Assembly (NCBI GenBank): GCA_016748015.1
Contig: JAAOMT010000675.1
Span: 620,001-684,000, forward strand
DNA length: 64,000 nucleotides
From: Geosiphon pyriformis uo1
Taxonomy: Eukaryota; Fungi; Glomeromycota
Direction of reading: 5' to 3'
Of the stretch, positions 1 to 64,000 are shown piece after piece; position 1 is the stretch's first letter; each line of letters begins with the position of its first letter. Under the pieces are notes generated by a model. The model did no database searches and was not told the origin of the DNA. It saw only the letters and a list, made by a program, of their open reading frames with translations. The position numbers and the translations under genes were made by a program.

Positions 1-731
1 ACAGACAAAAATTAAATAATGAAACTCGGCTCATATATATCTTTTTGAAAGAAAATATTCAATATTTAAATACCATGTTCAATCTTGCAGCTTTTTAGGG
101 TTTCTATTTAAAGACTCCTTTGTTTCTTAGTCATTTTGAGCTGAACGAATCTCATATTATCCACTTAATTGTAGCTTTGCACAAAGGTAAAGGTGGCCCA
201 AGAAAAATAATCTGTTTCAAGCTTTCACGCTATTAGGAAAATCGGAGTTTGATGATATCATATTTATAGGGTTCATTTCATTTAGAATATGAAAAGTGAC
301 TTTAGAGTAATTATATATGTTTTCTCTAATCAGAAAACATGGAAAATTCTAAGTTATGTAAAAAAAAAAAAGAATTTATAAATAATTATTATAATTATTT
401 TAACTTATTTAGAATCTTGGAAAAATTTTATCGATGTGAATTATTAATATTTTCTGACAAAAATTTTGCATTGTTAAAATTGAGCAGGATTTAAAAATAA
501 ATATCAAGTTTTTTTTATTAAAAAAGATTTTAAAAACAACTTTTAAAGTCTTATAAAAGCAATAATTAAAATCATATCTAATTATCATCTTGAGTCTCGC
601 AATTTAAATAATAATTAAGTTTTCTAGCTTCTTATATTGATTTATTTCAAAAATATAAATCTGGGTGGTTCATTAAATTGCAATGACCACAATTTTTTGG
701 TTTCAGAGTACGTTTTCGTGAGGCTAAAAAA

Positions 732-2437
732 ATGTGGAAGCGTTCAAATATCAAATATATCATTACAGCTTTATTTCTCTTATTAGGAATTCACTACTTA
801 TTCACGTTTACTCACCCAGAAGGTTGGATTTCTTCAAATACTAAGCTTGACGCTTTCTTGGAAGACGAGAAGATATTTCCCCTTTCATCTACCAAAATAC
901 CAATTACAGAAAAGAAAAAAAATGAGCTGAATTATAAAGAACATTTACCTATCAGTTCCATCAATAACTTTACAAACACAACTTGGGCAAATGGTGCATT
1001 TGTCGTTTTAGTACGTAACAGTGACATTCATTCGTTACGTGCTGCCATGCGCGAAGTAGAAGATCGATTCAATCACAAATATAATTATCCGTGGGTATTC
1101 TTGAACGATGGAGAGTTTTCAAAAGAATTTAAGGAACTTTCTAGTGCAATGACTAAGGGAAATACAGAATATGGTATGTTTAAGATTCTCAAACCAACAA
1201 AGCTAACGAAATCCCATCATATTCAAAATTGAATTTTTGCGGTAAAACTAGGGGTAATTCCTAAGGAGCATTGGAGCGTTCCTAGTTGGATTGATTATGA
1301 CAAAGCGAAGAAAATTTTTAAAAATATGGCTGAAGATAAAATTATATATGGGGGGAGCGAATCTTACAGGCATATGTGCAGGTTATTCCCAGAATTATGA
1401 ATGAATATCTTTTGATTTTCATAGCACCTTATTTCTTTAATTGATCTTTCAGGTTTGAATCCGGTTTTTTCTTTCGTCATCCGTTGTTGCACAAATATGA
1501 CTATTATTGGCGAGTGGAACCTGGTGTTCATTATTATTGCGATATTGACTACGATCCTTTTATATTTATGAAAAAAAATGGGATGAAATACGGTCAGTTT
1601 TTTGTGGCTTGTGGCTTACATTCTTGACTTAAACATGTTTGTAATCTGTCATGCTCATTTTTAACTCCAGGCTGGACGATCTCCTTATACGAATACGAAG
1701 GCACTATTAAAACACTATGGTCAACTGTCAAGAAATTCATGAAAGAATACCCGCAATATATTGCGAAGGATAATTATATAGACTTTATTTCATCTGATAA
1801 AGGGGAAACCTTTAACTTGTACGTGGTGTACTTCCAAAGCCTTTTAATTTTTTGAAATGAATAACTCTAAAATCTATACATTCACCCTGCTCTCCTTATC
1901 AGATGTCATTTTTGGTCGAATTTCGAAATCGGTGATTTGAACTTTCTTAGGAGTGAACAATATTTAAAGTATTTTGAATTCCTAGATCAAGCTGGCGGTT
2001 TCTTCTACGAACGGTGAGACACTGTGGGAATTCAGTTTTTTTTATACAATATCTTATGATCATTTGCCTTCATCAGATGGGGTGATGCGCCCGTTCATTC
2101 AATCGCCGCCGCGTTGCTTTTGGAAAAGGGGAAAATTCATTTTTTCAATGATATCGGTTACAAACATGAACCTTTCATGCATTGTCCTACCGACAAAATT
2201 ATACAGCTCAAGTGCCATTGCAACCCCGATGAGAGTTTTGGTGGGCAATTCACATTTCATTGATATTTTGATAAACCTTCGAAACTCATTTTATATTTAT
2301 TTTATTAATTAATAGATAAAAATGGATACAGTTGTACGGGAAGGTAAGCGTCTTTCATAATTCGTCTTAACAAAAATCCACTACTAATGTAATATGGTAA
2401 TGTTTTTTTCAGATGGCATGAAATCATTGGAAAATAA
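732..2437 (+). CDS. Glycosyltransferase family 15 alpha-1,2-mannosyltransferase (KRE2/MNT1/KTR family), type II Golgi membrane protein; 8 exons: 732-1173, 1252-1381, 1453-1592, 1671-1818, 1903-2013, 2077-2240, 2316-2343, 2413-2437
   Basis: All introns are GT..AG and the frame stays open across junctions. N-terminal TM anchor. GT15 motifs: [79 protein letters not shown]. Ends in TAA. Confidence 0.95.
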
Positions 2438-2682
2438 AACAGTCTCACTATCTAATGTATACATGATAATAAAAATAACCTAATAAAAAAAAATCACGAG
2501 AGGTTTTGGAAGGTAGAATCTAAAATCAATTTTTTAATATAGGTTACTTTTTACAACATTATGCCTTATAATCTTCAGTCTTAACTATGAGCTCAAACTC
2601 TACACCTTGATATCCAAACATGGTTTACCATTTCTGTAAAGGAGCAGCTAAGGCCAAGTTGGAATACAATTGCGAAACAGAC

Positions 2683-3869
2683 TCAGTCACCTGATCCTAA
2701 CTGTTGACCTCTTCCCCAATTATGTCCGCGCATAGGGGTCGGAACTTGTGGTGAAGGGGGAATGTAAACCCTCCCATAAGACGTTCTTACCCCATTTGGG
2801 TTAGTATTTAAGGGAAAATATCTATATAACCATTGTGGAGTCTTAATAAATCGAGATCCTCCGGTGGCCGGATATAAATCTTCCAGAAAATAATATAGAT
2901 GTCCGGATATTAGACCAATGACCATTGCCCATGGGATACCCCGCGCGGGTTGTGCGACGTATTCGTATATCAACAAGACAAAAGGGAGATATACAGCCTG
3001 AGATACCCAAAGAGCCAATGGTTATATAGTCTGAAGAAATCAAGAGTAACCATTGATTATCACAAAATATTCACCTTGAAATTAAGTCCGAATAAAAATG
3101 TCACTATCATGTCTCGGTTATGTTGCGACCATAAATATACAATCGCCATTATCAGCGACTTGTTGTATAAATATAAAGGCATGAATATCGAAGTGATCTA
3201 AAGTAAAAAATTGATGTAAATGGATAAATAGAGTCAAGTAAATGAAATGGAATGTCATGATTCAATTATGCAGTCAAATCTCAAATGACAATGAGATCAA
3301 CTAAATTTGATTATGATTCTTTTCATTTTATCCCTTCACCAGAACCAAACGACAGTTTGAAATAAATGCTTGTACGTTCGGGCAGAAGTAGGGAAAAAGG
3401 CTCCAACTCTATTTTGCCTCTTTCAAAAACTGTTGATCTTGGTATTATTATGTGATCCAAAAAGATAAATAAAGGATACAAGGATGAAGATTGATACAAG
3501 CAAAAGAAACCAAGCATAATCAGCAGTCTTTCCCGCAAATTTTGTGTTCTCTAAAATATTTGAATATCGATATAGAAAGTATAATTGAAAGATAAAATCC
3601 AATCCAATACGTTCGTAAAAGAAAGATGTATAAATTCGCCACAACTCTGGAAACGAAAACTATAAAAATTGAAGAAAATCCATAGTGAGCAACTTTTCAA
3701 TATGTATTTTGAACTTTCAACTTACTTTGAAAATCTGATCTGGTATGAAAATGAGATTGCTAGGGTCAACTAATAAAGCTCCCAATAACGTGGTTCCTGT
3801 AAAGCTGCTGAATAAAAATCGTGTACAAGGAGGTATACTGTTATACCAGGTAATTAGTTCTTGATTCAT
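2683..3869 (-). CDS. Derlin (DER1-like ERAD rhomboid pseudoprotease), ~253 aa; 4 exons: 3869-3726, 3659-3480, 3197-3075, 2997-2683
   Basis: MNQELITWYNSIPPCTR start; ELWRIYTSFFY (WR motif); YRYSNILE..F...ADY; VYLWSQ; GLISGHLYYFLEDLYP; C-terminal SHP-like WGRGQQLG. Confidence 0.93.
3198..3479 (-). other. U12-type (minor spliceosome) GT-AG intron, phase 0, derlin intron 2, 282 nt
   Basis: Donor GTATCCTTT matches the U12 5' splice-site consensus RTATCCTT. Candidate branch sites TACTTGAC (3240-3233) or TCCATTTAC. None of the other 18 introns in the window has this donor. Confidence 0.8.
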
Positions 3870-4086
3870 CACTATTTCAGATATTAAAACAAGGAAAGAA
3901 ATTATGAGTTGAGAGAGATACGTAAAAGAAAAAAAGTTGAGCTATCGGATATCATATAATCTATTTGTCAGCCATAAATTTGAAGACACCAATAGTATTA
4001 GACAGTTAAAAGATCAGTGATTCCAGTCTCATTTTCTTTTTGCCATCTTTTGAAATTACACGTTACAAACTCTTTAACTTGTTTAA
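3870..4086. promoter_or_regulatory. 217-bp divergent intergenic region, probable bidirectional promoter of derlin and prefoldin-4
   Basis: Head-to-head ATGs at 3869 (-) and 4087 (+). Confidence 0.6.
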
Positions 4087-4749
4087 ATGTCTGTCTCTCA
4101 AATGCGCATGGTGAAGTCTAACACAAATATTTTATTTAATCCTATGTCCAGACCCAACCCTTTAAACCTAATTATAATGGCTCCCCTTGCAACGTAGATA
4201 AGCAAAGATGACGAAGTAGACGTTGAAGTAACATGGGAAGACCAACAACGTATAAATTCGTTTAGTAAGTTGAACGCCAAGCACTCGGACTTGGAAGAAA
4301 TCTATAATGCAAAAAAGGTATTGAGGCTATGGCATTATCTAACTCATTTTTCCCTCAAATTTCGAATTAATTAAAAAAATTCATTGACTGGAACTAGATA
4401 GAGAGAGAACTTATTGAGGATCTATCCTCGGAACTCGAACTTGCTGATGAGGATAAAGAAATTCCGTAACTTCATTTCGTTTTTAACATCATTATTTGCA
4501 AAAATTGCTCATTTTACCCATTTATCTATCGACTTGTAAAATAATTTAAGGTACAAAATAGGAGACGCGTTCATCTCCTTGACGTTAGAGGAAGTCCAAC
4601 AGCGAATCACCCAGGAATCTGAAGACCTTAGGCAAGAGCTTGAGAATTTGAGAGATGAAATGGTTGCTTTAATGCAAAAAATGAACGAACTCAAGGGTTT
4701 ACTATATGGCAAGTTCGGAAAAGCTATTAATTTGGAGAAGGAATATTGA
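4087..4749 (+). CDS. GIM3: Prefoldin subunit 4 (GIM3/PFDN4); 4 exons: 4087-4110, 4198-4317, 4398-4465, 4551-4749; missed by the ORF track
   Basis: Spliced translation MSVSQMRM-ISKDDEVDVEVTWEDQQRINSFSKLN...EDLSSELELADED..IPYKIGDAF...LKGLLYGKFGKAINLE. All introns GT..AG. Confidence 0.93.
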
Positions 4750-5203
4750 AAGAATGAGTATATGTTTTGAAGAGGGAACGCAGAAGAGTACAGATTAAGA
4801 AGTAAAGTAATTACAGGCAAGCAAAATTCTTAATTTGCTTCCTTATTTAATAGTTTTTGCAAATTAATGATAATTCGAGCCCGAGAAATTTGCACTTTGA
4901 ATTTTTCTAAATTACTAAACCCGAAAAATAGTAAAAGGTTTTATTTAATTGAACATTACGAGAATTTCAATACTATTATCAAGCGAAAACAGCTATAGGC
5001 GTGACCATTTTCATTTGGTTACGTTTAGTAATCTATTTAAAGGATTTAAAAACTAGGAGTGATATATACAAGCTTGTTTCAAAAAGCAAAATATCCATTG
5101 AAAATATTAATTTATGAGGATACGACCATATATTAACAGGGATTTCAATCAAAACCAAATTAACACCCTGAACCCGAGAACACCAATGAAGGAAAAATTG
5201 CTT

Positions 5204-8049
5204 CTACAATTCGTCTGTCAGATGTCGGAGTAACTTTTCAACATCCTTGACATTATCATTGTAATGTTTTGCTTCGGTTTGTTTTTTGCCCACGGTGCTA
5301 GTAATACTCTTCGGATGAGTTTCCTTGAGAAATGAAAAGACCGGCTCGTCCGTTTTTCCATCTCCAATGCAAAGGATGAAATCTACCCCGGATTGATCCA
5401 TATATTGAAAGTCCTTTAAGATAGCACGAACTGCAGTAGATTTGTCAACCAAAGCTGGGCGAACCTCGAGAGTTTTGTTCCCGAGAACAATCTGTAAAAA
5501 TTGCCCAATAATGGGATCAAATAAATTCCATTCTTAGCCGATTGGATTGAAAAATTCCTATTTGAACTAAGATAGGAAAACGCATGAGCGAAAAATAAAG
5601 CTCACCGACAAAGCCATATGACTCAAAACCTTTTCCAGATTAACTTGAAGTTCAGTTGCTTGCCAAGATCCAAACTCAGGATCGGCCATACGATAGTGCC
5701 ACGTCAGGTTGATTTCTTTCTCTTCAATGAAAGATCCAGGAGTCCTTTCAAGATAATGCTGGAATATAGGCCTGATGGCTTCTTTCCATGCTGGATCTAC
5801 TTGCTCTACTAATTTGTACCAGCTATTGCTTTCCTCTTTCAACGTCTTCCCTTCTGCCTGACAGTTACCAATAGGATCCACGTGGCCACGCAACGTTTGA
5901 GGGTGTTTATAAAAGCATCCATGCTCTGCAGAAAGACCTATTCCAGTGGACGAAAACCACTTGTCAAGATGAGAACGTCCCCGCCCAGACAAGATATATA
6001 CATATGTGTCTGGTTTTGATTGCAATTTTTTCAAAATAGAAATGATCGTGTCGCTGGGCTTGGCTAATTCTGGCAATTTGTGTGTAGTCGTCAAAGTTCC
6101 ATCATAATCTAATAAAATAATTTTCTTTTTTGAAGCTTTAGCTGCAGTCAAGGTTTTCTCAATACTCAAACGTGGTATTTGCATATTTTCTCTCACACGC
6201 TGATTAAAATAGAATAGATCAGCGCACGGCTTGCTTTAAAATAAATAATTCATTTGCTTATTTCAAGATTTCCTCTTACTCTCAGTTCATTAACAAAGCG
6301 TAGTCCCCAATAAGCAGCTGTATATTTAGTAACATAGCTGTAGAGCTTTTCATGATTCTTCGCTCTCAATTCAGCAGGCATCATCACCGCATCGTGAATG
6401 CCATTAGCGAGGTCTACGGTGTTCCATGGGTTGACGATGATTGACCCTAAATCCAAACGGGTTTTAATTGGTTTGATACTAGAGAGTGTAGAAAAACAAT
6501 ATTTTGGTTACCGTTCAAGGACTGGGCAGCTCCAGCAAATTCACTCAAAATCAAGACACCATGTGTTCCTTGTTGACAGGAGATATACTCATAGGACACT
6601 AAATTCATGCCATCTCTTGTAGATGAAACCAAACATACATCGGAAATAGCGTACAAGGCGACTAATTCCTCAAAGGCGACGGACTTATGCATGAAATGAA
6701 TCGGCATAAATTCTACTGTTCCAAATTTGCCATTGATTCTTCCAACCAGCTCGTTGACAACAGCTCGTAAATTTTGATACTCTTCTACATCTTGACGAGA
6801 GGGGACTGCCACCTGAACGAGAACTACTTTACCAATCCATTCTGGATGATCACTCAAAAAAACTTCCAAGGCATGAAACTTTTGCGGAACTCCTTTGATA
6901 TAATCCAAACGATCAACTCCTACAATGATTTTTATTCCTTTAAATTTCTCTCGTAAACTCTTTATTCTCTCTTGAATTTTGGGTTGTTTCATGCCCTAAT
7001 GCGTCGGACAAAAACCAGAATGTCAAACTCAGCAGGAAAACAGCAATTTTCCAGTAAATATCACTAAATGCTTACATCTGTAAACTTCTCAGGATCAATC
7101 CCAATAGGGAATGTACCAATCTGAACGTGCCTTCCCTCGAAATCTACGGCATTTGGCATTGTTGACAACCCTAGAATGCGTGTACAGGAGGAGAGAAAAT
7201 GTCGTGCATAGTCGTATGTGTGAAATCCAATTAGGTCACAGTTGAGCACTCCAGTTAGTATTTCCCGGCGAACAGGTAAAATTCTTAAAATGTTTGTGCA
7301 ATAATTATTAATGTCGAAAACAACGAAGAACAGTAAAAACTTTAGATCGGCCCACATACCGATATATTTCGCTACTTGGGAAAGGGGTATGCAAAAAGAA
7401 ACCAATCTTTATGTGCTTTTTTGAAGTCCCTATTTTCTCTCTCAGTAAACTTGGTAATAGCATCAAATGATAATCCTGTACCCATACCAAATCTCCATCT
7501 TTCAAGATATTGTTTATGGCATCTGCGAACTGATCATTAACTTTTTGATAAGCTTCCCAGTCCTGTTCATTGAATGAAATCTCGCCAGGGTGGTAATGAA
7601 ACAATGGCCACAAGATTGAGTTTGAAAACCCATTATAATGGCGATCAGCAAGTTCATCATCAATAAACACAGGAAGGCAGGAATGCTTTGCGAGTTCATT
7701 AGTGACATTTTTCCTTTCACCTTCGGGAACATTGATTCCTTAAATTGGTACAAATTGATCAAGTATTAACTTGCAGAAGTCTTATAAAGAGGAGATATAA
7801 TACTGGAAATGAGACTTTATAAAAAGTTTACTTCCAATAAAATATGATCTTACCAGGCCATCCTATCCAAGTAAATGACATCATTTTCTTGAGGCCACTT
7901 AAAGCACTCACTAAACCACCCGAGGACATTTTAAAATTATAGTCGCTGCCATTTTTTGATATGGTCATTGGAAGACGGTTAGAAACTACAAGCAAACGAA
8001 GATCTGCTTCCCCTGAGGAGCTTTGTAATGAATTATTTTTTTCAGGCAT
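5204..8049 (-). CDS. TPS1: Trehalose-6-phosphate synthase (GT20, TPS1-like) with C-terminal HAD trehalose-6-phosphate phosphatase domain; 7 exons: 8049-7854, 7738-7360, 7283-7076, 6995-6512, 6446-6280, 6199-5606, 5491-5204
   Basis: Synthase motifs VVSNRLP, SSGGLVSAL, HYNGFSNSILWPLFHY, QDYHL, HTPFPSSEIYR, GVDRLDYIKG, RDGMNLVSYEY, SEFAGAA. Phosphatase motifs LDYDGTL, SGR, SAEHG, GDGKTDE. All junctions GT..AG and in frame. Confidence 0.95.
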
Positions 8050-8250
8050 AATTCCCTTTTAGTAACTAAGGTAGAAGATTTTACGTTAGATAATTCAGCT
8101 AATGATTGGAGACCAAAATGCCAGGAGAGTTTTATTGGACTTTTCCATTATAAGAGGGTTGCGTACAAATTGGTTCCGAGAAAACCTAAGTTAAATAATT
8201 GAATCTTGGATTGTCGAAGAACGATATTAAAGGCAAGTAAATTTGAAATG

Positions 8251-8600
8251 TCCTTATATATACTTTTAATAAAACATGTATTGTATAAAAAATTGATTAA
8301 AAAAACTTTGATCACCCAAAAACCTGCTTAATTATTTTTTGAAAATCTGCAAACTTTCTTTTTTTTGACGTCATTGATATATATACCCGATTAGCGATCC
8401 AAGGAATGGGGAAATTGAAGTGCTTTAAACACGTGGTTATTACAGTAATATTACGTTTTTATGACGGAAGCTGAAAATGGCCTAACTCACCTTAGAATTC
8501 GATGATTTATATCATCCATAATATGAAACATTACATAAACATTTCAATAAAAATATTAAAATATGGGGCATGTTGGGAACAAAATAAACATGACGCCACA
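8251..8600 (-). promoter_or_regulatory. TPS1 upstream elements: TATA-like box (~8255-8262), perfect CRE TGACGTCA (8366-8373), E-box CACGTG (8430-8435), half-CRE TGACG (8462, 8591)
   Basis: Motifs read directly, 200-550 bp upstream of the TPS1 ATG; function is inferred. Confidence 0.4.
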
Positions 8601-9249
8601 GAAAGATTTCAGGGAACGCCACGGATTGGTCTTAAACTCTCCCGTTTGTATTAAGCACCAAACAAATTAATTAAAAGTGAAAAGCACCAAAAATCATTTA
8701 TCCAAAAATCTTGGTTGAGCAGTATCTGCATAATTTTTTCATCACTTTGTAGTTAAAAATAATTTGATCGTCTACCTGTTTATTAAAATTTAGCTTATGA
8801 AACAGTGGGTAATTTTTGATTTGATATTTGGTAACACAATCTTGCCATTATAGCACCTTGTTGTTATTGCAATAAAAAAAACTAGAAAGGTACCCGATCA
8901 AATTTTTGGGAAGGAGGATGATGGATTTCATGTTTTAAAACTTTTTATTTGCATATGTTTCAAGATCTCCAACCGTAAAATATTTTTAATCTGGTGAGGC
9001 TTATTAAAATAACACGACCCGCACCCGTTTGTCGTCTTAGAAAAATCGAATCACAAATCAATATTGTAAACAATTATCCATTCATATTAATTGTTCCAGA
9101 ATGTGATATTTCTCGTAATGCAAGCAAGATACATATAAACGCACTCTCATAACTTTACAACATGGACTAATTTGAATTTGTTCGTCAATACTGGAGAGAC
9201 CATCCTGAGGCCAGTGAAAAAGAAGTCAATGATGCGTACAAAAGCAAAT

Positions 9250-10699
9250 ACTATATTAGTTATATTAGTTAGTATATAAAAATATTAATAATATATAAAT
9301 ATTTTGCCAACTATAATATATTCAACTTATTGAAAAAGTTTCAAAAAAACTATTAACAGTTGTGTTTTATTTAATAAAAACAAAAACAAAATTTAATTTT
9401 TATTTTTGCAGAAATTGTTTTATTTTGTATTAAAACCAGTATTATAAAAACTGCTAGTATAAAAACAATTCAGAAATTTTTTTTTAAGAATTAAGAATAT
9501 CATAATTAAACAATAAATTAACAAAACTTACTTAATAGTTTCAAGTTAAAAAATTTTTTAGTTTATCTTAACTTAAACCAAAAAATTGATATTTATAACA
9601 ACAAATATTTAAGAATAATACTTAAAAAAACTTATTCAATCAATATTAAATTTAATTTATAATGTTAAAAAGACCAATTTACAATATTATTACTAAAAAT
9701 ATTACCAAAATTAATTTACAAATGATAATTAAAATTTTACCAAAAGTTATAATACAAATAGTATTATAATTAAATTATACAAAAAAGAAAATAAATATAT
9801 AAAAAAAGTAATTAATTTTAAATATACAAAAAATTTATTAGTTAAAAATTAATAAAAACAACACAAAAAATTTATAATTTTAAATTTACAAAAAAACAAA
9901 TTTTGCCAAAATATTTAAAAAAATACAAATTAATTAAAAATAAACAATTTATTTTATATTCTATAAAAATTAAACATAAAAATTAAGAAAAAAATGAAAA
10001 ATTTAAACTAAATATTTATTTAAATATTTGTTAAATATTTTTATTTTAATAAATAAAAACCAATAAATTAGAGTTTTTATTTTTAATATTACAGATTAAA
10101 TTGTAAATATTTCAAAAAATACCACTATAAAATATTTTAATATAAAATTAAAAATATGTTAAAATTATAAAAAATTCCAAATTTTTGAAAATTATGATTT
10201 ATTATAAAATTATATTTAAATTGTTTTAACTTTAATTGTATTCTCAAAAATTCCAAATTTTTGCAAAAGTATTAATATAAAATGTTTTTAAAAAATAAAT
10301 AATCAAGTTTTGTGTTTTTTATAATTATTATTTTGTTTAATTATAAAATATTCTGTTTTTGTAAATTTATACTTTACAAAAAACATTAAATATTATAAGT
10401 ATTTTATTTAAATAAAATAACATAACTTTTAAAACTTAGTTTATATAAGATTAATTTTTAAAAATTTAGTATAATTTAAAAATTTTTAATGTTTTATTAA
10501 TATTTTATCTATTAAGTTTTTTTATAAAAAATAAAATTATTAAATATTATTATTATTAATAATAATGTTTTTAATTAATTAATCTTATTTATTTTTTGTT
10601 TACAATTAGTTTTATTTAATTATAATTAGTAAGATTTAATGTTGTTTTTTTATTTTTATAATATTATTTAATAGAATTTAATATATAAATATCATTTAA

Positions 10700-10732
<33 letters not shown>

Positions 10733-10897
10733 AATTAGCCAATTATTAATTAAAATATTTAATAATATAAATAATATAAATTTATAAACAATAATTAAGA
10801 AAATATAACATAATAAAATAATATATAAAACACACAATTATGTTTAATTATACAGAATTACTTTTTAAATTATTAAAAAAGTACTATTTATATTATT
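9250..10897. repeat. Extremely AT-rich, CpG-free low-complexity tract; probable end-stage decayed transposon
   Basis: Abrupt compositional shift at ~9250; no ORFs in the track; adjoins the TE array. Confidence 0.5.
10700..10731. repeat. (ATT)10 microsatellite
   Basis: Read directly. Confidence 0.9.
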
Positions 10898-13800
10898 ATT
10901 TTTTTTATTTAATTTAACAAGTACAGCTCAATCACTACCTAATTACATAAAACCAAAAAAGCTCTATATTAAGTATGGCTTATGTATTTTTTACACATGA
11001 CCAGCCACTCAAACCAGTCAAGGTAACACTATACATTTAGAACACCAGACATAAGAAAATCACATAGAAAACCAAACCACAAACTATGTAATTGAGGATT
11101 AAGACCAAAACATGTATGTATATCCAGCTTAATATTAAAACTATTAATCATGTTATAAGACTAGACCAAAAACAAACCAGACACTAGCAGGATAATGGAT
11201 TTATCGCATGGCAAAAGACTATGCTTCTTATAATAGGCTCTCAGTTTGGCCCTTGGCATCCATACACCAGACCTATGACTTTTAGCAAAATAGTGAACCA
11301 GATCAATGATCAAAGCTCCACTATTCGAATTATCTCCTAACAAACCTCTTGCCTCATCCACCCATTCCTTCAACATGAAACCTTTGGACAAAGTTATGTA
11401 TAGATGATCTGAACTCATAGTTTCATGAAGTAAGCAAACTACTATGCTACAAGTGGCACATGCATCCAACAAAATCGTCCAATCCTTGATGGCATCCAAG
11501 ATTAAGTCTTTACAAGTGTTAGCATCGGAAACAAAGACAAATGAGTGATCTGAATCTTCTAAAAGACCATATAGAATGCACAACACACTAGAATAACCCA
11601 AATTATATAACTTTTTCCTCTTGGCCATAGGCAGCCAATGGTGCAAAGTCTTTATGAAATATGAATGGAGTGTTGCAGTAGCAGAACCTGTGTAACCAAA
11701 TCTAACATGACTGTTCACATGCCATATATTGAAAGTGTGATGCTTGTCTATCAGGCTGCTAAATACTCCATTAACTATGTCACTTGCATACTTGGATTCC
11801 CAACCAACAAAATTAACAGTATTATAAAGTCTACTGACTATATAATAAGCATTGTTAGAAAGGGGTCTGTCTTCCACACTGAGAAAGTAGAGTGATGTCT
11901 TGATAAGAAGAATGAAATTAGAACTAGTAGCAGCTCTGACAAAAAAATCAGTGTGCTTATTGTCAACAACACTAGTGTGGCCTCTTACTTTGTTCTAGAT
12001 AACCAACAGATTTTTTGAAAAAATAGTTTCATGAACAAACTCACACTCCATCCAGCATTTTTTTCTAAAATCCAGTCTGTGGTTTTGTAAAACCATTGCA
12101 CATAGATCCAGCAAAGCCTGATTATCAGTAAACAATACCACTAAGCTATGATCAGAAACACAGTCCAAGGCAAGAGTGATGGCTTGCATCTCTGCAAGCA
12201 TGGAAGACAGTAAACTGAGAACCCTAACACAAACACCAACATTAGTACTAGAAAAATAAGCAGCAGTGCCACCACGAGCACCAAAGGAACCAAGATCTTT
12301 AACCGAACTGTCGGTATAAACATGTATAATATCAGAATCCACTTGTTCTAGACAATCTTTGACATAACCATCATTACATAAACAAAATTTTAAAGAAGAA
12401 AGCTGTAACAAGATACTACTATCAACCAGACCACCAGATTCAATAAAATTCACAAGAAAAACAAACCAACCAGGAATTGGTCTCTTAGGATTCAGTCTTT
12501 TCTATCTATGAAATGAATTTCACGTGAAACACCTGCCATGATGATCCAAAAGCTGGTTTACATAGATTATCCCAAACCTTTTCAGCGAACTCACAATCTT
12601 GATATAAGCATTTAGCCCAAGAACATCTGCAGCAGCAACACTATTGTTTGCATAAAACATGTTTATTACACTACTTCCCAAAGACAGACCATATGATAAA
12701 AGTGTGTTCAAACAAGTCACTGAATATGTCCACAGAATTAGCAAAGGACATAAAATTGGCCAGTGAATTTTTGGCCAGGAGCTGCTTGAAAAGAACCAAG
12801 TTATATAAATCTGGGTGATATAAGGCCTCATTGGAAAAATCTTTGGGAAGATTAGCCTTGAGTTTCAGATCTTTTCTCAACAATCTGTTCCATTTTTCAT
12901 ATATATTAGTAGGGACATGACTAAATTAAAGCTTATAATTAATAATAGGCTGCAAAACAACAGAAACTAAATACAAGAATTGTTTATCAGAAACCACTTT
13001 TTTCAGAACTAAGTTCATAAAAAACTTCAAGTTCAAATGTGCCTTAGTAATACTAAAACAAGAAAGACCCTTAGTTGACAGAAAAATGTCCAAGTATCTA
13101 TGAGCCTTATATCTTTTTGCTATTATGATATTTGATCCACTAATCACTAGCTGAGGATTGGCAACCTTTCTGTTGATCAATATAGCAACTGTCTTGTCTG
13201 TGTTTATGGAAATGTCATTAATATAAAAAAACTCACTAGCAATATCCAAAATACTTTGAGTTGCAGCCATGCTGTTCCCAATCCAGATTGTGTTATCCAT
13301 AAAGGCCCCAGTAGCCATGAAGGACACCTTGCTAGTCCTAAGATTTAGCTTGCCAGTGCATGTAAAAAACCTGGATTCCATTCTATAATCATATGTATAA
13401 CCAAGCTTTTTAATCTTACAAAGCAAAAGATCATAAAAAATTCTCTACAACAATAGAGAGAAAACTTCACCTTAGTCAAGTCTATTATGTACCATGTATC
13501 TGGATATGAGCCCAAAATTTGTCATAACATGGTTCATTCGACCATTGTGAATATTCTCAAAAAACTTAACAAAATGAGGACATATTTTAATTCTGGTTAG
13601 ACAATTCTTCAAATAATGTCATCCAACAGAGTCATATGCCTTGCGCATGTCCTGTAGCACCAACCACACTTTTCTGCCATTTTTCAAAGCATTTTCAACT
13701 ATTGAGCCAACAGCAAAAATTGGAGAAAGAGTAGACGTGCCTTTCAAGACTAAGAAGTTATCACTTCGAAGAACATCAAACTTACTACATGTCAAAGAGA

Positions 13801-16800
13801 TCCTGTCTGAAAGCAGCTTAGATAGCACCTTGTGAGCAGTCTTAATCAGAGCAATGGGTCTTGTGTTGGTCAGGATTTCTTCCCTGTCATATGGTTTTGG
13901 TATTATAGAAACCCAGACCTTCTTTCATAGCACTGAAACTATCGTCAAATGTAGACACAAATTACAAACATTCAACAAACCACCCAAAATCTTTCTATTA
14001 CAATGCTTCCATAGTTCATTGATAATATCAGAAAGTCCAGCTGCTTTGCCATTTAGTAGATTTTTGACCACTAATAACAACTCATCCAGACTGAAACTAC
14101 ACATAACATCTGAAAATGCACTATTATCAACATAAGCCAAGAAGACATACTGATTCAACCAGTGATCTGAGAGAACATTGGGCACCACATGTTTCCTTGT
14201 TTATCTTTTCATAATCATATCAATGTTCGACTTAATGTCACAAGAATCCAAAATCAAATTATCATTCACTATCAAGTGGTCAAGCACTATCTTTTGAACA
14301 AGTCATTCCAACACACTCCGAATTATGTGCCCTTTATCAGAGCAAAAGAATTTTATACATTTGTCAATTGCCTTCCTAATGGAGTCATTTCTAACTATCC
14401 TGAATTCATAATATTTGGATTTGTGGTATTTTTTTCTTATACTAGCCAGGTGATGGAAAGCTATTTCAGTTCCAACATTATTATTAATCAAAGTCTTAAA
14501 CTTGAAAGCTTCTGCCTCATCAAGACCAAACTAAGTGTATAAAAAGTGAGCAAAATCAACTGTGCAATCCTTACTCAAACTTTTCACAATTTTTGCCACC
14601 AGAAGTTCCAATCTAAAAAACTTGGAAAAATGTTTGTTTTTTGTACACTCAAAATTACTGAACCAATGTTTGGAAAAAATCTTATCAGCCAACACTATCA
14701 CAATCTCCTTTAGAATGTTTCACATTGTATTCAAATTTCCACAATCTTTTGCCTGAGTGAATTCAGGCAGAACCAAAGCAAATCTGTCATACAAGTGCTT
14801 TCTGAAATACAACTATTTGCTAACATTGGCATCCTTAATCTTGAATTTTCACCTGTCTCAGTTGGCTTGCTTGTGTAAACTATTTAAATTGGCATCCACA
14901 AGACCCTTAACCTAATTGAAACTGAAACCGCTTTATGATCAATGTCAAAAAATTCTGATTTTATGGCCAGCAACAGCAGAAGACAAATTGCAACTAACAA
15001 AAATAAAATTGATAGTTCTCTTGATCCCTCTTGAATTGGATCATATAGAAACTTTAACCAGCTCACGTCCAACAAATAAATTTACCAGACCCAAATCAAA
15101 ACAAAACTTAAAACTTGCACTCTTTTTTTTCCCATTTTCATTAAAGTCTTCACCCAAAACCACAAATGTACTGGAATTGACAGCTTTGGCAATGAAAAAA
15201 TTAACAACCAAAGCTTGACTGAATCTTGATTCAATGGAGATACCAGCATAAAGACCCAAAATAGATATCAAAATCTTGTACTTGAAAAGAAGCTTAATTA
15301 AAATAACTTACCCAGAAATCTCCTCCACTTTAAACACATGCCAAGCCAGACACTCATTCATAATAACTGTCATCCCAGCCCCTAAAAAACCTTTTTCCAG
15401 CCCAGAAGTAAATATTCACACTCCATCAAATTTTTTCATAATTCATGGTCTAATACTAAACCTCAGTTTAGTCTCAGTAATGAATAAAACCATGTTACCC
15501 AAACTCATGTGCCACCATATGACATCTTTCTGTTTAGCTAGAACATTAATGCCATGAACATTACACATAGCAAATTTTCAAATCAAGTCACTCATTGAGA
15601 AGCAGAAGACATCCGAAAATCCAAGCCAGCACACAATTGATCTAACTTCGCCAAAACTGAACCAATTAAGGCTTCAAAAGCCACCAACTTTGACTCTAAG
15701 CAATTCACTTTAGTTGTCAAAATCTTTGAGCTACTGATTCCCAAAGCTGAAACAACAGGAGAAGATGCAGGTAGTGCATTAGAACTATCCAAAACCATAT
15801 CAGAGTTCAAATCCACATTGACATTAACTGGGGCAGCCAAACTATTAGAAGAAGAAGAAGAAGCCAAAGGCACCAATTCCATATCATTGAGTTTGTGCAT
15901 AATGCCAGAAACCTGATTACCCAAGAGCTTTAAAGAACATTCCAGAGAGGACAAACGAACATTCAACAACAAATTACTAGCCAGGACCAGAGGAAAACCA
16001 CCACTTAAACCTGAGGCACCAGAAGAAAAAAAACCAAAACCAGAACCAGACTCAAACCAAAGATCACCAGAAGAAATTACAGAAGAAACCACCTGAGCCC
16101 ATGACTTGTTATCAAAAGCAGCAGGGTGAGAAATAGAAACATTCTTTCTGGTATATAACTTGGTCAACTAAAGATAATTCACATCAGAAACATTCCTTTT
16201 AACTGTTTTTTTAGAAGGGACAGACACTAGAGTATCAGAGGCATCATATTTCAAAGCTGAGTGTCTGAACTTCCCACACTTTTCACACCAAATCAAGTCC
16301 AATTTGGCCCAAGAAAGTCTTACCTCACCAAAAATTGGCTCAGTGCAAAATGCAGATTCAAGCTCATTTTTGGATTCAAAACCAACAATGGTGCAGCGAG
16401 TCTAGTTGCCAGTCTCCAAAAAACAGTTGATTACACAAGTTTTCTCACCAGCCCCATCCAAAAGAGTACCAAAATCATGCACAGTTGTTCTCACTAGCAA
16501 AGTAAACAAAAGCACTCTAAAGTAATCCTTAGACATCCAAGTATCCTGATCTTCTACAGCCATAGTCACACATACTGAGTCTTTTTTTATAAGGAATGAC
16601 CATCTTGATGTCAGTTGTTTGGCCTGTTCTAATTCGGCGAATTCCATTACTGCTTTCTGCCACAATCCAATTAGCTGAATTTTGATTGACTTAATATTAC
16701 CAAACTCTGATACTGTGGTGACGATCATCTCTTTTGACATGTCCATGAGAATTTTTTGATTACTACGATCCGATCTGAATGAACTCCTTGTTTCTTGAAA

Positions 16801-17590
16801 TTGTTGTTTACATTAATCTCTTTTTTGCTGGCCAATAATGCAGCCTTAATCATGCTCTTTTCAAAAAAAAACATAGATTGGATAATTCCCTCAAATTTTG
16901 AGGGGATAGTGGCCCCCCTAAAACCATTAATTAAAGAAAAAAATTTTTTAATAAATTAAGTCTTAGCCATTGCTGATTTTCCTTCCATAGCACTAAGATT
17001 TATATAAAGAGCAAAAAACTTATTTACAGACATTTTAACTTAAGTCTTAATAATTTTTGGATCAATCCACTTTCTGTCAAAAGAGATTCTAAGAGGAAGA
17101 AGAAGGGGCCTATTATCTTTATTTATGCCATAATTAATTGAGCTAAGAAGGGAGTCACAAACTATGCCAGTATTAACTCTTTTAGCTTTAGGAGTGTTTA
17201 CTGCCAAACCAAGAAGAGAATTATTGTCAGGATTAAGAAAAACATCTTCATTACCACTATCTCCAGACATGCTGTCTATATTTGAATACACACTACTACT
17301 AGAACTAGATTTGACTAAAGAGATGTTTTTTTCATCACCCGAATGCTTGATATTACCAACAGAAACCTTTTTCTTTTGAGAAAAAAAACCTCCAACAGAA
17401 CTATAGAAAACTTCCATAGACACCTTTTTTTTTGGATATAAAGTCACCTAAAGCAGCAGCCAGGTTTACTACAGAAGGATTATTTGATTGAGAAATATTT
17501 GCAAGAAATAATAAAAAACAAAAAAAACTTCTTTTTCAGAGAAATGCTTTTTAAGAGTTTGTGGATATAAGAAAGAAAGAAGTTTTTTTT
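10898..17590 (-). mobile_element. LINE copy 1: near full-length, degenerate non-LTR retrotransposon; ORF1 ~17447-15592 (RRM), ORF2 15595-11161 (APE endonuclease-RT-RNase H-Zn finger)
   Basis: ORF fragments LGEDFNE (EN), LQDMRKAYDSVG and GAFMDNTIW (RT), VYTDSS..AEMQAI..FTDNQA (RNase H). Collinear with LINE copy 2. A-rich 3' tail at ~10898-10912. Confidence 0.92.
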
Positions 17591-17599
17591 ATTAATATA

Positions 17600-19100
17600 A
17601 TAATTAAAATTTATATTATAAATAATAATTTATATATTTAAAAATATAAAAAAAAAAAACACAATTAAAAATATAAAAAATTTTTTTTATTAAACATATA
17701 AAAAAAGTATAAGAAATTAAAAATAATAAATTTAACAGTAATAATTAACTACAAATTAAAAACATTATATAAACAAAAAAAACAATTATAATTTTTAATC
17801 CAAATTATTATTAATAATTATTTTAATAATTAAATAAAATATTAATCTAATCTTAATTTTAATTTTATTAATTTTAAAAACAAACTTAGTATTTATTTAA
17901 TAACTGCACAAAATTTTATGTTTTTTTATTTTATACAAAAAAAATTATTCTTAATTTAAATTATTATAAATTTTATAATTATTTATTTTACTAAAATCTG
18001 TTATTATTTAATTAAATTTGTTATTAAAAATATTATTATAAAAAACATTAAATTTATTAAAAAAAAATTGTTAAAAAAAATATTTTCTTGGTTATTTTAA
18101 TTAATATAATTGGTTTAATATCTGTAATAACTCTTTTTTATTTATAAGATTTAAAATTTATAAATATTCAAATTTTTTTAAGATTTAAAAATTAATATAG
18201 ATTTAATAAATTTAAAACAAATTTATTACAATATTTTCAAAATTTAAAATCAATTTGTTATTGATCATAAAATAATTTAAAATAATTTTTTAAAATAAAT
18301 GCTTTAAATTATTTTTATTAATATGTTTAAAAATAATAAATATTGATTTTGGTTTTCTTAATTGCTTAAAATTCAAAAAGTTTAAATACACAATAAAAAT
18401 ATTTTATAATAAATAAAACAAATCTAATTTTTTAAAACTAGAATTTATATTTATTAAACTTTAAATATTTAAAGTTTTAACTTTATTAAAAGATAATTAC
18501 AGATTTATTAAAATTAAAAACTTATTTTTAAACTTTAAACTTATTATATTAACAATCTTAAACACCAAAAATTTAAAATTTAAAATACTTTTTTAATATA
18601 TTATTATCAAAGTTATAAAATTATGTTTTAGCAAAAATTTATTGGCTAAAATATATATAATCTTAAAAATAAATATTTATATTATATTTAAATTTTTATT
18701 TTTTTTAAAATTAAAAAATTTTATTTAATATTATTTAAATTTTTAAAATTGTATTTTTATTTATTTTTGTTTATCTATTTTTGTAAAATAATTAATTGTA
18801 TATTTAAAAAACTATTTAAATCAATTAAAATAAAACTAGTTTTATAATTAATATTAAAAAACTTTTTTATATTCAAAATTTTTAAATAGTTATAATATTA
18901 ACAAGTAAATAAAAACAAAATATAATTAATTATATTGTTATAAATTAAAGTAACAAGCTAACAAATAATAAAAAAAAACAGAATTGTAAAGTAATAAAAT
19001 TAATTAAAGAAAAAATTCAATAAAAAAACAAATTAAATAAATAAAAATTCAATATATGTAATCAGTTTTATAAAAATTACAATCACAAATTTTTTCTGGG
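17600..19100. repeat. Extremely AT-rich decayed repeat tract, origin not assignable
   Basis: No CpG, no ORFs, lies between two TEs. Confidence 0.45.
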
Positions 19101-20250
19101 AATTTAAATGTAGAAAAATAGTTTGTAATTGTTAACAAAATAATACTGCTGCTATTATTTTATGTTTTAACTCAGTAATTCTTAAAATTAATAACAGATA
19201 TTATTGTGTTTTTTAATTGTTTTTTTATTTAATAAATTATAAGAATAAGCAATCACTTTTTAGGCTAATTTTAATAAATACAAATTAAAAAAAAAAATAA
19301 GATATGTAAATATTAACAAGTAATTTTTTATTTTAAAATGTTCAGATACTTGAAAATAAAGAAAAAAAAATAAACAATATGAGAAAAAATCATTGATAGT
19401 AAGTTTTATTTTGTTACTTTGATCATATTTTTCTACAATTAAGAAACTCATACTTATATAGCTATTAAAAGAGATTAATGATCAGGTTATTGATCAGTTT
19501 AATAATTAAATTATTAATCAAGTTAATAATTAAGTTATTAATCAAGTCAATAATTAAGTCAATAATTAGGTTATTAATTACTATTTAAAAATAGAGTGAC
19601 TAATTATGTAATATTAGTAGTTAATATATATAATAACTAATAAAAACTATGGTTTTCAATCATAATATTATTCTTTTCAAAGAGATTAAGCTCTGGCAAA
19701 ATCAAACTATTTATGAAATAATCTAATTAAAAAGTTTTGTCTAATTTAAAACTAATTAGTTTAATAAAGTATTTTATAAATAAAATATATAATACTTAAG
19801 ATAAAATAAGTTTTATATCCAAAAAACCAAATTTTTGTAAGGAGTTTTGGCTCTTTTGGTAATAATTAAAACTTTTGGAATATTTAATCATATGATGCCT
19901 AAAATTTTTACTTGTATTTTTGAAGTTGTTTTTTTTATGAGCTTTATGTTTTCTATGATTTTACCAAGTTGACTATAGAGTTTTAATTGTTTTTCATATA
20001 ACAAGTTTTTGTCTATAGGCAAAATTTTTTTAATTGTTTTTCTAAGTATATTCAAAAGTAATAATATGCTTATTATTATGCTTTCAAGTATATATTTATT
20101 TATTTTGCTACCAATTTTTTTTTTTTAATAATGATTTTTTTTGGTTTAATAAAAGTATATATTCTATTATTATCAATTATAATTATCTGTTTTCCAATAA
20201 TTAAAGTAGTATTGAATAATTTTTAATTTAATACTTATGAAAAATATAAG
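19100..20250 (-). mobile_element. 3' remnant of a Gypsy element: ORF3-like relic, PPT (19668-19678) and LTR ('LTR-E', starts 19667; lower boundary uncertain)
   Basis: Minus strand reads F-D-F-A-R-A-*-S-L-* then AAAGAATAA|TATTATG, the same arrangement as the G1 3' end (NFNRAQY* AAAGAGAAGATAA|TGTTAC). Tandem repeats at 19476-19580 followed by a TATA-like box. Confidence 0.55.
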
Positions 20251-20399
20251 AAGCATTTTGAATATTTTAATTCAGGAAATAATTGTTTGTGTTAATTAAA
20301 AATACTTCTGTTTTGGAAATAATGTATTTACTTATATCTGATTTTTGTTAATTATTTGAATTAATATTAATACAACAGATAATCAATTAAATTGTTTGT

Positions 20400-21150
20400 A
20401 ATATTTCTTGAATTATGTATTATAAATAATCAATAGTTTGTAGAAATAACTTGTAGTTTGCTGAAATATATTTTTAGTTCACCAAAATTAAAGCAAAAAA
20501 AAAGGGCAAGTTTAAAAACTAGTACTACAACAAGTTGTATAAAAAAAAACTTCTTTCTTCAAGAAAATATATCTTATCATAGTATCTTACTTTAAATATT
20601 TTAATTAGAACAAATTATCTTTTATATTCTTATACAATCAAATAAAAATTAAATATTTGAAAACCAAATCCTTAATTATTACACTTAAAATTCTCTCAAC
20701 ACAACTAACATTTTGAAATTGATTAGCTACCAATTTCAGTAATCTGTTAGTAACTCCAAGCCTGAATAGAAAATGTTTCTCTTAACAGAATTTTATTTCT
20801 TTTACATTTCTTTTATTTTTTCTTCTTTTCTTATTATAATTATTAGAATAGTCTACAGATGAAATTTCTGTAGAAGAGTTGATTTTTACAGCAAAGTAAC
20901 TACATATTTTTTAGTGAGCTTCCAGATAAGTAATTTCTAGGAAAAAGTTGATGTTTATTACAATGTAACTATATAAAATAACTGGTATGAAATTGGCTAT
21001 TCTATTTATAAGCCCAGCAGTTCAAATTATTGGAGATAATTTAAAGATAAATTCAGTTATTAGAGATTCAACTACTTCCAGAAAACGTAAATTCACAACA
21101 AACAGATATTAACAACATCCAAAAAAAAAAACCAAAAACCTCCAGTAATA
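20400..21150 (+). mobile_element. 5'-truncated LTR of family A
   Basis: Aligns by eye with 37710-38660, 44538-45610 and revcomp 52770-53751. Ends TCCAGTAATA (decayed CTGGTAACA). Confidence 0.85.
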
Positions 21151-24100
21151 ATATGTTTTTTTTTATCTTTATCTTTCTAAAATAAGACAACACCAAGTCT
21201 AAAGCCAAATATATTAGTGTAAAAAATAAAAAGTTAATTCAGATTAGATTGCTTAAAAATTGGCTTAGTAATTAGTTTTTTTTCAGAATTTCAAAAACTT
21301 TTTGTTAATATGTGTTTCAATAATAATTGACAGTTTTCTTAAGTAACTAATTAAATAAAAAGACAATTTTGAAAAAATTTTTAACAAATTTGCAATAATA
21401 AGATGCTAAACCAAAGAAAAAACATAGTTTATAAATATTTATTAGTTGTTTAATATTTTGGATCTTTTTAATTTTGGTTAGGTTAGAGAAAATTTCATCT
21501 TTTGTAATAAGATGTCTATAGAACTAAGTAAATTAACATTTAAAAAAAGATTTAATTAGGTTGATTTTAAGACCAGTATTTCTAAAAAAATCAAAATTTT
21601 TTTGTAAATGTTTAAGATATTTATTTCAGGTTTTTGAGTATATTATTATGTTATCTAAATATATTAAAACAAAGTTTTTTTTTACTGATTCAAATTCTTT
21701 GTCTATTAAGTATTAAAAAATAAAAGAGACATTGGTGAGACCAAAAAACATGACTGTAAATTTATAGATATATTACTTGGTAATAAAGACAGTTTTTTTT
21801 TGCTTTCTGAATCTATTTCTATTTACCAAAATTCAGCAGTTAAATCAATAATTAAAAAAAAACAGCACTATTGAATTAATCTAGTATTGTATCAATTTTG
21901 GAAAGTAAATATATTTTTTTTTTAGTAATAATATTTAATTAATAGTAGTTAACACAAAAACATAGGATTTAATTTTTTTTGAATATTATTACAGCTAAAA
22001 ATGCTTATTTACTCTTGGTTTTTTGTATAAATTCAAAATTTTTTATCCAGTTTATTTCTTGATAAATTTATTATTACAGCAATTAGATTAATAAAACTTT
22101 AGATGAATAAAACAAGTTTCTTTAGTAGTAATAGTGTGTTGTATTACATAAATATATTTAAAAGTATTATTTTCTTTTAAAATAACTGGGTTATTTTTAG
22201 CCAGCAGATTTTCAATGTCAATTTTTCTTTTTTCTGAAAAAGTTTTTTTGTTTTATTATTAATAACTATATTTTTAATGGTTTATTTTTAAAAAACTTCT
22301 GTATTTTTTTTATTTTTTCTTAAGATATTATACTAATTGGTTACCAATTTTTGTAATAGATCAAACAAAATATATATTTATTATTAGAAAAATACAATAG
22401 TTTATCACTTAGCACTAAGCACAAAGACTATATTATCAATAACTGTATTTGGTTTTTTTGCTAGGCTTTCTATTAAAAGTTTTTCTAAGAATATTATAAT
22501 AAGGCCAACAGATTAGCTTATTAGCTTTAATATTGTCTAGTAGTTTTGTTATTACTAATAAAAGTGATATAAGTAAGTTTAGCAGTTTTTTTTTGTTTTT
22601 ATTGTTTGATTTATTTAATTGTTTTTCTTTTTGGTTTTGCTTAAGTACTAAAAAAGTTGTCTAATAATAACACTTAATCACAAAAGACTTATTATTATTT
22701 TTGATAATTAATTTACATAGTTCATAGTTAAATAAAAATTGGTTTTCTTAAGCTATTTATTGTCAACAATTATGATGTATTCTATGGCTTTAAATATTTC
22801 TATGTTAGTTTTAATGATAATGTTATTGATGTAAACAAAAATAGCTTTGGCTATGTCCAGATCTTTTTTTTTATTACTATGTATATTTGTTATTGGTTAA
22901 ATAAAAAATTCATTAATTTTTCTGCTAATTGCTTTAAGAAAGTATTTAGCAATAACACTAACAAATAATCTACTGTTTAAAATCAAATCAATAAAATAAC
23001 TAGCCACTTGTGTTTTGCAGATTAGAGAAATGACATTACTATTGTTAATGAATTTAGCTTAATAAAAGTATTTGTTGGTTTTTGGTGTTTTTTTCTTTAG
23101 AATTAATGATTTATAAAGATTTTTTCTAAATTGTAGATGAATTATTAACTAGTTAAAAATAATGTGAACTGAGATTTTTATAAAATCTTTGACAACAGAA
23201 TAGAATTCAGATTTTTGTACTATTTTTGGAGATTTTAACTTTAAAGAATTCTTAAAAACTTTAGTCTTTAGTAGCTTATTATTATTAGCAGTAAAAGTTA
23301 AAACTTTGTTAAGGTTTAGGACAAAATTAATCTTAGTTTTTTTTTTCTTGTGGATTCAAAAAGATTAATGACTAATTTATCTATGTTATAATTATTATCA
23401 ATTAGATTAAAAACATAAAAGAATTTTTTTTCTAATTGGCTTGTACTTTTACCCTTTAGAAATATGTCTACTAGTTTAAAAACTAATAAACAATGGCTTT
23501 AACTAAAAAATTCTCTTCAAAAAAATTGATGGCATGATTAGATCTTTGATTGAAAACATTGTTGTTAATAAGTTTGTTATTCTGGTTATTATTGTTTCTA
23601 AAAGCTAAAAGAAATAATAAGAGATTGTTGTAATTTCTTGAAAAGTGTCCAGTTAATCCACAATAATAGCACACAAATAGGCTATAATTTTGCTGTCTTT
23701 AATATAATAGTTGCTAAAACTAATTAAAGCATAATTCAAATCTGGGTCTTTGTTGTTATTGGTTATATCTAACTACTTGGACTAAAAATTTTAGTAACTA
23801 AACAAGATAGACTGTAAATTTATTTATCAATTGTTCATTAAGATTTTAAGTTTAGATAACAAAAAAAGTAGCAGTTATTTAAAAAGCAAGAGTCATAATA
23901 AAAGCAGAAACAAAAACTAAAAGAATGAATTCTAAATGCATTTTTTGGTTATCTTTAATTTTTTAAACAAGTTCAATAGCCATATTCATAATAAAATTAT
24001 TTTTTAAAGTCAAAAGAGACTACAAAGCATAAGATAAATCAATTTTTAATCTTTTTGTAAAAGAGTAAATTTTTTGCTTTTTTGTCTAATTTTTTCTAAA

Positions 24101-25660
24101 GTCTACTTATTTAATAAGCTTTTTTATTGTTTTTACATATTTAGTTACAACTTTACCAAGATTTTAAGTTTTTTTTTCTAATTTTATACACCATTTAGAA
24201 ATTAAAATAGAAGTTCTAAATTTGTTTTTAAACCAAGTAGTAAAGAAAATGTTTTTTCTTCAGCATTTATTGGTGTTCATCTAATAATTTTTTAGTAAAT
24301 ATCAACATCAGTTTTTTGTGAAAATCAGGTGGCAAAAGAATCTTGGAGATAGTTATTAATGATTTGAAACTTGTAGTCAGCATTATATTGGTTGGTTGTG
24401 GCTGCTTTTTTAAAGTTATTTAATTATTCAATTAGATTTTGGGTATTATTTCTAAATAATGGTAGTAGAGTATTGTTTTTTTGTCTTAAAACAATTTGTA
24501 TACCTTGAAAAATAGCCAAGATGTTTGTTTATATAGAATTAGCAGTCATTAGTTTAGAAATAACTGTTTGTATAAAATGATCTAATTTACTTAAGAAGAG
24601 ATCAAAAACAAAAGTAGTTTAATAGTTTTTTCTTCTGTTTTAAAGAAAGTTTTAGCTAATTAATAGGCAGTATTATAAATAAACTTGATAGAATATTGTA
24701 ATAATATTTAGTACTCTAAATTTAAATAATAAAAACTTAAATATCTCTATTCTGAATATTTAATATAAGTTATTTAATATCAGTGTTTGAAGATTTTTTG
24801 TTAGTTTTACTTGTAGAATTCTTTAGTTATAAAACACAGAAATATGGTTTTATAGTATTGCAACTTATATATATAAGTTATTTTCTTCAAGCTAGTCAAG
24901 TGCAGTTATCAGAGTCTAACAATATCTTTTTATCTTTCTGATAAGTTAACAAAATAATATTAATATCTAATCTTAAGAAGAGCTTTTTTTTTTTACCATG
25001 CTATCACAAAGTCTATTTCCAGACAGTTGATTTTTTTATGTTGTTATTCTACAAGAGAATAAAAAAAAACAGAAAAAAAACAGAAAAAAAAAAAAAAAAA
25101 TTAATATCATTAATTATTATAATCAAGAGCAATTAGTTCAAATTATTATTTATTTAAAACATTTTTTATGCTAAAAGCATCTGGCTGAGAACAAAGATAA
25201 AAAAATGAGTAATTTGGTTTAAATATAAAATTTAGGGATTATAAATGAGTGATTTTTGGTTTTAAATATTTTTTTATTTAAGATAATATAAATATATAAA
25301 TAAAATAGATCTAATAGATATAAGTAAAAAATATATTTTTTATTTGACTAATTTTTTCTGTTTGTTTTTTTTTTACTGTTAAAACTACTCATTTTTATAC
25401 ATATTTCTAATTTTACAAGATTGCTTTTTGATTACTTGTTATTACTAGTTATTGTTTGCTATTTTTGTTGTTGCTTTGTTTTTTTATATTGTAACTAATT
25501 ATTCTATATTATAGCTAGTTATTTTATGCTATTTTATGTTATTGTGTTATCTTGTATTATTTTGAATTATAATATGTTATTTTATATTATCATATTTTTT
25601 TATGTTATTATGTTTCTTAATCATATTTTTTTCAATATTTTTTGAATTTGTTTTTTCTAT
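21151..25660 (-). mobile_element. Gypsy element G4 (heavily decayed): LTR-like ~25020-25660, gag with Zn knuckle, protease, RT; truncated after RT
   Basis: CYYCGLTGHFSRNY (23674-23633); DLILNSRLFVSVI (decayed LILDSGS, ~22980); VMFFGLTNVS and FVLIYLDNIIIYSKT (~21650-21760). Confidence 0.8.
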
Positions 25661-25664
25661 TCAG

Positions 25665-26109
25665 TATTACTTATAAAAATTAGGAATTATAATAAATAAA
25701 TAAAATAGCCAATCAAAAATACGTGTAGTAAAAAGAAGAATTTTAGAATTTTTTTTAAAGAATTTCTGTTAAAAGAATTGAAAATTTTTAAAAAATCTTA
25801 TAAAACACAAATTATGTATATATAATAAGAGTATTAAAAGCAAAAAAAGACAGACTCAAACAGAGTAGTAGCTAGCAATAACTATTTATTCCATATTTTT
25901 CTCTTCAAAAAATAGTTTTCTATAACTTAAAATAAAATTACATTAATATTAATAAAATATCTAATTATTATCTAATTTATATTATTATTATTATTTGATT
26001 AAAGAAATATTAAATCCATTTCACATTATTAACACTTTATATTAATAGAATTTAATACTTAACTATATTAAAACAATAGCTTTTGATTATAATTATTAAT
26101 GAAATACTA

Positions 26110-26140
<31 letters not shown>

Positions 26141-26470
26141 ATTTATTTTTTGTTGTTTACTAATTAATTAAAAAAATTAAGCACTAAATAATTAACATTA
26201 AGAATAGCTTGGTAAAAAACACAAAAACAAGAGTAAAAAACTTAAGGATAACTTATCAGAAGAGTATAACTGTTAAAATAAACTGGCCATCACACTGAAA
26301 AAAAAATTTCACAAAAAAAACTATCAATTGAATCTCTATCTATTATACAAAAGACTCCACTAAAACTTTTAAATTCCAAAATCTTCAAAAATTACCAATA
26401 TTCTCAGCTATTAAGCACCAAGTTATGGGTTTATTATTTGTTTTAATACTCTAAATAATCATCTGTAACA
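25665..26470 (+). mobile_element. LTR of family B (solo or orphan)
   Basis: TATTACTTAT...ATCTGTAACA termini; R-U5 collinear with 62587-63453. No matching TSD (TCAG/ATGT). Confidence 0.85.
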
Positions 26471-26996
26471 ATGTGTTAATTACGTTTTTTTAACAGTTTT
26501 GAATTAATTTTTCTATTCAGATAATAGTAATATATCTTTTAGCTCTAAAAAAATATGTTTTAATATATAAGACATATATAAATTAAAATAATAAAAATCA
26601 CTTTTAAATATCCAATTTACTTATATCTTTTTTCTAATTTTTTTTAAGTATTTGAATATTTTTGTAATAAAAAATTATTTGTTGGTATTTATTTATAACT
26701 GTTAGTTTTGAAAATTATTAAATAAATATTACTAAAAAATATAATCAATACTTAATATTGAATTTTAAAAATATTAATATAAGACATAAAATTATATTAA
26801 TGTATTATTTTTTATTGATAATATAAACTATTTTTCTATTTTCAAATTTTTTTGTTATTTTTTAAAAGAATAGCAACTAAGATATTTATAAAACTGATTT
26901 TATATATTAAATCTATACTAATTTAATTTACTTTTTAAAATTAAATTCTTTTTTAATAATTTTTATTATTATATAATTTTGTTTTATTTTGCTATT

Positions 26997-28780
26997 TAGG
27001 GTTTTGATGTTTGGTCTTGTTTGATTTAAGTTCAATTAAACTACCAAATTGAACTAAACTTGAACAGAAAATTTGGCAAAATTTCGAATTTAAACTTAAA
27101 TCAGACTTAAAATTACTAAACTTAAACTGAACTTAAACACATGCAACAAGTTTGGTTCAAGTTTGATTCAAAGTTTATAAACATGTTTAAGTTCAACTAT
27201 TAAAAACATTATATTATACTATATTATTATTTAATTTTTTTTTCAATAATTTTTGCATTTATAATTGAAAACACTGTGCTGCTTTTATAGTTTTAGGCAC
27301 TAAATAAGATCTTATATTTGTAATCATATTTTCATTTGCATAAAAAGCATGTTTAGAAGCAACAAATAATTTTTGGATTGCCAAATAATTACAAGCCATA
27401 TATATAAAATAAAAAAATTGTGTTTAATATACCTAAATATTAAATTATTAATAAAATATTAATTTAAATAAATATTTTTGTAATATATTTTCTATTATGC
27501 TATTATATTTATTTTTTTATTGGCCATCTTTTCAAAGATATAATAATCAATTTCATTAAGTTTTTTTTCTTATCATTGTTAAAATCTGTCTCTAATATAG
27601 ATTATATAACTAATACTATAATATTATTAAAATTACTATTTAACAAAAAACTGTTATTTAATATTGATATAATGTTCAGTGTATACTCTGTTTCAAAAAG
27701 AGTATGTATTTTAAAGATTTATTTATTGTGTAAGAGTTGGAAACTAAAACCATTTGAATAAATTAATAATTTACAATTCTTTTATTTTATTAATATTATT
27801 ATTTGAAAATTTTTTCTTTGTAAAATAATAAAATTTTTTCCTTGGATCCAATGTAATACAGAGCATTACAATTGTATTTGTTTTAGAGTAATATTTAACC
27901 AACTTTTTTTTATTGCTTTAATCATTACAATAAATAATAAATCTAATATTAAATGTGTTAAATAAATAACTAAATAAATATAATTGAGATTATAATGTTT
28001 TATCAGATTCATTATTATCAATTGTATCTTTAATGTAATTAAGAATAATATTAAAAAAAAGAATAATTGAGGAGGCAGTATTATTTGAACTAATTAATAT
28101 TTTAATCATAATATTTTTAAATAATTTAAGAAATTTAACAATTTTATTAAAGACAGTTCATTAATCATATAAAATAACATATTAATAAAAATCAATATGA
28201 GTGCTAATAAAAGTGTTTAATGCTTATAAATTTATAATTAGAATTTTTGTATTCAAAATATATAGAATCAGAAATAAACAACTTGCTGATTTAAAAAATA
28301 ACTTATTTTTGATCATGTCATAAATAAAATTCTATCAGGTAGAACAATTTAAAATAGGTTTATAGTATTTAATTTGATATGTATTACAAATACATTAAAA
28401 AGCTTAAAACATTAAGATAAGATATGAATTACAAAGTTAAGTTTCTTAATCTTTAATTTATACAAAGTTTATATTAGAAAAATTTTAGGTAAATATATTT
28501 AGTTTGGGTTTTTAACAAATATTTTAGAAACATTATTTTTTATTTTATTTAGGACTGTTTGTACTGTCAAGTTTAGAATATGATTAAAGCATCAAAATCA
28601 AAAATCTTTTGAGTTTTATTGAATGTTTTTTTTTTCTAATTTTCTTACTAATTCTTTTATAAAAGTATTATTATTTGCAGTATTATCAAAAGTAATAGTA
28701 AGAAGCTATTAAAAAAAAATTAGATTATAACTAATAAAATTAATAATAAACTTATATAAAAAGTAAGTAAACATAACTCT
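26997..28780 (-). mobile_element. hAT DNA transposon relic: terminus with subterminal repeats (26997-27200) and decayed transposase (~28720-27250)
   Basis: Minus-strand relics ITFDNTANNN (TDNASN), LDPR and C-terminal dimerisation motif ACNYLAIQKLFVASKHAF (ARDYLAI...VASERAF). TAGGG end followed by TGAAC/TAAAC arrays, consistent with deaminated CCGAAC repeats. Confidence 0.8.
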
Positions 28781-28800
28781 TTTTTAAATCTTTTTGACTG

Positions 28801-29136
28801 AAAATTTGGCTTGAAGCAATAATAAAAACTACTTAAATTAACATTAAAAAAATGTGGTTTTTGATGATATAAACATTGTAGTAACTCTGAGTCTTTAATA
28901 ATATTAATACCAAAAATTTAACTTTAAGACAATAATAAAAACTGACTTAAACCAACATTAAGAAAATATAATTTTTAATAATATAAGCACTATGATAACT
29001 TTAAGCTTTAAATAATATTAATGCTAAAAATTTAGCTTTGAGACAATAATAAAAACCAATTTAAACCAATATTAAGAAAATGGGATTTTTAATAATATAA
29101 AAATATAGTAATTTTAAACCTTAAATAATACTAATA
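28801..29136. repeat. Tandem repeat, ~112-114-bp unit x3
   Basis: Units start at 28801, 28913 and 29027 (AAAATTTRGCTTTGAGRCAATAATAAAAAC...); differences are mostly transitions. Confidence 0.9.
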
Positions 29137-29730
29137 TGTTGTGTAATATACCAATTTTATTATTGGCTATTAACTAATCCAAATTTATGTAAAAATATAT
29201 ATATGTACTTTTGATATAATTTTATAATTTTTTAATACTTTAAAAAATCCATTTACAATGTTTATTTTATTATGTTGTCTACTTATTAAATCAAAATTAA
29301 TTATTATTTATTGAATATCTCAATTGTTATTAATATAATAAATAGTAACAAAAACAAAAACTTTAATATTAGAAGATATCTAAAATTTAATGTAAAAAAA
29401 TTTTGAACTTAATAGTACCTAAATATATTTATTATATTATAAATATAAATAAAAAAAAGAAACATTTTATAATAAAAATAGTGCTTATTTTTAATTTTTG
29501 TTTATCCAAAACATAGAATTCTATAACTTTATTTTTAATTGCATTGACACAAACAAATTAAGAAATGAGATTCAAATATTAGAATATTTGGTTCAATTTT
29601 TTTTTTTTTTACATTTTACGAATGAGGTCCAAACACTACTTAGAGCTATACATCAAGGAAATGATCTATACTAGGCGTGAATCATGCATTGTCTACACGT
29701 GACCAGCCACTCAGGCTGATTAGAACAACA

Positions 29731-32700
29731 CTACACAGATATACAAACTGAAACTGAACTGCCTATACCAGAAAAGAATAAACATGGTTTACAAAAACCA
29801 AAACGAACACCCATAGTCTCAGTGATGCCAAGCAGCTTTACAACACCAGCAGAAAACCCCGAAACCAAACCAGAGACTGAAACAGGTGTTGAACCATCCG
29901 ACGGAATCAACTTGGTCTTCTCCATGTAAGCACGATGCTTAGCACAAACCAACCAAACACCATCCCTAAAGGCAAGACTAAGAGAGTGCACAAACTTAAC
30001 CATCTCTAATTCTGCAATTTTGGGATCACGGAACGCAGAAACAGCCTTGCAAAACCAATCATTAAACACAAAACTCTTGTATAGTGCCATGAACACAGGG
30101 GAATCAGAGGCACAAGATGACAAAAGCTGCATTACAACTGACAAAAAAAGCAACAAACCAGTAAGAGCCTTCCAAAAAGCCACATGAGAATTCAAAATCT
30201 GACTACAAGCAGAATTGTCAACCTTACAAAAGAACACATGGTCTGAAGACTCCACATCACCACAATATAAACACAGCACACTAGGGTAATATATATTATA
30301 AAGATGCTTCCTCACAGCAACAGGCAACCAGTGATACAGAGCCTTCATGAAATAGGTATGAGCATTAGCCAAGGGCCTGCTGGTGGAGCTGGTGGCCATG
30401 TGTAAGTCAGGATGCCAGACCAAAGAAGAGCGGAACCAGTCAACATTAAAAAGCAAATTATTCCTTAAAAACTTAGCACCAGAACCAACTTCCCAGCGTG
30501 CACGACAAATTGACTGGCAAATATCACGAACAAAGTGTTTCAAATTGCCCAAAACCACACCACTGTCAGCCACCAGAAAATGTTCATTCAAGTAAGGATG
30601 CAGATGCCAACTGGAAAAAAAGGCAATGCCAGCAATCTCATCAGCATGTTCATTACCAGAAACACCAGAGTGACCTTTGACCTTGTGCCAACAAACTCTC
30701 AAATTTTTACTACAAATAACATTAGCAATATGCTGATGCTCAACCCAACACTGATTGTGAAAGTCAGGACACACAAGATTCAATTCTGATTCACAAGCAC
30801 TCAAAGCTGACTGACTATCAGAAAACACGCAAATGGAACAGGATGAAGGGACATACTCCATGGCCAACGCAATAGCCTGCAATTCCACAAGGATAGATGA
30901 CATCAAGCCCAATACTCCAACTCCCAAACCCAAACCAATGTCCTCAAAAAAAACAGCAGCACCAGCTCTACATTCAGCAGTACCCAAACTTCCCAAAGAT
31001 CCGTCCGTGTAAACAGACAAGCTACCAGAAACAACCTAAGAAAGACGACCACAAACAGAAGCATAATCAGCAGAACCAAGAATATCTCGATAAACAACAC
31101 TATCTGAGACAAGCTGATCATTAAAAGGGAGAGAAGCACCATTGAGAAATGCAGCAGCAAGCCTGAACCATTCCGGAACGGGGCCACGGGGGTCCAGTCT
31201 TTTCCAACGCTTGAAGATATACCAGTCAAAAATGGCGCCATGATGATTACAAAGTTGATCTACAAAGACAACGCCATACCATCGGAGAGAAGGAAGGAAC
31301 TTGGAAAACCTAGATTCACCTAAAACAGTAGACATAGGTGCACTGCCACTAGACCGAAAGGAACTAACAAAAGATTTACCCAAAGACAAATTGCAGTCAA
31401 GAAGAATACGGACCAAGTCTGCTAAAAAGTTGTTGGAAGTGCTAATATTAACATGAACAGGAGAATTCAATGGATAAATAGGATGCCAACACTGAACTTG
31501 CAAGTCATGAGACCTGTGAGAAAATAAGCAACCCAAGATCCCATCAAAGTTTACAAAACTGATGAGAGAGGCCATTTTACATTCAGACTGTACCTGCGAG
31601 AAAGATTTCAAACCATAAAATGAAGGGTGGTACAGCGTATCATTGGGAAAATCAAGCAGAAGACCAGATTTAAGCTTCAAGCCCTTGCAAACCAGAGCAT
31701 CCCACTTGGCACAAACACCAACTGATATAAAACTAAATTGTGTCCGATAACTGATTATGGGCTGAAGAACCACCAATACCAAGTATAGGAATTGTTTATC
31801 TGAAATAGTCTTCCTCAGAACCAAATTGACAAAAAAGCAAATGTCCAAATGTGCCTTAGCCAAACTCGACTTCGAAAAACCCTCAGTTGAAAAAAAAATA
31901 CCCAGATACTGATGAGATTCCCCCTTTCTGGCAATGGAAATGGGAGAGCCGTTAATGGAAAGGGAGGGACTGCTGACTCTGCTATTGATGGGAATGGCCA
32001 CTGTTTTGGTATTGTTGATAGAGATATCATTGATCTAAAAGAATTCACTGGCAACATTGAGAATATGCTGAGTAGCAGCTTGACTGTTACCAACCCAAAT
32101 TGTATCATCGACAAAAGCACCAGTGGCAAAAAAGGAAGAACGTCCAGCCTGAGTCTCAGCACACCCATTTTTAGAGATAAAGTACGAATTAAGCCTATAT
32201 CCACACACACTCTCCTGATGTTTGACTTCACACAACAAAGGATCATAGAAGATGCACCACAGAAGAGGGAAAAAAACTTCACCCTGATCTAAGCCATCAT
32301 ACACATGATAACCACCAGTCAAACTGAAATCCATCATTACCCGATTGGTGCAACCCTTATGTATGTCACCAAAGAACCAAATAAACTTGCTGCACATCTT
32401 AATCCTGACCAGACATTTCTCAAAATGCTCCCAGCCAACTGAATCGTAAGCCTTCCTTATATTCTATAACACCAGCCAGAGTTCACGGTTCTTTTCCAGA
32501 GCATCCTCAATTATCAAACCAATCGCAAAAATGGGAGACTGAGTAGTTGTACCTTTCAAAACTGAGAAATTATCCCCACGAAGAACATTGAAAATGCTGC
32601 ATGCAGCAGAAATCTTATCAAAAAGAACCTTGAAAAGAATCTTACAAGTTGTTTTGATCAAAGCAATAGGATGTGTGTTCATCAGAACACCCTCTCACTC

Positions 32701-34419
32701 ATAAGGCTTGGGAATCATCGAAACCCAGGCCTTTTTCCATGGGCTGGGCACCAATTCACCAGCCAAACAAGAGTTCAAAAGTACCAACAACATCTCCAAG
32801 ACAGACCTATCACAATGTTTCCAAAGCTCATTTGAGATACCCAACAGACCAGCAGCTTTGCCATCAGGAAGGACGGAAACCACCCCAAACAATTCGTCAA
32901 AACCAATCAGACACATTACCTCTGAGAAAGCCTCATCAAAAACATACTCCAAAGGCCTATATTGGCGACACCATTCGCTTGACATATCATCAACCACCCG
33001 ATGCTTCCTAGTCCACTCCTCCATGATTATGTCCACCTTGCTTTTAACCTGATCAGGCTCCAAAACTAACTCACCATCAACAACCAAGTAGTTAAGCACC
33101 ACCTTATGAAATGGGCGCTCCAGCACACTCCTTATTGTATGATCTTTATTGACCTCAAAGCTCTTCATCCTCTTATCTATGGCTGATCTAATGTTGGTCT
33201 CCTTGGCGATCTGAGACTCAACGAGCTTAGATGCACGATATGATTTCCGAGCACTTGAGAGAGCAGAAAAAACATGACCAGAGTCCATACCAGAATCTAC
33301 CAGATTCCGAATGACTAAAGCCTTAACACTGTCCAGTGAGGCCCAACAATCCATGAAAGAAAAAAAACCAACAATATCTCCCTCATGTGACACCTTGAAA
33401 ATCTTAGAAACCAAAAGCTCCAATTTGTGAAACTTTGAGAATTCCTTGGAGAAAGGTCTATCAAAGTCCTTGAACCATTTTTTTTTGAAAATGCCATCTG
33501 CCGAAAGCACCATGATCTCGCGAATGACGTCCCACATCACATCCAAATCAGAGAATCTTACAGTGGTGGCAAACTTATCTGAGAACATTGCTGCATTGGC
33601 CAAAGTGGCACCCCTGAAATTATCCCATCTACTTTCATCAGCACCCCTAATGCTAAACTTCCACTGATCCCTATTTGTCTGTCTACAAAGAAAATTCAAA
33701 TGCACATCCAAAAGCCCACCCAAACCCACGGACACACAAACCGCTTGATGATCAGTATCAAAATACTCACTAACATCCAAAATGTCTCGGTTTACTATTG
33801 CATTGACCAAATTTGATGAAATGAACACATAATCAATAGTCTTGACAACACCCCTTGAATTTTTCTAGGTAGGACACTTAGCCAATGGATTCTCCACCAG
33901 AGAATTGACCAAACCCAAATCCAAACACTTCTTAAAATTAGCATACCTGCGAGAGCCATCTTCATTGAAATCACCACCCAAAACAACAAAAGAAGACTCG
34001 TTTACAGTCTCAGCTATCAGGGAATTGACCTCGCCAGCTTGAGAGAAATGTGTTGCCAGAGAAGCACCAGCATAAAGCCCCAAAATTGATACAGAGAGTT
34101 TGTTTTTAAAAAGCATCTTAATCAAGAGTAGCCAACCAGGCACCTCAGAAATCTTACACACATGGTGAGCCAGAGAATTGTTCACAACAATAGCTATACC
34201 CGAACCCAGATTGCCAGAATCTTGACCTGAGGTAAAGACTCGAACACCATTAAACCTAGTTGCAATCCATAGACAGACCTTGCCCTTCAGCTTGGTCTCG
34301 GTAATGATAGAAATCAAATTGTTCATATCTTTGTGCCAACGAATGATATCTTCCTGTTTCGCAGGATTGTTCATACCTCTTATATTACATGTGGCAATTT
34401 TCCAAATTAAGTGAGTCAT
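29731..34419 (-). pseudogene. LINE copy 2 ORF2: APE endonuclease, RT (FVDD), RNase H, C-terminal Cys/His finger
   Basis: IATCNIRG, ITETKL, GGDFNE, DTDH; GLDQGEV, GAFVDDT, YLGIF; YTDGS...ELQAI...SDSQS...KVKGHSG..GNEHAD; CLYCGDVESSDHVFFC. Confidence 0.93.
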
Positions 34420-36371
34420 TGAAAAGACAGGGAAACTGACAAACCCGAACCAGAGCACAGAATGTTTAACTTATCCAAAACCAAACCAACTGAGGCCTTC
34501 AAAGCAATCAATTTTGTTTCTAAACCACCCACTTTGGCAGTGAGAACTTTGGAACTACTAGAGCTGAGCTCAACAGCAGCATCATGAAAGACAGATGGAA
34601 GAGTACCAGACGAGACCAAAGCAGTATCCAAAATTATATCAGAAACCACATCAGAAGACAAAGTTTCAGAAACAACAGAAAGAAGGCTCAAAGAAGGGGT
34701 TACCACAGAAACCAAATTAATAGATTCCAGTTGAGCCAAAATGCCAGAAATGCAATCAGTCAAAAGCTCCAAAGAGTGCTCTAAAATTGCCAGCTGGTCA
34801 TTCAAATGAGAAATGGTAGGAGAGACAGTTGCCATTGAAAAAGGAACTGAACCAGAATGCAAGCCAGTACCAACCAAACCAGAGGAAATCATACAAGAAG
34901 GAGAGCCACCAGCAACCTGGGCCCATGTTTTACCACCAAGTGAGACTGGACAAGCGACAGGAACTGACTTCTTCTTATATATCTCAGCTAGACGAATCCG
35001 ATCTTGCTCAGAAACCACCCTTCTTCCTCGAACACCAGAATATTCACCCAAGGAACAGTTGACCATAACATGACCAAATTGTTTACAACGAATACAACTG
35101 GCCAAAGAGAAACCAGCCCAATGCAAACTCACATTTTTGAAAACTGGAATGGTACCAATAGCAGCCAACTTGGATGCCTCATCACCAAAACAAATTACAG
35201 CACATCTATCACGAACATACGAACTAGGATTACGGCCGATATAACAAGTCTTCCCACCATATGATTCCAACAAACTGGAGAGGTCATGAGCATTGGTGCC
35301 AACTGGAAGAGTGTAAAGCAATGCCTGATGCTGATCTCTTGACACTCACGTTTGTTTATCAATATTTGCCTTTGCCATGTGAACAGAATCCTTTCCCATA
35401 AACACAGACCATCTAGCTGTGACCAAATCAGCCATCTCAGATGATTCATATTCCACTAGGGCCTTTTGCCAAAGACTAATAAGCTGCACTTTGATTGAAA
35501 TGATCTTGCCAAACTTGGAGAACACTTCTTCAATTGCCGATTTGGGAAGATCCACTGGGATTTCCTTGACAATCACTTCCCGATCTGAACAGACACTTGA
35601 TTTTCTCAGATTATTATTGACCAAAATTTTCTCACAGATTGCCAATTCCCTAGCCTTATTTAAACTAATTTCAGAAGTAAATGAGGATCTGATGATCCCT
35701 GAAAATTTTGAGGGAGTTGAGGCTCCCCCAAACCCATCAACACGATAAAAAATTTTTTTCAAACTAATCATTTTGTCATTATTAGTTTTGCCAGGAACGG
35801 CAGATAGCTCAATATCTAATGCAAACAATTTTGATGAATTAAAATTCTATTTCTCTGGTGCATGTGACCAGATTGGAGGAAGGTAATTAGATCCAAAAAA
35901 TTTGGGACTCGAGAGAGACAAAGTATCCTCACCATCACTTGAAACATTGAAAGAAAGAGGTGGCGGCTTACTGTTCAGAACATAGGTGCGGGTACACGTC
36001 TTCCTTGGCATGGCATCATTTATGTTATCGTCCAAACCCGAAACATCCGACTCTGCATAGCAAGTTTCCTTAGCAATGACGTTTTCCATATTATCCAAGC
36101 CCGAGACACCACTCATACTGTTCACTTCGCTGTTGACTTTGCTAGCCCATGATTGCCTAATGTTAGATCCATCACCACTTTTATCTATAACATTCGAGAC
36201 ATCAGCAGATGACTCTACCAATCCGTCAACTGCCACAGGTTTCTTTGGCTTCTTATAGGACGCACTGTGAGAATGAAGACCAACCGAGCACTTATTTTTG
36301 ACACTAGACCAGGTCCCCAACCCAGCTGAAACAGACCCAGAACCACCAGCAGCAAAGCCCACCAGTTCCAT
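34416..36371 (-). pseudogene. LINE copy 2 ORF1 (gag-like): Ser-rich N-terminus, RRM, CCHC knuckle, C-terminal coiled coil; two premature stops
   Basis: Same-frame fragments 36371-35847, 35828-35346 and 35345-34416; VFSKFGKIISIK (RRM); CIRCKQFGHVMVNC. Confidence 0.9.
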
Positions 36372-36539
36372 AGCAACAAAAGGGGAAATATCTGAAGAAA
36401 TAACTGGAGAAAGGTGAAGGGGAAAGGGAAAAGGAAGGCTATTTCAATGATGACTCAAAGCTCTCGTTGTAACCAGGGGATCAATGAAAGAAAGAGTGTT
36501 TTGCATTTTCAATTCAATCAAAACTCTAATTGAATAAAA

Positions 36540-37660
36540 AAAAAGCACATTGTTAATTTGGTTAAAAATAAAAACTTATTAATTAAGTAGATAAAAATTA
36601 AGAATTATTTAAGATTTTTAAACAATATCAAAGCTAACTTAATAGTAAATAAGATTGTTTATTTGCTATTTTTTTGCTAATTAAAATATATGAACAATAT
36701 ATTATAGCTAATAATACAGTCATATTTGGTAATACTTGTCATTTTATTTATAATATTTATAAGTTAATTTGTTATGCTCAATAAAAAACTGGTCTTAGTT
36801 ATAATATAATTCTAAATGCTTTGATTAGAAAGATAAATTGGTTGTTTACTATATAAGTATGATACTTTAATTTATATATACAGATTAGATTTACTTGTAA
36901 AAATCTGCCAATTTGTATATGTATTTAATAAAAGCTGTTTATAAATAACTGTTAATAATAATTCAAAAAAAATTGTATAATAAAACATATTCAAGTGTAT
37001 TATATTTGCTATATAATGAGATAAAGTTGCTAAATTATGTTTTTATTTGTATTAAAAATGTTAATGTTTATAAAAAATATTAATAAAGACTTTTGAACTT
37101 TAGATTTTGCTAGTAAACATTTGTATATTTTCTTTTTAAGAATTTTTTTTAGGTATTTTTTAAATATATACTTGTATACAGTAATTTGTAAAGACTTTAT
37201 ATTAAAGAATTAGTGTATTAAAACTGTTACAACTCTTAAAAAAAGAAAGAAGACAATTATAAATGTAGTTAAGTTTATAAAACAATTAATAAAGAGATAT
37301 TATTTGAAAATATAACTTATTAGAACTAAATATTAAATAAATATTAAAAAAACTGGTTTAATACAAAATAATAGTTTGGTGTTAGATTTGTTATATAGCT
37401 TATTAAAGAAATTGCTAAATAGTATAATTTAGTTGTTTAATATTATTAAATTTTTTGTTATTAGTTTTAGTAAACATAGACTTTGTTTTTTTTTGAGTTT
37501 GAATAGTAATATTAATATTTTTGTAGATATATAGTATTGTTTTGTCTAATTCAAGTTATTGGTTATATATAGTAAATGTATAAATTGTGTTTAGTTTAAA
37601 CTATTTAGTTTGGTTTTATAAGTTAAATATAGTTAATTTTTATTTATAAAATTGGTAATA
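36540..37660 (+). mobile_element. LINE copy 4: highly decayed 3' fragment (post-RNase H region and 3' UTR)
   Basis: ~36900-37045 reads SANLYMYLIKAVYK...QKKLYNKTYSSVLYLLY (cf. AHTYFMKALYH...RKHLYNIYYPSVLCLYC in copy 2). 3' UTR relic at 37550-37630. Confidence 0.75.
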
Positions 37661-37709
37661 AAAATAAAATAAAATTGGCTTAATATAAAATTAATACTTT
37701 TTTTAACAT

Positions 37710-38660
37710 TATTACTAGTAGAATTTTAGCCATTAAATTAGCATGAAATTACTTTTATAATTTTTATTATTAATTAACATATATTAAATATTATTTCAAT
37801 TATTACTTATTATTTAAAAAAATTATTAAATATCACTAGTTAATTAATAACCTGATTTGTATAATAAAAAGTAGGATGATTAAATTACACAATATTCCGA
37901 ACTATGTAACATTTAAGAATTCACTAAAATTTGTAGAAATTTACTGAAATAATTAATAGTTTATTAAAATAACTTGTAGTTTGTCAAAATATATCTTTAG
38001 TTTATCGAAAAAAAAAGTTCAAGTTTATAGACTAGTACTATAACAAGTTGTATAAAAAAAGAGTTTTTTTCTTCAAAAAAAAATATTTTATTTAGAATTA
38101 TCTTAATTAAAATCAATTATTCTATACATATTTTTACAAGAAAATAAATAAAAATTAAATATTTTAAAAACTTAATTGCTTTAAATAATTATACTTGGCA
38201 TTCTCCAAAACTTATTTAATATTTTTGAAATTAATTAGCTACTAATTTTAGTAATCAGTTAGTAATTCTAAGTCTAAACAAAAAATGATTTTTTTAACAA
38301 AATTCTAATTCTTTGACAATTTTTTTATTTCTTTTTATTTTTCTTATTATAATTATTAAGATAGTCTACAGATGAGATTCCTGTAAAAAAGTTAACTTTT
38401 ATAGCAAAGTAACTACACATTTTAGTAAGCTTTTAAACAAGCAATTTTTGGAAAAAAGTTGATATTTACTATAATATAACTATATAAAACAACTGGTATA
38501 GAATTAGTTATTCTACTTATAAGCTTAATAATTCAAATTATAAAAGATAATTTAAAGATAAATTCAATTATTAAAGATTTAACTACTTCCAGAAATATGA
38601 ATTTATAGCAAACAGATATTAACAACAGTTAAGAAAAAAAACCAAAAACTTTTAATAACA
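37710..38660 (+). mobile_element. Solo LTR, family A
   Basis: TATTACTAG...TAATAACA termini; 4-bp TSD ACAT/ATAT. Confidence 0.88.
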
Positions 38661-38939
38661 ATATATAAAAAAATTATATATATAGTTAATTTATATAAAA
38701 TTCATATATTATATTAGTATTATTTTAATTATGTTTTTTTTTTTTTTTATTATTAGGTTTTATGAGTAAAGTCTACTTGCTATTTAGTATACAGACCCAA
38801 ATTAAGTGGATCAAACCAAATACAGTTTATGTTTTTACTATATATGGCCAGTTACTTGGATCAAACAAGACAATACTATATATTTATATTTACATAAACA
38901 TTTTCATTCAAACCAAAAAAGAAAAAACACAGTATATAT

Positions 38940-40584
38940 TGTTACTAATAAAAAAAACATACAAGAAAATAGTAAGAAAAACAGATAAACCAATAAGAAA
39001 ATAGTAGCTAGCATGTAAGCATATTGCTTAGCAATGTGAGCATTGCTTAAGAAATTATAGCACATTACTTGAGAATGTAAGTGATCTTATAGAACTCAAA
39101 TTATATATATATAACAAGAACATTAGAAGCAGAAAAAACAGAATTAATACTAAAATTTCCCTATTAAAAAACATCTTAGTTAGAATCATCAATATTAATA
39201 AATAATTATTTACTATCTAAATTTTTTTTCTTACTATTAACACTTTATGTTGATAGTATTTGATACTTGATCACACTGGAACAATAGCTCTTGATTATGG
39301 TGCTATAGTTTAAAAATTTAGCAAAAGAATTATAAAAATAATATAAACTATTCAATCATAATATAGCGCAGTAATAATCTTAGAAAGGTAATGATTAACA
39401 TAGTAGCAAATACCATCTCGCAATAGTGGCAAGCACCAGTTCACAATAGCAGCCAATACCAATTGGTAATAGCAGCAAACACTAGGTTGAAATATCAAAA
39501 AGAAAGTATTACAATGTGTTTTCTTGTAGAACTACAAACATGTATATATACAGTAGCTTTAATATTGGGAAAAGACAATTAAGTAATAAAAATCATAACT
39601 TATCAAGCAATAGATCCAATTTTATCCAACAAACTCCACTTTAAATCGTACTTTTAAATTAAATATCCCAAGAAATCTTTAAATCAAAAAGAAATGAAAA
39701 AGAATATTTAAAACTGAATTATCACAATCCAAAGTATTAAAAAACTTACTTGTATTATTTATTGAATGAAACTATTATTTATCAGCTGAATCTCTTGGAA
39801 GAATAATCTTTGATCAAGATTATTCATGTTGTTACTAATTGATAAAAGCTTTATTGTAAGAATTAGGAAAAGTGCTAAAGACCATTAACATTCTGTGTTT
39901 CTAGATTAGAGAAATACATCAGGCAATTACAAAAATAGCCTCAGAAAAGACCCCAGACAGTAGGTAGATTTCAGTTTAGTCTTTGAGAAAGAGTACATAA
40001 ACACACACAACAATCAGGAATTGAGGAATAACTTACATCGCAACATTAAAAAGAAAGCCTTCAGTATAATAGTAATATTATTACACAAATAGAATTGAGG
40101 AACTCACAAAAGACTGATTGCAATTAAAATGAGATATCGGCAATTAAATATAACAAGAAGACCATCCCGTAACAATGACTATTGATAGGATATTAACTTT
40201 TTATTGCCTTGGCTTATTTTCTTTATTTTCTTTTTATTTCTTTTTTTTTAGTTTGTTTCTTTATTGTTTACTAATTAATTAATATAAAGATACTAACATC
40301 AGAATATAGCACTGGTAAAAAACCCAGAAATAAAGATAGACACTTAAAATTGAGGATAGTCTACCAAAAAAATTACCAGCTACTACACTGAAAAAAAAAT
40401 TGATGGAATTGCAATTCTGGAAAGTAATAGATAAAACATCATTGAATCTTTGTCTATTATACAAAAAACTTAACCAAAACCTTCAAATACCAAAATCTTC
40501 AGATACTAACATTCATATTAGCTATTGAGCACCAAGTTACAGGTTTGTTATTTGATTTGAGACTCCAAATAATCATCTGTAATA
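38940..40584 (+). mobile_element. Solo LTR, family B (interrupted by solo LTR-C)
   Basis: TGTTAC...TGTAATA termini; TSD ATAT/ACAT; collinear with revcomp 47746-48573 once 39301-40178 is removed. Confidence 0.88.
39301..40174 (+). mobile_element. Solo LTR, family C
   Basis: TGCTATAG...CCGTAACA (decayed inverted termini); TSD ATGG/ATGA; the empty site TTGATCATGGCTATTG is present at ~63005. Confidence 0.8.
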
Positions 40585-43500
40585 ACATCTACCAAAACTA
40601 ACCACAAAAAATTCTATAATACCAAGTAACCAAATCACCCTATCTAATAACACAAATACCACACTACAAGACAAATCTGAAACCAAATTATTATTCCCAA
40701 CCAATCCAGTTTTCTTTATGTCTACTTTATGTTTGAATCTTACAAACCATACCTTAGTGTAATACAATTTTACCAAATAACTTATGTATTTAACAAAAGC
40801 AAAAATAGCTTTTTTTTTCTTATTAAAAACTATAAGAGTCTTAGCATATCAGTTTTTTAGCACAAATTTTTTGCAAATTGCAGCATATAAACTCAAATTT
40901 GAAAAACACAAAGAAAATGTTTGCAAAACAGCAGAAAAAAACAAGTAAAAAGCATCTAGCAATAACACTTATTTTTCAGAAGCTTTAGCCAAAATGTTCT
41001 CTCAAATACTTTTATCTCCAGCATATATAAAAACATAATTAAACAACTTTATCTCATCATACAACAAACACAATATGTCAAAATATTTTTTGTTATATAA
41101 TTTTTTTCTAATTATTATAAGCAATTATCTAAGTATTGTCTTCATTAAATATATGTGCTAATTGGCAGATTTTTTATTAGTAAATTCAAAAAGTATATGT
41201 GAATTAAGATGCTAGACTCTTGTGGTAGCTATTTAATTTATCTTCCTAATTAACACACTTGAAACCACATCAAAACTAAATCTGGTCTTTCATTAAGCAT
41301 AACAAATAAATCTATATAAATTTCAGACAAAACAATAAATATTGTTAAATACAGTTGTATTTTCAGTCATTATAAAACATTTTTTCATCTCTATTGGCAG
41401 AGACAAAAAAGAGTAAGCAGTTTTGTCTGCCATAATATCAGTCTTAATATTGTTTGAAATTCTTGAGTAATTCTTAACTTTTATCCAATTCACAGAAAAA
41501 TCTTTGTCCCTAATCAGATTAATAATATGCCTTTTTTTCATTTAGTACTGATTATAAAAGTTTGGTACAGCAAACTTGACTTCAGACAGACATATATCTA
41601 TGGCAGCTTGGCTGTTCAAATACAAAACTACTGCACAAAAAAATAAAACACATTTCTAAAACAAAGCAACAATCTATAATTCAGCCATTGTAAAAGACAG
41701 AAGCCTACATATCTCAACTCTAATATTTATATCTGCAGCTAAAAAGTAAGCAGTTACTTTATTAGCAATCTTAGCAAAACCAATGTTTTTTAAGGAATTA
41801 TCTGTGTATACTTTAATTGAATCAGACCAAATTTTGTGCAAACAGATTTATATTTTAGAAAACTTTTCAGATTTCAAGACATTTAAACTAGATAATCATT
41901 TAATATTAGCAAAAATGGCCACCAAAAAACTTTTATTATGTAAAAATTTTGATATTAGCTTGAACCAATAAGACACAAAGCCTCTAAAATTCAGTTTTTT
42001 CTATCAACAAATTGTCATTCAATCTATTATGTTTCTTTTTTTGTCCAAAAATCTGTTATTAAATACAATATTAAACCACTTTAAAAAATAAACAGAACTA
42101 AGAAACAAAAACTTCTCTAAAATATCTAATATTGAAAACTTTCCTGGACTATAAAATACATTGAACAAATTGTTTATTAGAGATAAATCATTGTCTAAAA
42201 AATTTTCATTATTTCAGCCAGAAAATTATTTATTGAACTAATGTGCAACTTGACAAAAAACTGCAAAAAATTTAAGAAAGCCTATTTCAAAACCTGCAGA
42301 TTCAAGAATCTGTGATCAAACAAATACCCAAAAATGCCTAATATATTTGAAAAAGCAACCAATAAAGCCGATTTTTTTTTAAATTGTATCTGTTCAAAAA
42401 ATTTCAGCTCATATAAGAAAAAGTAATACAGAGGCTTATTAAAAAAATTATATAACAAATTGGCTTTTAATTTAAGATTTTTTCTAACCAAAACATTTTA
42501 TTTGTAACATATATTAAATTAAATAAAACTAAATTGGATCTTATATTCAACTATAAGTTATAAAACCACTAAAACCAAATAAGAAAACTGTTTATATATA
42601 ATAGCTTTTCTGAATATTATATTGACAAAGAATTAAACATCAAAATAAGTCTTAGCCAGACTTGGCTTAGACAACTTCTTAGTTAACAAAAAGATATCCA
42701 AATATCTGTGTGTCTTACTCTTTTTGACAATTGAAATTGGTAATTCACTAATTTTTAAAGAAGCAACTTTAACACTGTAGTTAATAAAAATAACTACTGT
42801 TTTTTTATTATTAATAGAAATATTATTAAGCAAAAAAAATTTACTGACAATGTCCAAATCATACTGTATAGAAGTCTAACTATTTTTAACTCAAGTTATA
42901 TTATTTACAAAAGCACCAACAGCAAAAAAAAACATTTTATCACTATTCTTTATCTTGTTTGTCTTGGTTATAAACTTAGTATTAATATAATATTTACACA
43001 AATATTTATGTCTTTTAACCTTATACAAGAGTGGATTATAAAAAATTCTCCAAAGAAGAGATAAGAAGACTTTACTTTGATTTAACTTATTATGTATTCT
43101 ATAGCTATCTAAAAGACCAAAATCAGTTATTATTCTATTGATTTTATTTTTATATATGTTATCAAAAAATCTAATAAACTGTTTACACATCTTAATTTGC
43201 TGTAAACTAGTCTTTAAGTAATGTTAACCAACCAAGTCATATGCTTTATACATATTCTGCAGGACCAACCAAAGTTTTCTATTTTTTTTCAAAGCATTTT
43301 TAATTATTAACCTAACAGTAAACACAGAAAACTGAGTAGATATATTCTTCAAAACTAAAAAATTGTCCTCATAAAGAACACCAAACTTGCTATATACAGA
43401 TAAAATCTGATCAGATAGAATTTTAAAAAAAATTTTTTTGGCCATTTTAATTAAAGCAATAGGTTGAATGTTTGTTAAAATCCTATCCCAATTATAAAGT

Positions 43501-44537
43501 TTAAGAATTCTTAAAACCCAAGTCTTTTTTCATAAAACAAAAACACTACCAAAGAACAAACATATATTTAATAGCTTTAAAAAGCATTTCACCACATTAT
43601 TATTATTATGCTTCTAAAATTTATTAAGAATATCAAACAAATCAGCAGCCTTACTATTAAGCAAACTATTAATTCCCAAGAATAGTTTTCTTGTATTGAT
43701 TTTTTTTATTATGCCTAAAAAAGCATTATTATTTACATAATTCAATAGTGCATATTAGTAAGCCTAAAAATCAAGTATTTTCAGAAACACAGTCTGCTTT
43801 TTTATTCAGCTTTTTATAATTTTATTAATACTGAGTTTTATTTTTTCTGGTTCCAAAACCAATTCACTTTCTACTACCAAGTGATTAAAAACTACCTTGT
43901 GGAAAAACCAATCTAAGATATTTTTTATTATATTTTCTTTATTAGAACAAAAACTTTTTATGTATTTTTTGATTGCTTTCTTAATAAATGCTTTTTTAGC
44001 CAATTTTGACTTATAAAGCTTAGAGTTTCTGTATTTTTTTCATATCATTAATAAATATTTGAAAACATTTATCAACTTTCCATTAATCTAAACTATATTT
44101 ATAATTTTAAAAGCTTTACTATTATTCAAAGTTAACTATTTCTTAGCAAGACAATTAAATTCAAGCAAGTTATCTGAATTCAACTTTTTAATAATCTTAG
44201 CAACTAGTAATTGCAATCCAAAAAACCTTAAAAACTGTCTGTTTTTCAAACACTGAAATTTATTAAATCAATGTCTAGAAAATGTTTTGTTAGCTGACTT
44301 TTACTATTATCTTTTTTAGCAAATTTTACATAACATCTAAATTCTTACAAGCTTTTACTCCTAAAAACTTATTATTCACTGCTAAAAGCTTAGTAAAAAA
44401 ATATTTTTTAAATTATATTTATTTAGTATTATCTGTATTTTTGATTTTAAATTTCTGATAATTCTTATTAGTTTGCTTATACATACTATTTAGACAAATA
44501 TTTAAGAAATTATCCAGACCAATTGACACCAAGATAG

Positions 44538-47500
44538 TGTTATCAGTAGAATTTTAACATAAAATTATCCTTATAATTCCTATTATTAATTAGCATATAT
44601 TATTATCATTTTGATTATTACTTATTATTTAATCAAATTATTAAATATTATTATTTAATTAATAACTTGATTTGTATTATAGAAATTAAAATAATCAAAT
44701 TACACAATACTCTAAACCATTTAATATAGTCAAAATTTGCCAAAATTAATAAAAATTGGCCGAAATAATCAATAGTTGGTAAAAATAATTTGTAGTTTGC
44801 CAAAATATATCTTTAGTTTACCAAAATTAGAACAAAAAGAAAAGTGCAAGTTCAAAGACTAGTATTACAACAAGTTGTATAAAAAAAGAGCTTCTTTCTT
44901 TAAAAAAATAGTATCTTCTTATAGTATTTTACCATAGTATTTTACTTTAAATATTGTAATTAAAACAAATTATCTTTTATACATCTTAAATAAAAATTAA
45001 AATATTCAAAAACCAAATCCTTGATTATTACACTTAAAATTTTTTCAACACAAACTAACATTTTGAAATTAATTAGCTACCAATTTCAATAAATTGTTAG
45101 TAATTCCAGACTTGAATATAAAATGTTTCCCTTAACAGAATTCTATTTCTTTTACATTTCTTTTATTTTTACTTTTTTTTCTTATTATAATCATTAGGTG
45201 GCTAGCCACATGTAAAAAGTGCATGAACTGCATTTAGTTTGAGCCTCTTAGTTTGGTTCTATGTATTAGATAGTGGTTGGGCTACGCTAGTTAAATATAA
45301 TCATTAGGATAGCCTACAAATGAGATTCCTATAGAAGAGTTGACTTTTACAACAAAATAACTACATATTTTAGTAAGCTTCTAAACAAACAATTCCTGGA
45401 AAAGAGTTGATGTTTATTATAATAAAACTATATAAAGTAACTGGTAAGGAATTGGCCATTTTACTTATAAGTTTAGCAGTTCAAATTATAGGAAATAATT
45501 TGAAGATAAATTCAGTTATTAGAGATTCAACTACTTTCAGAAAACAAAAATTCACAACAAACAGATATTAACAACATTCAAGAAAAGAGACCAAAAAATT
45601 TTCAGTAATATTTGGTGCTCTTTTACAGAAATAACACAGCAACAACAAATTCAAAGTGGCAACCATACCAAACACAACAACTTTAGAATATTACCAGTCA
45701 ATTTACACTCACTGCAAACAAAGATTCAATATCCAAGACGAAATTAAAATTTACAAGAAATCACTATATTAATACATCAAAAACCACATCAACAATTATT
45801 TTTTTGGAAATTACAACATTTCAGAAGTTAGAAACAACTTTTATAATAATCTATTGCACTATTTACAATTAGAAACTGAAGACCTTAACAATGAAACACT
45901 TGCCACCTACTTCTAAGAACTTAATTTTAACATTATTCAGTATTATAAAAAAAAATATCCAGTACAGTCTAAATACTCTCTTGACTTTGAATCAGAACCA
46001 AAAAATAGCAACAAAAAGCAAAAAAAGACACTTCAAGCTATTCATACAACTTACAACACACCAAAAACAACTGCCAAATACTTACAAACATTTGAACAAA
46101 AAACCAGTGTCAAATTACCACTTTCTATTACACCATTTCTAATTTTACTTGCTTAATCACAAACACCAAATTCATCACTTATCCAATTCTCAAGACCAAA
46201 AGATTTCACTTTACCAAAAAATCTTACTCAATAGCAGAAATCAATATCAACCAGCACCAATTTTCTTGATTACTTATAGAAAAATGAAAGTAATCATTCA
46301 GAGAACTTGGAAAGTAAAAAAACTAAATTAAAACAAGAAGAAACTACAGAAAACAAAGAAGAAATGACAACTGCTTATATTGCAAAGATTCCAGAATTTA
46401 CAAAAAAAGATAATAAAACCAGTCCATAAGAATGGCTGGATAAAGTTGAGAAAACAGAAAATGCCAATGGAAAGCAATTCTTTATTTCTTATAAGGAACT
46501 GTTGAAGAATGATTTAAAAACTTAGAAACACCACTAAAAAATTGGCAAGCATTTAAAACTGCTTTTCTAGAACAGTTCACTGATAACAACACTTCTATTA
46601 CTCTCCAAAATTGGTTCCAAAATATCAAACAAAAACCAAGTAAATTAGTTATGACCTACCTAAGGAAGTTCAACAAACTTCTTAGAAAGATTTACTAGTT
46701 AAAAACCAATAAATACTATTCTGATGCCCAAATTTTAGATCAATTTATTACTAGATTAAAAGATAAACTCATAAAAAAAGTGCATCCACATTCATCTAAA
46801 AATTTGGCCACTGCTATCCAACATGTAAAGAATTATAAAATAGCTATGGAAGAAACTAATTACACAAAACTTGTAAATCTTGTCATTGAAGAAACCTGCT
46901 TAGCAGTTGAAAAAAAAATTGACCAACTTACAAAAAAGGTTGAAAACTATTTTACCAACCAATAACAGCAACAACAAATGCGAAAATATCAGCCACTAGA
47001 ATGATAAAACCAAAACAACTACCCATTATTATCAAACAGCCAAAACCAAAGTTGTCACTATTGTGAGATTTTAGAACATTGGAAACGAGATTGCAGAAAG
47101 CTACAAAAAGACCAACAAAACAGGAGTAATTAATATTACTCTTCAACACAACAATCTTATTATCAGCTTTCACTACCAGCCTACTATTCTTTAAGATCCC
47201 AACAGCAAAAAAATTACTATTAGCCTGCTTTACAGTAGCAATATCAACAACTTTTATCAATCCAACAGTATCAACAACCATCTACACAACAATATCAAAT
47301 ACCAGCCTAAAAATTGGTTCAACAAAACCAATTTACATTTCAAAATCAATTTCAGAATAATAACAATAGAATCAACCCAAATAACCAGTTAGTTTTCCGA
47401 AATTCTGGTCAACAAAGACCCAATCACTATCATACTCAACTCAGCTATCTCACAATACCTGAAAAATTGGATTTTCAATAAATTGCACTTTCTGAAGATG

Positions 47501-47745
47501 AAATTGCAACACTAAGATCAAATCCTTCCAACAATACTATTCCACCAACACAAATTACTCAAAATGCCAACCTATCAGATATATTTCCATTTGAATTTAA
47601 AGCCAATAAATCACCATTTTTGCTTAGCAATGCAGCAATCAATAAACAAAAAGCAATTACTGCTATGTATACTAAAGTTGAAATAAAAGAAAAACAAATC
47701 TGCTTGATTCTAGACAATAGATTAACTGAAAGCATTATTACCTAT
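44538..47745 (+). mobile_element. Gypsy G2 5' part: LTR-A (44538-45610), PBS (45613-45629), gag with Zn knuckle, start of protease
   Basis: TGTTATCAG start; TGGTGCTC PBS; CHYCEILEHWKRDC (~47052); LILDNRLTESIIT (decayed LILDSGSAGSIIT) cut by G1. Confidence 0.88.
45199..45295 (+). mobile_element. 97-bp extremely 5'-truncated LINE (3' UTR tip) with 13-bp TSD, inserted in LTR-A
   Basis: TATAATCATTAGG is duplicated (45186-45198, 45296-45308). The insert aligns with revcomp 10913-11008 and is absent from the other three LTR-A copies. Confidence 0.9.
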
Positions 47746-48586
47746 TATTACAAGTGATTATTTGAGGTTTCAAAGCAAATAACAAACCTGTAACTTGGTG
47801 CTCAATTAATATACTGATGTTGGTTTCTGATGATTTTGGTTATCTGAAGGTTTGGTTGAGTTCTTTGTATAATAGACAGAAATTTAACTAATAGTTTTAT
47901 CCATAGCTTCCTGAAACCGCAGTTTTGTCAATTTTTTTTTTAGTGTAATGGCTGGTAATCCTTCTGGTAAGATATCCTCAATTTTAAGTGTTTACTCTTA
48001 TTCCTGGGTTTTTTACCAGTGCTATATCCTGATGTCAGTACCTTCATGTGTAAATTTTTTTAATCAAGTTAACAAAACAACAAAGAAAATAAAGCAAAAA
48101 AAAATAAAGAAATAAGCCAAGGCAATTTACACATTAGTATTCCATCAATAGCTGTGATCAAGAGCTATTGTTCCAGTATGATTAAGTATCAATTATTATC
48201 AACATAAAATGTTGATAGTGAAAAATAGATTAAGATAGTGAATAATTATTTATTGATATTTGTGATATGGAAAATTGCTTAGATCAAATCTAAACTAAAA
48301 AATCTGTCTTTTTTTTTCTAATACTACTGCTATATATACCTAATTTATGTTCTATGAGATCACTTACATTTTTAAGTGATGTGCTATGATTTTTTGAACA
48401 ATGCTTACATTGCTAAGCAATGTGCCCTAATTTTCTAATATTGCTTTACATTGTTGAGCAATGTGCTGTAATTTTTAATATTGCTCCATATTGCTGAGCA
48501 ATGTGCTTATGTGTTAACTACTACTCTCTTATTGGTCTACTATTTTCTATATCTGTTTTCTTTATAAGTAACATTATCTTCTCTTT

Positions 48587-49222
48587 TTAATATTGAGCTC
48601 TGTTGAAATTCTCATTTTGAATTATGTCAAATATTTCTTTTTTAAGTAGCATCTGTTCTACTCTGCTTTTTATTTCTTCAATTTGTGAGTTGTTCATTCA
48701 TTCCTATTGGTTAATGATTATTGTTTCCATGTTAGAGTATAACAATATTTTTGGGTAGTTTTGAAATATAGTATGTAGTCAATAAATAGTTCTGATGTGT
48801 AGTGTCAAATTTGTTTTCTTTCCAATAATGTCTTCAATGTTCTGAATTATCTCTTAATTGAAAATTCTCTTGAATTTGTTCAGATATAATTTCTGAATAT
48901 TTATTTTTCATCCCAATTGATAGTAGCAGTATGGTATTAAAAGTTGGTCTATCCATTGGTTTCAATTTTTTTTCATCAGTTCTTCTGTTGGAATGATAAT
49001 AGTTATCTTTTCAAAAGTGTTCTTTACTTTCTCTACTATTTTATCTGACCAGTTTATTGATTGTTTCTGTAGTTGCTAGTATAGTGTACTTTTCCCTTTT
49101 TGTTTGGTGTTTTGATAACAAATTGTTTGGTTGTTAATGATAATTTCCATGTTTACTTGCTGTTGACTTAAAGCCTAAAACAATTGTTGAGCTAAAGTGT
49201 GAATATGGTCTGGTATTTCCAT
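48587..49222 (-). pseudogene. G1 ORF3: ~211-codon extra ORF of unknown function between integrase and PPT (8 in-frame stops, no frameshift)
   Basis: MEIPDHIHTLAQQLF*ALSQQQVNMEIIINNQTICY...LLIPYCYYQLG*KI...IY*LHTIFQNYP...ENFNRAQY*; homologous to 62232-62586. Confidence 0.7.
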
Positions 49223-52200
49223 TTTTTTTTGTTGCTTTTGTTCTGTATACTGTGTTTTTATATATGCTTTTAGTTGTTTAATTTGACGTGTTTGGTTTGA
49301 TAACTATAAATAATTCCAGATCTTGTAGAATCTCATTTGGTTGAACTAGTATTCTCTGTGCTTCCAGTTGTGGAATATTATTAGTGGATGCTGATAGTAT
49401 GCTTTGATATAGTTTTAGTTAATCTCCATATGCTGCTTTGGTTAAAATTTTGTTGTTCAATTTTAATTTATAAGCTTTATTTTCTAGAATTTTTTTTACA
49501 TGAAATGGTTTGTCTTATTTGGAGTCAAATTTTCCACTCCATTGTTTTTTTGTTTTGGTATGATGTAAAAATACTTTGTTTCCAATTCTGAATTTGACTG
49601 GTTTATCTAATAATTGGTTATTGTATCTTTCTTTTTGTTTTTTTTGTGACTTTTGAATGTTATCAGCTGCTTTTTATTATTTGTTTTCTAGTGTTTCTAT
49701 TAAGTTATATGTTCTTTTTAACAATGTTTTTTGAAAATTTTCTTCTGTTATTGGTTCTGTTGGATATGTTTTGACTTTTATTTCAACTGATAATGTTGCT
49801 GTTCTACCATATACTAATTCAAATGATGTTGTTTGTGTAGTATCTTGCTTCATTGTTCAGTAAGCAAATAATATTGATAATATAAACAAATCCCATTTAT
49901 CCTGGTTTTTTTTGGTTAATTTTGGGCTTTACACAATGTTCTGTTGAATCTTTTAACTAACTCATTTGTTTGTAAATGGTATAGTGATAATAATGGTTTT
50001 TTTATTCCAAATTTTTGACTTAATTTTGTCAGTGTTCTATTTACAAAGTGAGTTCCTTAATTTGATAATAGTTTTTTTAAACATCTATGTTGACAAATCA
50101 AATCTTAATAAATGAATTCAGTAATGAATTCTGCATCTGCTTTTTGAATGGCTTTTGCTTCTGGCTATTTAGTGAAATAATTCATGACTACTGCAATATA
50201 TTTGTTGCCTCTGCTGGTGATTGTTAGTGGTCCGACTAAGTCAATTCTAATATGATCAAATGATTGTTTTACTTTAATTGGTCTTAATGGTTCACTGGGT
50301 TTTGTTCCTTCTCTTTTCTAATAAGCATCACAATTTTGAACATATTGGATGATATTTGAATACATAACTGGGAAATAGTATTTTTTCCTGGTTCTTTCTA
50401 TGGTTGCTTCTTTATGAAAATGTCCTGCTGTTAGATTTGAGTGCATATTGAATAATATTGTTTCTTTTTCTGGTTCCATAATTACTCTGGTTAGTTGATC
50501 TGGATTTTTTTTGTTCTTCTAGTAAAGTATATTTTGATGGTTGATAAAATATTTTGATTGCTGTTTTATGTTGTTTTGTTCCTTTTGAGATAATTTCTCC
50601 TTGAACAATTGGATATTTATATAATATTAGAGTTGTTGGTATTTTTGTATATTTATCTTTTTGTTATATTTTTGGGTTAAAATGTTTTTAGATTTGTCTC
50701 ATTTATAACAAGCCATCAGCATTTCCATTTTTTTTTCTTTTTTTGTAATGTACTGTATAATTAAATAATAAAAGCTCTATTTTCTATCTTGCATAATGAT
50801 TGTTTTCAAATTTTTGCTTCTAGATTAAAGTCAATCTTTTATGATCAGTGTATATGTCAAACTTTTAACTCAAGTATTCTTTCCATTTTATAACAGCCCA
50901 ATAGATAGCTAAGTGTTCTAGTGTTAGAGTTTTATAATTCTTTTCAGCTGGACTTAAGCTTCTATTGGTGTAAGCTATTGGGTGTTTTTATTCATCCAGC
51001 TCTTTTTGAGATAGTACTGCTCCCAATGCTTGATCTAACACATCTGTTGTAATTATGAATGGCTTACTATAATCTGAATAGATCAATACTGGTGCTTAAA
51101 TAAGTTTTCTTCTTAATATATTAAACACTTTTTGCTGTATTTCTGTCTATTCATATTTGGTGTTTTTTGTTTGGAGCTGATATAATGGCTGTGCTATTTT
51201 GGAAAAGTCTTTGATAAAGTAGCAATAATATCTAGCAAATTCCAAAAATGCTTTTAATTCTGTAAGATTATTTGGTACTGGAAAGTTCTTAACAATCTTA
51301 ATCTTATCTGGATCTGTTTTAATACCATCTTTGTTCACAACATATTCTAAAAACTTGAGTTTTGTTTTGCTAAAGAAGCATTTGTTTGTATTTAATTTCA
51401 ATCCTGCTCATCTGAGTTTTTCAAATACTTGTTGGAGATGATGCAGATGATCATCAAATGTTTTTGAGAACACATTGGTGTCATTTAAGTATACAACTAC
51501 TGATTTCCATAGCAGTCTAGTATAGACAATTTTTATAAGTCATTGAAATATGACAGAAGCATTCATTAAGCCAAATGACATAACTTCAAATTTGAAATTT
51601 CCTTCTTATGTTGTAAAAGCCATTTTCTCTTTATCTTCCAGTTTTATGGCTACTTGCCAGTAACTACTGTCTAAGTCTAAAATTGAGAACCATTTCTTTC
51701 CTCTAAAAGCATTAAAAAGTTCTTGGATCTTTGGAATTGGGTAGCTATCTCTTTTTGTTACTCTATTCAGTTTCCAGTAATCTACACAAAAGCAGATCTT
51801 TCTATTTTTCTTATGGACTAGTACTACTGGTAATGACCATGGACTCATTAATGGCTGAATTAGCCCATTGTCAAGCATTTAATTGATTTCTTAACAAATA
51901 ATCTTATGGCTGGCTAATGGTATTCTATATGCTCTTTGTTTGATTGACATTGTATCTCCCATCTTAATCTGATGTTGAATAATGTCAGTTCTGCCAAATT
52001 TGTTCTCACTGGCAAAGATATTGTTGAAATTGTTAAGCAATATTTTCAGCTGTATATATTGTAATGAATCTAGATTTCTCAAGTTCATTTGTTTCAATTG
52101 TTTTGGTTGGAGCAGATAACATTCTTCTTGTCTGTATATTGTTTAAGATGTGATGTCAACATATTCACACAGTTGTGAAAAATCTGAAATGGAGTTTGGT

Positions 52201-52519
52201 GATTGTTTTTCAATTTCAGTGGTTAAATATCCAATGATGGTTCTTTCTGGTATCTTAATGGTATTTCTTGTATTGTTGTAAATAAGAATTTTGATGTGAC
52301 TGTGGTTCTTGGCTGGTATGTATAGATTGACTAATCTAATTTCTTCTGATTCACAAAGTGTTGTTTCTGTCTCAAAAATCTGTATTTGATCCTTTATTTT
52401 CCTCTCTATAACTAACATATACTAGTTATATAGTGGAATGAAAATTGATTGACAAGTAGAGATAATTTTTCCCTTGTCAGCAATTTTTTTTTCTGTTATA
52501 TTAACTGGTACATTTATTC

Positions 52520-53932
52520 TACTCATTGATCTGAATTTTTGTATTCCTCTAACTGTAATCTTTAATTTTTTTTTGTTTTCCACTAATATTAATTGAGCTA
52601 TTTTAATCAGAGGCAGAAATATTGCTTGTGCTATTTTTTTATTTAGCTCTATAATATAGGCCTTTTTTGAATTATTTTGTAGCATAATAATAATATTTCT
52701 TACATACTCCGCATTAATTATTTTTCCTCTAATATTGATTCCTTTTTTCATTAAACTACTTCTGGATGCTGTTACCAGAGGTTTTTGGTTTCTTTTCTTG
52801 AATGTTGTTAATGTTAATTTTGTTGTAAATTTACATTTCCAGAAAGTAGTTGAACCTCCAGTAACTGAATTTTTATCTTCAAATTATTTCCTATAATTTG
52901 AACTGCTGGGCTTATAAGTGGAATGACCAATTTCTTGCCAGTTACTTTATGTAGTTACGTTGTAGTAAACATCAACTCTTTCCCAAGAATTGCTCGTTTG
53001 GAAGCTCACTAAAAATATGTGTAGTTACTTTGCTGTGAAAGTCAACTCTTCTACAGGAATCTCGTCTGTAGGCTACTCTAATGATTGCAATAAGAAAAGA
53101 AAAATAAAAATAAAAGAAATGTAAAAGAAATCGGATTTTATCAAGAGAAATGTTTTTGATCCAGGCCTGGAGTCACTAACAGTTTACTGAAATTGGTAGC
53201 TAATCAATTTCAAAACGTTAGTTGAGTTTTGGGGATTTTCCAAGTGTAATAATTAAAGAATTTGGTTTTTTGAATTATTTGATATTTATTTCTTTTGTGT
53301 GTATAGGAATGGTTTTAAGTGATAAATCTAAAGTAAGATATATTTTCTCGAAGAGAGAAGCTCTTCTTTTATACAACTTGTCGTAACACTATTCTATGAA
53401 CTTGAACTTTGCTATTTTCTACAATTTCGCTGAACTAAAGATACATTTCGGCAAACTACAAGTTATTTCTGCAAACTATTAGATATTTTGGTAAACTATC
53501 AATTATTTCAGCGAATTTCTACAAATTTTGGCAAACTTTTGAATATTACATAGTTCGGGGTATTACATGATTTGATCATTGTAATTAGGTTACATTTGTG
53601 TTGTGTACAAATTGGATTATTAATTAAATGATAATTTTGGACATTTTGCTAATGTAATAAGTGATAATTTAAAACGATAATATGCTAATTAATAATAGGA
53701 TTTATAAGATAATTTCATGCTAAATAATATCTCTAATTTCATCTGGTGACAATGCTAACTGAACTATTGTTGTTGCTAGAATTTCTATAGCTACTTTTAG
53801 ATCAATGCATATGTATAAATGTGGTTTTAATTTGATGGCATCTTTTTCTGGATACTTCAGATCAAACTCTGCATCAGTATTATGCACATGTTCTGGCATA
53901 ATATCTTCATTATTATTACTAAACCATTTCAA
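52520..53932 (-). pseudogene. dUTPase domain of G1 pol, split by a solo LTR
   Basis: HNTDAEFDL (motif 1); QLA|SRSSL (motif 2, rejoined across the insertion); GKIINAEYVRNI (motif 3); KIAQAIF (motif 4); RGIQKFRS (motif 5). Confidence 0.9.
52770..53751 (-). mobile_element. Solo LTR, family A; youngest copy (retains CpG)
   Basis: TGTCACCAGA...TCTGGTAACA inverted termini; perfect TSD ATGC (52766-52769 / 53752-53755). Confidence 0.95.
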
Positions 53933-56900
53933 TTTCTGCTCCTTGATAAGATCAGAGAATGTAATATATTGTTTGGGGTTTGAATTGGAGTTTGAATTAT
54001 TGTTGTTTTCATTGTCATTTTAAATAGAACTGGAACTGTTGTTTTCATCATTGTCATTGTCAGAGTTTGAATTGGGATTGAAAATTGATTCCAATTCTAA
54101 TGTGCAGCTGCTGATTGGTTTTTTCTCTTCTGGGATTGTGTAGATTATATATGGTGGTAGATTGTAAATGAGATCACACTTATTACAATATTGAAAGTCA
54201 TATGAGATCAAACAGTAGTCGCATAATTGGGTATTTATTTCTTCCAACTGTTGTTCTTGTTCTTTTCAAGTGGGTGCTAATTCTTGATAGTGCTTGTGGA
54301 ATTGTTCTGGGTCCATAAGCTCTAGGATAATATCTGAGTTTGGGTCTCAGTCAAGTTTTATGGGTTCTGGTGGGTTGTTTTTGATTATTCTTATTTCTTC
54401 TGGTAATGCTCCTTCAATTTTGGCAAGTGTCATTCACCAAATTTTGTTATCATTATGTGGACAACCATCCAAATGTTTTATTGCTCTTCTTCAGGTGGCT
54501 TTTATAAGAGTTTTTTTTCTTACCCAGTTACTAATTAGAATTGTGTATTGACATGATTTGTCACAGATTCCTTCTTGTCCAGAAATATTGTTTCATATTC
54601 CTTCATCTAATAGTGTTTTTCCACAAGTGAAACAAAGTTCATTGTCCTATTTTTCTTGCCTCTTTGGTCTTCTAAAGTGTTCTAAGACACATAGATGGCA
54701 GTAGAATTTGGTTGCCATAGAGTATTCTTTATTATCATCACAGCATGCACTTATTAATGACAATTTTTTGCCACAATTGATACATACTAGTTTTGGTTGA
54801 CAATAGTTAAATAGTAGTGGTAGAGTATAGGTGTATGAAATATAAGTGGCAGTAATAGTTGGTGTTGGCTCTTTTTCCTTCTCTTTTTCCTTTTCTTTGT
54901 TATTTCCTTCCCACTTCCAAGTTGGCATTAGCTCAGTACTATCATCGTCAATTTACCATGTTTGGTCAATATTTTTGGTAAGTTCCTCTTTTTTTTTCCC
55001 TTTTCCATTGTTGTTCCAGAATAGTATTAATGGTAGTTTGTTGTGATTGGTGTCAACTCATGAGACTTGGTAGGCTTTCCAAATAGGTTTTTCTTTTTTT
55101 TTTCAAGTTCTATTAGTGGTGTGATTGTCATGTTTATTTAAAAATGTCTGCATGTGGCTGGTACATGTGTGTGCTGACCATTTATACTGAATTGGAGCTC
55201 TTACATGGTCTAATTAAGCATGGCATTGGTTTTGGACAACCAATTATTGCCAACTAGTACTTGGTATTACATCATTTCCATTATTAAGACTTTAATAGGA
55301 GTGATGATACTGTTGATTTTGATGGGTAAGTTATTTATTTTACCAATTGGGGTCTTGATGGCTCTATCAGCTGTAATTATCCTTATGCTGGCAGTTCGAT
55401 CAATTTGACAACCTAATTGGTTTATGAGTTGTTATGTAATAATGTTGCCTATTAAACCACTATTTAGGATCAGTTTTATGGCTTGACCATTGATTTTAGC
55501 ATTAGTGTACATGATAGTAATAGGTTTTTCTTTGAGTACAGCTCTACTGAACAATAGTGTTTGTGATGGTTCCTCGAATTCAAATGAGAAAATTACTGCT
55601 AGCAATTCATTATTGGTTATGGTGGCTGAAAGTATATTGCTGATAAGTAATTTGTTTTGGTTGAGTTCCCAGTTGTTGGATAAAATGTTTTCTGGAATAA
55701 CCAGGAGACTTAAATAGTATTGGAAATTTGGGTTTTGGACATATTTAGTTTCCAAATTCTAAAAGCATGTTCTTGATTGTTGGGTGAAAGAATTGGGAAT
55801 CAGTTGATAGACAACCATTGCCAATCTCTAGTTTTGTTCTGTCATTCTTAGCCTTTGTATTCCAGTTTGAGATAAGTTTTGTGGCAGTGTTTGAATTGTT
55901 TGGGGCTGATATATTACTTGTGGCTACAGCTAATAAATGATAGGATTTGTTGGCTAATAAATTAGAGCTTGATATACTGGTGGTTGATAAATTGGCTGTT
56001 GTATTATTTAGGTATAATGAGATGAGTATTGATCCTGATTTGGATATTGATTTGAAAGTTGAAACCTGCAATTGGGGTTTTGATATTGATTTTCCAATCA
56101 TGAATTCTTATTATAAGAACAGCAGTCAATTTTCAAATGGTCTTGTTTATCACAATTGTGGTAGACACGCATCTCTTGCTGTTATGACTGATTGGATAAT
56201 GATAAAGAACATGTCTAATTTTAGGAGTAATTCATGTTTCCAGAATTATTATGTTGTTGAAGTGGCTAATAAATTGCGTGATTGTTAGCTAAGTATCCTT
56301 CTAATTTCTGATTAATTGAATTATTGAGTTGTTTCAATTTGGAATTTAGTTTAGATGATCTATTTATCACTAGATTGACAGCTTGAATGTGGTTAGCTTC
56401 AAGTTCTGTAAATTAAAAATCCCATGCATTGATAACTGCATCTTGGAGAGTTTGTAAATACATTGAACATACACATTAGAGGATGCTACTGCACAGTCCA
56501 TAGATGAACTGGTTTAGAATCTGTGGTGCTGTAAAATAATTCACATTAATTGCTTGTATTTGGTGCAAATTCCTATGGAAGTGTCCTAAATAAGTAGTGA
56601 CTGCTTCAGTTTTTCTTTGTTTGATGGTAGTAAAGGTATTGGCTAAGTAATTAATACTGTTATTGTTGCTAAAATATCTCAAGAACTTAAGCTTAAATGT
56701 ATTGAAGTCTTGAGGTTTGTTGACCAAGCTCTAATACCAAGAGTTGGCAGTATTTTGGAGGAAGTATAGAATGGCTTGCATGGCTCATGTATCATTTTAT
56801 CTATTGGCTGTAATGGCTTTTTCCACATTGTTCAACCATACTTAGATGTCATCTTTTTTGTCTGTAAATTTTTTGAGTTTTACTATTGGGGCATAGGCCA

Positions 56901-57832
56901 TTGAATCCAAGTTTGGTTGTTGTAGTTATTGAAGAAATAATTGCTGAGGTGGTATTAGCAGCTGTTGAAGTTGTTTAGCAATTAAATTAATTGGTTGCTG
57001 ATTGATAACAATTTCTGGAGGTAAGTTTTGTTGATTAATTAACTTGGGATTTGGATTGTTCTGAGTTTGCTGGGTTTGAATATTTGGAGTTTCAACTTCC
57101 AAATTTTCTGCAATCAGATTTTGGTAATTAAATTCTTGATCTTCTTCTTTCTCTTCTTTTGATGCCATTATTTCCCAAAGACTTGTGGTTCTGAAATCTA
57201 GTTGAGGTGGTGGTGATCAGAATTTTGATGATGTTGGCAATTGTGATTTGAATCTTTCAAAATAATTGCTGTACATTTCCAATAATTCTGTTTTCTTTTG
57301 TTTACTTTGAAATAGAAGTCATCCAAATGTTAATGTCATGTTTGATATGGATGCACCTGCTGATGCAATATTGTATGATGGATATAGTAGAGATTCAATT
57401 TTTTGTTTCTTTCATATTGGTAATTGTATTCCTTTTGGAGTTACTGTTAATGTTTGTAACTTTTTTTTTCTCTTATCTGCATAGGTAATGGGAAATTGTT
57501 GTTAAGTGTATCTTTCAATTTTTTGATTAATATCTCTAATAATTGATGCAAAACTATAATTTCATGGTAAGCTGGTATATTAGATTAATTCTGTATAGAA
57601 ATATTCTCTTGTTAATTCAATGTTAACTGGTCTTCCCAGAAAATCTGTAATTTTTTCATTGATGTAAAAGTTGAAGGCTAATTCTGCTGGATAATGGTTG
57701 TTGATTAAGCCCAATTGTTGGCTGTACTGTTGAAATAAGGATTTAGCAAATCCTAAATAGTTTGTTCCTATTATTTCTAATTCTGCCACTTTTGGATGAT
57801 TGTTGTTGGTGCTGATTCTCTGTAAAATTATA

Positions 57833-57849
57833 CCTTACAGAAAGCACCA
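57833..57849 (-). promoter_or_regulatory. Primer binding site of G1 (TGGTGCTTTCTGTAAGG); same PBS type at 45613 and 63456
   Basis: Lies 2 nt inside the LTR end; begins TGG (complement of tRNA CCA). Confidence 0.85.
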
Positions 57850-58146
57850 AATGTTATAGGTAATTATTTGAGGTCTCAAAGCAAATAACAAACCCATAAC
57901 TTGGTGCTCAATTAATATACTAATGTTGGTTTTTGGTAATTTTGGTTATCTAAAGATTTGGTTGAGTTCTTTGTATAATAGACAGAGATTTAACTAATAG
58001 TTTTATTCATAGCTTCCTAAAACCACAGTTTTGTCAATTTCTTTTTTAGCATAATGGCTGGTAATTTTCCTGGTAAGATATCCTTAATTCCAAATGTCTA
58101 CTTTTATTCCTGAGTTTTTTACCAGTGCTATATCCTGATGTCAGTA

Positions 58147-61100
58147 TACAATAATGTTCTCAACAAACTCTATTACTATCTTCATAATGCTGAAATAATT
58201 TTTGATTTAGCAATGACTTTAATCAATGAAGTTACACAAAAAGATGTTTACTAAATAAAAAAAGCTGAGTACATTAAATACACAATGGAATTAGCTAAAT
58301 TCAACTATGAAAATGAAGTAAAAACATACCACCAAATTGCAAGCCATACTTACCCAACCCAAAAAGCTTAAATTCAACAATTAAAGCAAATAAACATTCA
58401 ATTGTGTAAAGAATACATCATGCCTTATGATAATAAATGGTGTTCAGAATACTATGCCCTTAGCATTCTCTTACTCAGCAAAGATGACCAGAAGAAAATT
58501 GAATTTGGAGAACCTAAGCCAGAAGAAAAAATTGCAACAACTCCAATTTATCTTACTGAAAATCAACCAGTTCTACAACTCAAATATTTCAACAACAATG
58601 ATCAAGAAATCAAGCCAGAAAAAGCACACAATATAAATGCTGAATATGATCTATAATACCCAGAAAAAATACTTGGGTTCTCTAACCAAAATCAATCTCA
58701 GAATTGCTTTTGAAATTCCACCAGAAGCAATGGTTTAAATTGCTTCCAGATCATTATTGGCAAGCAAAGAAATCAATGTTAGAGAAGAATTTATAGATAC
58801 AGAATATACTGGAAACATTACTATCATGCTACAAAATGAAACTGAAAAACCATTTAGAATAAAGCATGCTGAAAAAATTGCTCAAGCAATTTACTTACTT
58901 TTAATCAACATTTCAAAATTACAATTAATTAGTGACAGAGAACAATTAGGCAAAAGTGAAAGAGAAATACAAAGTTTTGGTTCAACTAGACGATTTACAG
59001 TTTTAGTAAACATAGTTTTCAATACACAGAATAAATCTTACCAGATTCTACAACTTCCTCAACCAATTACCATTTCACCTTTTAAAAAATATCACGAAAT
59101 TTACACTTGCTCAAAACCTACTACTACTCAACAAATCTGTTTAAAACATGAAATTTCAATCCCAAATATTTATATTTCCAAAAAAATAAAGAAATTTTGA
59201 GTTATATTCTACAACTCCAACAATTACTCTATTGTTTTATTAAATAAATTAGAAATTAGAATCATACATAGCAACATCTTCTAAGATAAAAATCCTTAAA
59301 TTGTCTCTAATTTTATTGAAATTGTAAGACATACTCTACTTTTCAACCCAAATATTACTTTGACTATTAAAAACTACCATGTTTTAGAAGAAAAACTCTC
59401 TCAAATTAACATAGGTCTCTTAGAACTTCAACAACAAAGATAATTGAAACAGTTGATAGCTGAATTTGCTGATATATTTGCAAAAAATAACAATGATTTT
59501 GGAAAAATTGATATTGTCCAACATTAGATCTACATAGAAGATGCTCTATCAAAATGTCAACAAGCTTACTGAGTTCTATCTGCTAGCCATCAATTTATTA
59601 GAAAAGAAGTCCAATGAATGCTTAATAATAAATTGATTCAACCATCAAGAAATCCATAGGCCTTACCAGTAGTTTTTATCAAAAAAAAAAGAAAAAATCA
59701 GATTTTGTGTTAATTATTGACAATTAAATAGTGTTACAATTGGAGATACTTACTCTCTTCCAAGAATTGATGATATGCTAGATGTTTTAGGAAAAACCAA
59801 GTTCTTCTCAACTTTAGACTTGGAAAGTGGATACTGAAAAGTCGAAATAGACCCAAAAGATCAGCTCAAAACAGCATTTATCACTTAAGAAAAAAACTAT
59901 GAATTCAATATTATGCTTTTTGAACTCTGTAATACATCAACAACATTCCAGCAACTTATGAATGTTGTTTATAAAAGATTCTTATGACAATCAGTAATTG
60001 TCTATTTTAATAATATTGATATGTACTCACCAAGTTTTAAAGCTTATCTGATTTACCTGTAAGAAGTTTTCAATAATTACAGAAAACAGGATTGAAATTA
60101 AACATTGAAAAGTATTACTTTGAAAAAACAAGTTTAATTTTTTTTGAACACATTGTTAGCAAAGATGGAATCAAACCAAATTCTGGAACAATCAGTGCTG
60201 TTAAAAACTTTTAAACTCCCAAAAATACTACAGAGCTATAAAGATTTATAGAATTAACCTCCTATTATTGGAAATTTATAAAAGGATTCTCAGAAATTGC
60301 CAAACCACTCAATTATCTTACCAACAAAAATGTGTTATATCAATGGACAAAAGAACAACAAAAAGTCTTTGAAATCTTCAAAACAAAATTGACAATAGTT
60401 TTAGTTCTTGCTTATCCAAATTTTAACAAACAGTTCCAACTGGCCATTGATGTTTTACACACAGTATTTAGTGTCATCCTATCATAATTGAATGAAAATG
60501 GCCAAGAACAAAATATTGCCTATGCCAGTAGAACACTCAAACCAACAAAACTCAAGTATGGTTCAACTGAATTAGAAGCTGTCATAGTCATTTGGGCTCT
60601 TAAACACTTTAACAATACCTGAAAAATAGAAAAGAATTTGATATTATAACTGACAATATTGGCCTCAAATAGCTCAATAAAAAGAAAACTAAACAAAGTG
60701 TTAAACAGTCTTAATAGAATAATTTTCTAGCAAACTACAAGTATATTGTATATTACAAACCAGAAAAACTACACACCAATATTGATAGTCTTTCAAGAAT
60801 AAGACAAGATTAATACCAATAGCAATTTTACCACAACTTACCAATTTAGCAACACAAACAACCAAACAACAATAGATTTCAGAAATAACCAAACAACAAT
60901 AGATCCCAGAAATTACAACAACCTTAAAAACTATTTGAAGACTCTTATTATGCCAGAAAATTGGTCTTCAAGTAAAAAATATCGATTATAACACAAATCA
61001 AAACAATATTTTATACACCACAACAAAATTTATTATAAAAATTGCAGAAATTCAAACCAATTATTCAGATTAGTACAAGAAAATAAAAAAGAAACAATTC

Positions 61101-62586
61101 TATACAACATATACACAAATCTTTTTTTAGCATACTTGGAAAGAAATAAAACAATTCAAAGAATTTTTGAACATTATTTTTGGCCCTACATGCAAAAAAA
61201 CATTCGACAATATGTAGAATTTTGTGATAGTTGTTAAAGAAGAAGAGAAACTTGCCCCACAGAATCTCTAAATTCAATCAAAGTTGGACAACCTTTTGAC
61301 AAAATTGAAATTAATTTAGTCAAACCATTACCTATCACAACTTAAAGAAATCATTATATTGCAATTGCAGTAAATTATCTTACCAAATGGCTTAAAGCTA
61401 GAGTTATTTAAAGAGCAGATACAAAATCAATAGCAAATTTTATTTATGAAGACATTATTTGTAGACATAGATGTCCAATTGAACTTTTATCTAATCAAAG
61501 AACACATTTTGTAAACAACTTAATACAAAAAATTTGTAAACAATTCAATGTTAAAAAACTTTTATCATCATCATATTACTTCCAAACAAATAGACTTGTA
61601 GAATATTTCAACAGGACGTTATGTAAATTTTTAGCCAAAGTCTCAACTGATTTTGAGCAGGAATAAAATATATTTATTCCATTAGTGTTACTATTCTATA
61701 AAACACTAAAACAAGATACTATAAAACACACATTATTTAATTTTACTTATGAAAGGACAGCAATATTACCAATTAATTTTATAGTAGAAACATATTCAGT
61801 GCAACCAATTAATGAAGAAAACTTTCAAGAAATACTCCAAAAAAGAGCTTATACTCTTCTTAGTATACTGAAAAAAAAAAGACAAATAGCAGTCATTCAT
61901 ATTGAACACTTTCAAACTTAACAAAAAAAAGGCATAATAATAAACTACCACTAATTACCAATAAATTTAAAGTTAGAAATAAAGTTCTCTTATACAAAAC
62001 TAAGACTGAAAAACAATAGAGTGAGAAATTTGAACATAAATAGGATAGACCATTTTATATCTACGAAATTCTAAGCAATGGATCATATAAGTTAAGACTT
62101 AATGACAAAGTACTAATAAAAGTTGCACATAGAAATCAATTAAAATACTTAAAAACAAATAAAACCCTATATCCAAAAATAATTTCTTTGTTTTTTTTCA
62201 AGATTTTGTTTATTAGTTAGTTATTTTTATTATGATTATTTCTCAAAATATTTAACAAATATCCCAAAAATTAATGTTAGTCTTGAAAACATTTCCTGAC
62301 CTATCTATAACAATTAATAAAAGTTAAATTAATTACACTCAAAAAAAAACCACAATACCAGTAGAAAATTATTCTTAGAATTATCACTCTTATAGAAAAA
62401 AAACAAGAAGTTATTCTGAAATTCAGTTATCAAAACTGTTAAAGCAAGCACTAAAAGAAAACCTTTTATTTGCCCTTATTGATATTCTACCAAATGCCAC
62501 AATCTAACAAAAACTTCTACTATTTTTCAATGAACAGAACAATAATTATACCCTTATCTATAGATATTTTCATATTAAAAGAACAC
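58147..62586 (+). mobile_element. Gypsy pol remnant, probably the 3' part of G2: Cys-motif spacer, dUTPase (~58580-58990), RT, RNase H, integrase, ORF3
   Basis: KAHNINAEYDL, IASRSLLA, IDTEYTGNI, KIAQAI, REIQSFGST; FSTLDLESGY; integrase HHCC/DDE relics. Junction at 58146/7 looks like a deletion. Confidence 0.88.
62232..62586 (+). pseudogene. ORF3 of the + strand Gypsy, truncated by the G3 insertion
   Basis: MIISQNI*QISQKLMLVLKTFPDLSITINKS*INY...LIYRYFHIKR; aligns with the G1 ORF3 N-terminus. Confidence 0.62.
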
Positions 62587-64000
62587 TATTACTTATAGAA
62601 TATAGGAAGTATATTAGCATATAAATTAGCCAATTAGAAGTAGCCATAATAAATGTGGAATTCCAGGGTTCCTCTCAAAGAAATTACAGAATTTTAGAAA
62701 TTTCAGAATTCTTATACAAGGAATCACAAAATTCCAGAATTCCAGGATTTCTCTCAAAGAAATTACAGGATTTCAAAAATTTCAGAATTCCTGGTGTGAA
62801 GAATTAAGGAATTGAGGAATCTCAATTATGTATATATATTAGCATTAGAAGTAAAAAAGACAAATCTCTTAGTTTAGATTTGATCTAAGCAAACTTCTAT
62901 TCACAAATATCAATAAATAATTATTTACTATCTCAATTTACTCTCTACTATCAACATTTCATGTTGATAAAAATTGATACTTAATCACTTTAGAACAATA
63001 GCTCTTGATCATGGCTATTGATAAAATACTAATATTTATTATCTTGGCTTATTTTTTTATTTTTTATTTTTTATTTCCTTTCATTTTTCTTTTGTTATTT
63101 CTTTTTGTGTTACTAATTGATTAAAAAGAAAAGCACTGAATTATTGATGTCAAGAATAACCTGGTAAAAGATCTTAAAGGAAGAATATAACATTGAAAAT
63201 TTAAGAATAGCTTACTAGAAGGACATTTCTGCCAGATTACCGGCCACCATACTGAGAAAAAAATTCGATGGAATTGCAATTCTGGGAGACTACTGAGAAG
63301 ACAACAATTGAATTTCTGTCTATTATACAAAAGACTTAACCAAAACCTTCAGACAAATAACACCTTCAGATTACCATCATCACAAATAGCTTTTAAGCAC
63401 CAAGTTATGGGTTTTGTTATTTGATTTAAGACCCCAAATAATTATCTGTAATATTTGGTGCTCTCTGTGAAATATAATCTTACAGAAAACCAGCACCAAC
63501 AACTATCATCCAAAAGTGGCAGAATCAGAAATCATAGGAGCAAACCATTTAGAATTTGCCAAATCTTTGTTTCAACAGTACAGCCAACAATTAGGATTAA
63601 ACAATAACTATTTCCCAGCAAAATCAGTCTTTAACTTTTATGTCAATAATAAAATCACAGACTGCTTAGGAAGAACAGTTAACATTGAATCTACAAGAAA
63701 AAATTTCTATACAGAATTGTTTCAACATACCAACTTACCAAAAAACTACAGTTTTATACCAATCATCAAGGAAATCAATTAAATTATTAAAAAGTACACC
63801 CAACAACAATTCTCTATTACTTATGCAGATAAAGGCAAAGAAAGATTGCAAACACCAGTGATAATACCCAAAAAGATACAACCACTCACTTAAAAGAAAA
63901 CCTGAGTTGAATTACCAACCAATCTATCATATCATTATACATCAGAAAGTACCATTAATATCTTTTTAGCAGATGTGTCCACATCAAATACGACATCAAT
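62587..64000 (+). mobile_element. Gypsy G3 (G1 family): 5' LTR-B 62587-63453, PBS 63456-63471, start of gag; runs off the window
   Basis: ORF 63516-63782 (AESEIIGANHLEFAKSLFQQYSQQLGL) is nearly identical to G1 57789-57580. Confidence 0.92.

Follow-up and report, generated by a model that had tools for sequence, protein, structure and literature searches.

The second intron of a derlin gene of Geosiphon pyriformis is spliced, is likely of the minor (U12-type) class and likely hosts a box H/ACA snoRNA related to snR43 and snR100 that is predicted to guide the modification of rRNA; taken as a whole, we consider this reading probable. Its central part, that the intron carries a box H/ACA snoRNA of the snR43/snR100 family, is held with high confidence. 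The RNA family is already known, and what is likely new is its minor-intron host and a predicted third target. Coordinates are those of the window, which is the whole 64-kb stretch of DNA analyzed, and nt numbers count from the 5' end of the intron.

The derlin gene lies on the minus strand and consists of four exons, three of which match the Pfam family DER1. Its parts are as follows:

3726..3869, minus strand: derlin exon 1, coding part from the ATG, from translation and the X1 contig; alone without a Pfam match
3480..3659, minus strand: derlin exon 2, ending ...TADYAWFLLLVSIFIL in phase 0, from the X1 contig; DER1, E 1.9e-13
3198..3479, minus strand: derlin intron 2, 282 nt, GT-AG, likely U12-type and very probable snoRNA host, from the joint 3197/3480
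3075..3197, minus strand: derlin exon 3, from the X1 contig; DER1, E 9e-9
2683..2997, minus strand: derlin exon 4 through the stop codon, from the X1 contig; DER1, E 1e-9

The intron is precisely absent from one contig of run X1 (282 nt, GT..AG, minus strand), and the same contig also lacks the two other introns of the gene, of 66 and 77 nt. Run X1 is listed as 'RNA? (probably DNA)', yet this contig is without all three derlin introns; the run consists of assembled contigs in which the intron itself is uncovered, may be the source of the window itself, and says nothing on snoRNA expression. The original prediction described the intron as much longer than the others of the stretch, and this was borne out against the eight introns checked, the two of derlin and the six of the adjacent TPS1 gene. 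Since the latter measure only 65–115 nt, the derlin intron is long for its region, and in the explanation preferred here the extra length would be due to its RNA cargo. The trehalose-6-phosphate synthase (TPS1) gene occupies positions ~5200–8050 (minus strand) with six introns of U2-like donors, and its product shares 99% identity with a protein of Geosiphon pyriformis, the next match being from Ambispora (78%). Other neighbors were judged by look: a small spliced gene head-to-head with derlin (~4088–4750, plus strand) presumably encodes a prefoldin-subunit-like protein, a multi-intron gene at ~676–2450 (plus strand) presumably a Kre2/Mnt1-type mannosyltransferase-like one, and long ORFs at 11164–11994 and 29734–35345 (minus strand) are taken to be non-LTR retroelement-like (RNase H- and endonuclease-like).

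The snoRNA was recognized by the Rfam model S_pombe_snR100, which matches 3397–3222 with 31.2 bits (E 4.4e-5 in a 2-kb search, 1.4e-3 in the whole window) and is the top of the two Rfam matches at E ≤ 0.5 in the 64 kb; the Rfam model snR43 matches at the same place with 19.1 bits. Both scores fall under the Rfam gathering cut-offs (80 for snR100 and 60 for snR43), and the element is therefore filed as a diverged snR43/snR100 homologue and not as a member of either Rfam family. Its features are the following:

3331..3394, minus strand: snoRNA hairpin 1, with lower stem 3394–3390/3335–3331 and upper stem 3381–3375/3351–3345, from the minimum free energy (MFE) fold, Rfam, model R1 and compensatory changes
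3382..3388, minus strand: 5' guide strand CUUCUGC of the putative pseudouridylation pocket, from target pairing
3336..3344, minus strand: 3' guide strand UUCUGGUGA of the same pocket, from target pairing
3323..3328, minus strand: likely H box AAAUGA of the form ANANNA, 16 nt off the pocket and thus within the expected 14–16 nt
3256..3316, minus strand: putative hairpin 2, AU-rich and weak, z -0.15
3253..3255, minus strand: candidate ACA box, placed by inference; alternative at 3217–3215

The suggestion that the intron might host a non-coding RNA, loosely H/ACA-like, is hence supported in substance, with a different hairpin 1 (nt 86–149) from the one first drawn and a better-placed H box (nt 152–157), the ATAAAA named originally (3331–3326) lying 13 nt off the pocket. 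Hairpin 1 is part of the MFE structure with pair probabilities of 0.68–0.97, AAGGGA forming part of its lower stem, and it encloses between its two stems the internal pocket that is expected in the 5' hairpin of an H/ACA RNA; on its own it is modestly stable (z -1.96, 12/200 shuffles). The pocket strands agree with the S. pombe consensus at all 20 of 20 pattern positions. In the protein-free MFE the H box lies in a helix, and 6.9 kcal/mol are needed to free the boxes and the pocket. The 3' part is far less recognizable: profiles built from the 3' parts of homologues (26, 10 and 16 sequences) found no match in the intron, the GGU of the homologues' second pocket is absent from it, and the match to model R1 ends at position 104 of 167 (this model, which is partly circular and whose structure string is one column off, lends weak support). 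The ACA at 3255–3253 is the likeliest end of the RNA, which would then measure ~145 nt. Two further matches are taken as chance or probably so, namely a C/D snoRNA match at 3017–3111 (E 0.69) and a short hairpin matched by Rfam mir-2059 at 48448–48504 (plus strand, E 0.13).

The closest known relative is S. pombe snR100 (RF01449), the best Rfam match, which has the same pocket strands UUCUGCC / GUUCUGGUGAAGG in its first hairpin followed by an H box; the Geosiphon copy differs in its score (31.2, where the cut-off is 80), its diverged 3' half and its intronic location, H/ACA RNAs of S. pombe being independently transcribed, as work by Li et al. in 2005 is said to have found. The orphan S. pombe H/ACA RNA AJ632018 is presumably snR100 itself. 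S. cerevisiae snR43 (RF01256) shares the same pocket and the predicted targets 25S Ψ966 and 5.8S Ψ73; against its model the Geosiphon copy reaches 19.1 bits where metagenome homologues reach 41–60. Vertebrate intron-encoded H/ACA snoRNAs resemble the element in architecture and in their release from a spliced protein-coding intron, and SNORA9 is, we assume, the human guide of the equivalent LSU site. AJ632018 was mapped to the snR43 family in a study whose main text holds no occurrence of Glomeromycota or Rhizophagus (PMC5824354).

Homologues were sought in metagenomes with a pattern made of the two pocket strands, for which 119 of ~140 loci were listed. Both flanking stems are present in 34 of the 119 listed loci, and a second-hairpin/ACA signature, which the pattern did not require, accompanies 32 of these 34 and 2 of the 85 others (36 loci had at first been picked by eye, and L062 and L082 were removed as lacking the boxes and hairpin 2). 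Five of eight homologue loci scanned were matched by snR43 or snR100 with up to 59.8 bits. In an alignment of 26 of the 34, from which near-duplicates (L051, L066, L077, L117), long-insert loci (L031, L090, L121) and L089 were left out, 99.4% of stem cells are paired and four of seven pairs show two-sided changes, far above slid controls; the covariation comes largely from two subgroups, and that the pocket strands do not vary follows from the way the pattern was built. An ANANNA box lies at 15–16 nt in 21 of 33 homologues and further out in three, with none within 20 nt in nine. Most fungal homologues have, ahead of an ACA/AUA box, a second pocket (UUGAGAA...GGUU), e.g., L039:725–882 (minus strand), so that in many fungi the snR43/snR100-type family probably guides with two pockets. 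The second pocket of L039 pairs over 13 bp in the LSU, not at the snR33 site itself but at the U that precedes it by three bases; the yeast list, in the part of the source available, has no Ψ at that upstream U (PMC5699541). Among individual loci, L089:1492–1640 scores 59.8 bits with snR43, slightly below the cut-off, with derlin undetected in the locus and a tRNA ~0.7 kb away, and L041:1492–1642 and L055:223–378 belong to the same subgroup as the derlin-hosted snoRNAs with no derlin nearby, which suggests relocation or a different host. In viral contigs the pocket pattern gave nine loci, none of them homologue-like, while the LSU motif gave one divergent fragment and the SSU motif none.

The class of the intron was judged from its splice signals:

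3471..3479, minus strand: donor GTATCCTTT, of U12-type consensus, from sequence
3233..3241, minus strand: best U12-type branch site TTACTTGAC, branch A at 3234, agreeing with TTCCTTRAC at 8 of 9 positions

The 5' splice site matches RTATCCTTT perfectly, GTATCCTT occurs only twice among the 5,850 GT of the window, and all eight control donors (six of TPS1, two of derlin) are U2-like. The branch A lies 36 nt from the acceptor with no AG between and a U-rich tract before the AG, and the only candidate closer by, at 19 nt, has three mismatches. A short branch-to-acceptor distance, a tendency of the class and not part of its definition, is thus missing here (36 nt against an optimum of 11–13 nt; PMC3584512), and because of it the minor class is called only likely. 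The earlier assignment of derlin intron 2 to U12 is on these signals likely. In Rhizophagus, a relative of Geosiphon, 205 minor introns are known along with all four minor snRNAs, the main text of the same report leaving Geosiphon unmentioned, and Ascomycota are without minor introns (PMC10639083). Human DERL2 also carries a U12 intron, a likeness that extends to the presence of a minor intron in a derlin gene; the accessible part of that source mentions no hosted RNA (PMC6800510). In humans, no annotated ncRNA genes appear to lie in U12 introns (PMC4066798). Searches of the open literature turned up no snoRNA described from a minor intron, though subscription papers and snoRNA databases may hold such a case, and the portions seen of PMC11460701, PMC4394429 and PMC8351944 added nothing on U12-hosted snoRNAs or on the 18S site treated below.

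The host intron appears to be old since in a distant fungal lineage the homologue is carried at this very derlin position by an intron with U2-type signals. Derlin is the host in 8 of the 34 homologues, and all seven of these with a visible donor share the position and phase 0 of the window's intron, their donors following a T(A/P)DY+13 exon end as it does. These seven donors are U2-type (GTACGT, GTACTA, GTAATT, GTAATT, GTAACA, GTAAGG and GTACTT), and CTAAY stands near the acceptor in the six derlin-hosted introns resolved by script. As the eight loci come from a single lineage, they count as one observation; this lineage is known here from metagenomes alone, and its nearest named derlin is that of an ascomycete (40%). 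The other 26 homologues have no derlin in the sequence at hand, which in eight of them extends to flanks of 300 nt only. The exons of L039 were used for the search because the homologous derlins are hardly picked up by tblastn with those of the window (no match in one search, one at E 9e-7 in another). The comparison of two lineages suggests an old host intron, once U12, that may have been converted to U2 with the snoRNA kept, the direction of the conversion being what we infer.

That the snoRNA is real and the major spliceosome now removes the intron, the U12-looking donor being merely kept, is unlikely. Such a reading can draw on the best branch match at 36 nt with its U-rich tract and AG-free zone, and on the U2-type orthologous intron of the other fungal lineage. 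It has to face a donor context, CTT|GTATCC, that is poor for U1 and perfect for U11, the difference from all eight control donors, a branch motif closer to the U12 form than to CTRAY, and the retention of minor introns in Glomeromycotina (PMC10639083). Still less probable is a decayed remnant in which hairpin 1 survives, hairpin 2 and the ACA have degenerated and no stable RNA is made. The unrecognizable 3' half, the lost second pocket and the z of -0.15 for hairpin 2 are what a remnant would leave; the pocket strands identical to the S. pombe consensus throughout, two intact stems and a canonical H-box spacing are not, and the S. pombe snR100 model likewise has no pocket in its last hairpin.

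A structural switch acting on the minor splicing of derlin, through masking of the donor or through an outer helix concealing the branch site, is very improbable. The original prediction had the intron fold almost end to end into two long hairpins, one arm of which could mask the donor, and the sequence elements it named (donor GTATCCTTT, TACTTGAC, ATAAAA, ACA and every arm that was looked up) were all located where it put them. The fold itself was not supported: that of the whole intron is at the level of dinucleotide shuffles (z -0.77, 45/200 as good; z -0.84 on repeat), and the first hairpin as drawn is absent from the ensemble and, when forced, gives -41.0 kcal/mol against -51.7 (a penalty of 10.7). 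The second one (nt 152–240) does occur in the MFE, at a level expected by chance (z -1.06, 31/200 shuffles). A plus-strand fold with z -1.36 was also taken as chance. The helix between AAGGGATA and the donor has P ≤ 0.002 with the exon flanks included or omitted, although forcing this register costs only 2.8 kcal/mol above the MFE (-48.9 kcal/mol, as against -45.3 for pairing with nt 11–20); the AAGGGATA arm pairs instead with nt 86–90 as the lower stem of snoRNA hairpin 1 (P 0.75–0.97). A local hairpin at 3479–3452 (minus strand) pairs donor nt 1–6 with nt 22–28, its masking being at shuffle level (70/200). Since the helices it needs are of near-zero probability and donor accessibility is that of shuffles, the donor-masking switch is unsupported, and two populated competing folds, above chance and conserved, as a switch would require, were not found in the intron. 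The other form of the switch relies on one predicted element:

3414–3403 with 3237–3226, minus strand: predicted outer helix around the snoRNA and over branch A, from the fold; not conserved

This helix (12 bp; nt 66–77 with 243–254) covers branch A with P ~0.9, and the masking was matched by 4/100 shuffled 5' flanks, in a test picked after the fold was seen. As a flank duplex the helix is ordinary (56/500), and it is not above chance in five of five homologous introns. Finally, there is next to nothing to recommend the extra length as a MITE or other repeat insertion or as chance AT-rich structure. The shuffle-level fold of the whole intron and the retroelement-like ORFs of the window would suit it, against which stand a single copy within the 64-kb window with no inverted self-match, the kinship with a snoRNA family and the fact that distant fungi have the intron at the same position.

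For the snoRNA reading, which we retain, targets were scored on rRNA contigs of other eukaryotes (4,457 U in four loci, the 18S being a non-fungal one, L137). The best pocket pairing among the 4,457 U is at LSU CAGGA[U]AGCAGAAG, with 6+7 pairs (13 bp), equaled anywhere by 1/200 shuffled guides, and the next distinct site is 5.8S GUGAA[U]UGCAGAA with 3+6. The first pocket thus fits, in the rRNA of other species, the 25S Ψ966 and 5.8S Ψ73 sites, as is characteristic of a snR43-type guide; both are guided by snR43 in yeast (PMC5699541). With the register shifted by one base the best pairing becomes 18S CACCAGG[U]CC, with 8+4 pairs (12 bp) in the non-fungal 18S, reached by 9/200 shuffles. The case for this 18S site as a third target of the pocket appears evenly balanced. 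S. pombe has Ψ at all three equivalent sites, and its 18S Ψ1231 sits in an exactly matching context (AGGΨ, ΨCCAG) (PMC4605285). From 17 to 35 °C, S. pombe 18S Ψ1231 rises from 22% to 68% and 5.8S Ψ76 from 44% to 90%. Position 1211 of C. thermophilum 18S lies 23 nt past m1acp3Ψ, the spacing also found in S. pombe; its 76% Ψ calls are to be read against a high background, as 68 sites were called in that 18S (PMC12723226). For S. cerevisiae no Ψ is listed at the equivalent 18S site in the part of the source available (PMC5699541), and the UGGUGA extension on which the 18S pairing depends is missing from the Rfam snR43 consensus. Among the matches listed from the open literature no guide assigned to Ψ1231 was found; one may be given in subscription papers, in snoRNA databases or in the supplements to PMC5824354. 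Hairpin 2 gave no convincing target in six registers on the same rRNA set, and a snR33-type site reached through an alternative register was rejected (3+5 bp, not the top match, no box at the right distance).

Trimming of an H/ACA RNA from a debranched intron is an established pathway, and we infer that it would operate here. The minor spliceosome, to go by the donor, would excise the intron, and after debranching the RNA would be trimmed to ~3397–3250 (~145 nt), a stretch that H/ACA proteins bound at its H and ACA boxes would protect. Its pocket would pair 6+7 at the LSU site, equivalent to yeast 25S U966, and 3+6 at 5.8S U73, and by a shift of one base may pair 8+4 at the 18S site equivalent to S. 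pombe U1231, the second hairpin probably being structural only. A more extended proposal is offered tentatively, as possible and rather less than likely: a U12-intron snoRNA whose host intron has been carried since before Glomeromycotina split from the other lineage, where it would have become U2 with the cargo kept, with one pocket guiding three sites in three rRNAs, 18S Ψ1231 included, and slow minor splicing tying rRNA modification to an ERAD gene.

If a minor intron does host this snoRNA, snoRNA biogenesis can draw on U12 splicing, and the orthologous intron of U2 type offers a natural comparison for a change of class in which the cargo stayed; where a lineage loses the minor spliceosome, an intron with a hosted RNA may be more readily converted than deleted. 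If the triple target holds, S. pombe snR100 would be the missing guide for the temperature-dependent 18S Ψ1231, and its loss should remove 25S Ψ998, 5.8S Ψ76 and 18S Ψ1231 of S. pombe. The rise of 5.8S Ψ76 and 18S Ψ1231 with temperature could come from the weaker, secondary pairing of both sites with a single pocket. A minor observation concerns the rRNA contigs: most of the 53 listed LSU-primer-site matches in prokaryote assemblies (L130–L182) are eukaryotic rRNA contigs, by look fungal, plant, animal and protist, present as contamination, and about 500 such stretches are estimated.
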